NCBI GenBank assembly: GCA_002633005.1
Contig: NMRA01000352.1
Span: 96,836 to 160,835 of the forward strand
Length of the DNA stretch: 64,000 bases
Source of the DNA: Phoronis australis
Taxonomy: Eukaryota > Animalia > Phoronida
Direction: 5' to 3'
Below are positions 1-64,000 of this stretch, in pieces. Positions within the stretch are counted from its first letter, which is position 1, and each line of letters opens with the position of its first letter. The notes under the pieces are model-generated. The model was not told where the DNA came from. It did not search any database and saw only the letters and a program-made list of their open reading frames with translations. Both the position numbers and the translations under genes were made by a program.

Positions 1-3000
1 TCATTCTTTGCTTGTGCTCCTCTGAGAATTCAAACTTGGCGTCCACAATCTTTTTCAGCCCATTTCGCTCAATTTTTGGTGGAACAAACTTTTTTCGTGG
101 TCCCCGTTCTCGAAGGTTCTCACCACTTTCTCTGCTTTCTTTGTTCAATTCCTCAGACTCGTTCTTCCCACCTACATTAATATCATCTGCACCTTCGGAG
201 GGGGATTCAACAGTGGTACCCCTGTCATGTAACGCCTGGTTATTGGTGATAGCACTGTCAGATTTGTCGGTTATCAGTCCTGTGTCATCAGGTGTCATGT
301 TGTTGGATTCCTCATGTCTGAACAGTTTCTTGATACGCTCAGTCTTTGCGTAATATTCAGCAACTTTACCGATCTGGAAAGGGAATTTTTCATTATAGTG
401 GATTATTTGGTCCAATTTAAGCTGCTGTTGGACCTCAAGCTTAATCGTCTGTGAGCCATCCTCGGTTCTGTTCAATGCGACTACGTTATTGCATGTTTGA
501 CAATATATACTGAGATACCATACTCATTCAGCTTAACGTTTAAGTTTGGCACGAAACCAACTCTGAAATTTGCAATTGAAATGAACACCTCCCCCCAATT
601 TGTATGCGTCTGTGAAAGCCAGCGTCATGCGAATTTTTGCTTCTCCAAAATGTGCGACACTTGCTTATCTTTGAGTAACGAACAGTAAGATTTCTAACGG
701 CTCATTGCCTCAATCAGGCAGCAATATACATGTAATCTACTTATTTGGCAAGTCTGACCTAAATCTGTAAACTTTCAGGTCGTTAACTCAAAAGAGATCG
801 TTCCCCTTTACTTAACATATCACCCACCCCCTAATGTTCAAGTTCCCACTTAAGCACCAGGTGTGCTCAATACGTAATGCTCAATACGTGTAACAAATGT
901 GGCTTAATCGCCACTGATGAATACATCCCACATTTCTCTGATACTTGGCATTTGTCTGTTGTAGACGTTACACTCGTGTAACTTGAAATATTATTTCAAA
1001 ACAATTCACTTATTTCGTGAATCATTCAGAACCATTTGTCTAGTTTTTGTTTGAATTTTTGACTGTTGCTTTGGGCAACTGTCATTGATTTAGTTCTGAA
1101 AGTTTGAATAATATCACATTTTGTAATTTTCCTGAATAACTAGATTATTTTCCGTTGACATTCATATTAACATATTCAGCAAAGCCTTAATTTGTACACA
1201 GCAAAAGAAAACTAACTAAAGGCAAAAAACATTTTCTCATCGCAATAGTCAATTCCTCCTTCTGATTTAACTTTCGATAAACTATCTACCATTCCCTATC
1301 AGCTATTTATCACGGTCATTTTTGCTTGCACTCAACCATCACAACAGGACATTCTAGGTGTGGTCAGCCCTCACAACAAGAAGTATGCATTCATTCTATC
1401 TGCGGTTACTTCTGGTGTGTACTATAAATTTACAGGGTGTCCCAAAAATGTACTTGCACTTCAGTCCAACACCAGGAGTTCAAATTCAACTCCTGCAGAC
1501 CCAGATAGGTGCATGAGCTGTTGTGTGCTCTGTGTGCACCTGAATGGCAAAGAAATGACCCAGTTTTGGAGATCGAAAAATTAGTGGGAAATGCTACTGT
1601 AAGGAAGTGCACTGACAATTCAGTCTTCTTCCCAAAGTTACTTTCATTTCGTTTTAGAAAGTCCATTAATATTGTTCCTAGTTAATGAACTGCACAATTA
1701 TTGTCACTAGAAAAGTGAGTTAACTTTGAAACACCCTGTTTGTTTGTGCAAAGGCAATACAGTTTCAATGGGAATCCTTGCTAGAAGCATTCGGTGTGAC
1801 TTACACTGTCCTGGAGCATTTGATCTGCTTCATTCTTCAATAAATATTGAATTACATCTGCCTCACTGTTGATGGTTGCTAAGTGTAAAGCTGTCATTCC
1901 ACTGGCCTGTAACATTTGTAAAAGGTTCATGAGACCGGTTTTGAAATTCTCCATTTGAAAAAGTTAATATTTGGGTATGAAAAAATTCCAAAATTCAAAT
2001 GGTTTGCACCTTCTATGACTGATTGTGTGGTTCTGTAAGCTTGCTCAAATGGAATTGGGTTTGCTTTGCACAACTTGGGTACATTTTGTCTTCCCACCTT
2101 ATTTCGTGTTAACGCGACATCAACTAGAAAACGAGTGGTTTACAAACAGACATCACACGGACAGCTGATAACAAAATTAATATCCACATGCTCACACAAA
2201 TGTATCAAGTGGTGGAATGAAATCACTACTGATGACTTAAAACGGGGTACAACGTCTGGGAAAAAATGTTTGTGTCCTGTTTGCACAGTTCTGTCGATGC
2301 ATTGATGACCTAATTAGATGACCAGAAGTGCTCACTTTGAGGTGACATTGTGAGAACTATTAAAGCTATGTAGGACCTTATTGACGTGGTCTCAGGGCTT
2401 GGAACTTTCCTTTTAAGAGTATTTCCTCTTTTTTGATTTCAATTTCCTCTTATTCAATTTCCAGTTTCCTCTTTCTTGTCTCTTTTTTATCATTATTTTA
2501 ACGTTTTTCATGCAAAAATGCTTATTTCAGTTAAATTTTACAGCACAAAAAATATTTCTATTACATAAGTCTGTGGAATGATACATCCCCTGGAAATGTT
2601 TCCTCTTTTTGTCATTGGTCATTATTCCAAGCCCTTGGTCTTTCATTTAGCACAATATCATACCTAGAAAACTAGATTTTAACTCGGTAAAAGTACTTTA
2701 AGTATGTATTTTTCTGATTGTACAAAGCCTGTAGAATTTGATTCTTAACTTTTTAACAGTCTCTTATTAACTGGGTAACGTAACCATGTCTTTTTTGTCA
2801 GATTTAGCAAAAAAAGAAAGGTCAATGGATAGCAAAACAATAGTATTAACAATATGATCAACTTTTATTTGATATAAATGTGCAAGGTGGAGTATAACAA
2901 TTCCTATTACAGTTTTCAAAAATACCATTTATTTTCCATTTTATGTAACTTTAAAGATTGTTCATTAAAATCATAGAAGTCCCATTTTTTGATAGCCTCT

Positions 3001-5241
3001 GATCCAAAAGTTGAACATTTTAAGAACAATCCCTAACAGCATTTCTGATAACAGTGCATAACGCATAGTATCTGAAAGCTTCATATGACTCTGATCAGCC
3101 GTCCCCGAGATATGATGTTCTCAAGTCAGCCAAGTTTGACCATTTTTATAGGGTTCTAAATAACATTTAGTGAATAAGCCCTTTATCGATCTAATAGATG
3201 TAGTTGTATGCCTAAAGTGTTTGTTAACAGCACTTGTAAAACCCCAATTTAATCCTCCAAAGGTTTGAGAACTCTCATTCATTCATCAAATCCAGTATGT
3301 TTACTTCACCTTCAGCTGCCTGTAAGGTAATTTATCTTTTACCCAACACTTCTGCTTGTTGTATTTTTATAAATTGAAGCTTGCATCTCATGGGAATTAT
3401 GGGAGTTATGGTTGTGGAATTGTTGTGTACATGTAAGATGTTAAATATTGGACAGACATTGTATATTTACACGTTTCATTAAACAAACAACATATCTTTG
3501 CCTAATGCAAATATATTCACAATAAAATTTCAAATCTTCACACTGTATATATGTGGTTTGTTGAATATTTAAATCTGGATAGACTTGTTGACCTTTGTTA
3601 ATGTATTCAGTGTGGTAAATAGTGAGTCTGATGTGGAGCAAAATACTGCATGAATGGTTAACAATGGAAAAGATGTCGCAAACATTTTTAAGTCTGGTCA
3701 GCACGCCACCTGTGGCCACATCACGTGACCTATTGCATAAAGTCGAAAAAGATTTTTCCCCAACCGGGACTCGAACCCAGGACCTTCTGGGATATATATT
3801 TCCACGCCTGTTTAAGAATTACATATTGTTATAATGGGAAAGATTGGAAACTTCTGTTGTGTGGAGTTGAAATGAAATGAGATATTTGTAATGATACTGG
3901 GTTTATGTTTTATAAGATAGTTACGGTGATGTTATTTTCCTCACCTTAGTAGTCAAGTTGATGTCACAACTTGCCTCCACTAGTTGTGTAACAACAGGCA
4001 GAAAGCCGCGACCAGCTGAGAGATGTAGGGCTGTTTGGCCATTCTGTCAAATTCATAAACAAGCTTGAGTTGAGCCGTGAAAAATGCAAAGGTACAATTT
4101 ACATAACACAACATTTTAGTGTGAATTAAATTTTTCGTTGTTCATGACCAGAAGCGAATGGTACTATTTGTCAGCCTTCAAATTCGCTTAGTGTAGGAAA
4201 ACATGAGAAAAGAGCAAAATGGATATTTCAGAATTTACACAAGTTTTGCAAAAAAACAGTATTGAGGTCAAATAAATGTTTAACAAAATTTTGCTAATAA
4301 GTCATATTTCTGATCTGGTTTCATATCAACTTTGAATGAACTGAGGAGTCACCTTGTTCTGTGTGTCTAAGTCAATGTTGTTCTGTATCAAAGTCCTTGT
4401 GATTTCCTCGTGGCCATTGTAAGCTGCAAGGTGCAGAGCTGTTTGTCCATGCTGCAAAACAGTGATGAGAACTTGTATGTATAAATACCTTATGCTGAAT
4501 CCTGCCATAAGCCCCAAAGGCTATGTACGGCTGGGTGCATCTTGTGGAAACTTGGCTGCTCCCAGATTTGTCTGAACCCTGGGTTGGATCGATTCAACTT
4601 GCACCACTAAAGTGTCGCTGAATTCTTTTATGCATGTCTTCGAAAAAAGGACTGCTATTTTGCCCTGTCCCATATTCTCGCAAATAGGTCATCTGTCGTG
4701 AAGTTAGACATTTTCTGTGCCACCTAGTGATCAGTTTTACTATTTTGAGTGTACTTTCTGACATCCACCTAACTATCTGCAAACTGCTCCACAAGAATCA
4801 TTATGCCGGCCATGGCAGATAATTGTGTTCTTACTTAGAGGAGCATGGCTGACATTAATTTTTCAGGTAAATCAAAAATCTCTTCACTTGGGTGAACTTT
4901 TCAAAAAAAATACAAAATTGCATCATATTTCACTGGCCATGATGATGGAGTAAATTTTGTTTGGCCAGGTATAAACTTTACAAATGCCGTTTAAAATTGG
5001 ATCACACTCCTTGGGTTCAATATTTACATTCTGGGTGGAAATTAAAATGCCCAGGATTACAATGTCTGGGAATATGAATGGCAGAGTGTAAAGCATCAAA
5101 CCATCGACTTACTGGATGTCTGCAGCTAACATTAACCCCCTTGTCAATGAGCTCGGACATCTTGTCTTCATCCATTATAGACACTGCTGCCAGGAATAAG
5201 GCTTCGTCATGGCTCAGGTCACTTACTCCTGATACACTGTA
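1..5241 (-). CDS. Ankyrin-repeat protein, partial multi-exon gene (5' start unresolved, 3' end runs off window)
   Basis: GT-AG exons read on the minus strand: 5113-5241 (..DEALFLAAVSIMDEDKMSELIDKGVNVSCRHP), 4353-4451 (HGQTALHLAAYNGHEEITRTLIQNNIDLDTQNK), 3945-4043 (NGQTALHLSAGRGFLPVVTQLVEASCDINLTTK), 1805-1906 (ASGMTALHLATINSEADVIQYLLKNEADQMLQDS) and <1-373 (IGKVAEYYAKTERIKKLFRHEESNN..., open to the edge). The 99-102 nt phase-0 exons each carry a G-x-TALHL ankyrin consensus. The acceptor of the 5113 exon may be ~13 nt further in. Confidence 0.85.
1433..1738. mobile_element. Tc1/mariner-type MITE in ankyrin-gene intron
   Basis: Termini CAGGGTGT...ACACCCTG are inverted repeats. TA lies on the left flank and TT on the right (degenerate TA TSD). 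No coding capacity. Confidence 0.55.
2393..2636. mobile_element. MITE with CAGGGCTTGGAA TIRs (copy 1)
   Basis: CAGGGCTTGGAA...TTCCAAGCCCT(T) inverted termini, flanked by a TGGTCT/GGTCT direct repeat. A second copy of the same family lies in the opposite orientation at 47619-47882. Confidence 0.7.
2800..3155. repeat. Dispersed repeat, homologous to ~13230-13480
   Basis: Shared blocks such as AATTTAGCAAAAA..GAAAGGT..GATAGCAAA.CAAT.GTAT and GTATCTGAAAG.TTCATATGA occur at both sites. Confidence 0.55.
3690..3787 (-). repeat. tRNA-derived SINE-like fragment (Pol III B-box)
   Basis: Minus strand reads GGTCCTGGGTTCGAGTCCCGGTTGGGG, a T-arm/B-box with no complete cloverleaf. The flank AGTCTGGTCAGCAC.CCA.CTGT recurs at ~5743-5768. 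Confidence 0.4.
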
Positions 5242-6109
5242 CTGAAACCAAAATATTAGTAGTAGTGGAGCGTATATTTCAGAAGTTGTTCAAAAATTAT
5301 ATCCAGGTTAATACATTATTTGGTTTAGGATGGACTGTGGGAACGTCTTTACAACCCGGTGAGCTCTAAGAGCCACCCATAAATCAATCATACAAAAATA
5401 ATTACGAAACACTGGCAGTAAATATGGCAAAGTAAACAAACAAACTCATGTCCTTGAGTAGAACCAATAGTAATTAATTATGAGACACAAAATGATAGTT
5501 AATTATATTACGGTGATCTGATAGTTCTTAATTCCATGGATTTACAGACATGGTGAGTTGGCTACACTGCAGTCAAGACCATGCTTATTAAAGCAGTGGT
5601 TTTTATTAGTTATTACATTAAATAGAGATGAATCTTATCAAAGACACAAACTGGAAGACTGTGAGGTTTCGTAAAACATTATGTAAGGATTATGTGGATC
5701 TCAATATAGCATGGAAAACATATTGCAAATATTTTTTAATTTAGTCTGGTCAGCACACCATCTGTTGGCAACAAAATGTTTGCAATTGTGTAGAGTTTTC
5801 AAAAAGTTTTTAGGAGCAAAGTTGGTCTATAATAAATTCCTTTGCTTGGTGTAATGATGATAAATACTTGAATGGGGAACTAAAAATAGCTTGGTATCGT
5901 ATTATTAATGTATTTATAAATGAATTTGATAGGGGTAGACATATATAAATCCTTAATATTACAGTCATTCGTCAGTTGTTTTGCACAAAAATTATTGCTA
6001 GAATGATATTTTTTTTATTTTTCACTGGGTGGCAGCAATTTAGCTTAACATGTTCTTTCATAACAAGCGCAGTACTAAATATTGGTTAATGACACCACCA
6101 ATGCAGATA

Positions 6110-7213
6110 TATTAGTTGCAGTATGTCACAGTCTTGAACTATCTTCAGGGTTACAAAATAAGTCCTAAGAAAAAACACAACTACCTGAGATTACACGGAA
6201 AAGCACGAGTCCGACATCTCTCAATTTCTGGAGACTATCCAAATCTAAAGAATTTTTAGAGTAGATTATGTGGTAAGTAGCTATAAATTATTATAACCCA
6301 ACCTACTTCTGCTGGTTGTGTATCTGAAAAAATCAGGTTTGTATTACAGTGACTAAATTTTTAGTTAGGCATGGGCATACAATAAATTTCTGTTTGTCCA
6401 ATATTGGTACTTTAGTCATAGTAGATGTGCCCATGTCTGGATTATGTTGAGGTCCTAATGAAAGGTGTCATTTGAAACCAAAGCTTGATTATGGTGAACC
6501 CTAGTTACAACAACTGTATATTCATAGTTGACAAACAGAGACTGTAACATGTTGAAACCAGGGCCCGGTCTCCAATCTCCGTACTCAGACTCATACTCAT
6601 ACTCGAGATTTCATACTCAAAATCGTGCTCACTGGAGTCGTACTCAAAAAAGCGTATCTAATGTCGTATTTCGAGTAGACTCCAAACGTACTCAAATCTG
6701 ACACTCATACTCGAGTTGCTATGGAACTCTTTATGATGTGAAATNTATTAGTTGCAATATGTCACAGTCCAACATTTCGGTTCAGTCTTGAACTATCTTC
6801 AGGGTTACAAAATAAGTCCAAAGAAAAAACACTACTACCTGAGATTACACGGAAAAGCACGAGTCCAACGTCTCTCAATTTTTGGAGACTATCCAAATCT
6901 AAAGAATTTTTAGAGTAGATTATGTGCTAAGTAGTTATAAGTTATTATAATCCAACCTACTTCTGCTGGTTGTGTATCTGAAAAAATCAGGTTTGTATTA
7001 TAGTGAACTAATTTTTAGTTAGGCATGGGCATACAATAAATTTTTGTTTGTCCAAAATTGGTACTTAAGTCATAGTAGATATGCCCATGTCTGGATATCG
7101 AGGTCCCAATGAAAGGTGTCATTTGAAACCAAAGCTTGATTATGGTGAACCCCAGTTACAACAACTGTATATTCAAAGTTGACAAACAGAGACTGTAACA
7201 TGTTGAAACCAGG
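6110..7213. repeat. Near-identical direct duplication (6110-6562 / 6746-7213) across a single N; probable haplotype-overlap artefact
   Basis: Copy 2 begins immediately after the N at 6745 and differs from copy 1 only by scattered SNPs and small indels. Copy 1 runs into an insertion starting CAGGGCCC at 6559. Confidence 0.85.
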
Positions 7214-10200
7214 AGTCGTGTACACCTTATGATAGAAACTAAAATGTATTATTAAGCAGTTTGGCTGTGTAATTCTCACTTGAAGTGAAATCATCAGTGA
7301 GAAAAGGGATTTTCTGAGGTCATCCTCAGCACGGAATCGAACATGCAACCCCCGCGTTGTCAACCAGATGGTTTGCTCATGGATCTAAATCACACTCAAT
7401 AAATGCCGGACCATTTTAAAAAGCGTATGCAGATAAAGCCACCGGCATTGGTTTCAGTGAATGCATAGCAGACAACGGCAAGAATTGGTAATTTGTTAAT
7501 AACGTAAAAACACTATTTATTGTCAATGCCTAATAGCTTCAAGAAGTCGTTGCCATCCATAAATGATCCCAAAAGTGTGTTGATAAATCAACAATAACCC
7601 TATAAGTTTCTTCCAAGTTACTGTTACACTGTTAGAGAACACTATGATTGATGATAAAGCATTAGAAAACCGAAGTACCTAGACACACTTACTTTATCAG
7701 TATGTATTGTACACATGCTGTTGCATTTTGGTTAGACAACTCTCACTTTTATAGTTGTTATGAAATACCTTAGTTTCTTAAGAATTAAAAAAAATGCGGA
7801 ATACTGAGAATTCTCATATTTATAAATTTTGTGCTGTCATTGAAATTTGTAACAACTTAAAAATTAAATAATTATTCTCTGCTCCCTCGGTTTGCTGTAG
7901 ACAAGTTGTTATTTCAGTTCTAATGAAGATTTCTCGTTGTAATAGGTATATTAAAAATAAAATCACTTGGATCATACCTGGTCATAGATCATTCTGCTGT
8001 AGCTGGCATCTGATGTTATGAACTAACTAGGCAAATGGTTGACATCGTGAGTTGTACTATAACTCCGCTGAACAGTGTATCTATACAGGGTTAAAACTCC
8101 TGCCTCTCTCAGCTTCATGACAAATTACTCCATCAGTGGATAATTTAGAAAACCATTGAGGTGTAAACCTGTTTGTAAGATGACCCTTATCAGCAACTGT
8201 GATTGTAACCCTGGGCTACAGTGACTTGCACAAACCAGGCGAGGCTATTGAATAAACTCTATAAAAGAAAATGTCTCGTGAAAAATTGATTAGCTGCTAT
8301 TTCTTGGGTGGGTGATATTACCGTGGGCATTTTTTATATGCTTGGTAGTTTATGTACACAAATAAAGTGTTGATAGCTGGAGACCATGTTTCTTTAGCTT
8401 GAGCAAATTGGTTTTTTTAGGTAACGGTCCAGTCTCATTATGTTTACTTTTGGGTGAGCAATTTAATGGAAATTTCCAGAATTTTTAGACATTTCACAAC
8501 ACACCAATGCGTAATCTGACTTATAAAATTAAATAACATTTTTTTGGAAAAGTCAAATAATCTTGATTTGTGCATTTCTGAAACCAGAAGAGGATTTTGC
8601 ATTTATGTACTGTGTTAGCCTCGTAGTTAAGTCTTTAGGCAATTTGTTTACAGGTAGTTGTAAAAATGTTGTGGGTATTTCCTGGGAATTGGACTAATGT
8701 TTTGTTAAGTTCTAATAATCCATCGATAAACGATTTCTGATAAAGTGCCCTAGTCGGACTTGGAAAGAGCTTTCCAATAAATTGGTTGTATTTACATTCT
8801 GTGCTGGTATTTTTATATACCCATGAAAAGAACATCATGAAGACACTCCAATTAGTTAGTTTACGGCAAGTCTACGCGCTGGACTTGCCTCTTGAACCAG
8901 CAGCGACATGTGTTCAGTGTAAGTAGGCTTACTTGGTTGGACACCGTGGCGCAATGATTTTGCTGGGCAGTGTGCACCTCCCTTGGTGACTGAACACATA
9001 AACTAAAGGATTCCTAATGCATTGACAGTGAAATTATCCACAGCTCGTATTTTTAGGAATGAGAACGGCCAAAAGTCAGTGGCAGGCAATAAAAAGTAAG
9101 ATTTTGGTATTCGTAGTCACAGGAAAGAACCGGATGATGAATTAATATGATGTAAACTCACTGTTCTGGGAATGCTCGATGTGGACTATTTGACTTTTAG
9201 TAAATGGGGTGTTTTGTCTTATCTGGTAATTCACTTAAATCTTATTTTTCTTAAAGGTCCAAAAATTATGGATTACAAGTTACCTTTAGTATAACACATT
9301 GCATGACATATGTACTAAGATATTGAATGAGAAATAATCTACTTAGTTCAAGCATCACTGCTTGAAGAAATGAGTATAGACTTGAACAATTCCTCATTGA
9401 TTCTGAACTATTTTTTAAGATCAACATGTTGTCCTCCTGTTTTGATCTACCGTTATTATTTTTCTTTTCTTCTAAAATGCTGGACATTATAGCAGGTACA
9501 GGAAAAGAATACTACATCCTAAGCAATCTCTTGGATACACCTGAGGGTACTAACAACATGAATAAAAACAGCAATAACACCCCGACCAGTCACAATCAGT
9601 CAACGGGTTGGCTTACCTCTAAAGCCATGGATACCTTCTAAGAAACAGCCCCTCAGCACCTGATGTCACCCTTCTCCTAAATACAATTTGTAATCAGGTG
9701 CCAAGTATCCATGCCATAAACAGGTGATAAGCAACTCTAGTCTATTTTGTGGAAAATATTCCACAGTCGGTATTTCCCTTAATTAATTCCGTGCAGGAAA
9801 ACACAAAGCAGTTGATGAATACTGAGGTACTGTAAGCCAAGAGTCACCACAGACCTCTGGGCATGTGTCCAGTTGATCTTCATAGACAATAGTTTGCACA
9901 GATTATGTAACATTGAATTACTTCTGACACTTACCATCTTTTTTCTTGTTCAACCTACTGTAAAGAAGGGTTTGTTGTTGGCTTGGGATTCGCTTATCAG
10001 ATATCCAGCCTCAGGAACAGGGTATTACTAAGCCACTACAAATAGCAACCATCATCTTGTCAAATCTTGTGTTGGCAAACAATCAACATTCATATTTGTT
10101 TAGTCTTGCTGAATAAAGTTCCTTTATTGGTTGAGTAAACTTTGCAGTTTGATGGCTATGTAAGTGCAAAAACTTTGTGTTTTTTTAAGTTGGTCTTGCC

Positions 10201-11521
10201 ATGTCTAGCTATTGGGTGTGTTGGTCTGGTCATGTCTAGCTATTGGGTGTGTTATGTTGGGCAGAAAAATTGTACAGCATTTGAAAATATACAGTTCTTA
10301 AGTCAATAATACCTCTTCATACCAGAGGCAGATATGTTATTTAGCATTCTTTTTTTCTGTAAAACGTGGGTGCATTTTGCTATTGTCTCTGTTCGACCAT
10401 CGGCCTTTCAGATCTATATCTACCATGTTCTTTCATTCATAGATTTCCACGTGGCATGTATATTCTTATCATGGAGAGGATAGCAACTACTGATTTTCAG
10501 ACAGATGTGAAGTGGTGCACCCTCCGGTGGTGATTAGAATAGTTTGGTTCTGTTTTTGCTATCCACCATTCGGTCTACTAAACCTCTTGAAAAAGCATTG
10601 GAAAATTTGGTGCATGGGTTGTTATAGAAGAGAGCATAGCTGACATTGACTTTGGTGGAACTGATCTGATTACCGTTGTGCCTACTAAGTGACAGTTTTG
10701 GATTTTCTTTGTGTCTACTCAATATCTTATCAAAGTCTTCTTGGTAAATCTTTATGAAAGTTGGCAGTTGTAGTGTTGCCAATTAGACGATGATGCCTAC
10801 CTATTTTTAGACTACTTTGTTTACTGTTGTGACCCCTTTAAGGCCAATTTTATTTGTTTGATGTTGGTTTTTATTGTATGCCTCCATCTTTTAAGTACCT
10901 AGTTGATGAATTTTGAAGAAATTTGGCAGACATGTTTTGAAGGGAGAATCACGTTTTCATTTTTTATGCGCCAACAGTCCGTGTTGCTCTTGCAGATGAA
11001 TATTATAGATGCTGGTCAATGTTTAGCACCTGCTGTTACCTACTGAACAAGTTGAGGTGTAATAAAATTAGGCACTTGATGTTAAGGCTAGCATATTTGA
11101 CAGATGTGACTACTCAATGCTGTTATGCCTCCTACTGGCAGTTTCAGGAACCAAGCCTAGAACTTCAGAAGTTTAAATTGTCATTGTGTAAAGCTGTTGT
11201 GTGTAACTCTTCCAATAATGTCACTGGCTTTGGTAACTAAGTACCAGATTTGCTCAATATGTTTAATTTGACATGTCATGCTAAAGATAATACTCCTAAG
11301 AAGAAAAACATGCTATCTTGTAATTTTGTGTGTAGCATTATCTTACCTGTATTTTAAAGAGGCTTGGCAGAATAGCTCGATTTACTCAGCGATATTACAC
11401 TAAGTGTTGTGTTTCGGTTACTCTTTCAGGACATGACATAACTTGAATTGTAGAAGAGGTGATGGGGAACCCGTGGTATTAAAATGGCTGTTGTTGTCAT
11501 GTTGTTTGCTTACTTTTTTAG

Positions 11522-14500
11522 GATAGGGCGTATGAAGACAGTCCCCAAAGTGTGAGTGAGGACTCAGAGGATGATGAGCGATTGGACTTGGACCTGTCTG
11601 CTGATAATAAAGACACTTTTGTTCTAGAGGTATTGCATTGGCCCACACTGCTGTTGTTAGGTCGACTTGTTATAACGTGCAAAGACATATTAAAATGGAA
11701 AATTAAACTGCTAAAATATTTTTATAATAATGTGGATCATAGTGTCCAAAATTTTTTAGTGCATCTTACGGCACGTTGCTACAGATTTTTATAGAAGACA
11801 GCTAGAAAATCCTTGGATGCCACATGCGCCACACTGCAGTGACTGAGTAACTAATGCATTGGCCGTGGACACAATTGTCACCGTATTGCAGGTCGTGTAT
11901 TTTGATAAATTCGCTGTTTGAACATAGCTCGATTTGCAACAAATTAACAAATAAGATAAGTTACCGTTCTGCGTTTTTTGTTGAAAAATCGTGTGCAGTA
12001 GAATATCCGAACGAGATGACACATACACTTTCATTGGTGCTTAAGACAGGACCTGTTCATTATGCAGTGTTGATATCATGGAAGAGTGTTTGTTCATTCG
12101 GGTGTTTTTATTATGGAAAAAGACTCTTTCTGAACTTTTCTAAGTGTTCCGTTCAATCGTTAACATTGGGCCAAGTCGTAGGGTATAAATTCTGCCATCT
12201 GTGAATTCAGACCGAGGCTATGTTATGAAAAACAAATAGACTCTGGATGTTGAATGCAATATTCTGAAATGTGCATTTAGAAAAATTATTTGTCAACATT
12301 TCATTTCATAAATTCTGACTTTAAAACATCCAATTTTTGTCTGTCAGTATTTATGTAGTGTTGTGATGAACAGCAATTAATTCTAACAAGTCAAAATGCT
12401 GGCCATTGTAACCATGGCTACCTAATTTCGTATGGAGCCTGAAGGTAGCTGCCAAGAGAAATAACAAAAAATACCGTTTTTCTTTGCACAGATGTGTGTC
12501 ACGTGAAAACAGGCAATGGCAAAACGCTACACATATGCTCCTTAGGAGTACTTTAAAGCTTCTTACAATTTGATAAAAAGTAATGGCCATTTTTTTGATT
12601 TTTCAAACGCTCACTGTATTGCCAAAATATTCAAAATTTTGTCTTGTGTTTGTTGATGACACCCATTCAAATAATTACGCAAAATTGTCTTCTTTACTCT
12701 TGTTGTAAATATTATTAAAATAAAATTTAACTGTTTCTCCATATTGTGCTTTAATTTAGAGAAACTTGACCATAATTAGCTCTTGTGTTGGGTTACTTCC
12801 ATAACTTGTCAAATGCGATGAACACTTTAATATCTTTTTCTTTGACCTCCAGATTGATGATTCTGAGGACGAGGCTGGTGTCACAGTACTGTTGGAAGAT
12901 GGTGCTCCCCCTGGCTTCTATGCCTGCACCACTGATGACATGCCTGGTGTTCCTAATTTGGTCATAGACTTTCAGGTACAGAATGAATGTTATGGTACAA
13001 CTAACAACAGCCACAAGTTGACCTTTAGTGTCTCTAGTGCAGCATATTGATGTGGTTATGGTTATGTAAGACCTTTTTGTCAAGTCGTTCAGCAAAATAT
13101 CTAGAAACATGTAGATTTTAACTCTGTTAAGTTAACATGTATATTTTCTCGAAGGAGAAAGGCTGTAGGATTTGATTTTTTACTTTTTACCAATCTGTTA
13201 TTTATTGGGTCAAGTGACTCTTTTTTATAAAATTTAGCAAAAAGAAAGGTACTTTGATAGCAAAGCAATGGTATCAATGACACGATCAAATTTTATTTGA
13301 TATCGATGTTTGAAGTGAGATATCAAAATCTCTGTTTCAGTGTTCTATAATATCATTTCTTTTTTGTTTTGTTAGCATTTTTGAGAACAGTACAAAAAGC
13401 ATTGTATCTGAAAGTTTCATATGAATCCAATCAGCTGGATATTCCGAAGTCTGCCAAACTTGGCCATTTTATAGGGGCCTACTTAATCTTTTAGCTAACC
13501 AGATGCAATGCCTTTTCAGATGCTAACCAGCGTGTGGCAAGGGGAAATTAATTTGAAGACTAGTCAAGAAGTGTCCACAATATTTAACAATATTTTTAAG
13601 GTAAGTTGTTCTAATTTATAAAATTACTTCATATTTATGCGTCCAAGTGGGAAAATTTTGCTACATCTTCTCTGTAGGGGGCGTAGTGTCTGGTTGGGTG
13701 ATTATTTTACCAATAAACGTGACTTAAATTGTTATCTACTGCCATTGTGGTTTGACTACCACCATTTTTTTGAACTGTGCTCTCTTGGGCACTTATTTAG
13801 GTCGAAGTGAGGTCAACCTTGTCTAAAATTTAATTGTTAAGAATGCACCAATTCATAACTCACTATCATGACCTCTTCTAAACTCTGCTAAACTGGTGAG
13901 TTTGTCCATTGTTGATGGTCTTCCAGGTTCCAGCTGTTACATCTATTAGACAAGATTAGTGCAATATGAATTGTCCCTGGAATTTGTGTAATGTCCCAAG
14001 CATAGGAGATGCATCTTAGTTTTAATACTGTTTCTCAATACAGGGTTTGTTCTTCCATGCACGTTCTCTTGTGCCATGCTGTCTGTGCAAGATGTCATAT
14101 AAAGTTGACTTGCTGGAGAAGGAAAGAATTAGGGTACGTGTCACACTGGCCGCTATATTAGATAGACAGGCATGTTTTGCCAATGGAAGATAGCGGCGCC
14201 ATTTAATATTACTATTGCTCTCATGCTCAGAATGAGATAGTGAGGCTGAAATCATGAATATTGAATGTGGAGTACTAATTAAATTAAATAATTACATTTT
14301 TTACAATTTATTGAGTATTGTTCTACAAAATTGTTATTTTTTTGTAGAATGAGCCTGTCGTTTAAGTGGAACTTGCACGCTAATTCCTTATCTCTATGAT
14401 TGCTTGGTCAAATTATTTAGAAACGCAACATATAACGATGATGTGAATAAAAATGAAATAGATTGAAAATTGCCAAATGTTTTTAAGAACGAGCTTTCTG

Positions 14501-17500
14501 TCAAAAGTGATCCACTGTAAATCACTCTACCGTGTCCAATAAGTATTGTGATGAGGTGTTGGTGAATAGCACTGCATGATGCGGGCTATGTGAGCCTCCA
14601 AGGTACAATTCATTACTGCAAAGGTCACCTCTTTGCAGAATTTTTTGTTTTCACATTTACAAGTTGTCAATGAATACACCACATAATAACTGCACTTTTT
14701 GTTTAGCGTAGCCTTGTCTTTTAGTCCCTATTAGCATAGTTAGGAGTATGCAAATACATGTTTAAAATTATTTGGCATTTATTGCAATAGAGACTCCGCC
14801 CCTTTCGGGGCACCTTGTACAAGAACCACTGACATCTTCAATTGTCTTTATCTCTAGCACTGATCTAAGCTCTTTATGTTTGAAGGAGGGCAATTGATAG
14901 TTAAGGAAAAGTATCTATAATGAGTTGTAGTTGTTGAAATGATGAAGAGAATTTTGTATTGGATGGTTATTAATAATGCATGTCTTAGGGTTCATGGTGG
15001 TCAGCGTAATGTACTCTTTACTTTAATTTGCAGATCTCAACTTGTGCCATGGTGGCTGGTCTGGGAGAGCCGGCCAGACTGCTGCAGAGATATCAAGGTT
15101 AGATATTGCGCCTACTTGGGTTGATATTTTTGCAGTTTCAGGTGTCATCTCGAATTTTTTTTCCCCACAGATATCATCTTTGGTGGGCATAGTTTTTGTG
15201 GTGGTATCATCTTGGGTGTGTGTATTGAGGCTTCATGGTTCTGTGTCGGGTACCTATTGTTCGATTGCCCATGTATGGTAATGGTCTGGTCTTGAATGTG
15301 CAGTTCTTTCTAAGCATTGAAAGCCAACTGATGGTTTTTATTTGTTTATTTCTTATAATTTCTCCAAGGTGATAGGGGTCAATACAGTTTAACCTAATAT
15401 TTATGTGCAAAAGGTGAATACTACACTAATGTTGGAACTGTCTGAAATGGACCATTTTTAGCCTTTATGTGACAGCAATTCATTAACTCTACTTGATTCC
15501 ATTATTTGACTTGAGTAATGATGCCAGAGATACGTACATGTAATATAATTTAGCCATTCAGACACACAGTGTTTGCATTGCTTGACCTACCCACAGCATC
15601 ACACTCATCCTGTTTGAAAAACATTTTCATTTTTATGTTCATATAAATCCAAATTGACCAAAAATACCTTCAGAAGAGGTAACATTCCCCTTTAACACTC
15701 TCGTATTCAACCTTTCCAATGAGTTGCTGTCTTCTGTTTTTCTTCATTAACTTGAGGAGAGTGTTTCACAGTGAATTATAACTTCGTAAGGTATGACTAG
15801 AACTGTGCGACCACTAGTGGTAACTGAGCTCAAAGATCTCTATGGTAAATTTCCTGTCTTAATGCACTGCAATACCATCACTTGTTTGTGGTACTCCTTC
15901 GAAGGTTATCGATAGCTTTGTTCTTTCCATTCTTGTCTTACACCCGACTCCCTTCCATTTGTACAAAACTGTCAGACTACTGTTGAGATGGCATTACAAT
16001 CCTTATGCTTATTTGGTTGTTTCTTTGTTTTTCATGTCAGGAGGGGACCAGCCCAGTGAGGAGCTTTTGTTCCACATGGAAGATGAAAGTGAACCTGCTT
16101 TACAGGAAGGTAAGTACTGAGAACAGTTTAATAGGAAAAACAGCGCAATGCAGCAGACTTAATGCGTGAGGCTAGGTTCAAATCCCACGTTTATTGGAAA
16201 GATGTGAGCAGTTTTGAATGTCTTGTGCTCGAGATTGTATGTGTATGTATATGTATTGTGGTGCATCAGGTCTGAGCAACTCTGTCTTTATTGTGGTCAT
16301 ATTCATGGCTAAATGCCATCACTAACTTAATCCTCATTCAGTTTTGCCAAGTGTTGCTCTCTAGAGTGCTTTCACGTTTTTTTTTCAGTTTCCAAGTCAC
16401 AAAAGCTCAAGAAAAAGTTTCCTAAGTATCATGTGAGTTTGATGTCATCATACATGATTTGTTTTGAAAGCTGTCCGTCATGCAGATGTTATCTGTGTAA
16501 TAATATCTAAAGAGTTTCTGAACAAGTTAAATATTAATGCTTATACTCTGTAAGGGCCCTGTCGCACCAAACTCTGTCTCTCAGCATTCGAGCACGTCTT
16601 AAGTACTAGTCCACGAGAGCACCAGCCATGAGCGGCAAGGTGGGGGTCAGCCGATTTTCACCAAATTTGGCACATAGGTAGTCCTATGGGATCTATAAAC
16701 AGCGGTAAAATATTTCCTCAAAATATTGCGTTTTTCTAAAGTTATAGGCTCAAACACATTTTACGGCTTCGCAGCCATGTTTTCACGGTATAAAAACTGT
16801 CCAGTTTTAACTGTTCATATTTTTCCTTGAATGAAAGCTATTGATTTATTATTTACTGGGCATTGTTTAGTGGTGCCTGTAGATTGTTACACAGATGTCT
16901 TGAAACACGATTCCGATTTACCACCATCATTTAGTGATTTTACTACACTCCCCCCCGTTATGCCATTTTGAGGTTGTGTTCAATACACTGCTGTACCAAA
17001 TCTGCCCCCACTNTCCACATGGAAGATGAAAGTGAACCTGTTTTACAGGAAGGTAAGTACTGAGAACAGTTTAATAGGAAAAACAGCGCAATGCAGCAGA
17101 CTTAATGCGTGAGGCTAGGTTCAAATCCCACGTTTATTGGAAAGATGTGAGCATTTTTGAATGTCTTGTGCTCGAGATTGTATGTGTATGTATATGTATT
17201 GTGGTGCATCAGGTCTGAGCAACTCTTTATGCTCTGCTAACTGTCTTTATTGTGGTCATATTATAGCTAAATGCCATCACCAACTTATTTAATCCTCATT
17301 CAGTTTTGCCAAGTGTTGCTCTCTAGAGTGCTTTCACGTTTTTTTTTTCAGTTTCCAAGTCACAAAAGCTCAAGAAAAAATTTCCTAAGTATCATGTGAG
17401 TTTGATGTCATCATACATGATTTGTTTTGTAATCTGTGCGTCATGCAGATGTTATCTGTGTAATAATATCTAAAGAGTTTCTGAACAAGTTCAATATTAA

Positions 17501-18972
17501 TGCTTATAATCTGTAAGGGCCCTGTCGCACCAAACTCTGTCTCTCAGCATTCGAGCACGTCTTAACATCTTGATCAGACAATGCCCTGGGGCCGCGTGTA
17601 ATTTTAAACAAAAGGCATGCCTTAATTGTGACATCACGCATGGGCTTCCTACGCAGGTTGTACAAAACTTTCAAATCACTTTTTACTCGCTTTGTTTCAA
17701 GATTTTACTGAGAACTTGTTGAACTTATGCTAGTGTCCAATACTAAATTGTTGGCGTTGTTTGAGTTCTGCTCACTTATGATAGTGCTAAGTATCATGGA
17801 CGATAATGTTATTGCATGTGAATAACACTAAGCTATTATATTTCAGATGCCACCTCTAGTGAGACATGGTATTAACTTGACACCACTATCGAGTATTCCT
17901 GGAGCAAGGGTTGACGAATACTTGGGCAATCTCAACTTTTTCTACATTCGAGAGACGACCTCACTTAGAGAGGTGTGTGTGTGTGTGTTCATATGAGTTG
18001 TAACTCAAAATTCCTGGAACTGGTGTTGTTTTGAAGTACATTAAATGCCTGTAAGGCAACTTTTATATTATGGTAGATATAAAAACTGTTAGAACTTATA
18101 GTTTATTATATATTTTCTATTCGATATATACCGTAGTGTATATTAGAAAAAGTTGTACATTCACAAAGCTCTGCTAGTAAAGAAAATGTATCTTACAGCT
18201 ACTCTGTTGTTCATGTTATGTGAGTCATTAGTTGTTACTATTCTGCTTATTGTTCCTAGAATGGAGGCTTGTCAGGGTTTGTTCAGAACTTCATCGCAGA
18301 GGTGCAGGCCATCGTTAGATCTCATGTGGCGGCGCTCGGTGGCAATGCTATGGTCTCATACCGAATGACAGAATGTGTGCTAATTGACAACATCTACAAA
18401 AACCAGGTACTAGCCGAATATATTAACTTTTTAAAATTCTGTATTCTTGCTTGTAAGAGTTTAAGATCTTTTAAATCTATGAATAGTCCATTGAATGGAT
18501 TGAACATTATGAGAACTGATCAATAAGTTAATGAAAGATTTGGTTTCACAGAGCATTTAATAAAGTTGCTCAATCTTACAACAAAAAGTGTTGGATCTGG
18601 TCTGTGTTTTCTAAACAGTCATGTGATGATGTGATATTTTTGGGGATCTTTTTTTTTTCCCAGCGCCTTGTGATGCTACGAGTCATAACTGCTGTATAGT
18701 TTCTTTTCAAAAACAAAAATTCCTATCCAGTCATCTCAAATCTCATGGCGTACGAACTTATGCATTAGGAAGACTGTACATCACTGTCTCAACAGGGCCA
18801 GTGTTTGATCAATGTCTGTGGAGATGCTACTCAAGTGACCTACAACTTGCCTCAAAACATGACTCCCCCTGGTGGTAGTGCTTCCAAAAGGTGGAGCGGG
18901 TCACCTCAGCAGCGAGCTGACACTGTGAAGACAGAACTGTTCCCGGGAAAGAAGATGCAGACAGAAGTATAG
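11522..18972 (+). CDS. C2CD5: C2 domain-containing protein 5 (C2CD5/KIAA0528) orthologue, 3' ten coding exons
   Basis: Phase-consistent GT-AG exons: 11522-11629 (..ERLDLDLSADNKDTFVLE), 12853-12975 (IDDSEDEAG..PPGFYACTTDDMPG..), 13520-13600, 14044-14133 (GLFFHARSLVPCCLCK..), 15034-15097, 16041-16109, 16389-16432 (duplicate 17352-17395), 17847-17972 (LTPLSSIPGARVDEYLGNLNFFYIRETTSLRE), 18260-18406 (NGGLSGFVQNFIAEVQAIVRSHVAALGGNAMVSY..) and 18796-18972 (GQCLINVCGDA...TAG). These match vertebrate C2CD5 C-terminal motifs as recalled (DAFVLEIDD, PCCLC, FFIRETTSLREEGGVSGF, HVAALGGNAVVSY, AQCLINVSGDAV). The C2-domain exons are not in the window. Confidence 0.93.
16071..17565. repeat. Near-identical duplication (16071-16602 / 17014-17565) across N at 17013; probable haplotype-overlap artefact
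   Basis: Copy 2 starts mid-exon right after the N and repeats part of C2CD5 exon 16041-16109 and all of exon 16389-16432. Confidence 0.85.
16603..17012. mobile_element. Allele-specific non-autonomous element (truncated by N), family unassigned
   Basis: Present after CACGTCTTAA in copy 1 and absent at the same site in copy 2 (17565). It contains CCGATTTTCACCAAATTTGGCACA, a motif common in animal non-autonomous DNA elements. Confidence 0.55.
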
Positions 18973-19002
18973 AGGGTGTGGTGTAACACTTTATTTTGTG
19001 AA

Positions 19003-19084
19003 GACCTGTCATGTTGCTAGGACACCGACATGTGACGTTGGCAGACCTGTCATGTTGCTAGGACACAGACATGTGACATTGGCA
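19003..19084. repeat. 41-bp tandem duplication in C2CD5 3' UTR region
   Basis: GACCTGTCATGTTGCTAGGACAC(C/A)GACATGTGAC(G/A)TTGGCA, two copies. Confidence 0.85.
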
Positions 19085-19729
19085 CTGTTTGTTACATAGC
19101 TGTGGCATCTCATTTTTTTCTGAAATGATTTGTCTTGAATGTGCAATAGCAAGTGTATTTATTGTGCAGGAAGCAAGCACTGGAAGAGAATAGCAGCCAA
19201 GCTGCCAACTTTCTATCCAAGCTGTTGCAAGCCATGTTCTAGTTTTACAAAAGAAACATTGATTAAATGGAGTTGTCTCAAAAACTTACTCCATCCAGTC
19301 TGTTCTTGAAATTTAAAATGATCAACTTGGTCACATGACAAAATCAATGGAACTAAGATTTGCATAAAATCAAAAATCAAATTTTGAAGGATTTCTACTT
19401 TCAGAAAATACATGCTTTTTATCGAGTTAAATTCAATGATTTTGTAGATATTTGGGTAAATGCAAAGACTTTTCTATTAGGTCTCAAATAACCTTTAAGA
19501 ATTCAAGCACACGCAAACAGTGAAAATGCAAGATATTTTCTTAATTTTATTTGATAATTGTGACCTTTTTATCCACACACTAGATATGAAAGCAAAATAT
19601 GTGATGTACCTTGGTCAGTAAGCATCTCAGTCATAGTCATTTTTGAGTGAAGTTTTACAACTCTCTTAACCTACTTTTGTATAACCATTCGGTAATATTT
19701 TGTTGTTAAAAATAATTTTCTCACGAAAA

Positions 19730-21500
19730 CTAAAACCATAAATTTCACCGCAAATTTTAATGAACGATAATTCGAAACAAATTCTTCGATTGACGTTGAA
19801 ATCAGTCCTACTTATCAATTCCACAAACATGTATTCACAAAGTTCTGTGATCTAACTTTCTTGAAAGATGAGTGCCTGCTGTTATGCGAGTGTTCTCACC
19901 CTGATTTCCACTCCACTTTACTCTGTTAAGTTAACATCTCTTAACATATTGTTGATTTCGCCAGCTGATGGGCGGGTCATCAGAGAAGAATGAGGTCACC
20001 TCCTTTACCGATTGCTTTCTTTGAAACGAATCATGCATGTATTCTGACGGGCCAGGTAAATCTGTCTATCTTTTCAATTAAACGTATTTCTTTCTAGGAA
20101 CATCCTCTTGACATTACTGCCTAATTCTTTTAGTTTTACTATTTTTCCAAAATTAATGCAGAATGTTCTTCTCCTGATAACAGTGTAGAATGACTTGATG
20201 AGCATTGTTGAGGCAACAAGTAGCCCCTTGGCTGGCTATACAGAGGTTAAAGTCCTCCCCATCACTTTCTGTACTATTCTCATCCCGTGTATTTTAAACC
20301 ATAATCAACTTACCAGTTTTCGCCTTGTTAAAACTACACTTTACATTATCTCTGAAAAAGTTCTTACTGCCTCCAGCGATCCATTCTGGTTCCTTACATA
20401 TCCTCGATGTGGCATGTCTATGGGAATTAAGATGTCTTTGGCAAAGAATTCAAACTCCACTTTTTTGGTCGCTGTATACTTTTTCTCACCCACAACATCC
20501 ATAATGACGTCACAGGAATTAAGCCACAGGAGTTAGGCCACAGGAGGCTGAACGGAACACATGATCTGGTGACTGAATCTTGTAGCATGGGAGGATGTTC
20601 ATAATGGGCGTACTTTCTGTCGCATGGACTTCGATTCCATTGCGTTGCCAATTTAAGAAAAATCCTGTCGGGGGTTCTTCATTTTGATGTCATGTTCGAA
20701 CTTAGGTTAGGCACGTTATTCCCGAGAATGATGTTTAATAGTCGATCATTCTTGTATTCTGAAAGCAATTAAAACAACAAGATCTCGTTTAGTGGACTCC
20801 AACAGTGTAATTGCCGTGATTCAAAAGCTATTGAGTTACTTCTTTGTAAATGCAAGTCTTTGCGTTGGCAATTCCATTGTACAACAAATGTGTTCAATAG
20901 TAAACACTGAACTGCTACCATGATTATATACAATTCCTAATTTTGGGGCAGTCTCTACGGGGATGTCCATGGGTACCAAACTACACAGTGCTTGAGAAAA
21001 ATAAATTACTGAATGTACATGTAAAATAAAATAAAATTTGATTATTCTTTACCTGTAACAAACTTCATCACTTCAGCACTTTCCTTGCCTCGCAATTCCT
21101 GTGGTGACCTGAAAGACAAACAATCTCTCAAAATCTTTCTCTACTCCTCTGACCAGTCCGCTAAGGCGCTGTGTGTACTCCTTCAAGTGCTGACTGTACT
21201 CTGTGCATAATGCCCCTAAAGTAAAGCAGACAACTGCCCTACATAATAATACTGTTGTAAATTGGCCCAAATTTTCCTTGTTTTTCCTTCCAGTCGAAGT
21301 GCATTGACCCTCTCACACTATCAAATTCGAAACTGATTTTCATCGTTATTATGTAATAGTTACCAAGTAGCGAGCCTCCTGCCAACAACTGCTTTCTTAC
21401 TACTGAGTTTGATGAATGCAAGATAGTCTATTTACCAGGTCTTCCCATCGGCACCCTCGATTAAGTGCGATTCAGTCACTATTGAATGAACCCTGAAAAT
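19730..21500 (-). pseudogene. Possible decayed spliced gene of unknown family
   Basis: Coding-like stretches on the minus strand are broken by stops and frameshifts (..LLCRAVVCFTLGALCTEYSQHLKEYTQRLSGLVRGVEKDFERLFVFQ..; ..EEPPTGFFLNWQRNGIEVHATESTPIMNILPCYKIQ..). Apparent acceptors lie at ~21493 and ~20759 and a donor at ~21052. Confidence 0.3.
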
Positions 21501-21719
21501 CTTTGCGGAACAAGAAAACATAAACTTTTATTAGGTATTGATGTGATGTTATTGATTATTATAACAAGATCTCAGAATTAAGCATGGTTTCGTCACTGAC
21601 TTCAGTGTTACTTTGGAGAATAGACATTTACCTCAAGTGAGTGAAAGCGCACTTGGTCGGCTACCTTGATGTCAGTAGCAATGACATTCGCAGAGTGAGA
21701 AATTGGGAACCTGCATCAC

Positions 21720-24700
21720 CTGTGGCTGTTGACATTCGCTGTCAAACTTATATAATGCGTGATCGTATTATTATTAGGATACTGCAAACAATGCAAACAT
21801 TATAGAATAAGATTTTTATTAGATACGTATGTGGTATGTTACTGATAATTAGAACAAGATCTTGGAGCTAAGCAAGGTAGCTGTCATCAGGTCATAGACA
21901 TTTAAAAGTCGTATGAGTTTTTGATCCAATAAGAGAAATATTTGAGACCATTTTCATATAAAGCAATGCTTATATAGGTTGTATGCAAGGCATTTAAAGT
22001 GACACGTTCCAGTTAAGCCAGTGGCTTGTTGTGACGCACACGAAATGCATATACTCAGACAACGCATTTTATGTAATTCTAGGACGTTAAATATCAAGTA
22101 GCAGTATTTGTTTTTTACCATTTTCAAAGATCAATAGCTTACGATGGTGTAAGGATATTTTGGCGTCTTCTGTGGCTGTTAACATTTACAGGATCAGAAA
22201 CAAAGAAATTGACCGTGAACTGTTACGAGAGCAATAAGGGAGAATGTATATTTTCACTCGATAAGTTCAACAATAATGGCTTAAAGACAGTGTCATGGTC
22301 ATTCAAGATAGAAAGTATAGTTTTAAGATTATGTATCAATTAAGTTAAAGTACCTAATATAAGTATTTGATCAAGTAAAGAAATTATTTGAGTCCAATTT
22401 CCTATAATGCAATGCTTATATAAGTTGCTAACAAGACATTTAAAACGACACGTTCCAGTTAAACTCGTTGTGTGTTCCGACGCGCAACAAATTGCGCACA
22501 GTTTAACAAACACATTTTATGTAACATAATGGCATAGGTCAAATAGCAGAATTATTTTTTTAACTTTTTTTATAATTGTCATCTCAGTACTTGATCCAAT
22601 CTTAATAGTAGCTTAAGATGGTGTAGAGATATTTTGGCGTATCCTGGGGCTGTTGACATTCGCAGGATCAGAAACAGAAAATTGATCGCGAACTGTTACA
22701 AGAACAATATGCAAGAATGCATCTTTTCATTCGATATGTTCAACAATAATGGTCTAAAGACAGCCTCATGGTCACCCATGATAGAAAGTATATTTTTCAA
22801 GAAATTGTAATAATATAAGACAAGCACGTTGATATAAAATTACGAGGATCAGAAACAGAAACATTGTTCATATAACGTAATAGACCTTTCTTTACATTAC
22901 CTCATGAATATTAAGAGAAAATCCAAAATGAGGCTTATACTGATCAACTACTTCATGCAGCCCTCTGTGCTGGATGATCGACGGTGACCTTATACTTGTT
23001 CCAAACACACATGTTACATTTAGCTTTGTTGAGTCTTATTGTAAAAAGTCTTCATAGTCATCTAGCAAGAATAATATGTCCAAAGGGTACAAGTACTTCA
23101 GTGAAAGTCACATAAGTTCAGTAAGAAGTGAACAATTTTACAGGCTGCATAAACATTCCTCAGTTGTTGTTGAGGCTGGTCAGGCATAGTACAGTCTATT
23201 TCACTGGATTTTTTGTTTCCCAAGATGAATTCAAAGATAATAACGAGTGGTAGGAAAACTGGATAAATTATGGTTAAAACATTTAGTGCTATCAATTTAT
23301 TTGTAAAGTCATTAGATTATTTCGTCAGTCATTTATTCAAGTGTTTGGGACATGGATTGAACATGGTGTCTCTTATTTACCCGTGTTTTCAACTTATCCA
23401 CAGTGGTCTCTTGTTTTTTATATCTGGATAAAAACTGTAAACTAAGACTTCAATAATGTTTAACGCCTGAAGCACAAGGTGGGTCATTTTTTCTTCAAGT
23501 TCTATCTTTTGCTTGATTATGCTGGAAACTGACTTGGACATATTTGACAGTGACGCTGTCACTGGCCCTGACCAAGTTATTCTAGTTGAAAACTTACATG
23601 GCCATCAAAAAATGTAGTCACTGTTATGAGCCAAATGTGCATTCTAATATGCTGATAAAAATAAAAAACAGCCTCATGATCACCCATGATAGAAAGTATA
23701 TTTTTCAAGAAATTGTATCAAGTAAGTTTTGTAATATTTGTATTTGTTCCAGTAAGGGAAATATTTGAGACCATTTTCATATAGTGCAATGCCTATATAG
23801 GTTGTATACATTTAAAGCAACATGTTCCGGTTAAGGTAGTGGCGTGTTCTGACGCACAACAAAATACATAAACTTTGACAACGCATTTTAAGCAACACTA
23901 AGACATTAAATATCAACTAGCAGTATTCGTTTTTTACTTTTCTTCTACGATCGTCATTTCAGTACTTAATCTTATCTTTATAGTAGCTTAAGAAAGTATA
24001 AGGATATGTTAGCATCTTCTGTGACTGTTGACATTCGCAGGATCAGAAACAAAGTAATTGATCGTGAACTGTTAAGAGAACAATAAGCGATAATACATCT
24101 TTTCTGTCCATAAGTTCAACAATGATGGTCTAGAAGCAGTCTTAAAGTCAGCCAAGACAGAAAGTATATTTTTTAAGTATTGTATTAATTGAGTTCAAGT
24201 ACTGTTATATAAGTATTTGATCCAGTAAGGGAAATATTTGAAACCAATTTCATATAATGCAATGCTTATATAGATTGCATGCATATGGGATGCATGCAAG
24301 ACATTAAAAGTGACACGTTCTGGCAAAGCTAGTTGCATGTTTTGACATAGAACAAATTGCGTATAGTTTAAACGGAAACCTCTCCGTCATATACATTATG
24401 CAGTGTAAGGTATGATATTTACAGCTATCTTACTTTAGATAGGATATTTGCAAACGTTTTGCTAGTTAACCATAAACATTGACAATCCTTAATATTGATA
24501 ACACAACAAGATTACGGAGATATGCATGATAGCTGTGGTTAGATCATAGTTATTCAAAAGCCGATCGATGTGCAAAAATATAAGAACAAACACAAAGAAG
24601 TAAACCTAGAGAAATGGAAAAGGTCACCAGAGGTGTTATATATGTATTTATCCATCTGAGTGCTACGGATAGGACGAAGAACTGGGGATTCAAGTTTGTT

Positions 24701-26500
24701 GAGTACGAGAGTCACAGGCCAGCCGCCATGGCGAAAGGGAAATTGATCCCTGGCAGGATTCAGCTGTGAGGTCACCAAATCGCCGTGGACTGGACTGAAC
24801 CTTAGCAAGAGGGTGCCGAACCCGAGCAAGAGATGGATGAAGACATGAACTTTTGTTAGAATTAATGTCCTATTAGACATGAAAGAAGAAACTGGATAAG
24901 GAGAATGCTTTCACCATGCGAGAGCTACATACAAAATTTTCCACACCACAGCAAATGTATACAGAAAAATATGGAAAGGAATTATAAAGAAAATTTCAAG
25001 CTCAGAGCAGGGCTCACGACTAAGAGACAGAAATTAAAGGCAAGACATAATGAAACGGAAACAATGTTAGGTTTCATAAATGCAAAGGCAGTGCCTGAAA
25101 GATTAGAAGAGCGAAGGAGTCTTTCTTTAAGATCGTCCAAAAATGATCAGCTTTCGCAACTCGCCAAAGACAGAAAAGTTTCACAAGTCAAGCTGAGATT
25201 AGCCAAATGGCATTTGTGATCCCAATTTCATAATGTCATAATGCAATACTTATATAGTGTACATGTAACACCTTTAAAGCGACACATTCCGGTAAAGCTA
25301 CTTGCGAGATCTTCCACAAAGAAAATGAAGGAGGTTTCGTAAATGGAGAGAAAGTGCCTGAAAGATTAGAAAAACGAAGGAGTCTATCTTTAGGATCGTC
25401 CTTTCCGAACATTAGAACGTACACTTCTCGAGGTAGACGTAAATTTCATGAAAGGTACAAATGAAAAAGGTTTTCAAGGAATACCAAAATTTCTAGGATA
25501 TCAATTTCATAATATCATTGTGCAATGCATATACAGCTTGCATGCAAGACCTTTAAAGTGACACTCTCCGGTGAAGCTTAATGTGAGATCTTCCACATCG
25601 TAGAAGATGAAGGTTTCGTAAATGGAAAAGAAGTTTTGAAAAATCAGTCCTGCTTTGAATTGTCCAGTGTCCAATCTTAAGAGTGTACCATGCCCGATTT
25701 GTCGAGCAAGTGACGCATATCTAATAGCTTGTGCAACTAGTTATTTCCAAGAAAACGAGTGAGCTTTAAAATAAGCCATGCCTTCAAAATCAAGAGATTA
25801 ATGCAGGATACATTTTGCATGATGAATGGTATTTAACAGTAGTCACACATAATATGTTCATGTAGCAATCTTCTTGTCTCTGATTGCAATGAGTGTCAAA
25901 ATGTGATTATGATCACAGATATACAGGTGTCTTATGTGTTCGGCTAGTGGCTAAAATGCGCACTCTCTCAAGTATGGCCCGCTGACGTGCCACAAAGAGC
26001 CCACTTGATGTTCCAAGATGGGAAGGAATAGCATGGGAAAATGATTTTACCCGCACAGAGATTCAAATATAGCAGTTTAATGGAGACATCAATTTTTATA
26101 AAAAGTATTGTTTAAAATTGGTGATTTAATACTACAAATTTACTTTGTTTGATGTGAAAGAAAATGATGACTGATACGCAATTACCACAGGAGCGAAACT
26201 TTCTGTAATCGCTTAAAAATACTCATTCGCAAGATCAGAAGCAAGAAAATTGATTGCGAACTGTTACGCAAAAAATAAACGATAATGTATCTTTTCACTC
26301 AATAAGTTCAAAAATAATGGTCTAAAGACAGCCTCATGGTCATTAAGATAGAAAGTATTTTTTCAAGAAATTATATCAATAAGTTTAAGTACCGTAATAT
26401 GAGTATATGATCAAGTAAGGGAAATATTTGAGACCAATTTCCTATAATGCAATGCCTATATAGGTTGCATGCAAGACAATTAAAGCGACACATTCTGGAA
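21720..26500. repeat. Degenerate ~450-480 bp tandem/locally dispersed repeat array
   Basis: The motif TGTTGACATTCGCAGGATCAGAAACA..AATTGA.CG.GAACTGTTA recurs at ~22175, 22650, 24025 and 26225 (partial at 21725, 22845). Companion blocks (GGAAATATTTGAGACCA.TTTC.TATA..GCAATGC.TATATAG) recur at ~21935, 22380, 23757, 24230 and 26420. Confidence 0.8.
24581..24920 (+). pseudogene. A1CF/RBM47/RBM46-family RRM2 pseudogene fragment
   Basis: The plus frame reads [77 protein letters not shown]. This matches the family motif [48 protein letters not shown]. It has two in-frame stops, a frameshift and a short internal duplication. Confidence 0.85.
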
Positions 26501-26998
26501 ATTGACATTTGTTTGAGTTTGGCATATTTAATGGCAATGTTTCACCTTACTCCACCATGAGTATTTATGGTCTTGTTGTTGGTCATGTCCTGCACAAGGC
26601 ATGGGTAAACACATCCCGATGCAACTGCAACATACAGACACACACATTGTGCTTATTGCAATGGACCCGTCTGAGCGGCTTGCACACATCTGATTCAATG
26701 TGTATCAGACCGCCTGCACTATTATACACTTATGTCTAAATGAATGACCCACATTGTCAGAAATAATGTGCTTTGTAAAAAATAATTATCTTTCAACTCA
26801 AAAGCAATACAAATTTGTCACTGATTTTTACATGCTGTTACACGATGTGTTAGTACCATGTACTTGTAATGATTGTTTCACCACAAAAAGGTAAAACAAT
26901 TTTCTGTATAGTATTGAAGAAACTGCCATAATTTTCTCGCTCTGCGTCCACTCGGATTTCATGCAGAAGTCTTTGCCATGCAACTGCTTTCGTTTATT

Positions 26999-27184
26999 CT
27001 ATCTTTGATTATCAATTTCAGATGAACTTGGTTGAGTTTTTGAAGCACTGTTGCAGTCTGATGAGCAGTACCGTTGTCCCTCAGGCACATCATTTTCCAT
27101 CCTATTAATGCAATCGAGGTGGTACCAATTGGCCAAACTTGCATACCATTCGTGCAGAGCATTCCACCAACCTACTCGTCTCAT
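26999..27184 (-). mobile_element. Degenerate PHD-finger-like fragment, probably TE-borne
   Basis: NWYHLDCINRMENDVPEGQRYCSSDC resembles the C-terminal half of a PHD finger (W-x-H-x-x-C..P.G.W.C..C). It is frameshifted upstream and lies among TE relics. Confidence 0.45.
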
Positions 27185-28497
27185 CTAAGGATATCACTCT
27201 GCAAATCATGTAATTGGAATCATATAATTTTTGTGCGTTATCTCTTGTCAATACAAAATAAGTTGCCTAATTTAAAAGTGGTTATTAAAAATTATGATTA
27301 AAGGAGCAAGTAGAATAGAGTGTGGATAAAAATCCATGTCCGCGCCTGCCAATTCCAGCTACAATCACTAAAAATCGCATAACCGCGCCCATCCACACAC
27401 ACACATTGAAAGTGGTGCATACTTGAGGATCACAATACAAAGTTCTGTCTCTGTCCCTCTACACTTGCAATAAACCTCTGAGTCCTCAGCTGTTAAGGTG
27501 CCAATGTCTTCCGACATTATGTCGCCTACTGCTGGCAGTGACTATTTTCGCACACAGTGCATTGATGGCTTCGGGGGGTGGGGGTTGGGTCTTCATGTCC
27601 ATCCTTTAGCGCGTTTACATGAAATGCAATTTGCTTGTGAAATGCACTGAAGGTGCTCTTAGGGCTCCAAGTCTATACCTTCAAACAGAGAGCCGAGAAT
27701 TAGATTGCTAACAAACCCATGGCCTGCACCCCTCTCAATAAAGGATCTCCATGAGTGTTCACTTTGTTACCAATTGTCTTTACATAAAGAAAAACTCGAG
27801 AGAAAGCAATTGCCACTGAGCCGCTTGCAAATCCAGCAAAACAACTAAAACTAATAGGCAATGGGAGGTGCCTAGTCATGATAGTTCTCCAGCTTTGGCA
27901 ACTATTATCAATATTCAATATACCTTCTATAACTGAAACCGGTTGCCGCGTTAACTTGCGGGTACACCGTTTTTCACATGACTGGTGTCTAAATAAATCT
28001 TTTGGAAATGCGAATTTACCTAAAACATGCGTGACAGCGAGACACAAAACCATGTTCTGTCAGGTTCACAGGGCCATGAAACATGATACATGTTTTCCAT
28101 TACATGTTTCTTGGCATTCCTATGTCCTATAGGGTTTTTATATGGTGTAATGTACCTCTTTGTGTCAGTGAACTGCTGTGAAGTAGTTGATTCATTGAAT
28201 CCTAAAACAAAGACATCTTTATGTGAGTGATTGTCTTAAAACATCCTAACAGCAACCGTTGATCAAAACGCTACTTGTCCAAAAAGTTAGACATGGCAAT
28301 ATATACACTCTAAACAACTTGTTGGTAGTGATAAATTTGCATTGAAACGCAAAGTAACAAGACAAACTTTTTTGTGATGTTGGAATAGTAATCATTAGAT
28401 GATGGTGTAAGTAATTATTAGTTTGTAAGCATGAACACAACATACATTGTAGCGCTGCCCAAGTAACGCTAATTGAAGGCAATTTCTTTTGCAGGAT

Positions 28498-29350
28498 CTA
28501 AAAAGTCCTGGCATATCCTACCACTTGTTTGACGTGAATGCACATCGATGCTATTGTGCGATCTTTTATTACAGTCATTGCATCAAGCTCGTTCTTTCCT
28601 TTCATTGTGGTAGGCACGTTCACTTTAACGTCACGAGTCGCAAACAGGTCCTGCACTAGAAGCCTTCTATCGGCTAAAATTGAGTCTCCATTTTTAAAAC
28701 ATGATCTGTCAGAAAGGAGAGAACTCCTTTCAGTAATCTGTCTATCGCCGACAGAGCCACATTTACAGTTAGACATTTTTTCAGCCGGACTTTTCAGTGG
28801 CATAAAGAGTTATCCACGTTGATTGGAATTGGTGTTGAAGTATGTGGGGAAATATTTGTCCACGATTTCTCTACTGGGCCACAGTTCTAACTCCTTTAGT
28901 TCAAAATACATAAATGTCACCCATATCTTAAAGCTCACTGCCCTTGCTGATGCTAAAGTCATTTGCCAACTGAAAGCCTTCTTTGGCATGCCGGAGCTTG
29001 AGTAGGGTCAAAAACAGTTCATCTTGTGGGCCTAGGGTCAAACTTTTGTAAGAAAGATAGCCTACAGAAGGACCCCGTATTTTATATAACATCAAAAAAT
29101 GACTGTACGAGTTGAAACCTGTCATGCACTGAAACGCTTCGTCATTTCTCTCGAATCTCTTCACACAGTAACACGCATCTGTTGTCAAAAGCTCACACTG
29201 TACACCAAGCGCAGTTGAGTCCACCGAGTCTTGGACTTTATATTCCTGCTGCTCATTACCAAATACTACGCAGACACTGAGAGCAAACTCACCCGAGTCT
29301 GGTGTTTCCTGGAAAAGCAAACTACAACAATTTTCTCTTTTTCCTTTCAT
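28498..29350 (-). mobile_element. ISL2EU/PIF-Harbinger-like (DDE_Tnp_4 + HTH_Tnp_4) transposase relic
   Basis: ..TGFNSYSHFLMLYKIRGP..LTLGPQDELFLTLLKLR..QLANDFSIS is HTH_Tnp_4-like. It is followed by LWPSREIVDKYFP and DRQITERSSLL..GDSILADRRLLVQDLFA..IASMCIHVKQVVG, a degenerate GD.IMADRGF / IA..RIHVER..G. Frameshifted. Confidence 0.8.
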
Positions 29351-30519
29351 TGCTTGACCACGCAGTATTGCTCAGTGATCCAAGTTTGTGTCAGGTGAAT
29401 ATGAATTACACAGAGATTTGAAACAGTGACTTGCTTTTCGACATTCTTCAAGCATTTGCTGTGGGTGCTGATTTTTCGGTGGGTATGGATCCAATTCCCT
29501 GTCCCTTCTGCAGTTGCTTGGTGGAAATGCTACCGTCTTTCTTCACTGCTTTATGGATCTCAGATTCTACAGCTAGTGAGAGGCTGGCTTTGGATGGTTG
29601 TGAGCAGTTTCTGGCAGGCAACCTATCCGTCTTCTGTCTATAGCTTCCTTTGGCCAAATGTACAACAACTGGGCAGGACAACAATCTGACAAGCAAATTC
29701 AGCAAGAATGCTGGCACAGACTGCTACAGACCTCTCTTATGATTAAACTTGTGTGCGGGTCTTAAGTGACACTTAGGACTCAATCATAAGTCTTACTAAA
29801 TCGTGACAAGTTCAGTTAACAATGAAAGGAGTACGACAAATAAGTCATAATTCTTCAGCAAAAACAAGACATTGTGAATGTTTAGTACCAGAGTAATGTA
29901 TTAATGCCAAACTCTTTGATGCAAAAACTTGCTCATGAATTGAACGTACCGTAATATGTAACAGCTTTGATAAAACCCGATACCTACCACACTGGTGTCC
30001 AGGTGATGTCGGTGGACCACTTTTTCACTGCGATGGTGCACTGATGAGGTAGTGAATGGTTGTGCATGGCATTTAAGTGTGGTTTTATCCAATCACTTAT
30101 GTTGTACATTTTTGAAAATAAAGAAGATATAGGGTTTGGACTGGTACATTTTGAGAAGGCTTCCATCAATTTTGGAATTGTTAGAATAGAATGACGAGCC
30201 ATGTACATAGAAAAACTGGAAAAAAAGACTTGATGTACATCCCCATGTGTATAGCTCACCATTAGAAAACCAACTTTAATTTTTAATAAATACGCATTTC
30301 AACCAACAGTGCATAGAGCCCAAAAACTACAATATTTTTATTTTCCCTCCAACAATTATCCATCTGCAGATACAAAATGGGGGGCAAGTATCTCATTGAT
30401 GATAATGTTCATAGCAGGACATTGGCTGTTACATCTGGTCCATGTGCCCAATTTAAAAAAAAACGATGGTTTGATTGATAACACCAGTGAGATGTGTTCT
30501 TAATTTATGTTTTGCTATA

Positions 30520-30965
30520 TGTAATAGATTATGTATTGCGACCGCTAGATGGCGTGTTGTTTGATGTATGCTCTCTATTGTCTGAAACGTTTTGTCCTTT
30601 GGGGCTGCCGGAGACACCAATGATTTCAACAGATCGTAAGCCGTTTCACCGATAACGGCTAAAAAACAACTAACATGTTTTCCGGAGGGCAAATCATTTG
30701 CCTCGAAATATGCCTCCAATCGTTTGATGTATGAACGAAAGGTAGTTGATTCTGTTAATAGAGATATTGATCCAGTTAAAGACAACATTTTTCGACCTCG
30801 TTGCCAACTGTTAACGTTGATGATCCCAGATTCGATTCGAGTCAGTTCTTCAAAGACAAACAACAGCCATTTTTTAGGAAGCCACTTGATATCTATTTTT
30901 CAGACAATAGAGAGCGTACATCAAACAACACGCCATCTAGCGGTCGCAATACATAATCTATTACA
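30520..30965 (-). mobile_element. Gypsy-derived 446-bp fold-back mini-element (LTR-PBS-gag start-inverted LTR end), 5-bp TSD
   Basis: 68-bp inverted repeats at 30520-30587 / 30898-30965 (1 mismatch), with TGTA..TACA termini and TSD CTATA (30515-30519 / 30966-30970). On the minus strand: LTR 30965-30809 ends ..TTAACA, PBS-like TGGCAACGAGG follows, and ATG at 30788 opens a gag N-terminus (..SYIKRLEAYFEANDL..FLAVIGETAYDLLKSLVSPAAPKDKTF). Confidence 0.85.
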
Positions 30966-31493
30966 CTATATATTTATTAAATGCAGTTGGTCAATGCCAT
31001 CCAGTATTATGCATGCGTATCTATTTGGTCTAGCCCCTTGCCTTCGAGCAATGTTTGTAGTATTTTTTCTCATTGCTGAATAATAATTATAGTTTCACTA
31101 TTCAGTGGACAATTCATACTTTCATTTCTACCAGATTATAATGCAAAAACCTCAGTTATCACTCAAACGTGGGGACATTTAGAAATGAGAGTACTCCATG
31201 TATTTTCAGTTTTCCCTCCAACAATCATCCATCCGCAGATACAAAATGGGGGCAACTAACTCATTGATCATAATGTTTGCAGCAGGACATTGGTTGTTAC
31301 ATCTGTCCCCACTGCCCAATTTCAAAAAAAAAAACCGATGGTTTGGTGACCATGGTTGATAACACCAGTGAGATGTGTTCTTCATTTATGCAACTTTGGA
31401 GCATTTTGCTTTTTACATGAAACGCACGCAGATTGGTTTTCTGTTGGCCCCTTGTCTTCGAGCAATGTTTGTAGTATTTTTTTCTCGTTGCTG

Positions 31494-32541
31494 CGCCAGT
31501 AAAATATGAGTAAATGTGTGAACTCAAAATACTTGTGTTTATTTATTGCAAATGGCGAAACCGGAAGGGCTAACAAAAATAGTCAAACGAATAACTCGCG
31601 TAAAGTAATAAACGGGAAACCAATAGTGGCGTAATGTCTCTTTAAGTCCTTGAAGTAACACTTATCAGTCCTAAGAAAAAAATTAGCACAATACATGTAA
31701 TACACTTGAACTAGGATCGGTACCATCAAAGTCCAGGGAGGATACCATAACACTTAATCAACCACAAAATCCTGAAGGTAGGTTGGAGGACGTTTGGTCC
31801 TGGAAGAGCGTCGCAAAGGAACATCTCCCGTCACGTCAAGTGTACTGCTGCTAGTATGACCGGCATCATTGGTAGTGATGGGTAACCCATGGTGTAGTAG
31901 AGTATTGTCAGGACCAAGAAGATTGTCCTCAATAAATGCCATAATGCGTTGGTATAAGTCTTCCGGACGCTCATCGGGAAGAAGGCGTATTTCAGCAAAG
32001 TCCAAAAAGTGTCCACCCGACGTTTGGAACCCATAGTGAGCACGTATGGTTTGCCAGATAGAGGCAAGCGATGTTGACTGCTTAATGATGGTGTTACGTG
32101 AAATAACTGGACAAAAATTCGCGATTTGTCCCAACATTAAGTTCAGATGAGTTAGTTTTTGGGCGGCGGTTCGACGCCGCGCCTCAGGAACAATGTCCGG
32201 GTCATTGAACAACCCTCGTAGAGGGACCTTTGCCTTGTCCCAAGTAAAATCGCCTTGCAAAAAGTCAGCAAAGTTAGCGTCCAGCAATAAAACATAGGTT
32301 ATATTATGTCTCCAATTGTCGAAGGAGTTTATAGTTTCACATTTCGTCAAACACCACTGCTTGGGTGCCTTAGCCATGGTTCGTTAAGAACACGCTGCCG
32401 CCACACCAGTAAAATATGAGTAAATGTGTGAACTCAAAATACTTGTGTTTATTTATTGCAAATGGCGAAACCGGAAGGGCTAACAAAAATAGTCAAACGA
32501 ATAACTCGCGTAAAGTAATAAACGGGAAACCAATAGTGGCG
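31494..32541 (-). mobile_element. Internally deleted LTR retrotransposon with CG..CG termini and 3-bp TSD (Troyka-like Gypsy branch)
   Basis: 138-bp direct repeats at 31494-31631 and 32404-32541 are 137/138 identical. Element ends are CGCCA..TGGCG with CTG on both flanks. A PBS-like TGGCGGCAGCG (tRNA-Leu-like) follows the 5' LTR. The empty site TTGCTGAAT is visible in the paralogous repeat at ~31073. Confidence 0.8.
31754..32377 (-). CDS. 207-aa ORF of the deleted LTR element: gag-like N-terminus fused in frame to an integrase-like C-terminal tail
   Basis: [85 protein letters not shown] is a retrotransposon gag-like N-terminus. It ends [18 protein letters not shown], a typical LTR-retrotransposon pol C-terminus. 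Confidence 0.7.
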
Positions 32542-33323
32542 CTGAATGATAATTATAAATAGTTTCATTATTCAATAGACAACACTTCCTTTTAAGATAT
32601 TCATACTTTCATTTTCACCGTATTAGAATGCAAAAACCTCAGTTATCACTGAAACATGGGACATTTAGAAGTTAGAGCACTCCATGTATTTTCAGTTTTA
32701 CCACCAAGCTTTTCAAGTAAAAAAATTAAAAGCAAACTTTAATTTGACGACTAAAGGTCTACTAAGCAAATACTCACGTAGTACGATTCAAAAAGGACAA
32801 ACACGTACAATGTTGCCAATTAATAATTCCAGGATCACAGTGCGATTAGTACCAACCAGGTATGTGTGGAATTTATCATGTAAAGTGTAGTTGCGGCACA
32901 TACCTTTGTTTAGTTAGATGCGATGTGCGCATTTTTTCAAGGTGTTTCTTTCCATCTTTGTAGTGTTACCCAAATACACCTTTAATTATGAATAGATGTT
33001 GCGTTTTGCAAACCGGTTCTCCTGTAAATACAAAGTATAACTTTGTTGAATTAATATTAACTAAACTTTGTCCACAATAGTAAATCATAGCCTGTTTCTT
33101 AATGCTTTGAATGTGTTTTTTGTTTTTGTCTGAATATCATTAGCAACAACCAGACATGAATTGAATCTCATAAAATTCAGTTTTGACTTGGTGAAGATAT
33201 TTATAAATGCAAAATGCAAACAACAGTTGTGAACATGCTATGCTATATTTAAGTTGATGTTAGCAATTAACCACGCTTCTGTTTTTTCTTATTTTTGGTT
33301 AAGAATACAACTTAGCACAATAT

Positions 33324-33663
33324 TGTTTATATGTTCGTATTGTATTGTTCTTAGAAGCAGAGCCACTTTGACTTTGTCCGCTGCATTGTCTCGGTTTGTG
33401 GCTGTCAAGAAAATTTCGAAATTCCTTCGAAATCTTTTCCATTGTTCCGGCAGGTTTCCACCCTGTTTCAAGGGTTTGGGCGCTAGAAACTTAGCCGACA
33501 TTCCTCACTCAGGGCATCATGTAAATAGTTCGTGTGTCAGTGCGACGATGTTATCTGATATGTTCAACCGCTTACTTAAATGTAACTGACCACCATTGTG
33601 TCAAGAACCGGAAACTGTTTATTGTTGTGCTCCGATGAACAATACAATACGAACATATAAACA
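33324..33663 (-). mobile_element. Second Gypsy-derived 340-bp fold-back mini-element (different family), 5-bp TSD
   Basis: Perfect 27-bp inverted repeats at 33324-33350 / 33637-33663 (TGTTTATATGTTCGTATTGTATTGTTC) with TSD AATAT. On the minus strand: LTR 33663-33520 ends ..TTTACA, then PBS TGATGCCCTGAGTGAGG (tRNA-Met-like) and gag MSAKFLAPKPLKQGGNLPEQWKRFRRNFEIFLTAT..KVALLLRTI. The insertion is absent from the paralog at ~40878. Confidence 0.85.
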
Positions 33664-35651
33664 AATATATCAAAGTCAGTGTTTGGGTGAAAATTTGCAT
33701 TAGCTTATTCTTTGAGTGTGGGCCGGACTGACTTCTTCTGAGGACTTTCTATTTTATTTCATCTTTTCATCCAGTGAAAGTTTTTCCATTCTTTATCCCA
33801 CTGCTTGAACCTACCAGCCCCAACTTCTGCACCTGTTAATCAAATATGAAAATGATAAAATAATGCATTATGAATGTACACAATAGCCTTTAAGAGCCCC
33901 TCATCTTTTATATTTTGTCATCCTGTGCTTTGGGAGAAAGAACTTAAAGTTACCCTCACAAATGACACTGGTTTGATGAAAGATTTCATCTTCATTTTAA
34001 AAGTGTACGTGAGCATCAGTTACAATCAATACATAACTATAAAAAGCATCTTACCTCATCTTACCGGGCTGTAAAAACAAGAAAAATCTGTTATTTATAT
34101 TATATAAGTCTTGGGTTCAGAAGACTAAAACCAAATAGTACATCACAACATAATTTATGGAATACTTTTGTTTTTGACTTGGGTCGTTCCTCATCTGTGT
34201 CTGTCAAATCAGAAGTCAGCTCTGCAGGTGGGAGTTTCTTTCAATTTTCAATATAGTTGCAATTTTTTGGTTTTGTCGTTATTGTAATGCACTGTGTTCT
34301 CCACACTAAAACATTCCGAACTTTTTGATAATTTCTGGGGCAGTTCAATTTCAGCAAAATCTTAACTCGTTACTGCGGTGAGTCAAAACAAGTCGTGGAA
34401 AACGCTTAAACATGCCAATTTGCAAATAGAAAAATTAAATTCATGCATTACGATTAATCAAGACTTGATAAGTAGTCCTACTGTTTTCAGTAGTTGGATG
34501 TATTAAAATAACCATAATACTGTAACCACGGAAACAAAATGTCGGTCACCAAAAACTTAGTACTTGCATTGTGGTAAATAACTTCAAAAGGATTATTTTG
34601 TTGTTATATTCATAATTGTGATTTGCTTACAAATATCCCCCAAAATAGATAACGGTAACCACAAAAACTTTAAATACGTGACTGTGTTTATTTCATAATA
34701 TTAACAAAAGTGTGACATTTTAGTCAACAGACAGTTTTTCTTTTACTTCAAAATTTGTCTTTTTGACCAGTGTCATCGAGTTACATTGTTTACATGGATA
34801 TCAAATTGCTAAATATTCCATTAGCAGCAAAGGTGACCTGTCACCATGTGAGTCATGTCAGTGCTGTTAGTTTGAATTCACAGCTTTGGCCGATGCTTTT
34901 ATTTCGTCACATCAAAAGTTTGCAATTTTTCACAATGAACTTTTCACCAAATATTTTTATTAGACAGTGGTTGTTAATGATTGGAACGTTTGGAACTGCT
35001 TTCTAGAGTCCATCGTCAACAAATGATGGTTGGAGGAATTTCCCCACCGTGTTACGTCCCGGAAGCGTCACATACCGGGGTAGAAATGCAGGCTGTAGAA
35101 TGACATTATACTATAGTGTAGGCTACATGCATAGCGAAGTGACAGTGTAATGGATATATCACGTTAAGTTACAAATAATTTATAAAAGATTTATTTAAGA
35201 AATGTTCATTGTAGCTGAATGTCAAACTTTTATTGTGAAACAAATGTGTATTTGTTTATTGACATGTCTAATGTACCTGTTGGAAGTATACAATCATGAC
35301 TTTTTGATCTGGCATATCAAAATTTTCAAATGTAAAGAAGCAATTATAAAAAGGTTGCATATTTTTAATCATATTATTAGCCGCCCACTGTTTGACTGTC
35401 AGTTGGTAAGACGAAGCCATTTTATTGGACAAGGCAACGTTTCCAATAGTCCTTTCTAGTTCAAAACGGGTCTCATGATACACAGGAACCCTTAATTTAG
35501 ATACGAGTCAACTTTATCCAACATGAAAACCAAGGTGTTGTCACCCTCGTCCAGGCAATTGGGTGTTGCTCGATTTCCTTCTCTCATAAGAACTTGGAAC
35601 ACTTCCTCTTGATCAGGGCTACTCCAAACAGACTGGTTGACTGTAAGCAGG

Positions 35652-36641
35652 TTAGAAATGGTGTCCAGCATGGATGCAATTAACACCTCCAGTATTTGAT
35701 AAAAAATAATTTACATCAGGTCTTCCAGATGGCAAAAAATGATTTCTTGACGATCGAATATGATGCGTGTGCATTCTTATTTCGTCTAATTCAGTTCTCA
35801 GCAAATCCATACAAGAAAATCTACAACAGTCTATGTGTAGGGTATTCGACATGTCAATTACTACCGCATTAGCCAGCTCCTTGAAATGATCAATCCATGT
35901 TGTCATCCCTCTAGAACCGAACTTGCTCCACCAAGATTCAATTCGCTGGTTGTTAGTGGAGCATCCATATAAAAACAAAGTCTGAAGTCTAGCGCGGGAG
36001 TCATTGTTGGCACTGCGCAAGAAGGACTGCATCCGCTCAATGTGCACGTTTTCAGTACCATGATCTGACCTCACCACATTGGGCAAGCCACTGAGTTGTA
36101 TAATTGCATTTAAAATATACTGACAAACTGCGGATTGATCATTGTTTGTTGAGGTTACCTCTAACCATGAAATCCTGCGAGAAAACCCGGCAATTCCACT
36201 GTGAATACAGAAACCGAAGGGTTTCAGTTTTTCCCATCCGTTCACGTGCCAGAGATCATTTGGACCTCTGGCACAATACTGCCTTCTTTGAAGATGTCTT
36301 TGACTTCTTATTTCAACACCTGGGTCTAGGTGCTTTAGAATGACTCGCACACTGTCGCGATCACTGATGACTTGGTGTACCTTCTGTAACTTGTGCATTA
36401 CCCGATAACCAAGGTGCTTGCCGCTGCCACGTAGCTCATTTTCAGTAATGCTGATGACCCCTTGAACGGGGTCTTTGTGGTAGCACCTCCGCCTTGGCCC
36501 ATGTCTCCTTCTAACACGTTTCAACTGAACAAGGCTAAGGCAGTAATTGTGGTAAACACGCAAAAAGTCAATTATCACCTTGTATGTGAACCCCAGATGA
36601 ATGTAATACATAATCACACTCTCCGTTAAAGTCCACGCCAA
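35652..36641 (-). pseudogene. IS3EU-type integrase-core (DDE) transposase, probably inactive
   Basis: RRQYCARGPNDLWHVNGWEKLKPFGFCIHSGIAGFSRRI..TNND..VRSDHGTENV..LYGCSTNNQRIESWWS. The first catalytic Asp of WH.DG reads N, GIDGFSR reads GIAGFSR, and the C-terminus is frameshifted. Confidence 0.8.
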
Positions 36642-36778
36642 CTCTAAAAGTTAGATAAGGCACCGACATTGAAATTTAATCTGAACTTTGTTGAGTAAAA
36701 TGGCTGGCACAATTGACCTTCACCTCAAAAAATTCATCCAGTCACTAGAAAGATGAAAACAGGTGTCCGGATGAATAA

Positions 36779-37026
36779 CATTTCCACCCAGGCGGAAATA
36801 AATTCAACCTATGATGAAATAATTTCCATCCAGGTAAAAATAATTCCACCCAGGTGAAAATAATTTCCACACAGGAGAAAACTATTTCCACACGGGTGAA
36901 AATAATTTCCATCTAGGTTGAAAGAATTTCCACCGGGGTGAAAATAATTTCCATCTAGGTTGAAGCAGTTTCCACCTGGGTGAAAATAGTTTCCACCTAG
37001 GTTGAATTATTTCCTCCTAGGTGAAA
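36779..37026. repeat. ~21-bp subterminal tandem repeat (ATTTCCACCCAGGTGAAAATA)n
   Basis: About 11-12 degenerate units lie between the transposase start and the element end. Confidence 0.85.
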
Positions 37027-39118
37027 AAGGAAAAATAAAATAAACTAGAGTAGTGATGATACTTTTGGGCCACCGTATAACAGTCAGTTTTTATTCAATT
37101 GAAAACTGTTTTGATAAGACTATTTTCCAAATGATAAACAGTGGGGGACGCTCCTGCAGTTGATGTGGTTATTACCATATACATGACATGAGATGAATGT
37201 TTCTTTGGTGATGGCAAGTCAACAAATATGTATTTTTCAACACAAAGTTGCTCGTAGTTAGGCGTTATCAAGTCATTGCAAAACGTTTCTCTGTGAAAAG
37301 CAGTGTCTTTTGGGACCTGGAAAATGTATAATTCTTGTTACTGAGATCTTTTGGTAGTTCTTCTTGTGTTATAGTTTTGATATAATATACATTGTGGTCG
37401 AAACGGGAGTTTGATAAAAGACAACTATGGAAAATGTAGTCAGGGATTCTACATGAAAATAAGATATAAGTAGCAACAACATGATGTATTTCTTTAGCAT
37501 AGCCAGATATGACATCATCTTAAAATCAGAAAGTTCAGACTAGAGCAAACCAAGTTGACTTTGTACTGACTGAAGTAATCGCTTAAAAGCACATTCAGCA
37601 AATTTTAAAAACGATTTATCTTGGCTTGTGTTTTTGGAGTATGTGTCAATACTGCATGCTTTGAACTTTCACAAGTTTGACATGTTTAAACTGTCCAGAC
37701 TGAGTGAATTTCAGTAATTGGTCACTGAGGCTAACTTCATTTTAATTTAACTTGAAGTTTGTTTTGATTTGACTATAGGACTTTAATTATACTTGGTTAC
37801 AATGTAAGATGACACGTGATTCTCCGCTATGTAGTTGATGATGAGAGAACATTTATCTCAGTTGGTTTTTGCTTTCCTTTCTTGTAATAGGTTCTGCAGA
37901 AAGTGGAGGATATTAGATTGCTCACCCTGTACTCTGGGAAAGCAACAACTTCCTGCATGTGTATCGATGCTTCACATCCTCGTTTTTTCGACCCAGTGAC
38001 TCACTTGGCCTGTACATTCTGTCCGTATGCGTGATCAGTCTGTAACACCAATAGAATGAGCTCTAGGTTTAATGATGAGAAAACTTTACAAACAATCCTG
38101 ACACTGTTTACAAACCTTATGAAATCTGTGGCACTTTCAGTTGTCACAAAACACTCTTCATTAGAGTACTACTGTGTCATCACCTTCTTCACTTATGATG
38201 TATGGCAAAGTGTCACAAAGACTTGCATGATCTTGATTTGTTGTGTTCACTGAATGTTGCTCAGATGTTTTGGGATTCCATGTCCTGTTTTTGCTTTCGC
38301 CTGTTGGAGCCTTGATGACACTTAAATACTTTTGAACCCACTATAAAGAATGACACTCCATCTAACTGGTTTTCCGGTGCCCATCATCTTCAAATCTGAC
38401 TGTATGGTTACTGTGGTTGTCTGAAAAAAAAGAACACACACTCAGATTGGTAACAGTTAAGTTGTTTACAGTAGTGGTAAATTTTCTGTTTTGCATTGGG
38501 TTATGATTAACTGTGAGTCAAATTAGAAGAAAATATTGTACACCATACAAATTCCATGTGTGTAACACCTTTGGGTTCTAACAGCAGGTGTAGTTTAACT
38601 TGGAAACAGAGATTTTAACGGTCTGGGACTGGGGCACTTTTGCAAAACTGTGTGGCTGCCGTCATGGGGCTACTAGCAATCAACACAAGTCAGTAAATTA
38701 ACTACGCATCAGCCCAAAAATGTGCATGTAAGAAAGCCCACTGTAAGAAAACAGTGTGCAGTTTTCGGTACATACAAAACAAAATCAAGAATATATATAG
38801 GTAAATAAAACCACAAGAATGGATCAACTGAAATTTTCGGATATAATAACGTCCTTCGTCAACAGAAACAGAAATAAAATAAAATCAAACAGTACATAAC
38901 AACTGACATTTAAGATGTGGCGTAATGAATATGGTACATTGTTGCGGAAATAATTAAATGATATAATTTAAGAAGTTTTTATGTTTAATCCATGAGGTTC
39001 TAGTGTATTGAGCTTGTCTATCCAACTTACCGTCACCGAGTTCACATGGGCCAAATTTCCAAGTGCTTTTGACAGCCGTGTAGCTGGTTGATGTCTCTAC
39101 TTCAAATTCTTTTCCTAG

Positions 39119-39604
39119 TGTAGCGGTGGTGTTGTATGCAGCGTTGTGTTTTATGTGTGTGTGGTGGATGACCACCGGTGTCGACCTCAGTGATGGATAG
39201 ATGCTCACTCGTTTTGAAGTTTGGATATTTAAAAAGCAGGAGTAAAAGGAGATTCGAATTGATTAAAAATTCATTCTAATTTATTGATGTCGAAAATTAC
39301 AAACAATAGTTATGAGAAAGAATTTATCAGAGATTATGAAGCAACCCTAAAACTTTTAGACAAAACTATAGTAGACTTACAAGATGTCACTCATGTTTTT
39401 AAGAGTCGGACTGGAGCGGGTTTCAAACCCCAGACAGCCCGCCAAAACTGCTTGTGCGCGGCTTTTTGTAACTAAACGAATGCACGTGAGGGTGAGTCCA
39501 TGACATGAGTGACGTAATGAAACACCCCTATTAGAAGAGTCAATTAATAAAATGGCACGAAACTGTAACTCTATAATTCACAAAGGGAGGGCGCGCCCGT
39601 CGCA
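39119..39604 (-). repeat. 3' LTR of a Gypsy element (486 bp)
   Basis: Minus strand reads TGCGAC..GCTACA, preceded by a purine-rich PPT (GAGGTTGGGGGAG) and containing AATAAA. The left end coincides with the break in homology to the paralog at ~42407. Confidence 0.7.
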
Positions 39605-39856
39605 CTCCCCCAACCTCAGATATAATGTAAATTATTTAACGTAGATCAAAATTATACAGTAGTGACAGTGAGCGACAACTTCAACTCGTGATAACAAGAT
39701 ATTCAAGATATTTTAAATGACATCAATAACTCTAGTAATTCACATACACAAAGACCTGACCGGTAGGATCATAATAAAATAGAAATAAAATATCTGCATA
39801 GAAAATCACAACAATTAACTCGGAAACGATTAACAACAACAATACCAACGTAAAAC

Positions 39857-40288
39857 TTAAACACCAGTAAATGCAACTAGAGTTCTCTCCCATTCCAACA
39901 ATCGGCCTACGTCCCCACCAAACTTCTCTAACTCCACATCTTTAAATGGTGCCCTCTCTCGATAGAGCTCACCCATCCTAGTCCGCCGCTTTGCTTCCCA
40001 CACCCTCCGCCAATGGTTCTTGTTGGCTACCTCTTCTTTCCGATAGGGTATTGCAGAGTGCTGCGCCTTCCTCTGGTGGCGACGGGTCTGGTTGGCCCTA
40101 GGAGACCTGAAACCGCATGAGCAAGTGTACAAAATAGTAGTGCGGCAGCATGTCACCTCGTGGTGGATAAGCTGCGAAACCTGTGTGAATTCTTTACTAC
40201 ACTCTCTGCATCCGTATTGCCTCAAACTCTTCTCTATGATCTCCTCGTACTCTCCAGCCTCTGGATGCAATTCTCTGCAATGACTCAT
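39857..40288 (-). CDS. Extra 143-aa ORF between pol and 3' LTR with two C2H2-like zinc fingers
   Basis: The ATG lies 10 nt after the pol stop. The ORF contains YGCRECSKEFTQVSQLIHHEVTC and YTCSCGFRSPRANQTRRHQRKAQH and is uninterrupted to TAA at 39857. Confidence 0.6.
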   Translation of the reverse strand: MSHCRELHPEAGEYEEIIEKSLRQYGCRECSKEFTQVSQLIHHEVTCCRTTILYTCSCGFRSPRANQTRRHQRKAQHSAIPYRKEEVANKNHWRRVWEAKRRTRMGELYRERAPFKDVELEKFGGDVGRLLEWERTLVAFTGV

Positions 40289-40298
40289 GTAAACTGAA

Positions 40299-40795
40299 TC
40301 AAGGGGACATAAATCGAGGCGGTTTCTTAATAACTTGACCTCTCCGGGATAGATAGACATTCCTGCCCACACTTGGGGGCTCAGTGGGAATGCAGCTATC
40401 CAGATTGTTCTCGGTTTCACCACCACATTGGTTATCGGTTTCCTCACTGGGAGGATCATTTGAGTCTAAATTTAAATTGCTAAAATGATTATTTGGTTGT
40501 CGCCAGTGTCGGACATCTGAGTTAAAACAGGGCTTAAGGTGGTCTACGTGAACCGTAATCAAGGGTCCGGATCTCTCAGCTTGAATTTTATACAAAAATT
40601 CAGTTATCTTTTTAATAACGAGATAGGGCCCTCTCCAACCCAACCCTAATTTCTGATTAGCAGTGGGTGGATACCAACGAAAGACCAAATCACCCTCTTT
40701 AAACGCTCTGAGTTTAAGTTTAGAATCATAATATGACTTTTGCCTGGACGCACTTGCTTTTATTTTCTCACGAGCAAACTCATGTGTAAACATCA
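40299..40795 (-). mobile_element. Gypsy integrase C-terminal fragment (5'-truncated)
   Basis: HEFAREKIKASASRQKSYYDSK..FKEGDLV..KLGLGWRGPYLVIKKI..YKIQ..VHVDHLKP..SRRGQVIKKPPRF is a GPY/F module and SH3-like integrase tail. Confidence 0.85.
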
Positions 40796-43619
40796 ATGTG
40801 AACATGCTATGCTATATTTAAGTTGATGTTAGCAATTAACCATGCTTCTGTTTTTTCTTATTTCTGGTTAAGAATACAATATATCATACTCAGTGTTTGG
40901 GTGAAAATTTGCATTAGCTTATTCCTTGTATTTCATCTTTTCATCCAGTGAAAGTTTTTCCATTCTTTACCCCACTGCTTGAACCTACCAGTCCCAACTT
41001 GATGACTTTGGAAAATGTAGTCAGGGATTCTACATGAAAATCAGGTATGAGTAGCCACATGATGTATTCAGATATGACATCATCTTAAAATCAGAAAGTT
41101 CAGACTGGAGCAAACTAAGTTTGTACTGACTGAAGTAATCGCTTAAAAGCACATTCAGCAAATTTTTAAAAACGATTTATCCTTGCTTGTGTTTTTGGAG
41201 TATGTGTCAATACTGCATGCTATGAACTTTCACAAGTTTGACATGTTTAAATTGTCCAGACTGAGTGAATTTCAGTAATTGGTCATTGAGGCTTACTTCA
41301 TTTTAATGTATGCGTGATAAGTCTGTAATACCAATAGGATGAGCTCTAGGTTTAATGATGATAAAACATTACAAACAATACTGACACAGTTTACAAACCT
41401 TATGAAAACTGCGGCACTTTCAGTTGTCCCAAAACACTCTTCATTAGAGTACTACTGTGTCATCACCTTCTTCACTTATGATGTATGGCAAAGTGTCACA
41501 AAGACTTGCATGATCTTGATTTGTTTTGTTCACTGAATGTTGCTCAGATGTTTCGGGATTCCATGTCCTGTTTTTGCTTTCGCCTGTTGGAGCCTTGATG
41601 ACACTCCAATACTTTTGAACCCACTATAAAGAATGACACTCCATCTAACTGGTTTTCCGGTGCCCATCATCTTCAAATCTGACTGTATGGTTACTGACAG
41701 TGGTTGTCTGAAAGAAAGGAACACACACTCAGATTGGTAACAGTTTAGTTGTTTACAGTAGTGGTAAATTTTCTGTTTTGCATTGGGTTATGATTAACTG
41801 TGAGGCAAACTAGAAGAAAATATCGTACACCATACAAATTCCATGTGTGTAACATCTTTGGGTTCTGACAGCAGGTGTAGTTTAACTTGGAAACGGGGAG
41901 ATTTTAACGGTGTGCGACTGGGGCACTTTTGCAAAACTGTGTGTCTGCCGTCATGGGGCTACTAGCAATCAACACAAGTCAGTACATTAACTACTCATCA
42001 GCCCAAAAATGTGTATGTAAGAAAGCCCACTGTAACAAAACAGTGTGCAGTTTACGTTACATACAAAACAAAATCAAAAATATATATAGGTAAATAAAAC
42101 AACAAGACTGGATCAACTGAAATTTTCGGATATAATAACGTCCTTCGTCAACAGAAACAGAAATAAAGTAAAATCAAACATTATATGACAATTGACATTT
42201 AAGATGTGGCGTAATGAATATGATACATTGTTGCCGAAAAAATTAAGTGATATAATTTAAGAAGTTGTTATGTTTAATCCATGAGGTTCTAGTGTATTGA
42301 GCTTGTGTATCCAACTTACCGTCACCGAGTTCACATGGGCCAATTTCCAAGTGCTCTTGACAGCCGTGTAGCTGGTTGATGTCTCTACTTCAAAGTCTTT
42401 TACTAGATTTAATGCTGCTTGGTAATTTTCTACAAAGCCATGAAAATCACCCCAGTAGTTTTTGAAATATTTTACCCACTCTTTCTTAAGATTCATCATC
42501 ACATTCCATTGCACAAATAAATCTTAAAGTCCAGCTGATCGAATCTTGGAAACTGCTGGCTTTTGTCTTTCGTATCTTCTTGGTAAAAGAGTGTCTAGGA
42601 ATCCCACGCAGTCCAAAAATAGAATCATGATTTTCAGCCACAGATGTCATTGTTACATACCTGGATTGGCTCGTTGACATTGTTCCGCTCCCTATTTACA
42701 ATCATTTTTGACAGCTCCACCTAGTGGTAATCACTCTTATGTAAGAAAGCGACTATAATAATTGTGATCGTAAATCAAATAGGTACTTAAAAATCAGCAC
42801 AAGCACGAACACACATGGATGTACGTTGTAAGATGATTTAAATGCTACTAATATAACAATTGTAACAAATATACTTACAACAATGACGCAACACCCGCAC
42901 CCTGTGCGTCTGCCATGTTGTCTTGTCCGGCACTATTCAGTCTCGAATGGCCTTTGACAGAGTTTCTGCACGTTTACAAGGTGGCCATTACACCTTTGTC
43001 TGATTCAGAAGCCACGTAAAAGGTATGAGTTGTACTCATTTGTCTCTACAAACTCTACAATACTGCTGGGTTGCCACGTTTCTGAAACAAGTAAAGGAAG
43101 ATTACTATCAAAATAAATTCACGTGACACATAAAATTGACTTTAAAATGTTTGGTCTTTTGATACCATAACCTATAAAACAGTCGAAAGACAGTAATGTC
43201 TGACATTGCTCCAAGCTTGAAATAAAACCAACTGAGATGAAGTACATCTTTTTGAAACCAAGGAAATCCCGTTTTTTATCCTCTCAGCAATGCCATGTCA
43301 GGTTATTTTGACTCCACATAACTGTTTTACAAACACCAATTTAACATGGGCAGAGATGTTGCTGGTTTTAACCATGTAAATGCAGTAACCCAATGAACTA
43401 TATTTGGTGATGTGACCACCTTGCTATCACACCATCAGCTTGTATTCACCCACTCTTTTAAAAATATTTATTAATGACTTTATAGTTTATGGCGAAAAAT
43501 ATGTGCTTAAATCAACTACTAATTACCAGTACATTTCACATTTACTGAATTATTAAGTGGAAATATAATTTGAACTTCTTTGTATGGTAGCAAAACATTT
43601 TTAGCACTGATGTCCTACT

Positions 43620-45545
43620 TCACTGTCAATTAACACATTCTGACTTTGTGCCAACTCGAACACAGTTATTGGGTGATTTTATGCCGATGAAGAAAGAATC
43701 TAGCTTGGCTTTGTGGAACTGGGTGAATGGATGTGACAAGTTCACAGTTGTTCTTCAAACAATTCCACACTGTTTTGTCATTGCAGGGCAATATTCAACT
43801 TTTCTTTCAATCTAAGAGCAGCTTGCTGCAATTCATCGCTTGGTGTCCAAATGAGCTTTTTAAGTTTGTTTAGATAATTTTCAAATGGAAATGCTGAAAA
43901 ATTGTCCAATTTTCCATGTGTTCTAACATCTGGTAAATGAACCATTGCATGTATGTTGGATGTCACACAGTGATTTTCATACAGTCGAGCAAAACCTTCA
44001 ACAAAATGTACAAGCAGTTGGTGTGAATATTCTATGCTTTGATTATTCGCAGTTGAGAGGGCTAACAAATGTATAGCCACAGAAAGTAATTAACAAAATT
44101 TGAGTACAGCTCCCTGTCTGCCTGGTTTTAAAGCAACAATTCCGGTGTATGATAGAAATAGCTGATACTCAGTTGCTTTCCAATGTTCAAACTCAAAAAC
44201 TGACCTCCATTTGCTAGCAAATTCACGTAACGTCACAGAAATCTGTACTTTCATTCTTAGTCCAAAGTGCCAAGTAAGAGGACCTTTAATTCAAAGATGG
44301 AGTAATCTTATAACAAATCCAGGTAGTTTCATATAGTCTAGTGGAAATAAGGAAATGCCTCTAACCTGTCTTTAAGCATTTGGAAAAAGTCACGGTCAAA
44401 CAGTATTCTTTTTATGTAGTAGTCACTTTCACACTATATTGTGAAATCGCACCAAGGGCCCTGGTAAGACCCATCTGACCAATCTCTTGAATATAATATG
44501 TTTGGTTTCTCTTCAATTTGTAGTGACCATTACGTGGTAATTATTCCAAATAATTACGGTGTTGGAAATTTTTGAAAAGAGGACCATTGGCCTATGTTTG
44601 TCGGAAGACAAACTATGTTTGTCGGAAGACAAACATTTTATGATGCTTCTAGCAAAAATATTTATCATGGTTATTTTACGAAAACTGTTTTCTAAGTATG
44701 CAAAAAATTTCGAGAATCAATGCAATACGGTATGTTCAACTTGGTTAAATTATTTATTTCCAATTGTACATAGGACTGAAAATTAAATTCACTTGGTTTC
44801 ATTTCCACCCAATTCACTGAATACAGCCTACCAGTAATTATTTGCTTAAAGCAAAAATCAAAACAAATGANAAACCTTCAACAAAATGTACAAACAGTTG
44901 GTGTGAATATTCTATGCTTTGATTATTTGCAATTGAGAGGGCTAACAAATGTATAGCCACAGAAAGTAATTAACAAAATTTGAGTACAGCTCCCTGTCTG
45001 CCTGGTGTTTTAAAGCAACAATTCCGGTGTATGATAGAAATAGCTGATACTCAGTTGCTTTCCAATGTTCAAACTCAAAAACTGACCTCCATTTGCTAGC
45101 AAATTCACGTAACGTCACAGAAATCTGTACTTTCATTCTTAGTCCAAAGCGCCAAGTAAGAGGACCTTTAATCCAAAGATGGAGTAATCTTATAACAAAT
45201 CCAGCTAGTTGCATATAGTCTAGTGAAAATAAGGAAACCATTCCAAGAGACAATTTCCGCATTGGATTCACTCCAGTTGTGATGCTCAGCATCTTCCATT
45301 TCATTGAAAGATAGGTCAGTCCTTTTTCTGGCATTGACGTTCATACATGTCATGCGATTCTCTTTCCTTTCCACATTCACAGTACACTTATCACACCCAG
45401 CTTTGCCTGCATGGGACTTCACATTTTTGACAAAAGCTTCCGCAGGGACATTACAAAGTTCGAAACTACTTTGAGGTACTGAACATCAAACGCAAATTCC
45501 TGATCTTGAATTTGAAACATTCCGTCAACTAATTCCTTCAAAAAT
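43620..45545 (-). mobile_element. EnSpm/CACTA-like (CMC) transposase relic, duplicated across N
   Basis: KSHAGKAGCDKC, LDYMQL, WKATEYQLFLSYTGIVAL and FVEGFARLYENHCVTSNIHAMVHLPDVRTHGKLDNFSAFPFENYLNKLKKLI match animal EnSpm-type motifs (K.H.GY..C..C, DYMH, WKATE.R.FLLY.G, SYNVH.L.HL..DV...G.LD.FSAF.FENYL). Multiple frameshifts. Confidence 0.75.
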
Positions 45546-46253
45546 TCCTCGGCACTCTGGTTTCTGCTTATGAAAAAGACCAATGACAAAGGATTCCTAA
45601 TGTATTTTGCTTAATGAATCTGAAGTGGGCCATATCATCAAACTTTACCGTAATCAGCATAGGCTGTTTAGAATTTTCATTTAAGAGAACACAATCCTTA
45701 GAGTTTTTACAGATATTCTTTAGATGATGATTAAAAAATGCCTCTAACCTGTCTTTAAGCATTTGGAAAAAGTCACGGTCAAACAGTATTCTTTTTATGT
45801 AGTAGTCACTTTCACACTATATTGTGAAATCGCACCAAGGGCCCTGGTAAGACCCATCTGACCAATCTCTTGAATATAATATGTTTGGTTTCTCTTCAAT
45901 TTGTAGTGACCATTACGTGGTAATTATTCCAAATAATTACGGTGTTGGAAATTTTTGAAAAGAGGACCATTGGCCTATGTTTGTCGGAAGACAAACTATG
46001 TTTGTCGGAAGACAAACATTTTATGATGCTTCTAGCAAAAATATTTATCATGGTTATTTTACGAAAACTGTTTTCTAAGTATGCAAAAAATTTCGAGAAT
46101 CAATGCAATACGGTATGTTCAACTTGGTTAAATTATTTATTTCCAATTGTACATAGGACTGAAAATTAAATTCACTTGGTTTCATTTCCACCCAATTCAC
46201 TGAATACAGCCTACCAGTAATTATTTGCTTAAAGCAAAAATCAAAACAAATGA
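43992..46253. repeat. Near-identical duplication (43992-44870 / 44872-46253) across N at 44871; probable haplotype-overlap artefact
   Basis: Identical ORFs at 44559-44786 and 45942-46169. Copy 1 lacks ~500 bp (45238-45737) that is present in copy 2. Confidence 0.85.
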
Positions 46254-47618
46254 GTTAATGCTCTTCTTGAACCTTTAAACCTTTTTCATCTGTCGAGAAT
46301 GTTGCCTTGACTCCTGTGTCTGTCTCCTGTTTACTGAATGGTTAAAACAAACATGTAAATTTTCTTGTGGACAAAATAATGGCATTTTGTTCTTTTGATA
46401 AACATTCAGTGAGAGAACTGTACTGTAAGTTTGTTGATCATATTAACAAGAAATCAAAATTTCCAAAATAATGTTCCTGAACTTTGTTAGGTTACGTCCT
46501 CAAGACGGGAAATTGTGATACTTGACGATAGTTTGTTGCAACTAATGTACTTGTATACTGTATTGTTTATTGTTTCGTGTAAATTGTAAATACTCATGCT
46601 AGAGAAAATAAAAAAAAATAATGTGAAAGACTTAATGTTAGTGTTTACTTGAAAACCAACGAATTTTTACTTTAAGACTCCCAGGAGCCTCAAGAGGTTA
46701 TGGAAGTCATGCAGGGGCTGAGTCTTTACCCTGTGACAAATGCTAGTTATTCCAGTGTTCTTAACATTTCCCTTCACAAGGCCCAAGTGTTGAATTCTGT
46801 ACGAGGGAACTTCACTGACCAAGTGTAGTTCCTTCTGTGAACACACTTGTAGAAGGTAATTTGGATACAGAGCAACGTACGTTGACACATCTTAATAATT
46901 TATTTTCCTAGATACTAAGTACATAGGCCTTCAACAGATCGTTATGGAACGTAATACATCCACTCCTTAAGTAGTCACGATCAGTAAAAACAGCCGCAAG
47001 GAAGTGCCACCCTTCAATCAAATTTGATTGGCACCCTCGATTAGCACAATAGCTGTTATGATGTCTACTAGTCCACTTCTTAACACTTTAAAGCTATGTC
47101 ATCATCATCATTGAACACTCACTCCATGAGAGTTGTTACCACAACACATTCTGGCAATTCAAAAACGTCCATATGAAAACACTTCTACTAAACAAACAAT
47201 GTGCAAAAAGTTTTCACCACAAACTGCGCAATAAGACAAAATCTTCAGATTAGATCAAAAGCATGCAGGATTTTTTATTCCAATTGCTTGCCCCTTGGAA
47301 TGTATTTAGTGTAATTTTCCGACTTTATATATCACTACTAAGCTGTTGTCTACAACACATTCAAATGCTATAATTGAGCATTAACTGAAGCATGGGAACC
47401 ATTTACTTAGAGATGGAACAACTGAACTACAGCCTAATACACAATCTTCAATCCTACCCACTGTAAAACACCATTTTCATGTCCCAAAATCACACCAGTA
47501 AAGTGGAGGCTCATGGGAACATGAGCCCTCATCTCAAACATTCAGAAGCCATCGTTACACAACACTCCACTTGGATCATACTTTGTGGCCTCCAACAGGA
47601 ATGATATCCCCTACCAAT

Positions 47619-47882
47619 CAGGGCTCGGAATGACCAAAGACATAAAAGAAAAAATTTCCAAGTGATGCATTGTTCCACAAATATTAGGTTTGTGTGATAC
47701 ATATTTTTGTGTTATTAAATTTAACTGAAATAAAAAGTTTTTGCATGTTTGAATAAAGCCAAAATGATGATAAAATATACGAGAAAAGAGGAAATTGGAA
47801 ATCAAATAAGAGGAAACCGAAACCTCCTTGCTGTAACCAAAAAAGAGCAAATCCTCTAAAAAGAAGAAAATTCCAAGCCCTG
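47619..47882. mobile_element. MITE with CAGGGCT(C/T)GGAA TIRs (copy 2, inverted relative to 2393-2636)
   Basis: CAGGGCTCGGAAT...ATTCCAAGCCCTG termini. The internal TTTCCTCTT-rich sequence is homologous to copy 1. Confidence 0.7.
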
Positions 47883-50075
47883 TACAATCAATGCTTTCAC
47901 AAATAACTACTGTATACTACAAGACGGTATCACCACCTACAATCTATTAAAACAATAGCACAGTACAAATCAAATCACGGCTTTGCCAACTAATAATGAA
48001 ATTGGTATCCCCACTGCAGACTCCCAAGAGTGTCCACATGCAGGGAATACTTTTGAAGCAGCTGTAACCCTGCCTTCCGGACATACAGCAAATTTCGATT
48101 TATACCACTTATGACATCAGTCTCAACTTGTTCTTTAGCCTAAGTAAGTGACAGTGATTTCCAGGTAGTTATTGTTTAAGATAAGGTTCTACAAACTGAC
48201 ATGTTACGGGGCGTCATCGAGCAGACTTCCTCCCAACTGGCCGAGTTAAATGATGGTGGCCGACATCTGAAGGCCGGTATCACATATGGCCATGCTGCTA
48301 AAAGCCACAACAAGAGCTGTGCCCGTGTAGTTGAACAATCAGCCCTAGAGTTCTGCTCCTTCTGCTGTCACTGGGATGGTCTGGGGTGGGGAATAATGCA
48401 CAAAAGTATCCCCAGTCATCCTGTTTCTGACAGGAATTATTATTATCATTATGGTGTGTCATTTTAGTTACCAAGCATAGTATTGAGCAAAGACAAACTG
48501 TTCTTTACACGACCAAAAATCACAAGCTGAGACCAATTTCACAGTGGTACTAGTGGTCCAAATCAAATGTTTCTTCAACGGAACATTGGTTTATTGCCAC
48601 TTTAAGTACTAAGGGCTGTACACTGGAAAATGCTTTTCAATTCATCAAACAAAATGCCAGTCATATCGAATTTGACAAATTTTAAACAAATGCTGAGAAA
48701 AAAAATCATTATTAGCATACCTTGTACCATCAAACAAAACTTTGGTAAAATTTTTAGCATTTTAACATTGTGACTAGTCCTTGACAAATTGCAACTCTTT
48801 AATTTTTGTGCGAGACTGAAGAGAGATTCGTGCTCAATTATCAATACAATCCAATATCTAGGTTTTGTTGTTGATTCAACAACAAAAGCTGAATGCTGAT
48901 TACCCCAATTTTCCAGTTCGACTGAGTGGGGTCAGGGCTTTGAACCTTTGCACCACCGCACACACGATTTCATAATTTGACGTGCTCATTTCTCAATTTG
49001 GTTCCCTAGGAATTTTGCCAGGTTGCAATAGGCGAGTTGACATGCAAAAAGTCGAGCCAAAAAAGCTCCCGATCATTCTAGTCATTGGAACACCACTCAG
49101 TTGGTGTGATCAGTTAAGCATCACTCAAAATTTTAGTTAGATATTGCGAAAGCCACCGTCACAGTGTCTTTAACTGTTGTACCACGGGCACATTAAAATC
49201 TCACATACAATGCCAATTTAATCTGTTGAAGACATCAATTCTTTACCTGAATTTTCCTAGGATTGGTAAGAAAACCAGTAATTTTGCTAATGGTATTTTA
49301 ATGGTATTGGCAATTACTCTTGATTAATTGGCGTGTGGGACTGAGCCTTTAGTATGGGTGTGCAACCCTATACCAAATGCAACTGAGTTTAACATTCTCT
49401 GTAGTATCAAATTACAAAAATGACGTCAATAAAATAGAGAGGTGAAATGCGAATCTTATGTAAAAATTCTTTGATCAAGGAGACTTTTAAAAAATGCTGC
49501 AAAATTTTAAGCCTTCTAAGGCTTGTTTCTAATGAGATACAGACAAAAATATGTATTTTATACAACACCAAATGGGTAAAATCATTGATTGAACGATTCA
49601 CAAAGCATTTTGTCAAATTTCACACAATCATCAAAAAATTATGCCCATTGACTTTACATTCTAGGCGAAACAAATTCTCAAATCTCCCCATCATCTCCAG
49701 ATCTCTCAACTGGACAGGCGCTGCCAATTTTTGTTCACTTTGAATAGATTCGGACTACTCTACGACTCACGACAGCCTAAAGATACAAAACCTCGTTCAC
49801 ATCCTTAAAATCACTGTTAAATAGGACAGAAGTCAGTTTTGGTGATCAAACATAAAAAAATACCATTTTAGTCACGGAAAATCCCTTCACCCATTTTACG
49901 TTAAGAATCACCGAAGAATGAGTGTGTGAATGTATGGGTGTCTATTTAAGAGTGTGTAAGATAGCAACACACCCTCCATCAGGACAATCGCAGTAAAATT
50001 TTGATGAAGCCGTAGTTAACCCCAACACGCGTGCGTTCAGATCCAGTCGTTACATTGCCTGATACAGTTCGGAGA

Positions 50076-53000
50076 TCACACAGCGAACTGCATGTCGGCA
50101 AAGTTGTAAAAGTTTTCAATTTCCTGAACCGCTTGAGAGCTGCTGTGACTGACAAAGACGAGGCCGATAGAGCCTTGAGAGATGGACATGGCGCACTGCT
50201 GACAGTTCTCTATGACGCGCTCTCCGTTGTATTCCAGCCCAGTCACTGGACCTGAAAGATGATAAAAAAATTACCACAAAACAACTACACACATCTAATG
50301 TTAAAACATGGCATGATATGTGGCAATCATCAAATAGAAATAAAGTGACTTTTCTAATAACATGTAACTGAAACTGTCAGCTGCATTAAAAAAATGACTA
50401 AACTAGAAACCACAGGTGGACTAGGCTTCAAAAGCAGCTCCCGTTCCAACCATGTGTTGCACAAAACCCCTAAAATTGCTACTAGGGCACACAGAAGTAC
50501 TCCAAAAGTTATCGTCCTCTGGTGTCATCTTCAAATTGTCAATAATTAGCTCACTGGTAAGAACATCAGTCAGAAAATTAGTCCATGCCGTTCCATCTGT
50601 GATAGGATCATATCTGCAAAATGTCCTGAATATTCATCCAGCAGCTTGTTGCTGCATAAAATCTGTTAAAAGCATTTAAAAAGCTCCATGCACCAGGACT
50701 GAATCATCACGAAGTCATCATCTCGCGGCAGCTACAGAAACTAACGAAATGGTAAAAATAGAGCTGATTATGAGTAAGAAATTGCACTATTTATGAAAGT
50801 TGTTTTTTTAAATGTAATCACTAATTTTGCTAGCTTACAATATTCAAATCAGCTGCATTGTCTATAACCTTGAAACTGACCTTGTTGAACAGCCGAAGCG
50901 TAGGCGTTTGAGTTGAAGACCCTCTGAGCATCGTCAGGCTTCAAGGGCAGCTCTTTGGTCTGGACCAGCACATTACTGGGCTGAAATATCAGACAACAAA
51001 CCAATGTCATTTTTCACATACTTTTAGTATTTGTTTGCCAAACTGCAAACCAGTAAATGCTTTATATATCATTGACATTGTCATCATCACCTCTAGGTAA
51101 ATGTTGAGTAGTGGTAGAACGATTTGCATTTATAGGGCTACAGTAGGCATCCCTGGGAAAATGGAGGTGATACACCAACAAGCAAATCGGTTGATAACTG
51201 TACTATTTCAATGATCTTATTCACACTAGACACATCATACGACATTATTCGTCAGTTATGCAATGTAGAGCCAGAGAATATTCTTGGAAGACATTCCTCA
51301 CGTTTTAACCACCGCACAAATAAATTTCACCAGTGCAGTTTTTCATTCAGATTTTTTCAGTAATATGCAAATGTTCAGGAAAGGCGATGGTGTAAAATGA
51401 CACCTAAAGGAAAGCGTTTTAGAGATCGACACTTGTCTGAATAAAATGGAAATTTTTGAAATTAAAGTCCTGGGAGAGTTTCTTGTAAGGTGGTTCGACT
51501 GTGTTAACATTCAAGAAACACTTACGTGTCGACTAGCCATCTGCAAAATGAAGTTGTGCGCCCTCTCGTGGTTCATGCCATCATTAAAGAAGACCACCAA
51601 GCAGGACTGAAATGGAGTGAAAAAAGGAATGAGTAATACGACAAAGACAACACACAATTTTGACGAATATGTTCAGGAGCGGGTAGAGCTCAGTAACACT
51701 AGGACCTCGCTAGAAAAGCAAGACTGCGAGATTACGCGAAATATTGCCGTGTATTTTAAATGAGGGTATGTGAACACGCGAGACAGCTACTGAACTCGAA
51801 GGTCAGGAGTTTTCCTTTGGAGTACTTGAATCCTTGATAGCCTGTTAGAGAAGTTATCAGTTAGTTCATTTTAAGATTCTGGGCCCAAGTCAAGCAAATA
51901 AGATATGTTAAAAATCAAACATACATTTTTTGTACGTTACATAATTATCCAAACGATTTGAGCACAAAAAATTCCCAAAGAGGCAGCTTTACATTTTCTA
52001 AATAATAAAAGTGAAAAATTCCCAGCATTTATTGCAAAACAACAGACAAGTTCGCCCACATTTCTCTCAATGGCACATCACACATGCTTTAACAAACATT
52101 ATACCAAAAAACACGATTACATAAAGTAAACCAAAACACCTTTCCCATCTGTATTTCATTTTCAAGCCTTAAGGTAAATGACCAATTGGAGCTTCTAATT
52201 CATTTTTAATACAATAATTATATTTTTCAAGCATGAAATAAATTCCTAATTCTTTATTCAAAGTATTGTGAATAGAGGTTTCGGCTCCATACCGTCTACA
52301 ATAATGTATATTTAACCAAAAGAAAGATGACACCTAAAAGATGAAAGATCTTAATATAAAAAAGTGATCACCCCTGAAAATATTTGTGAAATCCAACAGT
52401 ATAACCATCAATTCCTTTTCATTTTCTTAAATGCTAATTATACTTCCTGTATATTAATATCAGCATCTAAGTTTACTTGATCAAAGACACGTATCATTTG
52501 GATATTTTTAGTCTCCACAATATTCTTAATTGCACATAAATTGTCTCTGGAAGCAGGTAATTTTTCAGTTAATCTTTCACACCACTTTTGAATTTCAGGA
52601 TGGGTGAACCCCTACATGATTTCCCCGACGTAAATCTCATCTTTTGAGGTTTTTTATGTTCTTCTTATAAAGAAAAAAACAAGTCATATCATGGCAAGGC
52701 AAAAAAAGATTTGAGATCGACTTTGTATAAGCAAAAGGACTAAGTTTGATTTTTGTTTTTAGCTAGCATGACAATACCTCGTCAAATTGTTTCCTTCTGT
52801 TGCCAAGGGTAACAGGAACAGCACTGCGGTCCTTTTCTGTAGAAACTTGAACTGTGGAGAAAGGCTCTGTGGTTGCTACAGGAACGTAGTCCTCGATATT
52901 AACATCCTTAAAGAAGAGCAATAAAAAGTGTTGACATATGCCCACAATGTACCTCAAACGGTTAATTTCTAACTGGTGTTTACTGGCTTCACGTGAGGTA

Positions 53001-54753
53001 CACACAGACAACAATTTGTCTAAAAGGCATAGCTGCAATGGACAGAATTTGCAAAATGGTTGATACCTCACCTTTTCAAACTTAAACATCAAATCAACAA
53101 TTTCAACAAAAAATAAAAATGCCACAAAGTGACAAAGCACACCTCAAGGGTGGGGGCTGCAGAGGCTGAATCAGGCTGAATATGGGTAGGTACCGACATA
53201 TTGCTGTGTTGAGATTCATTAACATATGACAATCAATTCTCCACATATCATGTGAAGAGAAGACCAGTTCCATCGAGAACTGGCTAACTTGAAAATTACA
53301 AAAAACACAGACAAATCGCAAGGTGCTGACATGAGCTATGCACTTTGTAAGCGTGCTTGTATGAAAGTTTGATCAAAATCTGCTGAGAAATGAAGGATGT
53401 ATAAACAAGAGCATTTCCCTACATAGATGTATGAAAATCAAGAATTTGCCAAACCTCGGTGAAAACTGAGTCATGAGACTAAAGAACAAGCCAACATTCC
53501 GGAAAATACATTCAAATCACAAAATCACTTATTATTTACAAAGCCCAAACACCGGTAGAGGGGCGCTTATAAGGGCAAAGGGCAAATACAGTACATACCC
53601 CTCTGTTCGCTTATAAGGGCATAGGGCAAATACAGTACATACCCCTTTGTTTTGCCATGGTAAGGTGCAACACCTTTCTATTTTGAAATATCCACTCATT
53701 TAGACACATGCTCTGGTACAACAAATTGCCCAAACGCACACGCACGCACNGGTGCTATGCGCATCTACAATCGTGGTTCAGTTTTCGCAAATTCTTACAG
53801 CCGGAAAAAAATTTGGCCCCCCCCTTGTGATATCCTAGATCCGCCACTGAAAAAGGATCAGTTTTCAACAAATTTAACAAAAAATAACAAGAGCAACGCA
53901 GAGCGTTGAAATGTACCCACAACTGCACCGCAAACGGTATCCTTCTAGGGTTGTTTATTGGTACCATAAAGTGGCCAGTAGAGGGCATATATGTATGTTG
54001 TACTTAGCAAAATGGAAAGGCGTGAACATTGTTTCCTCAATAGGCTAGGGGCAAAATGAGAGTAATCTTCATAATACAAGCACATCCTATACACCAATTT
54101 GCAAAATGGTTGATACCTCACCTTTTCAAACTTAAACATCGAATCAAGATGTTAAAAAAGGATCAGTTTTCAACAAATTCAACAAAAAATAAAAATGCCA
54201 CAAAGTGACAAAGCACACCTCAAGGGTGGGGGCTGCAGACGCTGAATCAGACTGAATATGGGCAGGTACCGACATATTGCTGTGTTAAGATTCATTAACA
54301 TATGACAATCAATTCTCCACATATCATGTGAAGAGAAGACCAGTTCCATCGAGAACTGGCTAACTTGAAAATTACAAAAAACAGACAAATCGCAAGGTGC
54401 TGACACGAGCTATGCATGCTTGTATGAAAGTTTGATCAAAATCAGCTGAAAAATGAAGGATGTATAAACAAGAGCATTTCCCTACATAGATGTATGAAAA
54501 TCAAGAATTTGCCAAACCTCGGTGAAAACTGAGTCATGAGACTAAAGAACAAGCCAACATTCCGGAAAATACATTCAAATCACAAAATCACTTATTATTT
54601 ACAAAGCTCAAACACCGGTAGAGGGGCGCTTATAAGGGCATAGGGCAAATACAGTACATACCCCTTTGCTTTGCCAAGGTAACATGCAACACCTTTCTAT
54701 TTTGAAATATCCACTCATTTAGACACATGCTCTGGTACAACAAATTGCTCAAA

Positions 54754-54801
<48 letters not shown>

Positions 54802-57800
54802 CACACACACTACTAAGTTAAGCTATAATCAGACAAAGATTAAACTAAGGTATCCTCTGAAGAGTAACAATGATTTGCTTTTGTTGCATTTTGCTCAAAT
54901 TTTATTTTTAGTACAGTGAGGTGGTACCGATGATTTGCCACCAGCAAATATGTGGGAACAAGAATTTCATTACTAATAAACCCAGCTTCCATCAAAAAAA
55001 CAATTTTTCATTTAAATCCCTTTTCGTTACGAAATTTGCGTCAAATTTCTTAATTACATTAGAGGTGATTTCAGAGCTTTGAAGACATTTCTGCTTCATT
55101 ACTTGAGACCAAGCTCTTCAAATTGACTTCTTACGTGGCAAGCATGTTCTCAAAAAGTAACAAACAGTCAATTTTTTGTAAGACCAGAAACTACTTCTCA
55201 TCTGAATAAGGAACAAGTTATAACCAATTCTATTAGCAGCAAGTGGTCTAAATAAAAAATTTGGATTTTTATTAATGCTGAAATTCAGTCGTTTCAGCTA
55301 TCGGGAACTTTAGGCAAACTTATTTTTAGCCAGTTTAAAGATGGTTTTTGCAATATGATATGGTGCAACATGTCTTCTTAACCAGGGTAATCATCAAATG
55401 GTTGGACTTCATAACCACTTGCCTGGACTTCAAATTCAGCCGGCTGGACTGCAAAACCGTGATTAGTTCTGCCATCATGTTTCAGTACTGGCCAACCCAT
55501 TTTAGGTACGATCAGCCAGTTTTCTGGGTGCGGCCATCAGGTTTTGAGGTACCGGACACTGCGCTTTTACTTCCGACCACCATGTTAGAGCACTGGCCAT
55601 TGGGTTTTGCAGTCCAGCCACCTGATTTCGAAGTGTAGCCAATTGCCGATTCCCCCCTTGATTTTGGTACAGATCATTGGCCTGGTATCATTACTACAGC
55701 AGCAGAATGGGTTAATACATCAAACGGACAAGACAACAGGGCACGTACTTCGGATAGATACGAGTAGTTTCTGTGATCGGGCACCTCGGTAAAGTCATGA
55801 ATGTTCGACCAGTTGTTGTTATAGACACTTAGCCCAGCACCTTGGAAATGACCTGTCAATGTACATTTAGAGAAGAATATAAACAAAAAGAAATATTATA
55901 CAAAACAGAATCAAAATTTCCAAAAACATGGACATAAAGAAATGTCAGTAGGTAGCACAGCGGTATTTAAAACAGCACTTTCAAATTTCATGAAGAACAT
56001 TCGCAGCATAAATTTTGGCTACCTTAAAGAGACAAATTCATTTTAAAATATTTTTAAATTATTAATAGTGAAATACAGTGTCCACATACATTTGTAATCA
56101 GATGTGATTGCACATAAAATCCTCATTTTCAAGGAATTATATGAATCTCCCACATCCATTTTTGCAGGAAACTTGCAAATTTTATTTCTAAACAGTTTCT
56201 AAAATTTGCTTGTAAGGCTTTTAGCCCATGGAAATAAGCTTCGTGAGTTTGTGTTGTTCCTTATAATTCTTGAACAAGAAGTCAATGTCTTCATTTTTCA
56301 AAAACGAGCATTGTTAAAAAAACACATTACGGTAAACTGTGTAACAACACGTTGGAAGAAGTCACACAAACAATGTTTTTGTTTACTTTTACATTAAGGC
56401 TTTGAAACAATTTTTCAAATGTTTAACCCAGGTTTCCCGCTAAAGCAAAAATTAAAAAAGTATAAACTGGGCACTGTAATTTTGTGATCTAATCTTTTTT
56501 CCTAACAATTCACAGAACCAACAGCAGTTACACAGTTTCACTTCCCGAACATGTACCTAATAAATTTACAGCAAAAGAACAAACACTAAATGCTACTACA
56601 ACACACTGAATTTAAATCACTGGGTGGCAATGAAAAATGCTCAGCATTTCCAGTGTGGCTCAGGTTTAACATGGATTGGAGCTTTTCAAAAGAGGGTGCA
56701 GCAAAATGTTAAGATAGTTTGTAGAGAGAACACTGATAAATAGGCAAGTCAGAAGAAGTGGCATATCTCTGCAAAAACACTTAATTTGCCTTACTCTCAA
56801 TTTCTGGGTAGAAGTATTGGAAACATCCAAACTTGATGCCCGTTGTTGATTCTATGATTGGCTGCGTAGTGCAGTGTAGGAATACATCTATCTTACGGCA
56901 GTCTCGCGTCCTGAATTGTTGGCAGGAGGCAATAAGTTTACAATCTGTGCAATCTCGAATGAAAATGCTGTAAAAGATCAGATTTTAAAGAAAGTTTACT
57001 CAATTCTTTAATTCGTCTTCAAAATAATTGTAAGTAATGGATTATGACGTGTGAAGAAATTCTCAATGGAGTGTTACACTGAGGTTTTTCTCCTTTAAGT
57101 CCACTGATGATGCTAATAAGTGAAACTACATCATAAAAAACAAATACCTCAACCATTTAGAATTTTAAAAAAATTATGTCAATTAGTATGTGGTGCTGCA
57201 AAACAATCGAAAATGTGAAAATATACCAGTTGACTTAACTACCCAGTTTGCCTACGGACGACAAACACGGCTAAGCTTTACTGGCCAACATGTCCGAAAA
57301 ATCAGACAGTGCACACATAAATATATAAAGGAATTTATTTCGACCGATTGCTTATCGACGATAACAGTGCTTCAGTCAACTGCTGCCAGTGGACACATTA
57401 TTGTCATACTGTGATCACACAACTAAAGGAACTACAATGCCAATTTCCATTTCAAGGAACAGAGGTTGTGTAATGCACGAGTCAATTAACACATGTTACA
57501 AAAAAAAATTACAAATTGACAACCAAAAACAAATGTCATCTTAATGAAAATGTGCACAATATCAATGCTAGTAATAACAGTAGTGCCTGTTCGCTATAGG
57601 GCAGTTAGTGCCCCATTTATACAGAGACCCTGCATCAGTCCACCACAAAACGAATAGTAGGTAGATATGATTACAACAACGCACTGCATACATGGAAAAG
57701 AAAATGATGCATATTTTTCAAAATCCTAAGCTGGCACACAAGATAGCCATATTAATAACTCATGACAACACTGACTAAAGAAGAGCCCTCAAGCAAAATC

Positions 57801-60800
57801 AACGTCAAGCCAAGGAGACAGATTCCTGACGACCCTGAAGCCACCAATGTGTGTACCTCTTCGAACATTTTCTGGCAATTTTGACACAAAAGTTCTTGCC
57901 AAAACAAACATTTAACGTTTGGATTTATTAACATTTGGACTTCCGGGCATTCCAAGTTGCAAATCTTTGGAGCTATGAGTTGTTCTAATTTCAGGCCATA
58001 GGACTTGTGGACCGTTGAACAAGTAGACCCAAGTCCTATTTTAAAGAGCTGTCAGCACATGGATGTGACAACTAAAGAAATCGAGATTGAGTGTACAAGT
58101 TTTTCAGTTGTTGAAATTCAATGTACCCACCTGGTTTTTACAGGGCCTAAAAATATCCTACAGTTCACACAGTCATCTATAGTCACTGCAGCCGCATGGT
58201 CAAATACGTAGATATCACAGTTCTGCAACAGAGAATGGAAGAGTCTTATGGTGCAATTGACAGTAGTCAGACCATCCGAAAATAATCATTAGCTGTGCTC
58301 TTCTCAGCAGGAGCAAATCTACCAATTTTCATAATGCATGTTAGCTGAACTGAATTTCTACACTAATCTTGCAAATCTCCTGGGTGTCCGATATATCAAA
58401 ATCAATGTGCCAATGTGCTCTTTTAAGAATAGAGCCCGAGGTGGGATGAATGATAGGTTCTTTTAACAAATAACATGAAATCTCGCATAAAAAGTTATCT
58501 CAAAATATTCTTAGAAAATGCATTATAAATTTCACCTTTTAAATACCAGGAGGGCTCTACACGTCAGTTTTCTAGCAAGTGTTTACAAATAAATTTGTCC
58601 CGTGACCTATCTGTTAACTGACTGCGTGCATGGCTCACCTCACACTGGTCAATTATAAATTGTTGACCATTGACTGTGCCAGGCATACGTCCAACAACTT
58701 CATCCTTGAGACCTCTAAAAGTGTAATCTTTTGGATCTAACTTTTCACGTGTCTCCCTGAAAGTAGACAAAAAGCATTCATTTCATCATCAGTTGCTGGG
58801 GTTATATTTATTTTTTTTAATAGCCAAGGTTTTAATGATTTCTGGATTTATTTGATTGCATAAGGTGAAAATAAATGTTTCAAAGAAAAGAAAAACAATC
58901 ATCGGAGTTCGACATCTTCATTGAATTTATATAAACCACAACCAGCCATCTGATGTCAATCTTACATTGGTTGTAATATCTGTAATATCTTTTTGTCGGT
59001 GTACAAACCTATGGCTAATGTTTTCTCTTTGTTTCACTAAACCAACTATAAATAAAATGACTTGACTTGACTCATGGGCAGCCATATTGATGAATGACTA
59101 GCTAAGTGCACTCTAAATAATTTGTGGATAATTTCAGCTGCATGTTAATTATCGTAAGTTGAAAATAATGTACCTAATGCACAAAAAATATCTACAAATT
59201 TTAATTTGAAAAATGGTTAATTGGCCCGATAAGTCTTTTTTGGTCATTTTGAGTATTTAGCTTAAGTGTCTGCCTATTTCTTGAGATTAACATTATGAAA
59301 GAGAGAAAGAGGAAAGTGAGACAATTGCAGTTACTACGCTGCATTTAGCCAAAACATTTCTGGAAGATAAGTGTTTCCATTACATACTCCGGGCAGGGCT
59401 CGAAGCTGAGCACGTCAACTCGCCAAATGCAACTTGACAAAAATTTCCGGTCGCCATCTGAGAAATGATGTTGCCAAAACAAGCAGTCATGTGGTTCACC
59501 AATGCCGAGTTCCAAAATAAAATGACAGTCATTGATAAAACTGGACAAATGTCCGTTGGAAGATCCAAAAATTGCTCGTGCAAGGTTTTTCTAGGCAAAC
59601 TGAAACATAGGAATATACTGTCTGATCAGTAACAACTAACTGTCCCCTGAGACCCAAAATCCCACATGCTCGGCTCCTACCACTAAAATAAGAGCAGAAG
59701 ATTAGTACACATTCATTTGTCTGTGCATACCCCACTGCCGTATCACAAGACTTCCGGGCATGACAGTCGAGTTCAAGTCTCAGTGACAGCAGATAATTCA
59801 ACATCATGAAAGCGTCCTTCCCACCATTTTGTGGCTCAGAATTTTGCAGATGGTTATAAATCATGGGTGTCATCAACACACAATAGGCCTTTCGAAATTG
59901 ACATACAAGGTTAGAGAAAGCAGCCATTTTTATGAACCCATAAGACTGTCCCAAATTTGCTGTGCAACTAACACAGCTTGAAAGAGGTTTTATGGAACTG
60001 GCTGAGAAGATAAGTGATATACTACCCACTATGGATTAGTGATCACCTGAGCACAGAATGTCCATTTTTTGTCAAACAATTCTGACTCAGCTCCAGCATA
60101 ACATGGGAATAGCATTTACAGACATGGCTACACCAAGACTAAGCTACTAGTAGGCGATGTGCTTTACCCAGCGTGGTATCTTAGGACTTCAAAGAAAGTC
60201 TGGTGGTACACCCCAGTCAAGTAGCAAGTCTAGATTATTTCTAAATCTTTGTTAGGGAGAAGTGGATCTGTAATTTTCACAAGATCAGGTTTAATGCATT
60301 GGAAATACAAAATCAATTCAAAAAGTGTGGTAATGCGCAGTCTGCAGGTGACAGGGGTGAGTGGGGTGCGCAACTTATGAAGTCATAAGTCTGTTTACTT
60401 CATGAAGTACTTCGTAGTGACTTTGTGGCGACTTCTGATTTTACCAGGTTCCTAAACACAATCTGAGGTTGCACTGTCAAGCTGCAGCCGCAGGTCACCA
60501 ATCCAAATCGAGTCCCAATAAGAATAACGCCCAACATTGTTTAGATAGAGTACGGTTTTTAATAAACGGTTTATTGTCAATCGAAAGGTAAACCAGTTAC
60601 ACAGTTCCACTATATGTCATCGCCTGTATGCTTACGAAATTCTATTACGCTAATCAGGACGTGTCACCTAGCAGAAATACAGACAGTAAAGGCTCGTTGA
60701 CGTTGTGACTTTTCTGTGACATTCGGACGACTCATCGAGTCTAGCCTAGGCCGTTTTCGTTTGTTTTTTGGCTCGTCTATTCGTCTCTATTCTCTCACTT

Positions 60801-60870
60801 ACCAGCTATACTTAGGACGTTCCTGTGTCTCTTCGCTTACAGGCGTGGAGGCAGAAAAACAACAACCCAT
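50076..60870 (-). CDS. RP2: Protein XRP2 (retinitis pigmentosa 2; ARL3 GTPase-activating protein, TBCC-like + NDK-like domains), complete, 9 exons, 346 aa
   Basis: Exons on the minus strand: 60803-60870 ([23 protein letters not shown]), 58639-58756 ([39 protein letters not shown]), 58131-58222 ([30 protein letters not shown]), 56795-56967 (..[27 protein letters not shown]..), 55749-55852 (..[11 protein letters not shown]..), 52778-52906, 51526-51606, 50881-50980 and 50076-50251 (..[14 protein letters not shown]). All introns are GT-AG with consistent phases, totalling 1041 nt. The CQQFR arginine finger and QPIIES motif are intact. Confidence 0.96.
53047..54770. repeat. Near-identical duplication (53047-53749 / ~54097-54770) across N at 53750 in an RP2 intron; probable haplotype-overlap artefact
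   Basis: Copy 1 ends at the N inside the start of the (CGCA)n microsatellite that is complete in copy 2. Confidence 0.8.
54754..54810. repeat. Compound microsatellite (CGCA)n(CA)n
   Basis: Directly visible. Confidence 0.95.
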
Positions 60871-61050
60871 AATTTAGATCATCTGAACCAACACTATACT
60901 GGCTGCAAACGTTTCTTTGGCCCCAAAATCCAAACAAGTGCGCCGCTGACAAAACGAGATTCACAGCGATTTATTGTTTCCGGTTTCCGCTGCGATTTGT
61001 ATAGGTGGCGCTGTGGAGAGAGAGTTGTCAAGCGTCGCCAAGAAATAAAA
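60871..61050 (-). promoter_or_regulatory. Putative RP2 5' UTR / core promoter
   Basis: Locally CpG-rich stretch immediately upstream of the RP2 ATG, with ETS-like TTTCCGG/TTTCCG motifs (~60977-60989) and TAGGTGGCGCTG (~61002). Confidence 0.4.
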
Positions 61051-64000
61051 AAACAGCACTAAGACCAGTCACCAGGTGACGACTGAGACCGTCTCGATAA
61101 CGAGTTGGCGTGGCATCTAAAAGATGGAACCCGACAAAGACTTCGATTGATCTTGTGTATGGAAAATGAAGTACATTGTATCGTATGGAATGCCAAAGGG
61201 GCTATTTTGATTTCAAAATGACTTCCCAAAAATCCTACAACGGTTTTATTTTTTTTGAAATCTTTTACAATTCGAAATGAAATGTTCTTAAAATACCAGA
61301 CCGTCTGATTCATTTTGCAATATTTTTTAGAAATCTTGGCAAGATTATTTGGAAATGTTGGCAAGATTTTTAAAAAATATTGTCAAGAACGGTTTAAGAA
61401 GTTCTAGTATTGGCGAATGATGGTGGCAAGTGAAATTGACCGAATTTCGCCGTCGGGTCTTGAATAGAAAATGTACAAAAATTTTGACCAGATTTTTAAA
61501 ATGTTGTCAACATTTTTAAATGTTTATGTGAATAGTGTCATCTTATTGGAGTGACGGTTAATCTGCAGTGTGCTGATAAAGTGTTTCAGGTGGCATCGGA
61601 ACTTTGATGATGAACTGAGCCTCACCCCAAGAAATCGCTTTCATCACGATTGTGCCCGTTTTCCTTCATTATCTGTGCTTTCCCCTTACCATGAACGGCT
61701 AAGACAGAATCCCGTCTGAGGATTTCTGGCGTAGGACCTATTTTCCATCGAGTCCTGGGCCCAGTCTCGAATCTTTTTACTCGCAATGGAACTCGAAATG
61801 TTTGGCATTTTTTAATTTACTTTTGTGCGAACTCAAGATAAGTGTCCATTACTCTATGCTCGAGTACAGAATGACTTACGTGGATGATTGATTAGTCCTA
61901 GTTTGCAGTTGATAAATCCAACACTTAAGCTAAAAGTTTGAGTTTAAACTCGAAATTTCGAGTTTTTACTCATTTGTAGCACGCATAGGCCTATAAGGGT
62001 TTTTAAGTGCAAACTTGGACTCAGAAACTCATATGCATGAACTATGTAATTATTCGAGCACAATCTGATAACCACTTATCTTGAGTTCGCAGAAAAGGAG
62101 CAGAGAAATTGCCAAAAATAATTTCCAATTCGTTTCGCGTACAAAGATTAGAGACCGGGCCCTGGGCTTTATGCCCGAGTCTGCAAGGTCGCACTGACGG
62201 CTCATTAGTCCGAAAGACGAGTTTTTTCATCGACTAAAATTTGTTAATGCACCTACTGTAAGCCGAATAGGCTTACTGTGAACAGGTAGCCGTGCCCCGT
62301 CAGGATGACAAGTGTTTGAGTAACGGAATCATGACGGACTTGCGTACATGGTTTCGGATAGACTGGGGCTAGACGTTTTGCGAGATCTAACCCCCGAACA
62401 TCCCTGGCTACGGGCCTGCTTCTCAGTAATTGTCAAAAATCGCCTATGGATCACATGATTTTTGAAGGTCATACAGAAATGTAAATCCAAAACCAAAGAA
62501 CCTTTTTGCTGTGTAAAGTTACTAGTCGGATAGTTTCTCATGTTTTGAGGACTTCACATTTGACTTAACTGGGGGTTACAAGATTTTTAAAATCCAATTC
62601 ACTGTACTCATAGCCATTTCTCGATGGCATGCCGAGCATGCTACTTGACGGGCAACTCAGTGAGAGGGCATGGAAGAAGGGCATTCCGGCCCACGGGGGT
62701 TTAGAGGCCCTAACTCAAGAAATTTGCAGTTATTAAGCGTGTTAATAGGAATTTGATTACCGTCAGGTAGTCTGCACGGAAACGGGGGCAGATTTCGCCT
62801 ACTACACCCCCCCCCCTTCCTACGGCTTTGTGTCAAAACTTGACTTTCCCTTAACTGACATTTTCCGATTATTGACTTGCCTGCAGAAAACTAAAGTATC
62901 CAAATAGTAATATTGCCTAGTTTGACGAACTCATCGCACGGTACATGTATAGTGAGCGTCGACCCTCTGAATAGTAATTTGCATGTCAGTAGCTTTTGAA
63001 TGACTGTATCTATCCTGAACCCAAGTTTGTGTAATTGCTTTAAGAGGTGGGATTTTGAACGTCATTCGTGCCACGTCGTTAGTGAGACATCAGCAAGTTT
63101 TTACGGTTCTGCTCCGACTGTGCCTATGTTACTGTTATTGATTTGTTGCGAATATCAAGCGTGCATTCACAGTGTTCTGTGATTTTATTGAGCAATTGAA
63201 AATCCTTCTCTAAATGAATGGTGGACACACCGACATTTAATCTAATTTGCATTTTTGTAAGGCTTTCCAAAGTTTTAGTTAGACGTTAGATGCTGTATTG
63301 TCCACTTTTTTTCTAGTTTTGCTGTATGTTCCATAACCTGGGCGGAAGCAATTGCTCGATCTACCGCGCCAAACTGCGACAATGGATTCACCTAACAACT
63401 CGCAAGTGAGACAAAATCCTCACGATTCATTTTGCCGCACATCTGAGGTATAACGTAGGCTCATTTGTATTCGAGGCGCAGAGACGACGTCATTCACATA
63501 TTACAACAAAGAGCACAATAATTACACAGAAGAAACTGATTAAGACAAAGAGGCCTTCTCTGCGATAGGTTTGCTACATAGAGTTCACAAGTTCAAGCCC
63601 AATCGGCAGCGTACCGGTAATGTTTGTTGGACTAACCAGCATTTTATACCCAAATGATGCTATAGGTAACGTTTCAAGTATCAGTTTTGAAGGATTTGCA
63701 ATCCAGATAATACCATTTCTCAACAGTGTTTAATAACGTAGAAAATATATCTGAAACTAAATAAGGCGATCCAGATCCTCCCAAGGATACTATTGTTTCA
63801 TGAAATGAAGAATATAAATCGGTAAATAAAACAACAAGAATGGATCAACTGAAATTTGAAATTTTCGGAGGTAACAACTTCCTTTATCAACAAAAACAGA
63901 AATAAAGTAAAATCAAACACAAAATGACAATTGACATATAAGATACGGTGTAATGAAAATGATACATTTTTGCGTAAAAAATTCAATGACATATTTTAAG

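Follow-up and report, generated by a model that had tools for sequence, protein, structure and literature searches.

Two short inserts, here called E1 and E2, lie close together in the 64-kb stretch of DNA analysed (the window), where they combine the parts of an LTR retrotransposon with the inverted ends of a DNA transposon. The question raised by this locus is how such a shape arises and whether elements that bear it spread as units. A sequence-only reading had proposed that reverse transcriptase switched template from gag back onto U3, that integrase accepted the resulting DNA with two U3 ends, and that a systematic pathway, possibly leading to MITE- or Ginger-like elements, was at work.

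Results

E1 (446 bp, 30520-30965) and E2 (340 bp, 33324-33663), both on the minus strand, start with TG, end with CA and have a common layout: an LTR, a primer-binding-site-like motif, an ATG-started piece of gag (about 66 codons in E1 and 53 in E2) and an inverted copy of the U3 tip of the insert's own LTR (Table 1). The inverted arms comprise 68 nt with one mismatch in E1 (30520-30587 and 30898-30965) and 27 nt with no mismatch in E2 (33324-33350 and 33637-33663), and 5-bp target-site duplications lie on either side, CTATA for E1 and AATAT for E2. Layout, coordinates, arms, termini and duplications all agree with what had been read from the window sequence earlier. In both inserts LTR position 1 is the first nucleotide of the short arm, which stays within the LTR, and the long arm takes in the whole LTR and the primer site, ending 150-200 nt beyond the latter. 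The second LTR copy is inverted and partial and the window holds no direct copy, which rules out an intact LTR element or a TRIM; a nested head-to-head insertion of two elements is rejected because one duplication flanks both ends. DIRS elements, which are of the tyrosine recombinase type, have inverted terminal repeats and lack an integrase-type duplication, are rejected on the Gypsy-type gag, primer site and 5-bp duplication of E1 and E2.

Table 1. Positions of the parts of E1 and E2 and of a related empty site in the window.
Feature	Position	Strand	Remarks
E1 left target-site duplication CTATA	30515..30519		single copy in X1 and X4 empty-site contigs
E1 short arm, inverted LTR positions 1-68 (U3 tip)	30520..30587	+	1 mismatch at 30569
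E1 junction, 5 nt exactly common to gag and inverted arm	30583..30587		parent gag departs at 30583
E1 5' piece of Gypsy gag	30583..30788	-	ATG at 30788
E1 primer-binding site	30796..30806	-	2 nt past LTR
E1 complete LTR, 157 bp, TG..CA	30809..30965	-	family-read loose ends at 30808/30809; polypurine tract at 30966
E1 right target-site duplication CTATA	30966..30970		X2 record 15 crosses the boundary
E2 left target-site duplication AATAT	33319..33323		bridged by contigs of X1, X3 and X4
E2 short arm, perfect inverted LTR positions 1-27	33324..33350	+	sequence comparison and contigs
E2 junction, 8 nt exactly common to gag and inverted arm	33343..33350		parent gag departs at 33343
E2 5' piece of Gypsy gag	33343..33501	-	ATG at 33501; 77% identity to P0151 over 53 aa
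E2 primer-binding site	33502..33519	-	motif
E2 complete LTR, 144 bp, TG..CA	33520..33663	-	loose ends with polypurine tract behind 33663 (X3, X4)
E2 right target-site duplication AATAT	33664..33668		window sequence
Paralogue of E2 site without element	40785..41000	+	single AATAT at 40878-40882; 10-nt indel just left

A scan of the window for TG..CA inverted arms of at least 15 nt within 3 kb, flanked by a 4-6 bp duplication, returned exactly two loci, E1 and E2. Forty 64-kb sequences simulated under an order-6 Markov model gave 39 inverted repeats of the scanned length and none that combined TG..CA with a duplication, and a chance origin of the signature is rejected. BLASTN detected no match between E1 and E2, in keeping with the claim that they come from different families; the window contained no second copy of either and no tRNA genes.

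Protein similarity indicates that E1 and E2, which belong to unrelated families, derive from Ty3/Gypsy LTR retrotransposons. All 53 aa of the E2 gag piece align, with 77% identity, to the N-terminal end of P0151, a gag-RT-RNase H-integrase polyprotein (RT at 469-625, RNase H at 690-817, integrase at 928-1086). For the E1 gag piece a profile-free full scan gave 582 protein matches at E<=0.001; all 10 that were scanned for domains have gag, protease, RT or integrase domains of retrotransposons, and P0023 and P0062 show the RT-RNase H-integrase order of P0151. Pfam alone recognised neither short gag piece, a search with the E1 gag protein among longer proteins yielded 35 candidates and none significant, an alignment of 49 gag sequences held no conserved stretch usable for locating related loci, and P0151 had no match among viral contigs. 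The gag and primer sites of the two inserts, which themselves hold no RT, presumably resemble those of the Mag clade of Gypsy, and we take the primer-binding sites to be tRNA-Ser-like in E1 and elongator tRNA-Met-like in E2.

Both parent families are present in public runs (X1-X5). In the E1 family gag runs on past 30583 in 63 X5 reads (agreement 0.96) and in one contig each of X1, X2 and X4; in the E2 family it runs on past 33343 in 8 reads and in one contig each of X1, X3 and X4. Because the parents continue normally in gag at these two positions, the inverted arm does not belong to the family structure, and the possibility that it might be, which the sequence-only reading had named as fatal to its own proposal, is rejected. 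A polypurine tract precedes the mirrored end, at 30966 in 51 X5 reads and contigs of X1, X2 and X4 for the E1 family and at 33663 in contigs of X3 and X4 for the E2 family; both ends of each insert are therefore U3 ends, as had been proposed.

The duplications proved genuine, since contigs of X1 and X4 carry an empty E1 site with a single CTATA, and the paralogue of the E2 site has a single AATAT and is seen, as a joint 33308-33664, in X1, X4 and X5. Nearby indels also distinguish both empty sites from the filled ones. Three runs from two samples each yield one contig that crosses the E2 inverted junction, always with the same flank, at depths of 42.5 (X1), 7.37 (X3) and 7.7 (X4), near those of other single contigs; at 33352 a non-E2 letter has about six times the depth of the E2 junction contigs and occupies 14 of 14 X5 reads. 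No listed contig spans the E1 inverted junction, the depth at 30552-30577 being 0 in X1, X2 and X4. Some 5-7 X5 reads on the E1 short arm have one variant in common and may stem from a sister copy elsewhere. No full-length allele was seen in the runs at either site, and no second inverted junction is listed for either family among contigs, which drop rare variants and could miss low-copy sister inserts.

The E2 junction is the only 8-nt inverted match between the E2 LTR and the retained gag. At the E1 junction the 5 exact nucleotides extend on the arm side, as judged by eye, into a 10/11 match with a 1-nt bulge, across which the LTR version is retained; E1 also offers an inverted match of 10 exact nt (LTR 40-49), which is longer and was not used. 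The chance probability is about 2e-4 for the 8 nt and 6e-3 for the 5 nt. Since LTR positions 68 (E1) and 27 (E2), and not an LTR terminus, are joined to gag, autointegration is rejected. Tan et al. report a similar length for LTR template-switch junctions, of which 25 of 29 had microhomology with a median of 6 bp (Tan et al., 2016; PMC5131818). Junctions made by host end-joining or by slippage during replication show microhomology as well.

Discussion

The account that we favour, with about even confidence, is that E1 and E2 are separate Gypsy inserts, each of which arose when an aborted U3 plus strand mis-primed on gag RNA and the family integrase inserted the product. Plus-strand synthesis would start normally at the polypurine tract and halt early, after the first 68 or 27 nt of U3. 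The 3' end of this strand would pair with gag RNA (8 bp in E2, 10/11 in E1) and be extended back through gag to the primer site, replacing the normal minus strand. An ordinary second strand transfer with full strong-stop DNA would then complete a short duplex, both ends of which would be set by removal of the polypurine tract and would be proper U3 ends, and integrase would insert this duplex in a single concerted event. During minus-strand synthesis the 5' part of gag is probably the last of the RNA to be lost, and this would account for the position of both junctions just past the primer site. The layout fits the constraints of reverse transcription in both inserts, whose ends imply that the Gypsy integrases of the two families can accept two U3 ends in vivo. 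Against this account stand the unused longer match in E1 and the absence of a listed contig across the E1 junction; in addition, some retroviral integrases are described as disfavouring U3 ends in vitro (PMC6705210).

That a template switch by reverse transcriptase took place, as proposed earlier, agrees with microhomology of the expected kind at both junctions; it is the direction, from gag to U3, that the E1 bulge modestly disfavours. In that copy-back scheme, which we consider unlikely, once the second strand transfer is over, the growing plus strand departs from gag, pairs with a loose plus-strand U3 supplied by displaced strong-stop DNA and copies it to the tip, and integrase inserts the branched product; the end product is the same and the switch runs the opposite way. 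Copy-back accounts equally for the layout constraints and the microhomology, and the exact 8 nt of E2 do not discriminate between the directions. It would have only 5 bp of 3' pairing in E1 unless a bulged heteroduplex was repaired towards the LTR, and in the usual scheme, given in outline in PMC9278108, the U3 plus strand of the molecule itself is as a rule base-paired, which makes it a poor template. Retention of the LTR version across the bulge thus modestly favours a U3 plus strand priming on gag, although only by a factor of about two, because heteroduplex repair could retain the same letters.

Quite unlikely is a scheme in which two cDNAs each supplied a U3 end to one integrase complex and end-joining or slippage at short repeats afterwards shortened the long palindrome to one long and one short arm. 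Two U3 ends, a single 5-bp duplication and microhomology would follow from it, and retroviral integrases are reported to join two separate end mimics concertedly in vitro (PMC6705210), but it gives no reason why the short arm should lie within the LTR and the long arm end 150-200 nt past the primer site, twice, and neither a U5-U5 nor a long-arm form was seen in the window. We regard as very unlikely that full-length elements were inserted and then rearranged in the chromosome, by a double fork template switch or conversion, so that the 3' part was replaced by an inverted U3 tip. Host repair leaves microhomology too and the region is rich in duplications and indels; however, one switch would have to coincide with the very end of the LTR, a point at which the two LTR ends have only about 3 nt in common, the 5-bp duplication would have to stay intact, twice, in unrelated families, and neither site shows a full allele.

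It is highly improbable that E1 and E2 belong to amplified MITE-like families whose copies travel as DNA with the help of a Ginger-type or Gypsy integrase. Much like Ginger2/Tdd (PMC2836005), they have TG..CA inverted ends and AT-rich targets, and 5-7 X5 reads on the E1 short arm are unexplained, but the E2 junction has roughly single-locus depth and one flank, all X5 reads at 33352 have the non-E2 letter, no second copy lies in the window and animal Ginger duplications are given as 4 bp (PMC2836005). Hardly credible is an assembly or library fold-back artefact at the E1 inverted junction, which could not apply to E2: the want of a spanning contig and the gap-flanking duplications typical of a short-read scaffold would suit it, whereas a chimera would not combine 5-bp duplications that match, a single mismatch between the arms and the signature confirmed in E2. 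Moreover, X2 record 15 bridges the right boundary, and E1-specific letters are absent throughout the contigs (for example at 30600, 30636 and 30711 in X1), which is what removal of a low-depth bubble path would produce.

TRIMs and solo LTRs are short non-autonomous LTR derivatives with integrase-type duplications; both have a U5 end, TRIMs have direct repeats and a retained polypurine tract and can amplify, and solo LTRs consist of one LTR. E1 and E2 differ from both in having an inverted partial repeat and no U5 end. Sabot and Schulman described complex LTR-retrotransposon insertions produced by abnormal template switching (Sabot and Schulman, 2007; PMC1950507), which are likewise abnormal reverse-transcription products inserted in a single event, as told by flanking 5-bp duplications. 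Those described there are long three-LTR fusions of two elements, whereas E1 and E2 span 340-446 bp, have one LTR and an inverted U3 tip, and use no U5 end. LTR-mediated retroposition through microsimilarity-dependent template switching also involves short junction matches (5-10 nt in E1 and E2), but the chimeras reported retain both LTRs and remain capable of further retrotransposition (Tan et al., 2016; PMC5131818); the word 'inverted' is absent from the main text of that paper. An aberrant insertion of a lentiviral vector with 24 bp of inverted 3' LTR at its end (bioRxiv 10.64898/2026.06.15.731627) resembles E1 and E2 as integrated retroviral DNA in which a short stretch of LTR lies inverted at one end; it is a single engineered case, added to a full provirus, for which the relevant passages neither identify the stretch as a U3 tip or otherwise nor offer a U3-end mechanism. 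HIV proviral inversions and asymmetric LTRs appear in the corresponding passages of PMC9278108, but not the LTR-PBS-gag-inverted-U3 layout. We found no description of such inserts in the literature searched, a search that left most subscription papers and Repbase entries outside its scope.

Ginger1 and Ginger2/Tdd share with E1 and E2 TG..CA inverted termini resembling Gypsy LTR ends, and Bao et al. speculate that the Ginger1 termini arose from two opposed LTRs (Bao et al., 2010; PMC2836005). E1 and E2 would give that idea a concrete form, although only the shape is seen. Ginger elements encode a transposase, form families and make 4-bp duplications in animals (PMC2836005), and Dictyostelium TDD-4/5 make 5-bp ones. 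E1 and E2, in contrast, hold a primer site and gag, no transposase and 5-bp duplications, and give no sign of amplification. The terminal inverted repeats and target duplication of a MITE or non-autonomous Ginger are present in both; the many copies at different sites that mark a MITE are not found for E2, with its one junction contig per run, and the duplication is not the 4 bp of animal Ginger. Without signs of re-mobilisation, the suggested route to MITE- or Ginger-like elements is unsupported. Lacking a 3' R region, E1 and E2 would not retrotranspose again, and they appear to be dead-end, single-locus by-products.

The suggestion of a systematic pathway rests on two cases, in a window chosen because it showed them. 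A primer-site pattern search over 22 of 64 parts gave 2 viral and 117 metagenome loci, of which 18 of 119 passed a filter for testable, LTR-like loci (GC <0.47, CA no more than 3 nt ahead of the site, and a minimum of 100 nt upstream and 250 nt downstream). None of these 18 had an inverted LTR copy of at least 18 nt, a weak negative as most loci were short and of unverified type. We think that two-U3-end inserts probably recur as dead-end by-products. That they are a regular output of Gypsy replication across eukaryotes, some of them founding MITE- or Ginger-like families through an integrase-type transposase, is improbable; if true, an LTR retrotransposon could become an inverted-repeat DNA transposon in a single step. 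E1 and E2 show how a retrotransposon could acquire the shape of a DNA transposon. Such inserts have no direct repeats and would therefore be missed by LTR finders, and inverted-repeat finders would file them as MITEs or Ginger remnants, so that they may be undercounted and mislabelled. Each would be a fossil of a replication intermediate, and the lengths of the short arms would map the points at which plus strands abort. A read-through transcript of E1 or E2 would be predicted to fold back, a possible small-RNA trigger against the insert's own family.

Structure of the inserts

E1 and E2, two short Gypsy-derived inserts, are separated by 2.4 kb. On the minus strand, each consists of an LTR (157 bp in E1, 144 bp in E2), a primer-binding-site motif lying 2 nt (E1) or 0 nt (E2) past it, an ATG-started piece of gag, and an inverted copy of the first 68 nt (E1) or first 27 nt (E2) of its own LTR. 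A structure scan of the whole 64 kb returned only these two matches and the same scan of 40 simulated windows returned none; the layout is confirmed and is not due to chance. The coordinates, arms and flanks that we recovered bear out the architecture, TG..CA ends and 5-bp duplications described in the sequence-only reading. The two inserts have no BLASTN similarity to each other, in keeping with its view that two unrelated families are involved, and no further copy of either occurs inside the window.

Features of the window
Feature	Coordinates	Strand	Description
E1	30520-30965 (446 bp)		inverted arms of 68 nt, one mismatch; CTATA either side; ends TG..CA
Third short retroelement insert	31494-32541	minus	between E1 and E2
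E2	33324-33663 (340 bp)		inverted arms of 27 nt, perfect; AATAT either side; ends TG..CA
Decayed ORF and adjoining repeat array	35652-37027		integrase core match in the ORF, PF24764, E 2.4e-27
3' part of another Gypsy-type element	39119-40780	minus	PF22938 integrase C-terminal piece
Imperfect inverted-repeat element	61751-62168		inner arms 61826-62091

The E2 gag piece has 77% identity to the first 53 residues of P0151, a related polyprotein whose RT, RNase H and integrase follow in Gypsy order. For the E1 piece, 582 protein matches were obtained at E<=0.001, and all 10 of those scanned carried retrotransposon gag, protease, RT or integrase domains. A Pfam search alone recognised neither short piece. 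Judged by sequence similarity, the coding pieces of both inserts are Gypsy gag. We take the E1 primer site to resemble tRNA Ser, the E2 site to resemble elongator tRNA Met, and both elements to resemble the Mag clade.

Junctions, empty sites and parent elements

The inserts were compared with public runs comprising three contig sets from sample S1, one from S2 (together X1-X4), and raw Hi-C reads from S3 (4% of the run). S1 and S2 belong to the same study, and the assembly possibly derives from S1. Each insert was compared with four of the five runs (X1, X2, X4 and the reads for E1; X1, X3, X4 and the reads for E2), and the joints and contigs described are those listed from full sets of at least 84 and at least 108 pieces, with at least 40 and at least 29 loose ends.

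In each of X1, X3 and X4 a single contig runs from the E2 flank through the duplication and the arm into gag (33282 or 33285 to 33382), with 1, 0 and 0 differing letters and depths of 42.5, 7.37 and 7.7, similar to other single contigs. The family letter at 33352 reached about six times the junction depth in these sets and was carried by 14 of 14 S3 reads. As the assembler word is longer than the 27-nt arm, a junction present at several sites would be expected to break the contig at the flank. No such break occurs in either S1 or S2, indicating that E2 is real in two samples and apparently a single locus. Among the contigs listed, none covers 30552-30577, beside the E1 junction, and E1's own letters are also absent from contigs elsewhere (30600, 30636 and 30711 in X1), as happens if assembly discards a bubble path of low depth. 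In S3, 5-6 raw reads on the short arm carry a common variant and about 7 match E1 in gag at some of its minority letters; such reads may represent an allele, a sister copy or a parent subfamily. An artefactual E1 junction seems to us very improbable. Neither family has a strand-change joint, or another LTR-to-gag joint, among the joints listed.

E1 is skipped in X1 and X4 contigs (joint 30520-30986), which hold a single CTATA and differ close by in a short TA repeat and in 16 additional letters, and X2 record 15 crosses its right boundary with 1 differing letter in 187. For E2, a paralogue within the window has one AATAT (40878-40882) adjoining a 10-nt indel. Both empty sites are therefore imperfect yet single-copy for the 5-mer, and the proposed target duplications stand.

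In the E1 family, the window sequence is left at 30583 by 63 raw reads, with an agreement of 0.96, and by a single contig each of X1, X2 and X4; they go on in other sequence that, by eye, carries the gag frame further. A polypurine tract directly precedes the end at 30965/30966 in 51 reads and in contigs of X1, X2 and X4, and loose ends at 30808/30809 represent the opposite LTR end. The E2 parent gag departs at 33343 in 8 reads and one contig each in X1, X3 and X4, with polypurine tracts before 33663 in X3 and X4. Continuing gag and a polypurine tract at the mirrored end indicate that both families exist with ordinary structure, and the tract identifies the duplicated end as U3. Because parent gag runs on past both junctions, the inverted arm does not belong to the normal structure of either family, which disposes of one of the refuting outcomes named in the sequence-only reading. 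Separately, across 30809-30897 an E1-family LTR copy in X1, X2 and X4 contigs matches from LTR position 69 onward only, beside the end of the short arm (position 68, within an A run); it is ~10% diverged in X1 and X2, and its starting point may be a coincidence or reflect a fragile site.

At the E2 junction, 8 exact nt belong to both gag and arm (33343-33350; chance at a random junction ~2e-4); they are the sole inverted 8-mer common to its LTR and retained gag. The E1 overlap is 5 exact nt (30583-30587; chance ~6e-3); by eye, the match resumes past a 1-nt bulge for another 5 nt towards the arm, where the window holds the LTR version. Another inverted exact match, of 10 nt, was left unused in E1.

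Origin of the inserts

A short target duplication around processed TG..CA ends is the product of concerted integration. The 5-bp duplications around two U3 ends thus suggest a single concerted integration of DNA with two U3 ends. There is perhaps an even chance that such DNA arose when aborted plus-strand U3 DNA mis-primed on gag RNA. Plus-strand synthesis would start at the polypurine tract, abort after 68 nt (E1) or 27 nt (E2), pair with gag RNA and extend as far as the primer site, a normal second transfer then finishing the duplex. We favour mis-priming since it needs one abnormal step and gives two authentic ends, demands a short arm within the LTR and a long arm with the primer site, as in both inserts, and retains the LTR version where the match is imperfect, as in E1. 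It also predicts junctions close to the primer site, where RNA is degraded last. The inserts have no 3' R region and would not be expected to undergo a further round of retrotransposition.

The sequence-only reading had RT on the plus strand switch from gag onto plus-strand U3 and copy to its tip. This route is possible and only modestly less favoured: it yields the same product, and the layout and microhomology agree with it, while the LTR version kept in E1 inclines us to mis-priming. Integration of two cDNAs, with the palindrome trimmed later, is feasible yet doubtful; the available text of one study has retroviral integrases joining two separate end mimics in vitro (PMC6705210), but this reading does not predict the arm geometry. 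The same text gives HTLV-1, HIV-1 and SIV integrases a preference for U5, so that not every integrase need insert U3-U3 DNA efficiently. Chromosomal rearrangement of an inserted element is improbable, and an amplified MITE-like family more so, for the inserts look like MITEs but E2 is apparently single-copy. Autointegration was rejected, the junctions being internal to U3.

E1 and E2 behave like aberrant Gypsy cDNA inserts. In the portions available, earlier reports describe abnormal template switching with one integration and a 5-bp duplication in three-LTR complexes (PMC1950507), microsimilarity at switch points (PMC5131818), HIV proviruses with inversions or asymmetric LTRs (PMC9278108), and a lentiviral insert ending in 24 bp of inverted LTR, which may or may not be a U3 tip (bioRxiv 10.64898/2026.06.15.731627). 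No description of the present layout was found in the literature covered, which is sparse in subscription papers, older retrovirology and Repbase reports.

The same layout occurs in two unrelated Gypsy families within 3.1 kb and in two of the four recognised Gypsy-type pieces, in a window singled out for it, so that no rate follows. In a weak outside test, none of 18 testable primer-site loci (from 119 fetched) had an inverted LTR copy. Opposed LTRs have been proposed as a possible origin of Ginger1 termini (Bao et al., 2010; PMC2836005, available text). A route by which LTR elements become inverted-repeat DNA transposons, suggested earlier for these inserts, is unlikely, and nothing here speaks for it. 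E2 is apparently confined to one locus, and the duplications are 5 bp rather than the 4 bp of animal Ginger elements. E1 and E2 are real and well-defined replication by-products, apparently single-locus in the case of E2, and probably dead ends. They provide a clean natural record of two-U3-end integration and make plus-strand mis-priming testable from genomes.

Other features of the window

The third insert has two identical 136-bp direct repeats (31496-31631 and 32406-32541), with a motif resembling a primer site at 32403 and a single ORF of 207 codons. The ORF looks gag-like at its start (Atlas matches to gag families score only 0.80-0.83, a lead), had no Pfam match, and presumably resembles a Gypsy integrase C-terminus in its tail. 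With ends other than TG..CA and a duplication of only 3-4 bp, it is possibly a further aberrant cDNA whose ends were not processed in the usual way before insertion. Like E1, it occupies one unit of a decayed host tandem duplication (30333-32707; unit ~870 bp, pieces 77-94% identical).

In the other Gypsy-type element, an additional ORF weakly matches a C2H2 finger, a polypurine run lies near 39610, and a stretch resembling an LTR ends at 39119. The element breaks one copy of a 1.1-kb duplication (38025-39118 / 41308-42406). The decayed ORF, adjoined by an array of short tandem and inverted repeats (36772-37027), is probably a DNA transposon remnant. The four single N letters, at 6745, 17013, 44871 and 53750, are all remote from E1 and E2. 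Each is bordered by duplicated stretches that are 430-730 bp long and nearly identical, which points to overlaps left uncollapsed in short-read scaffolding. The imperfect inverted-repeat element, without TG..CA ends and duplication, is likely an ordinary MITE remnant.
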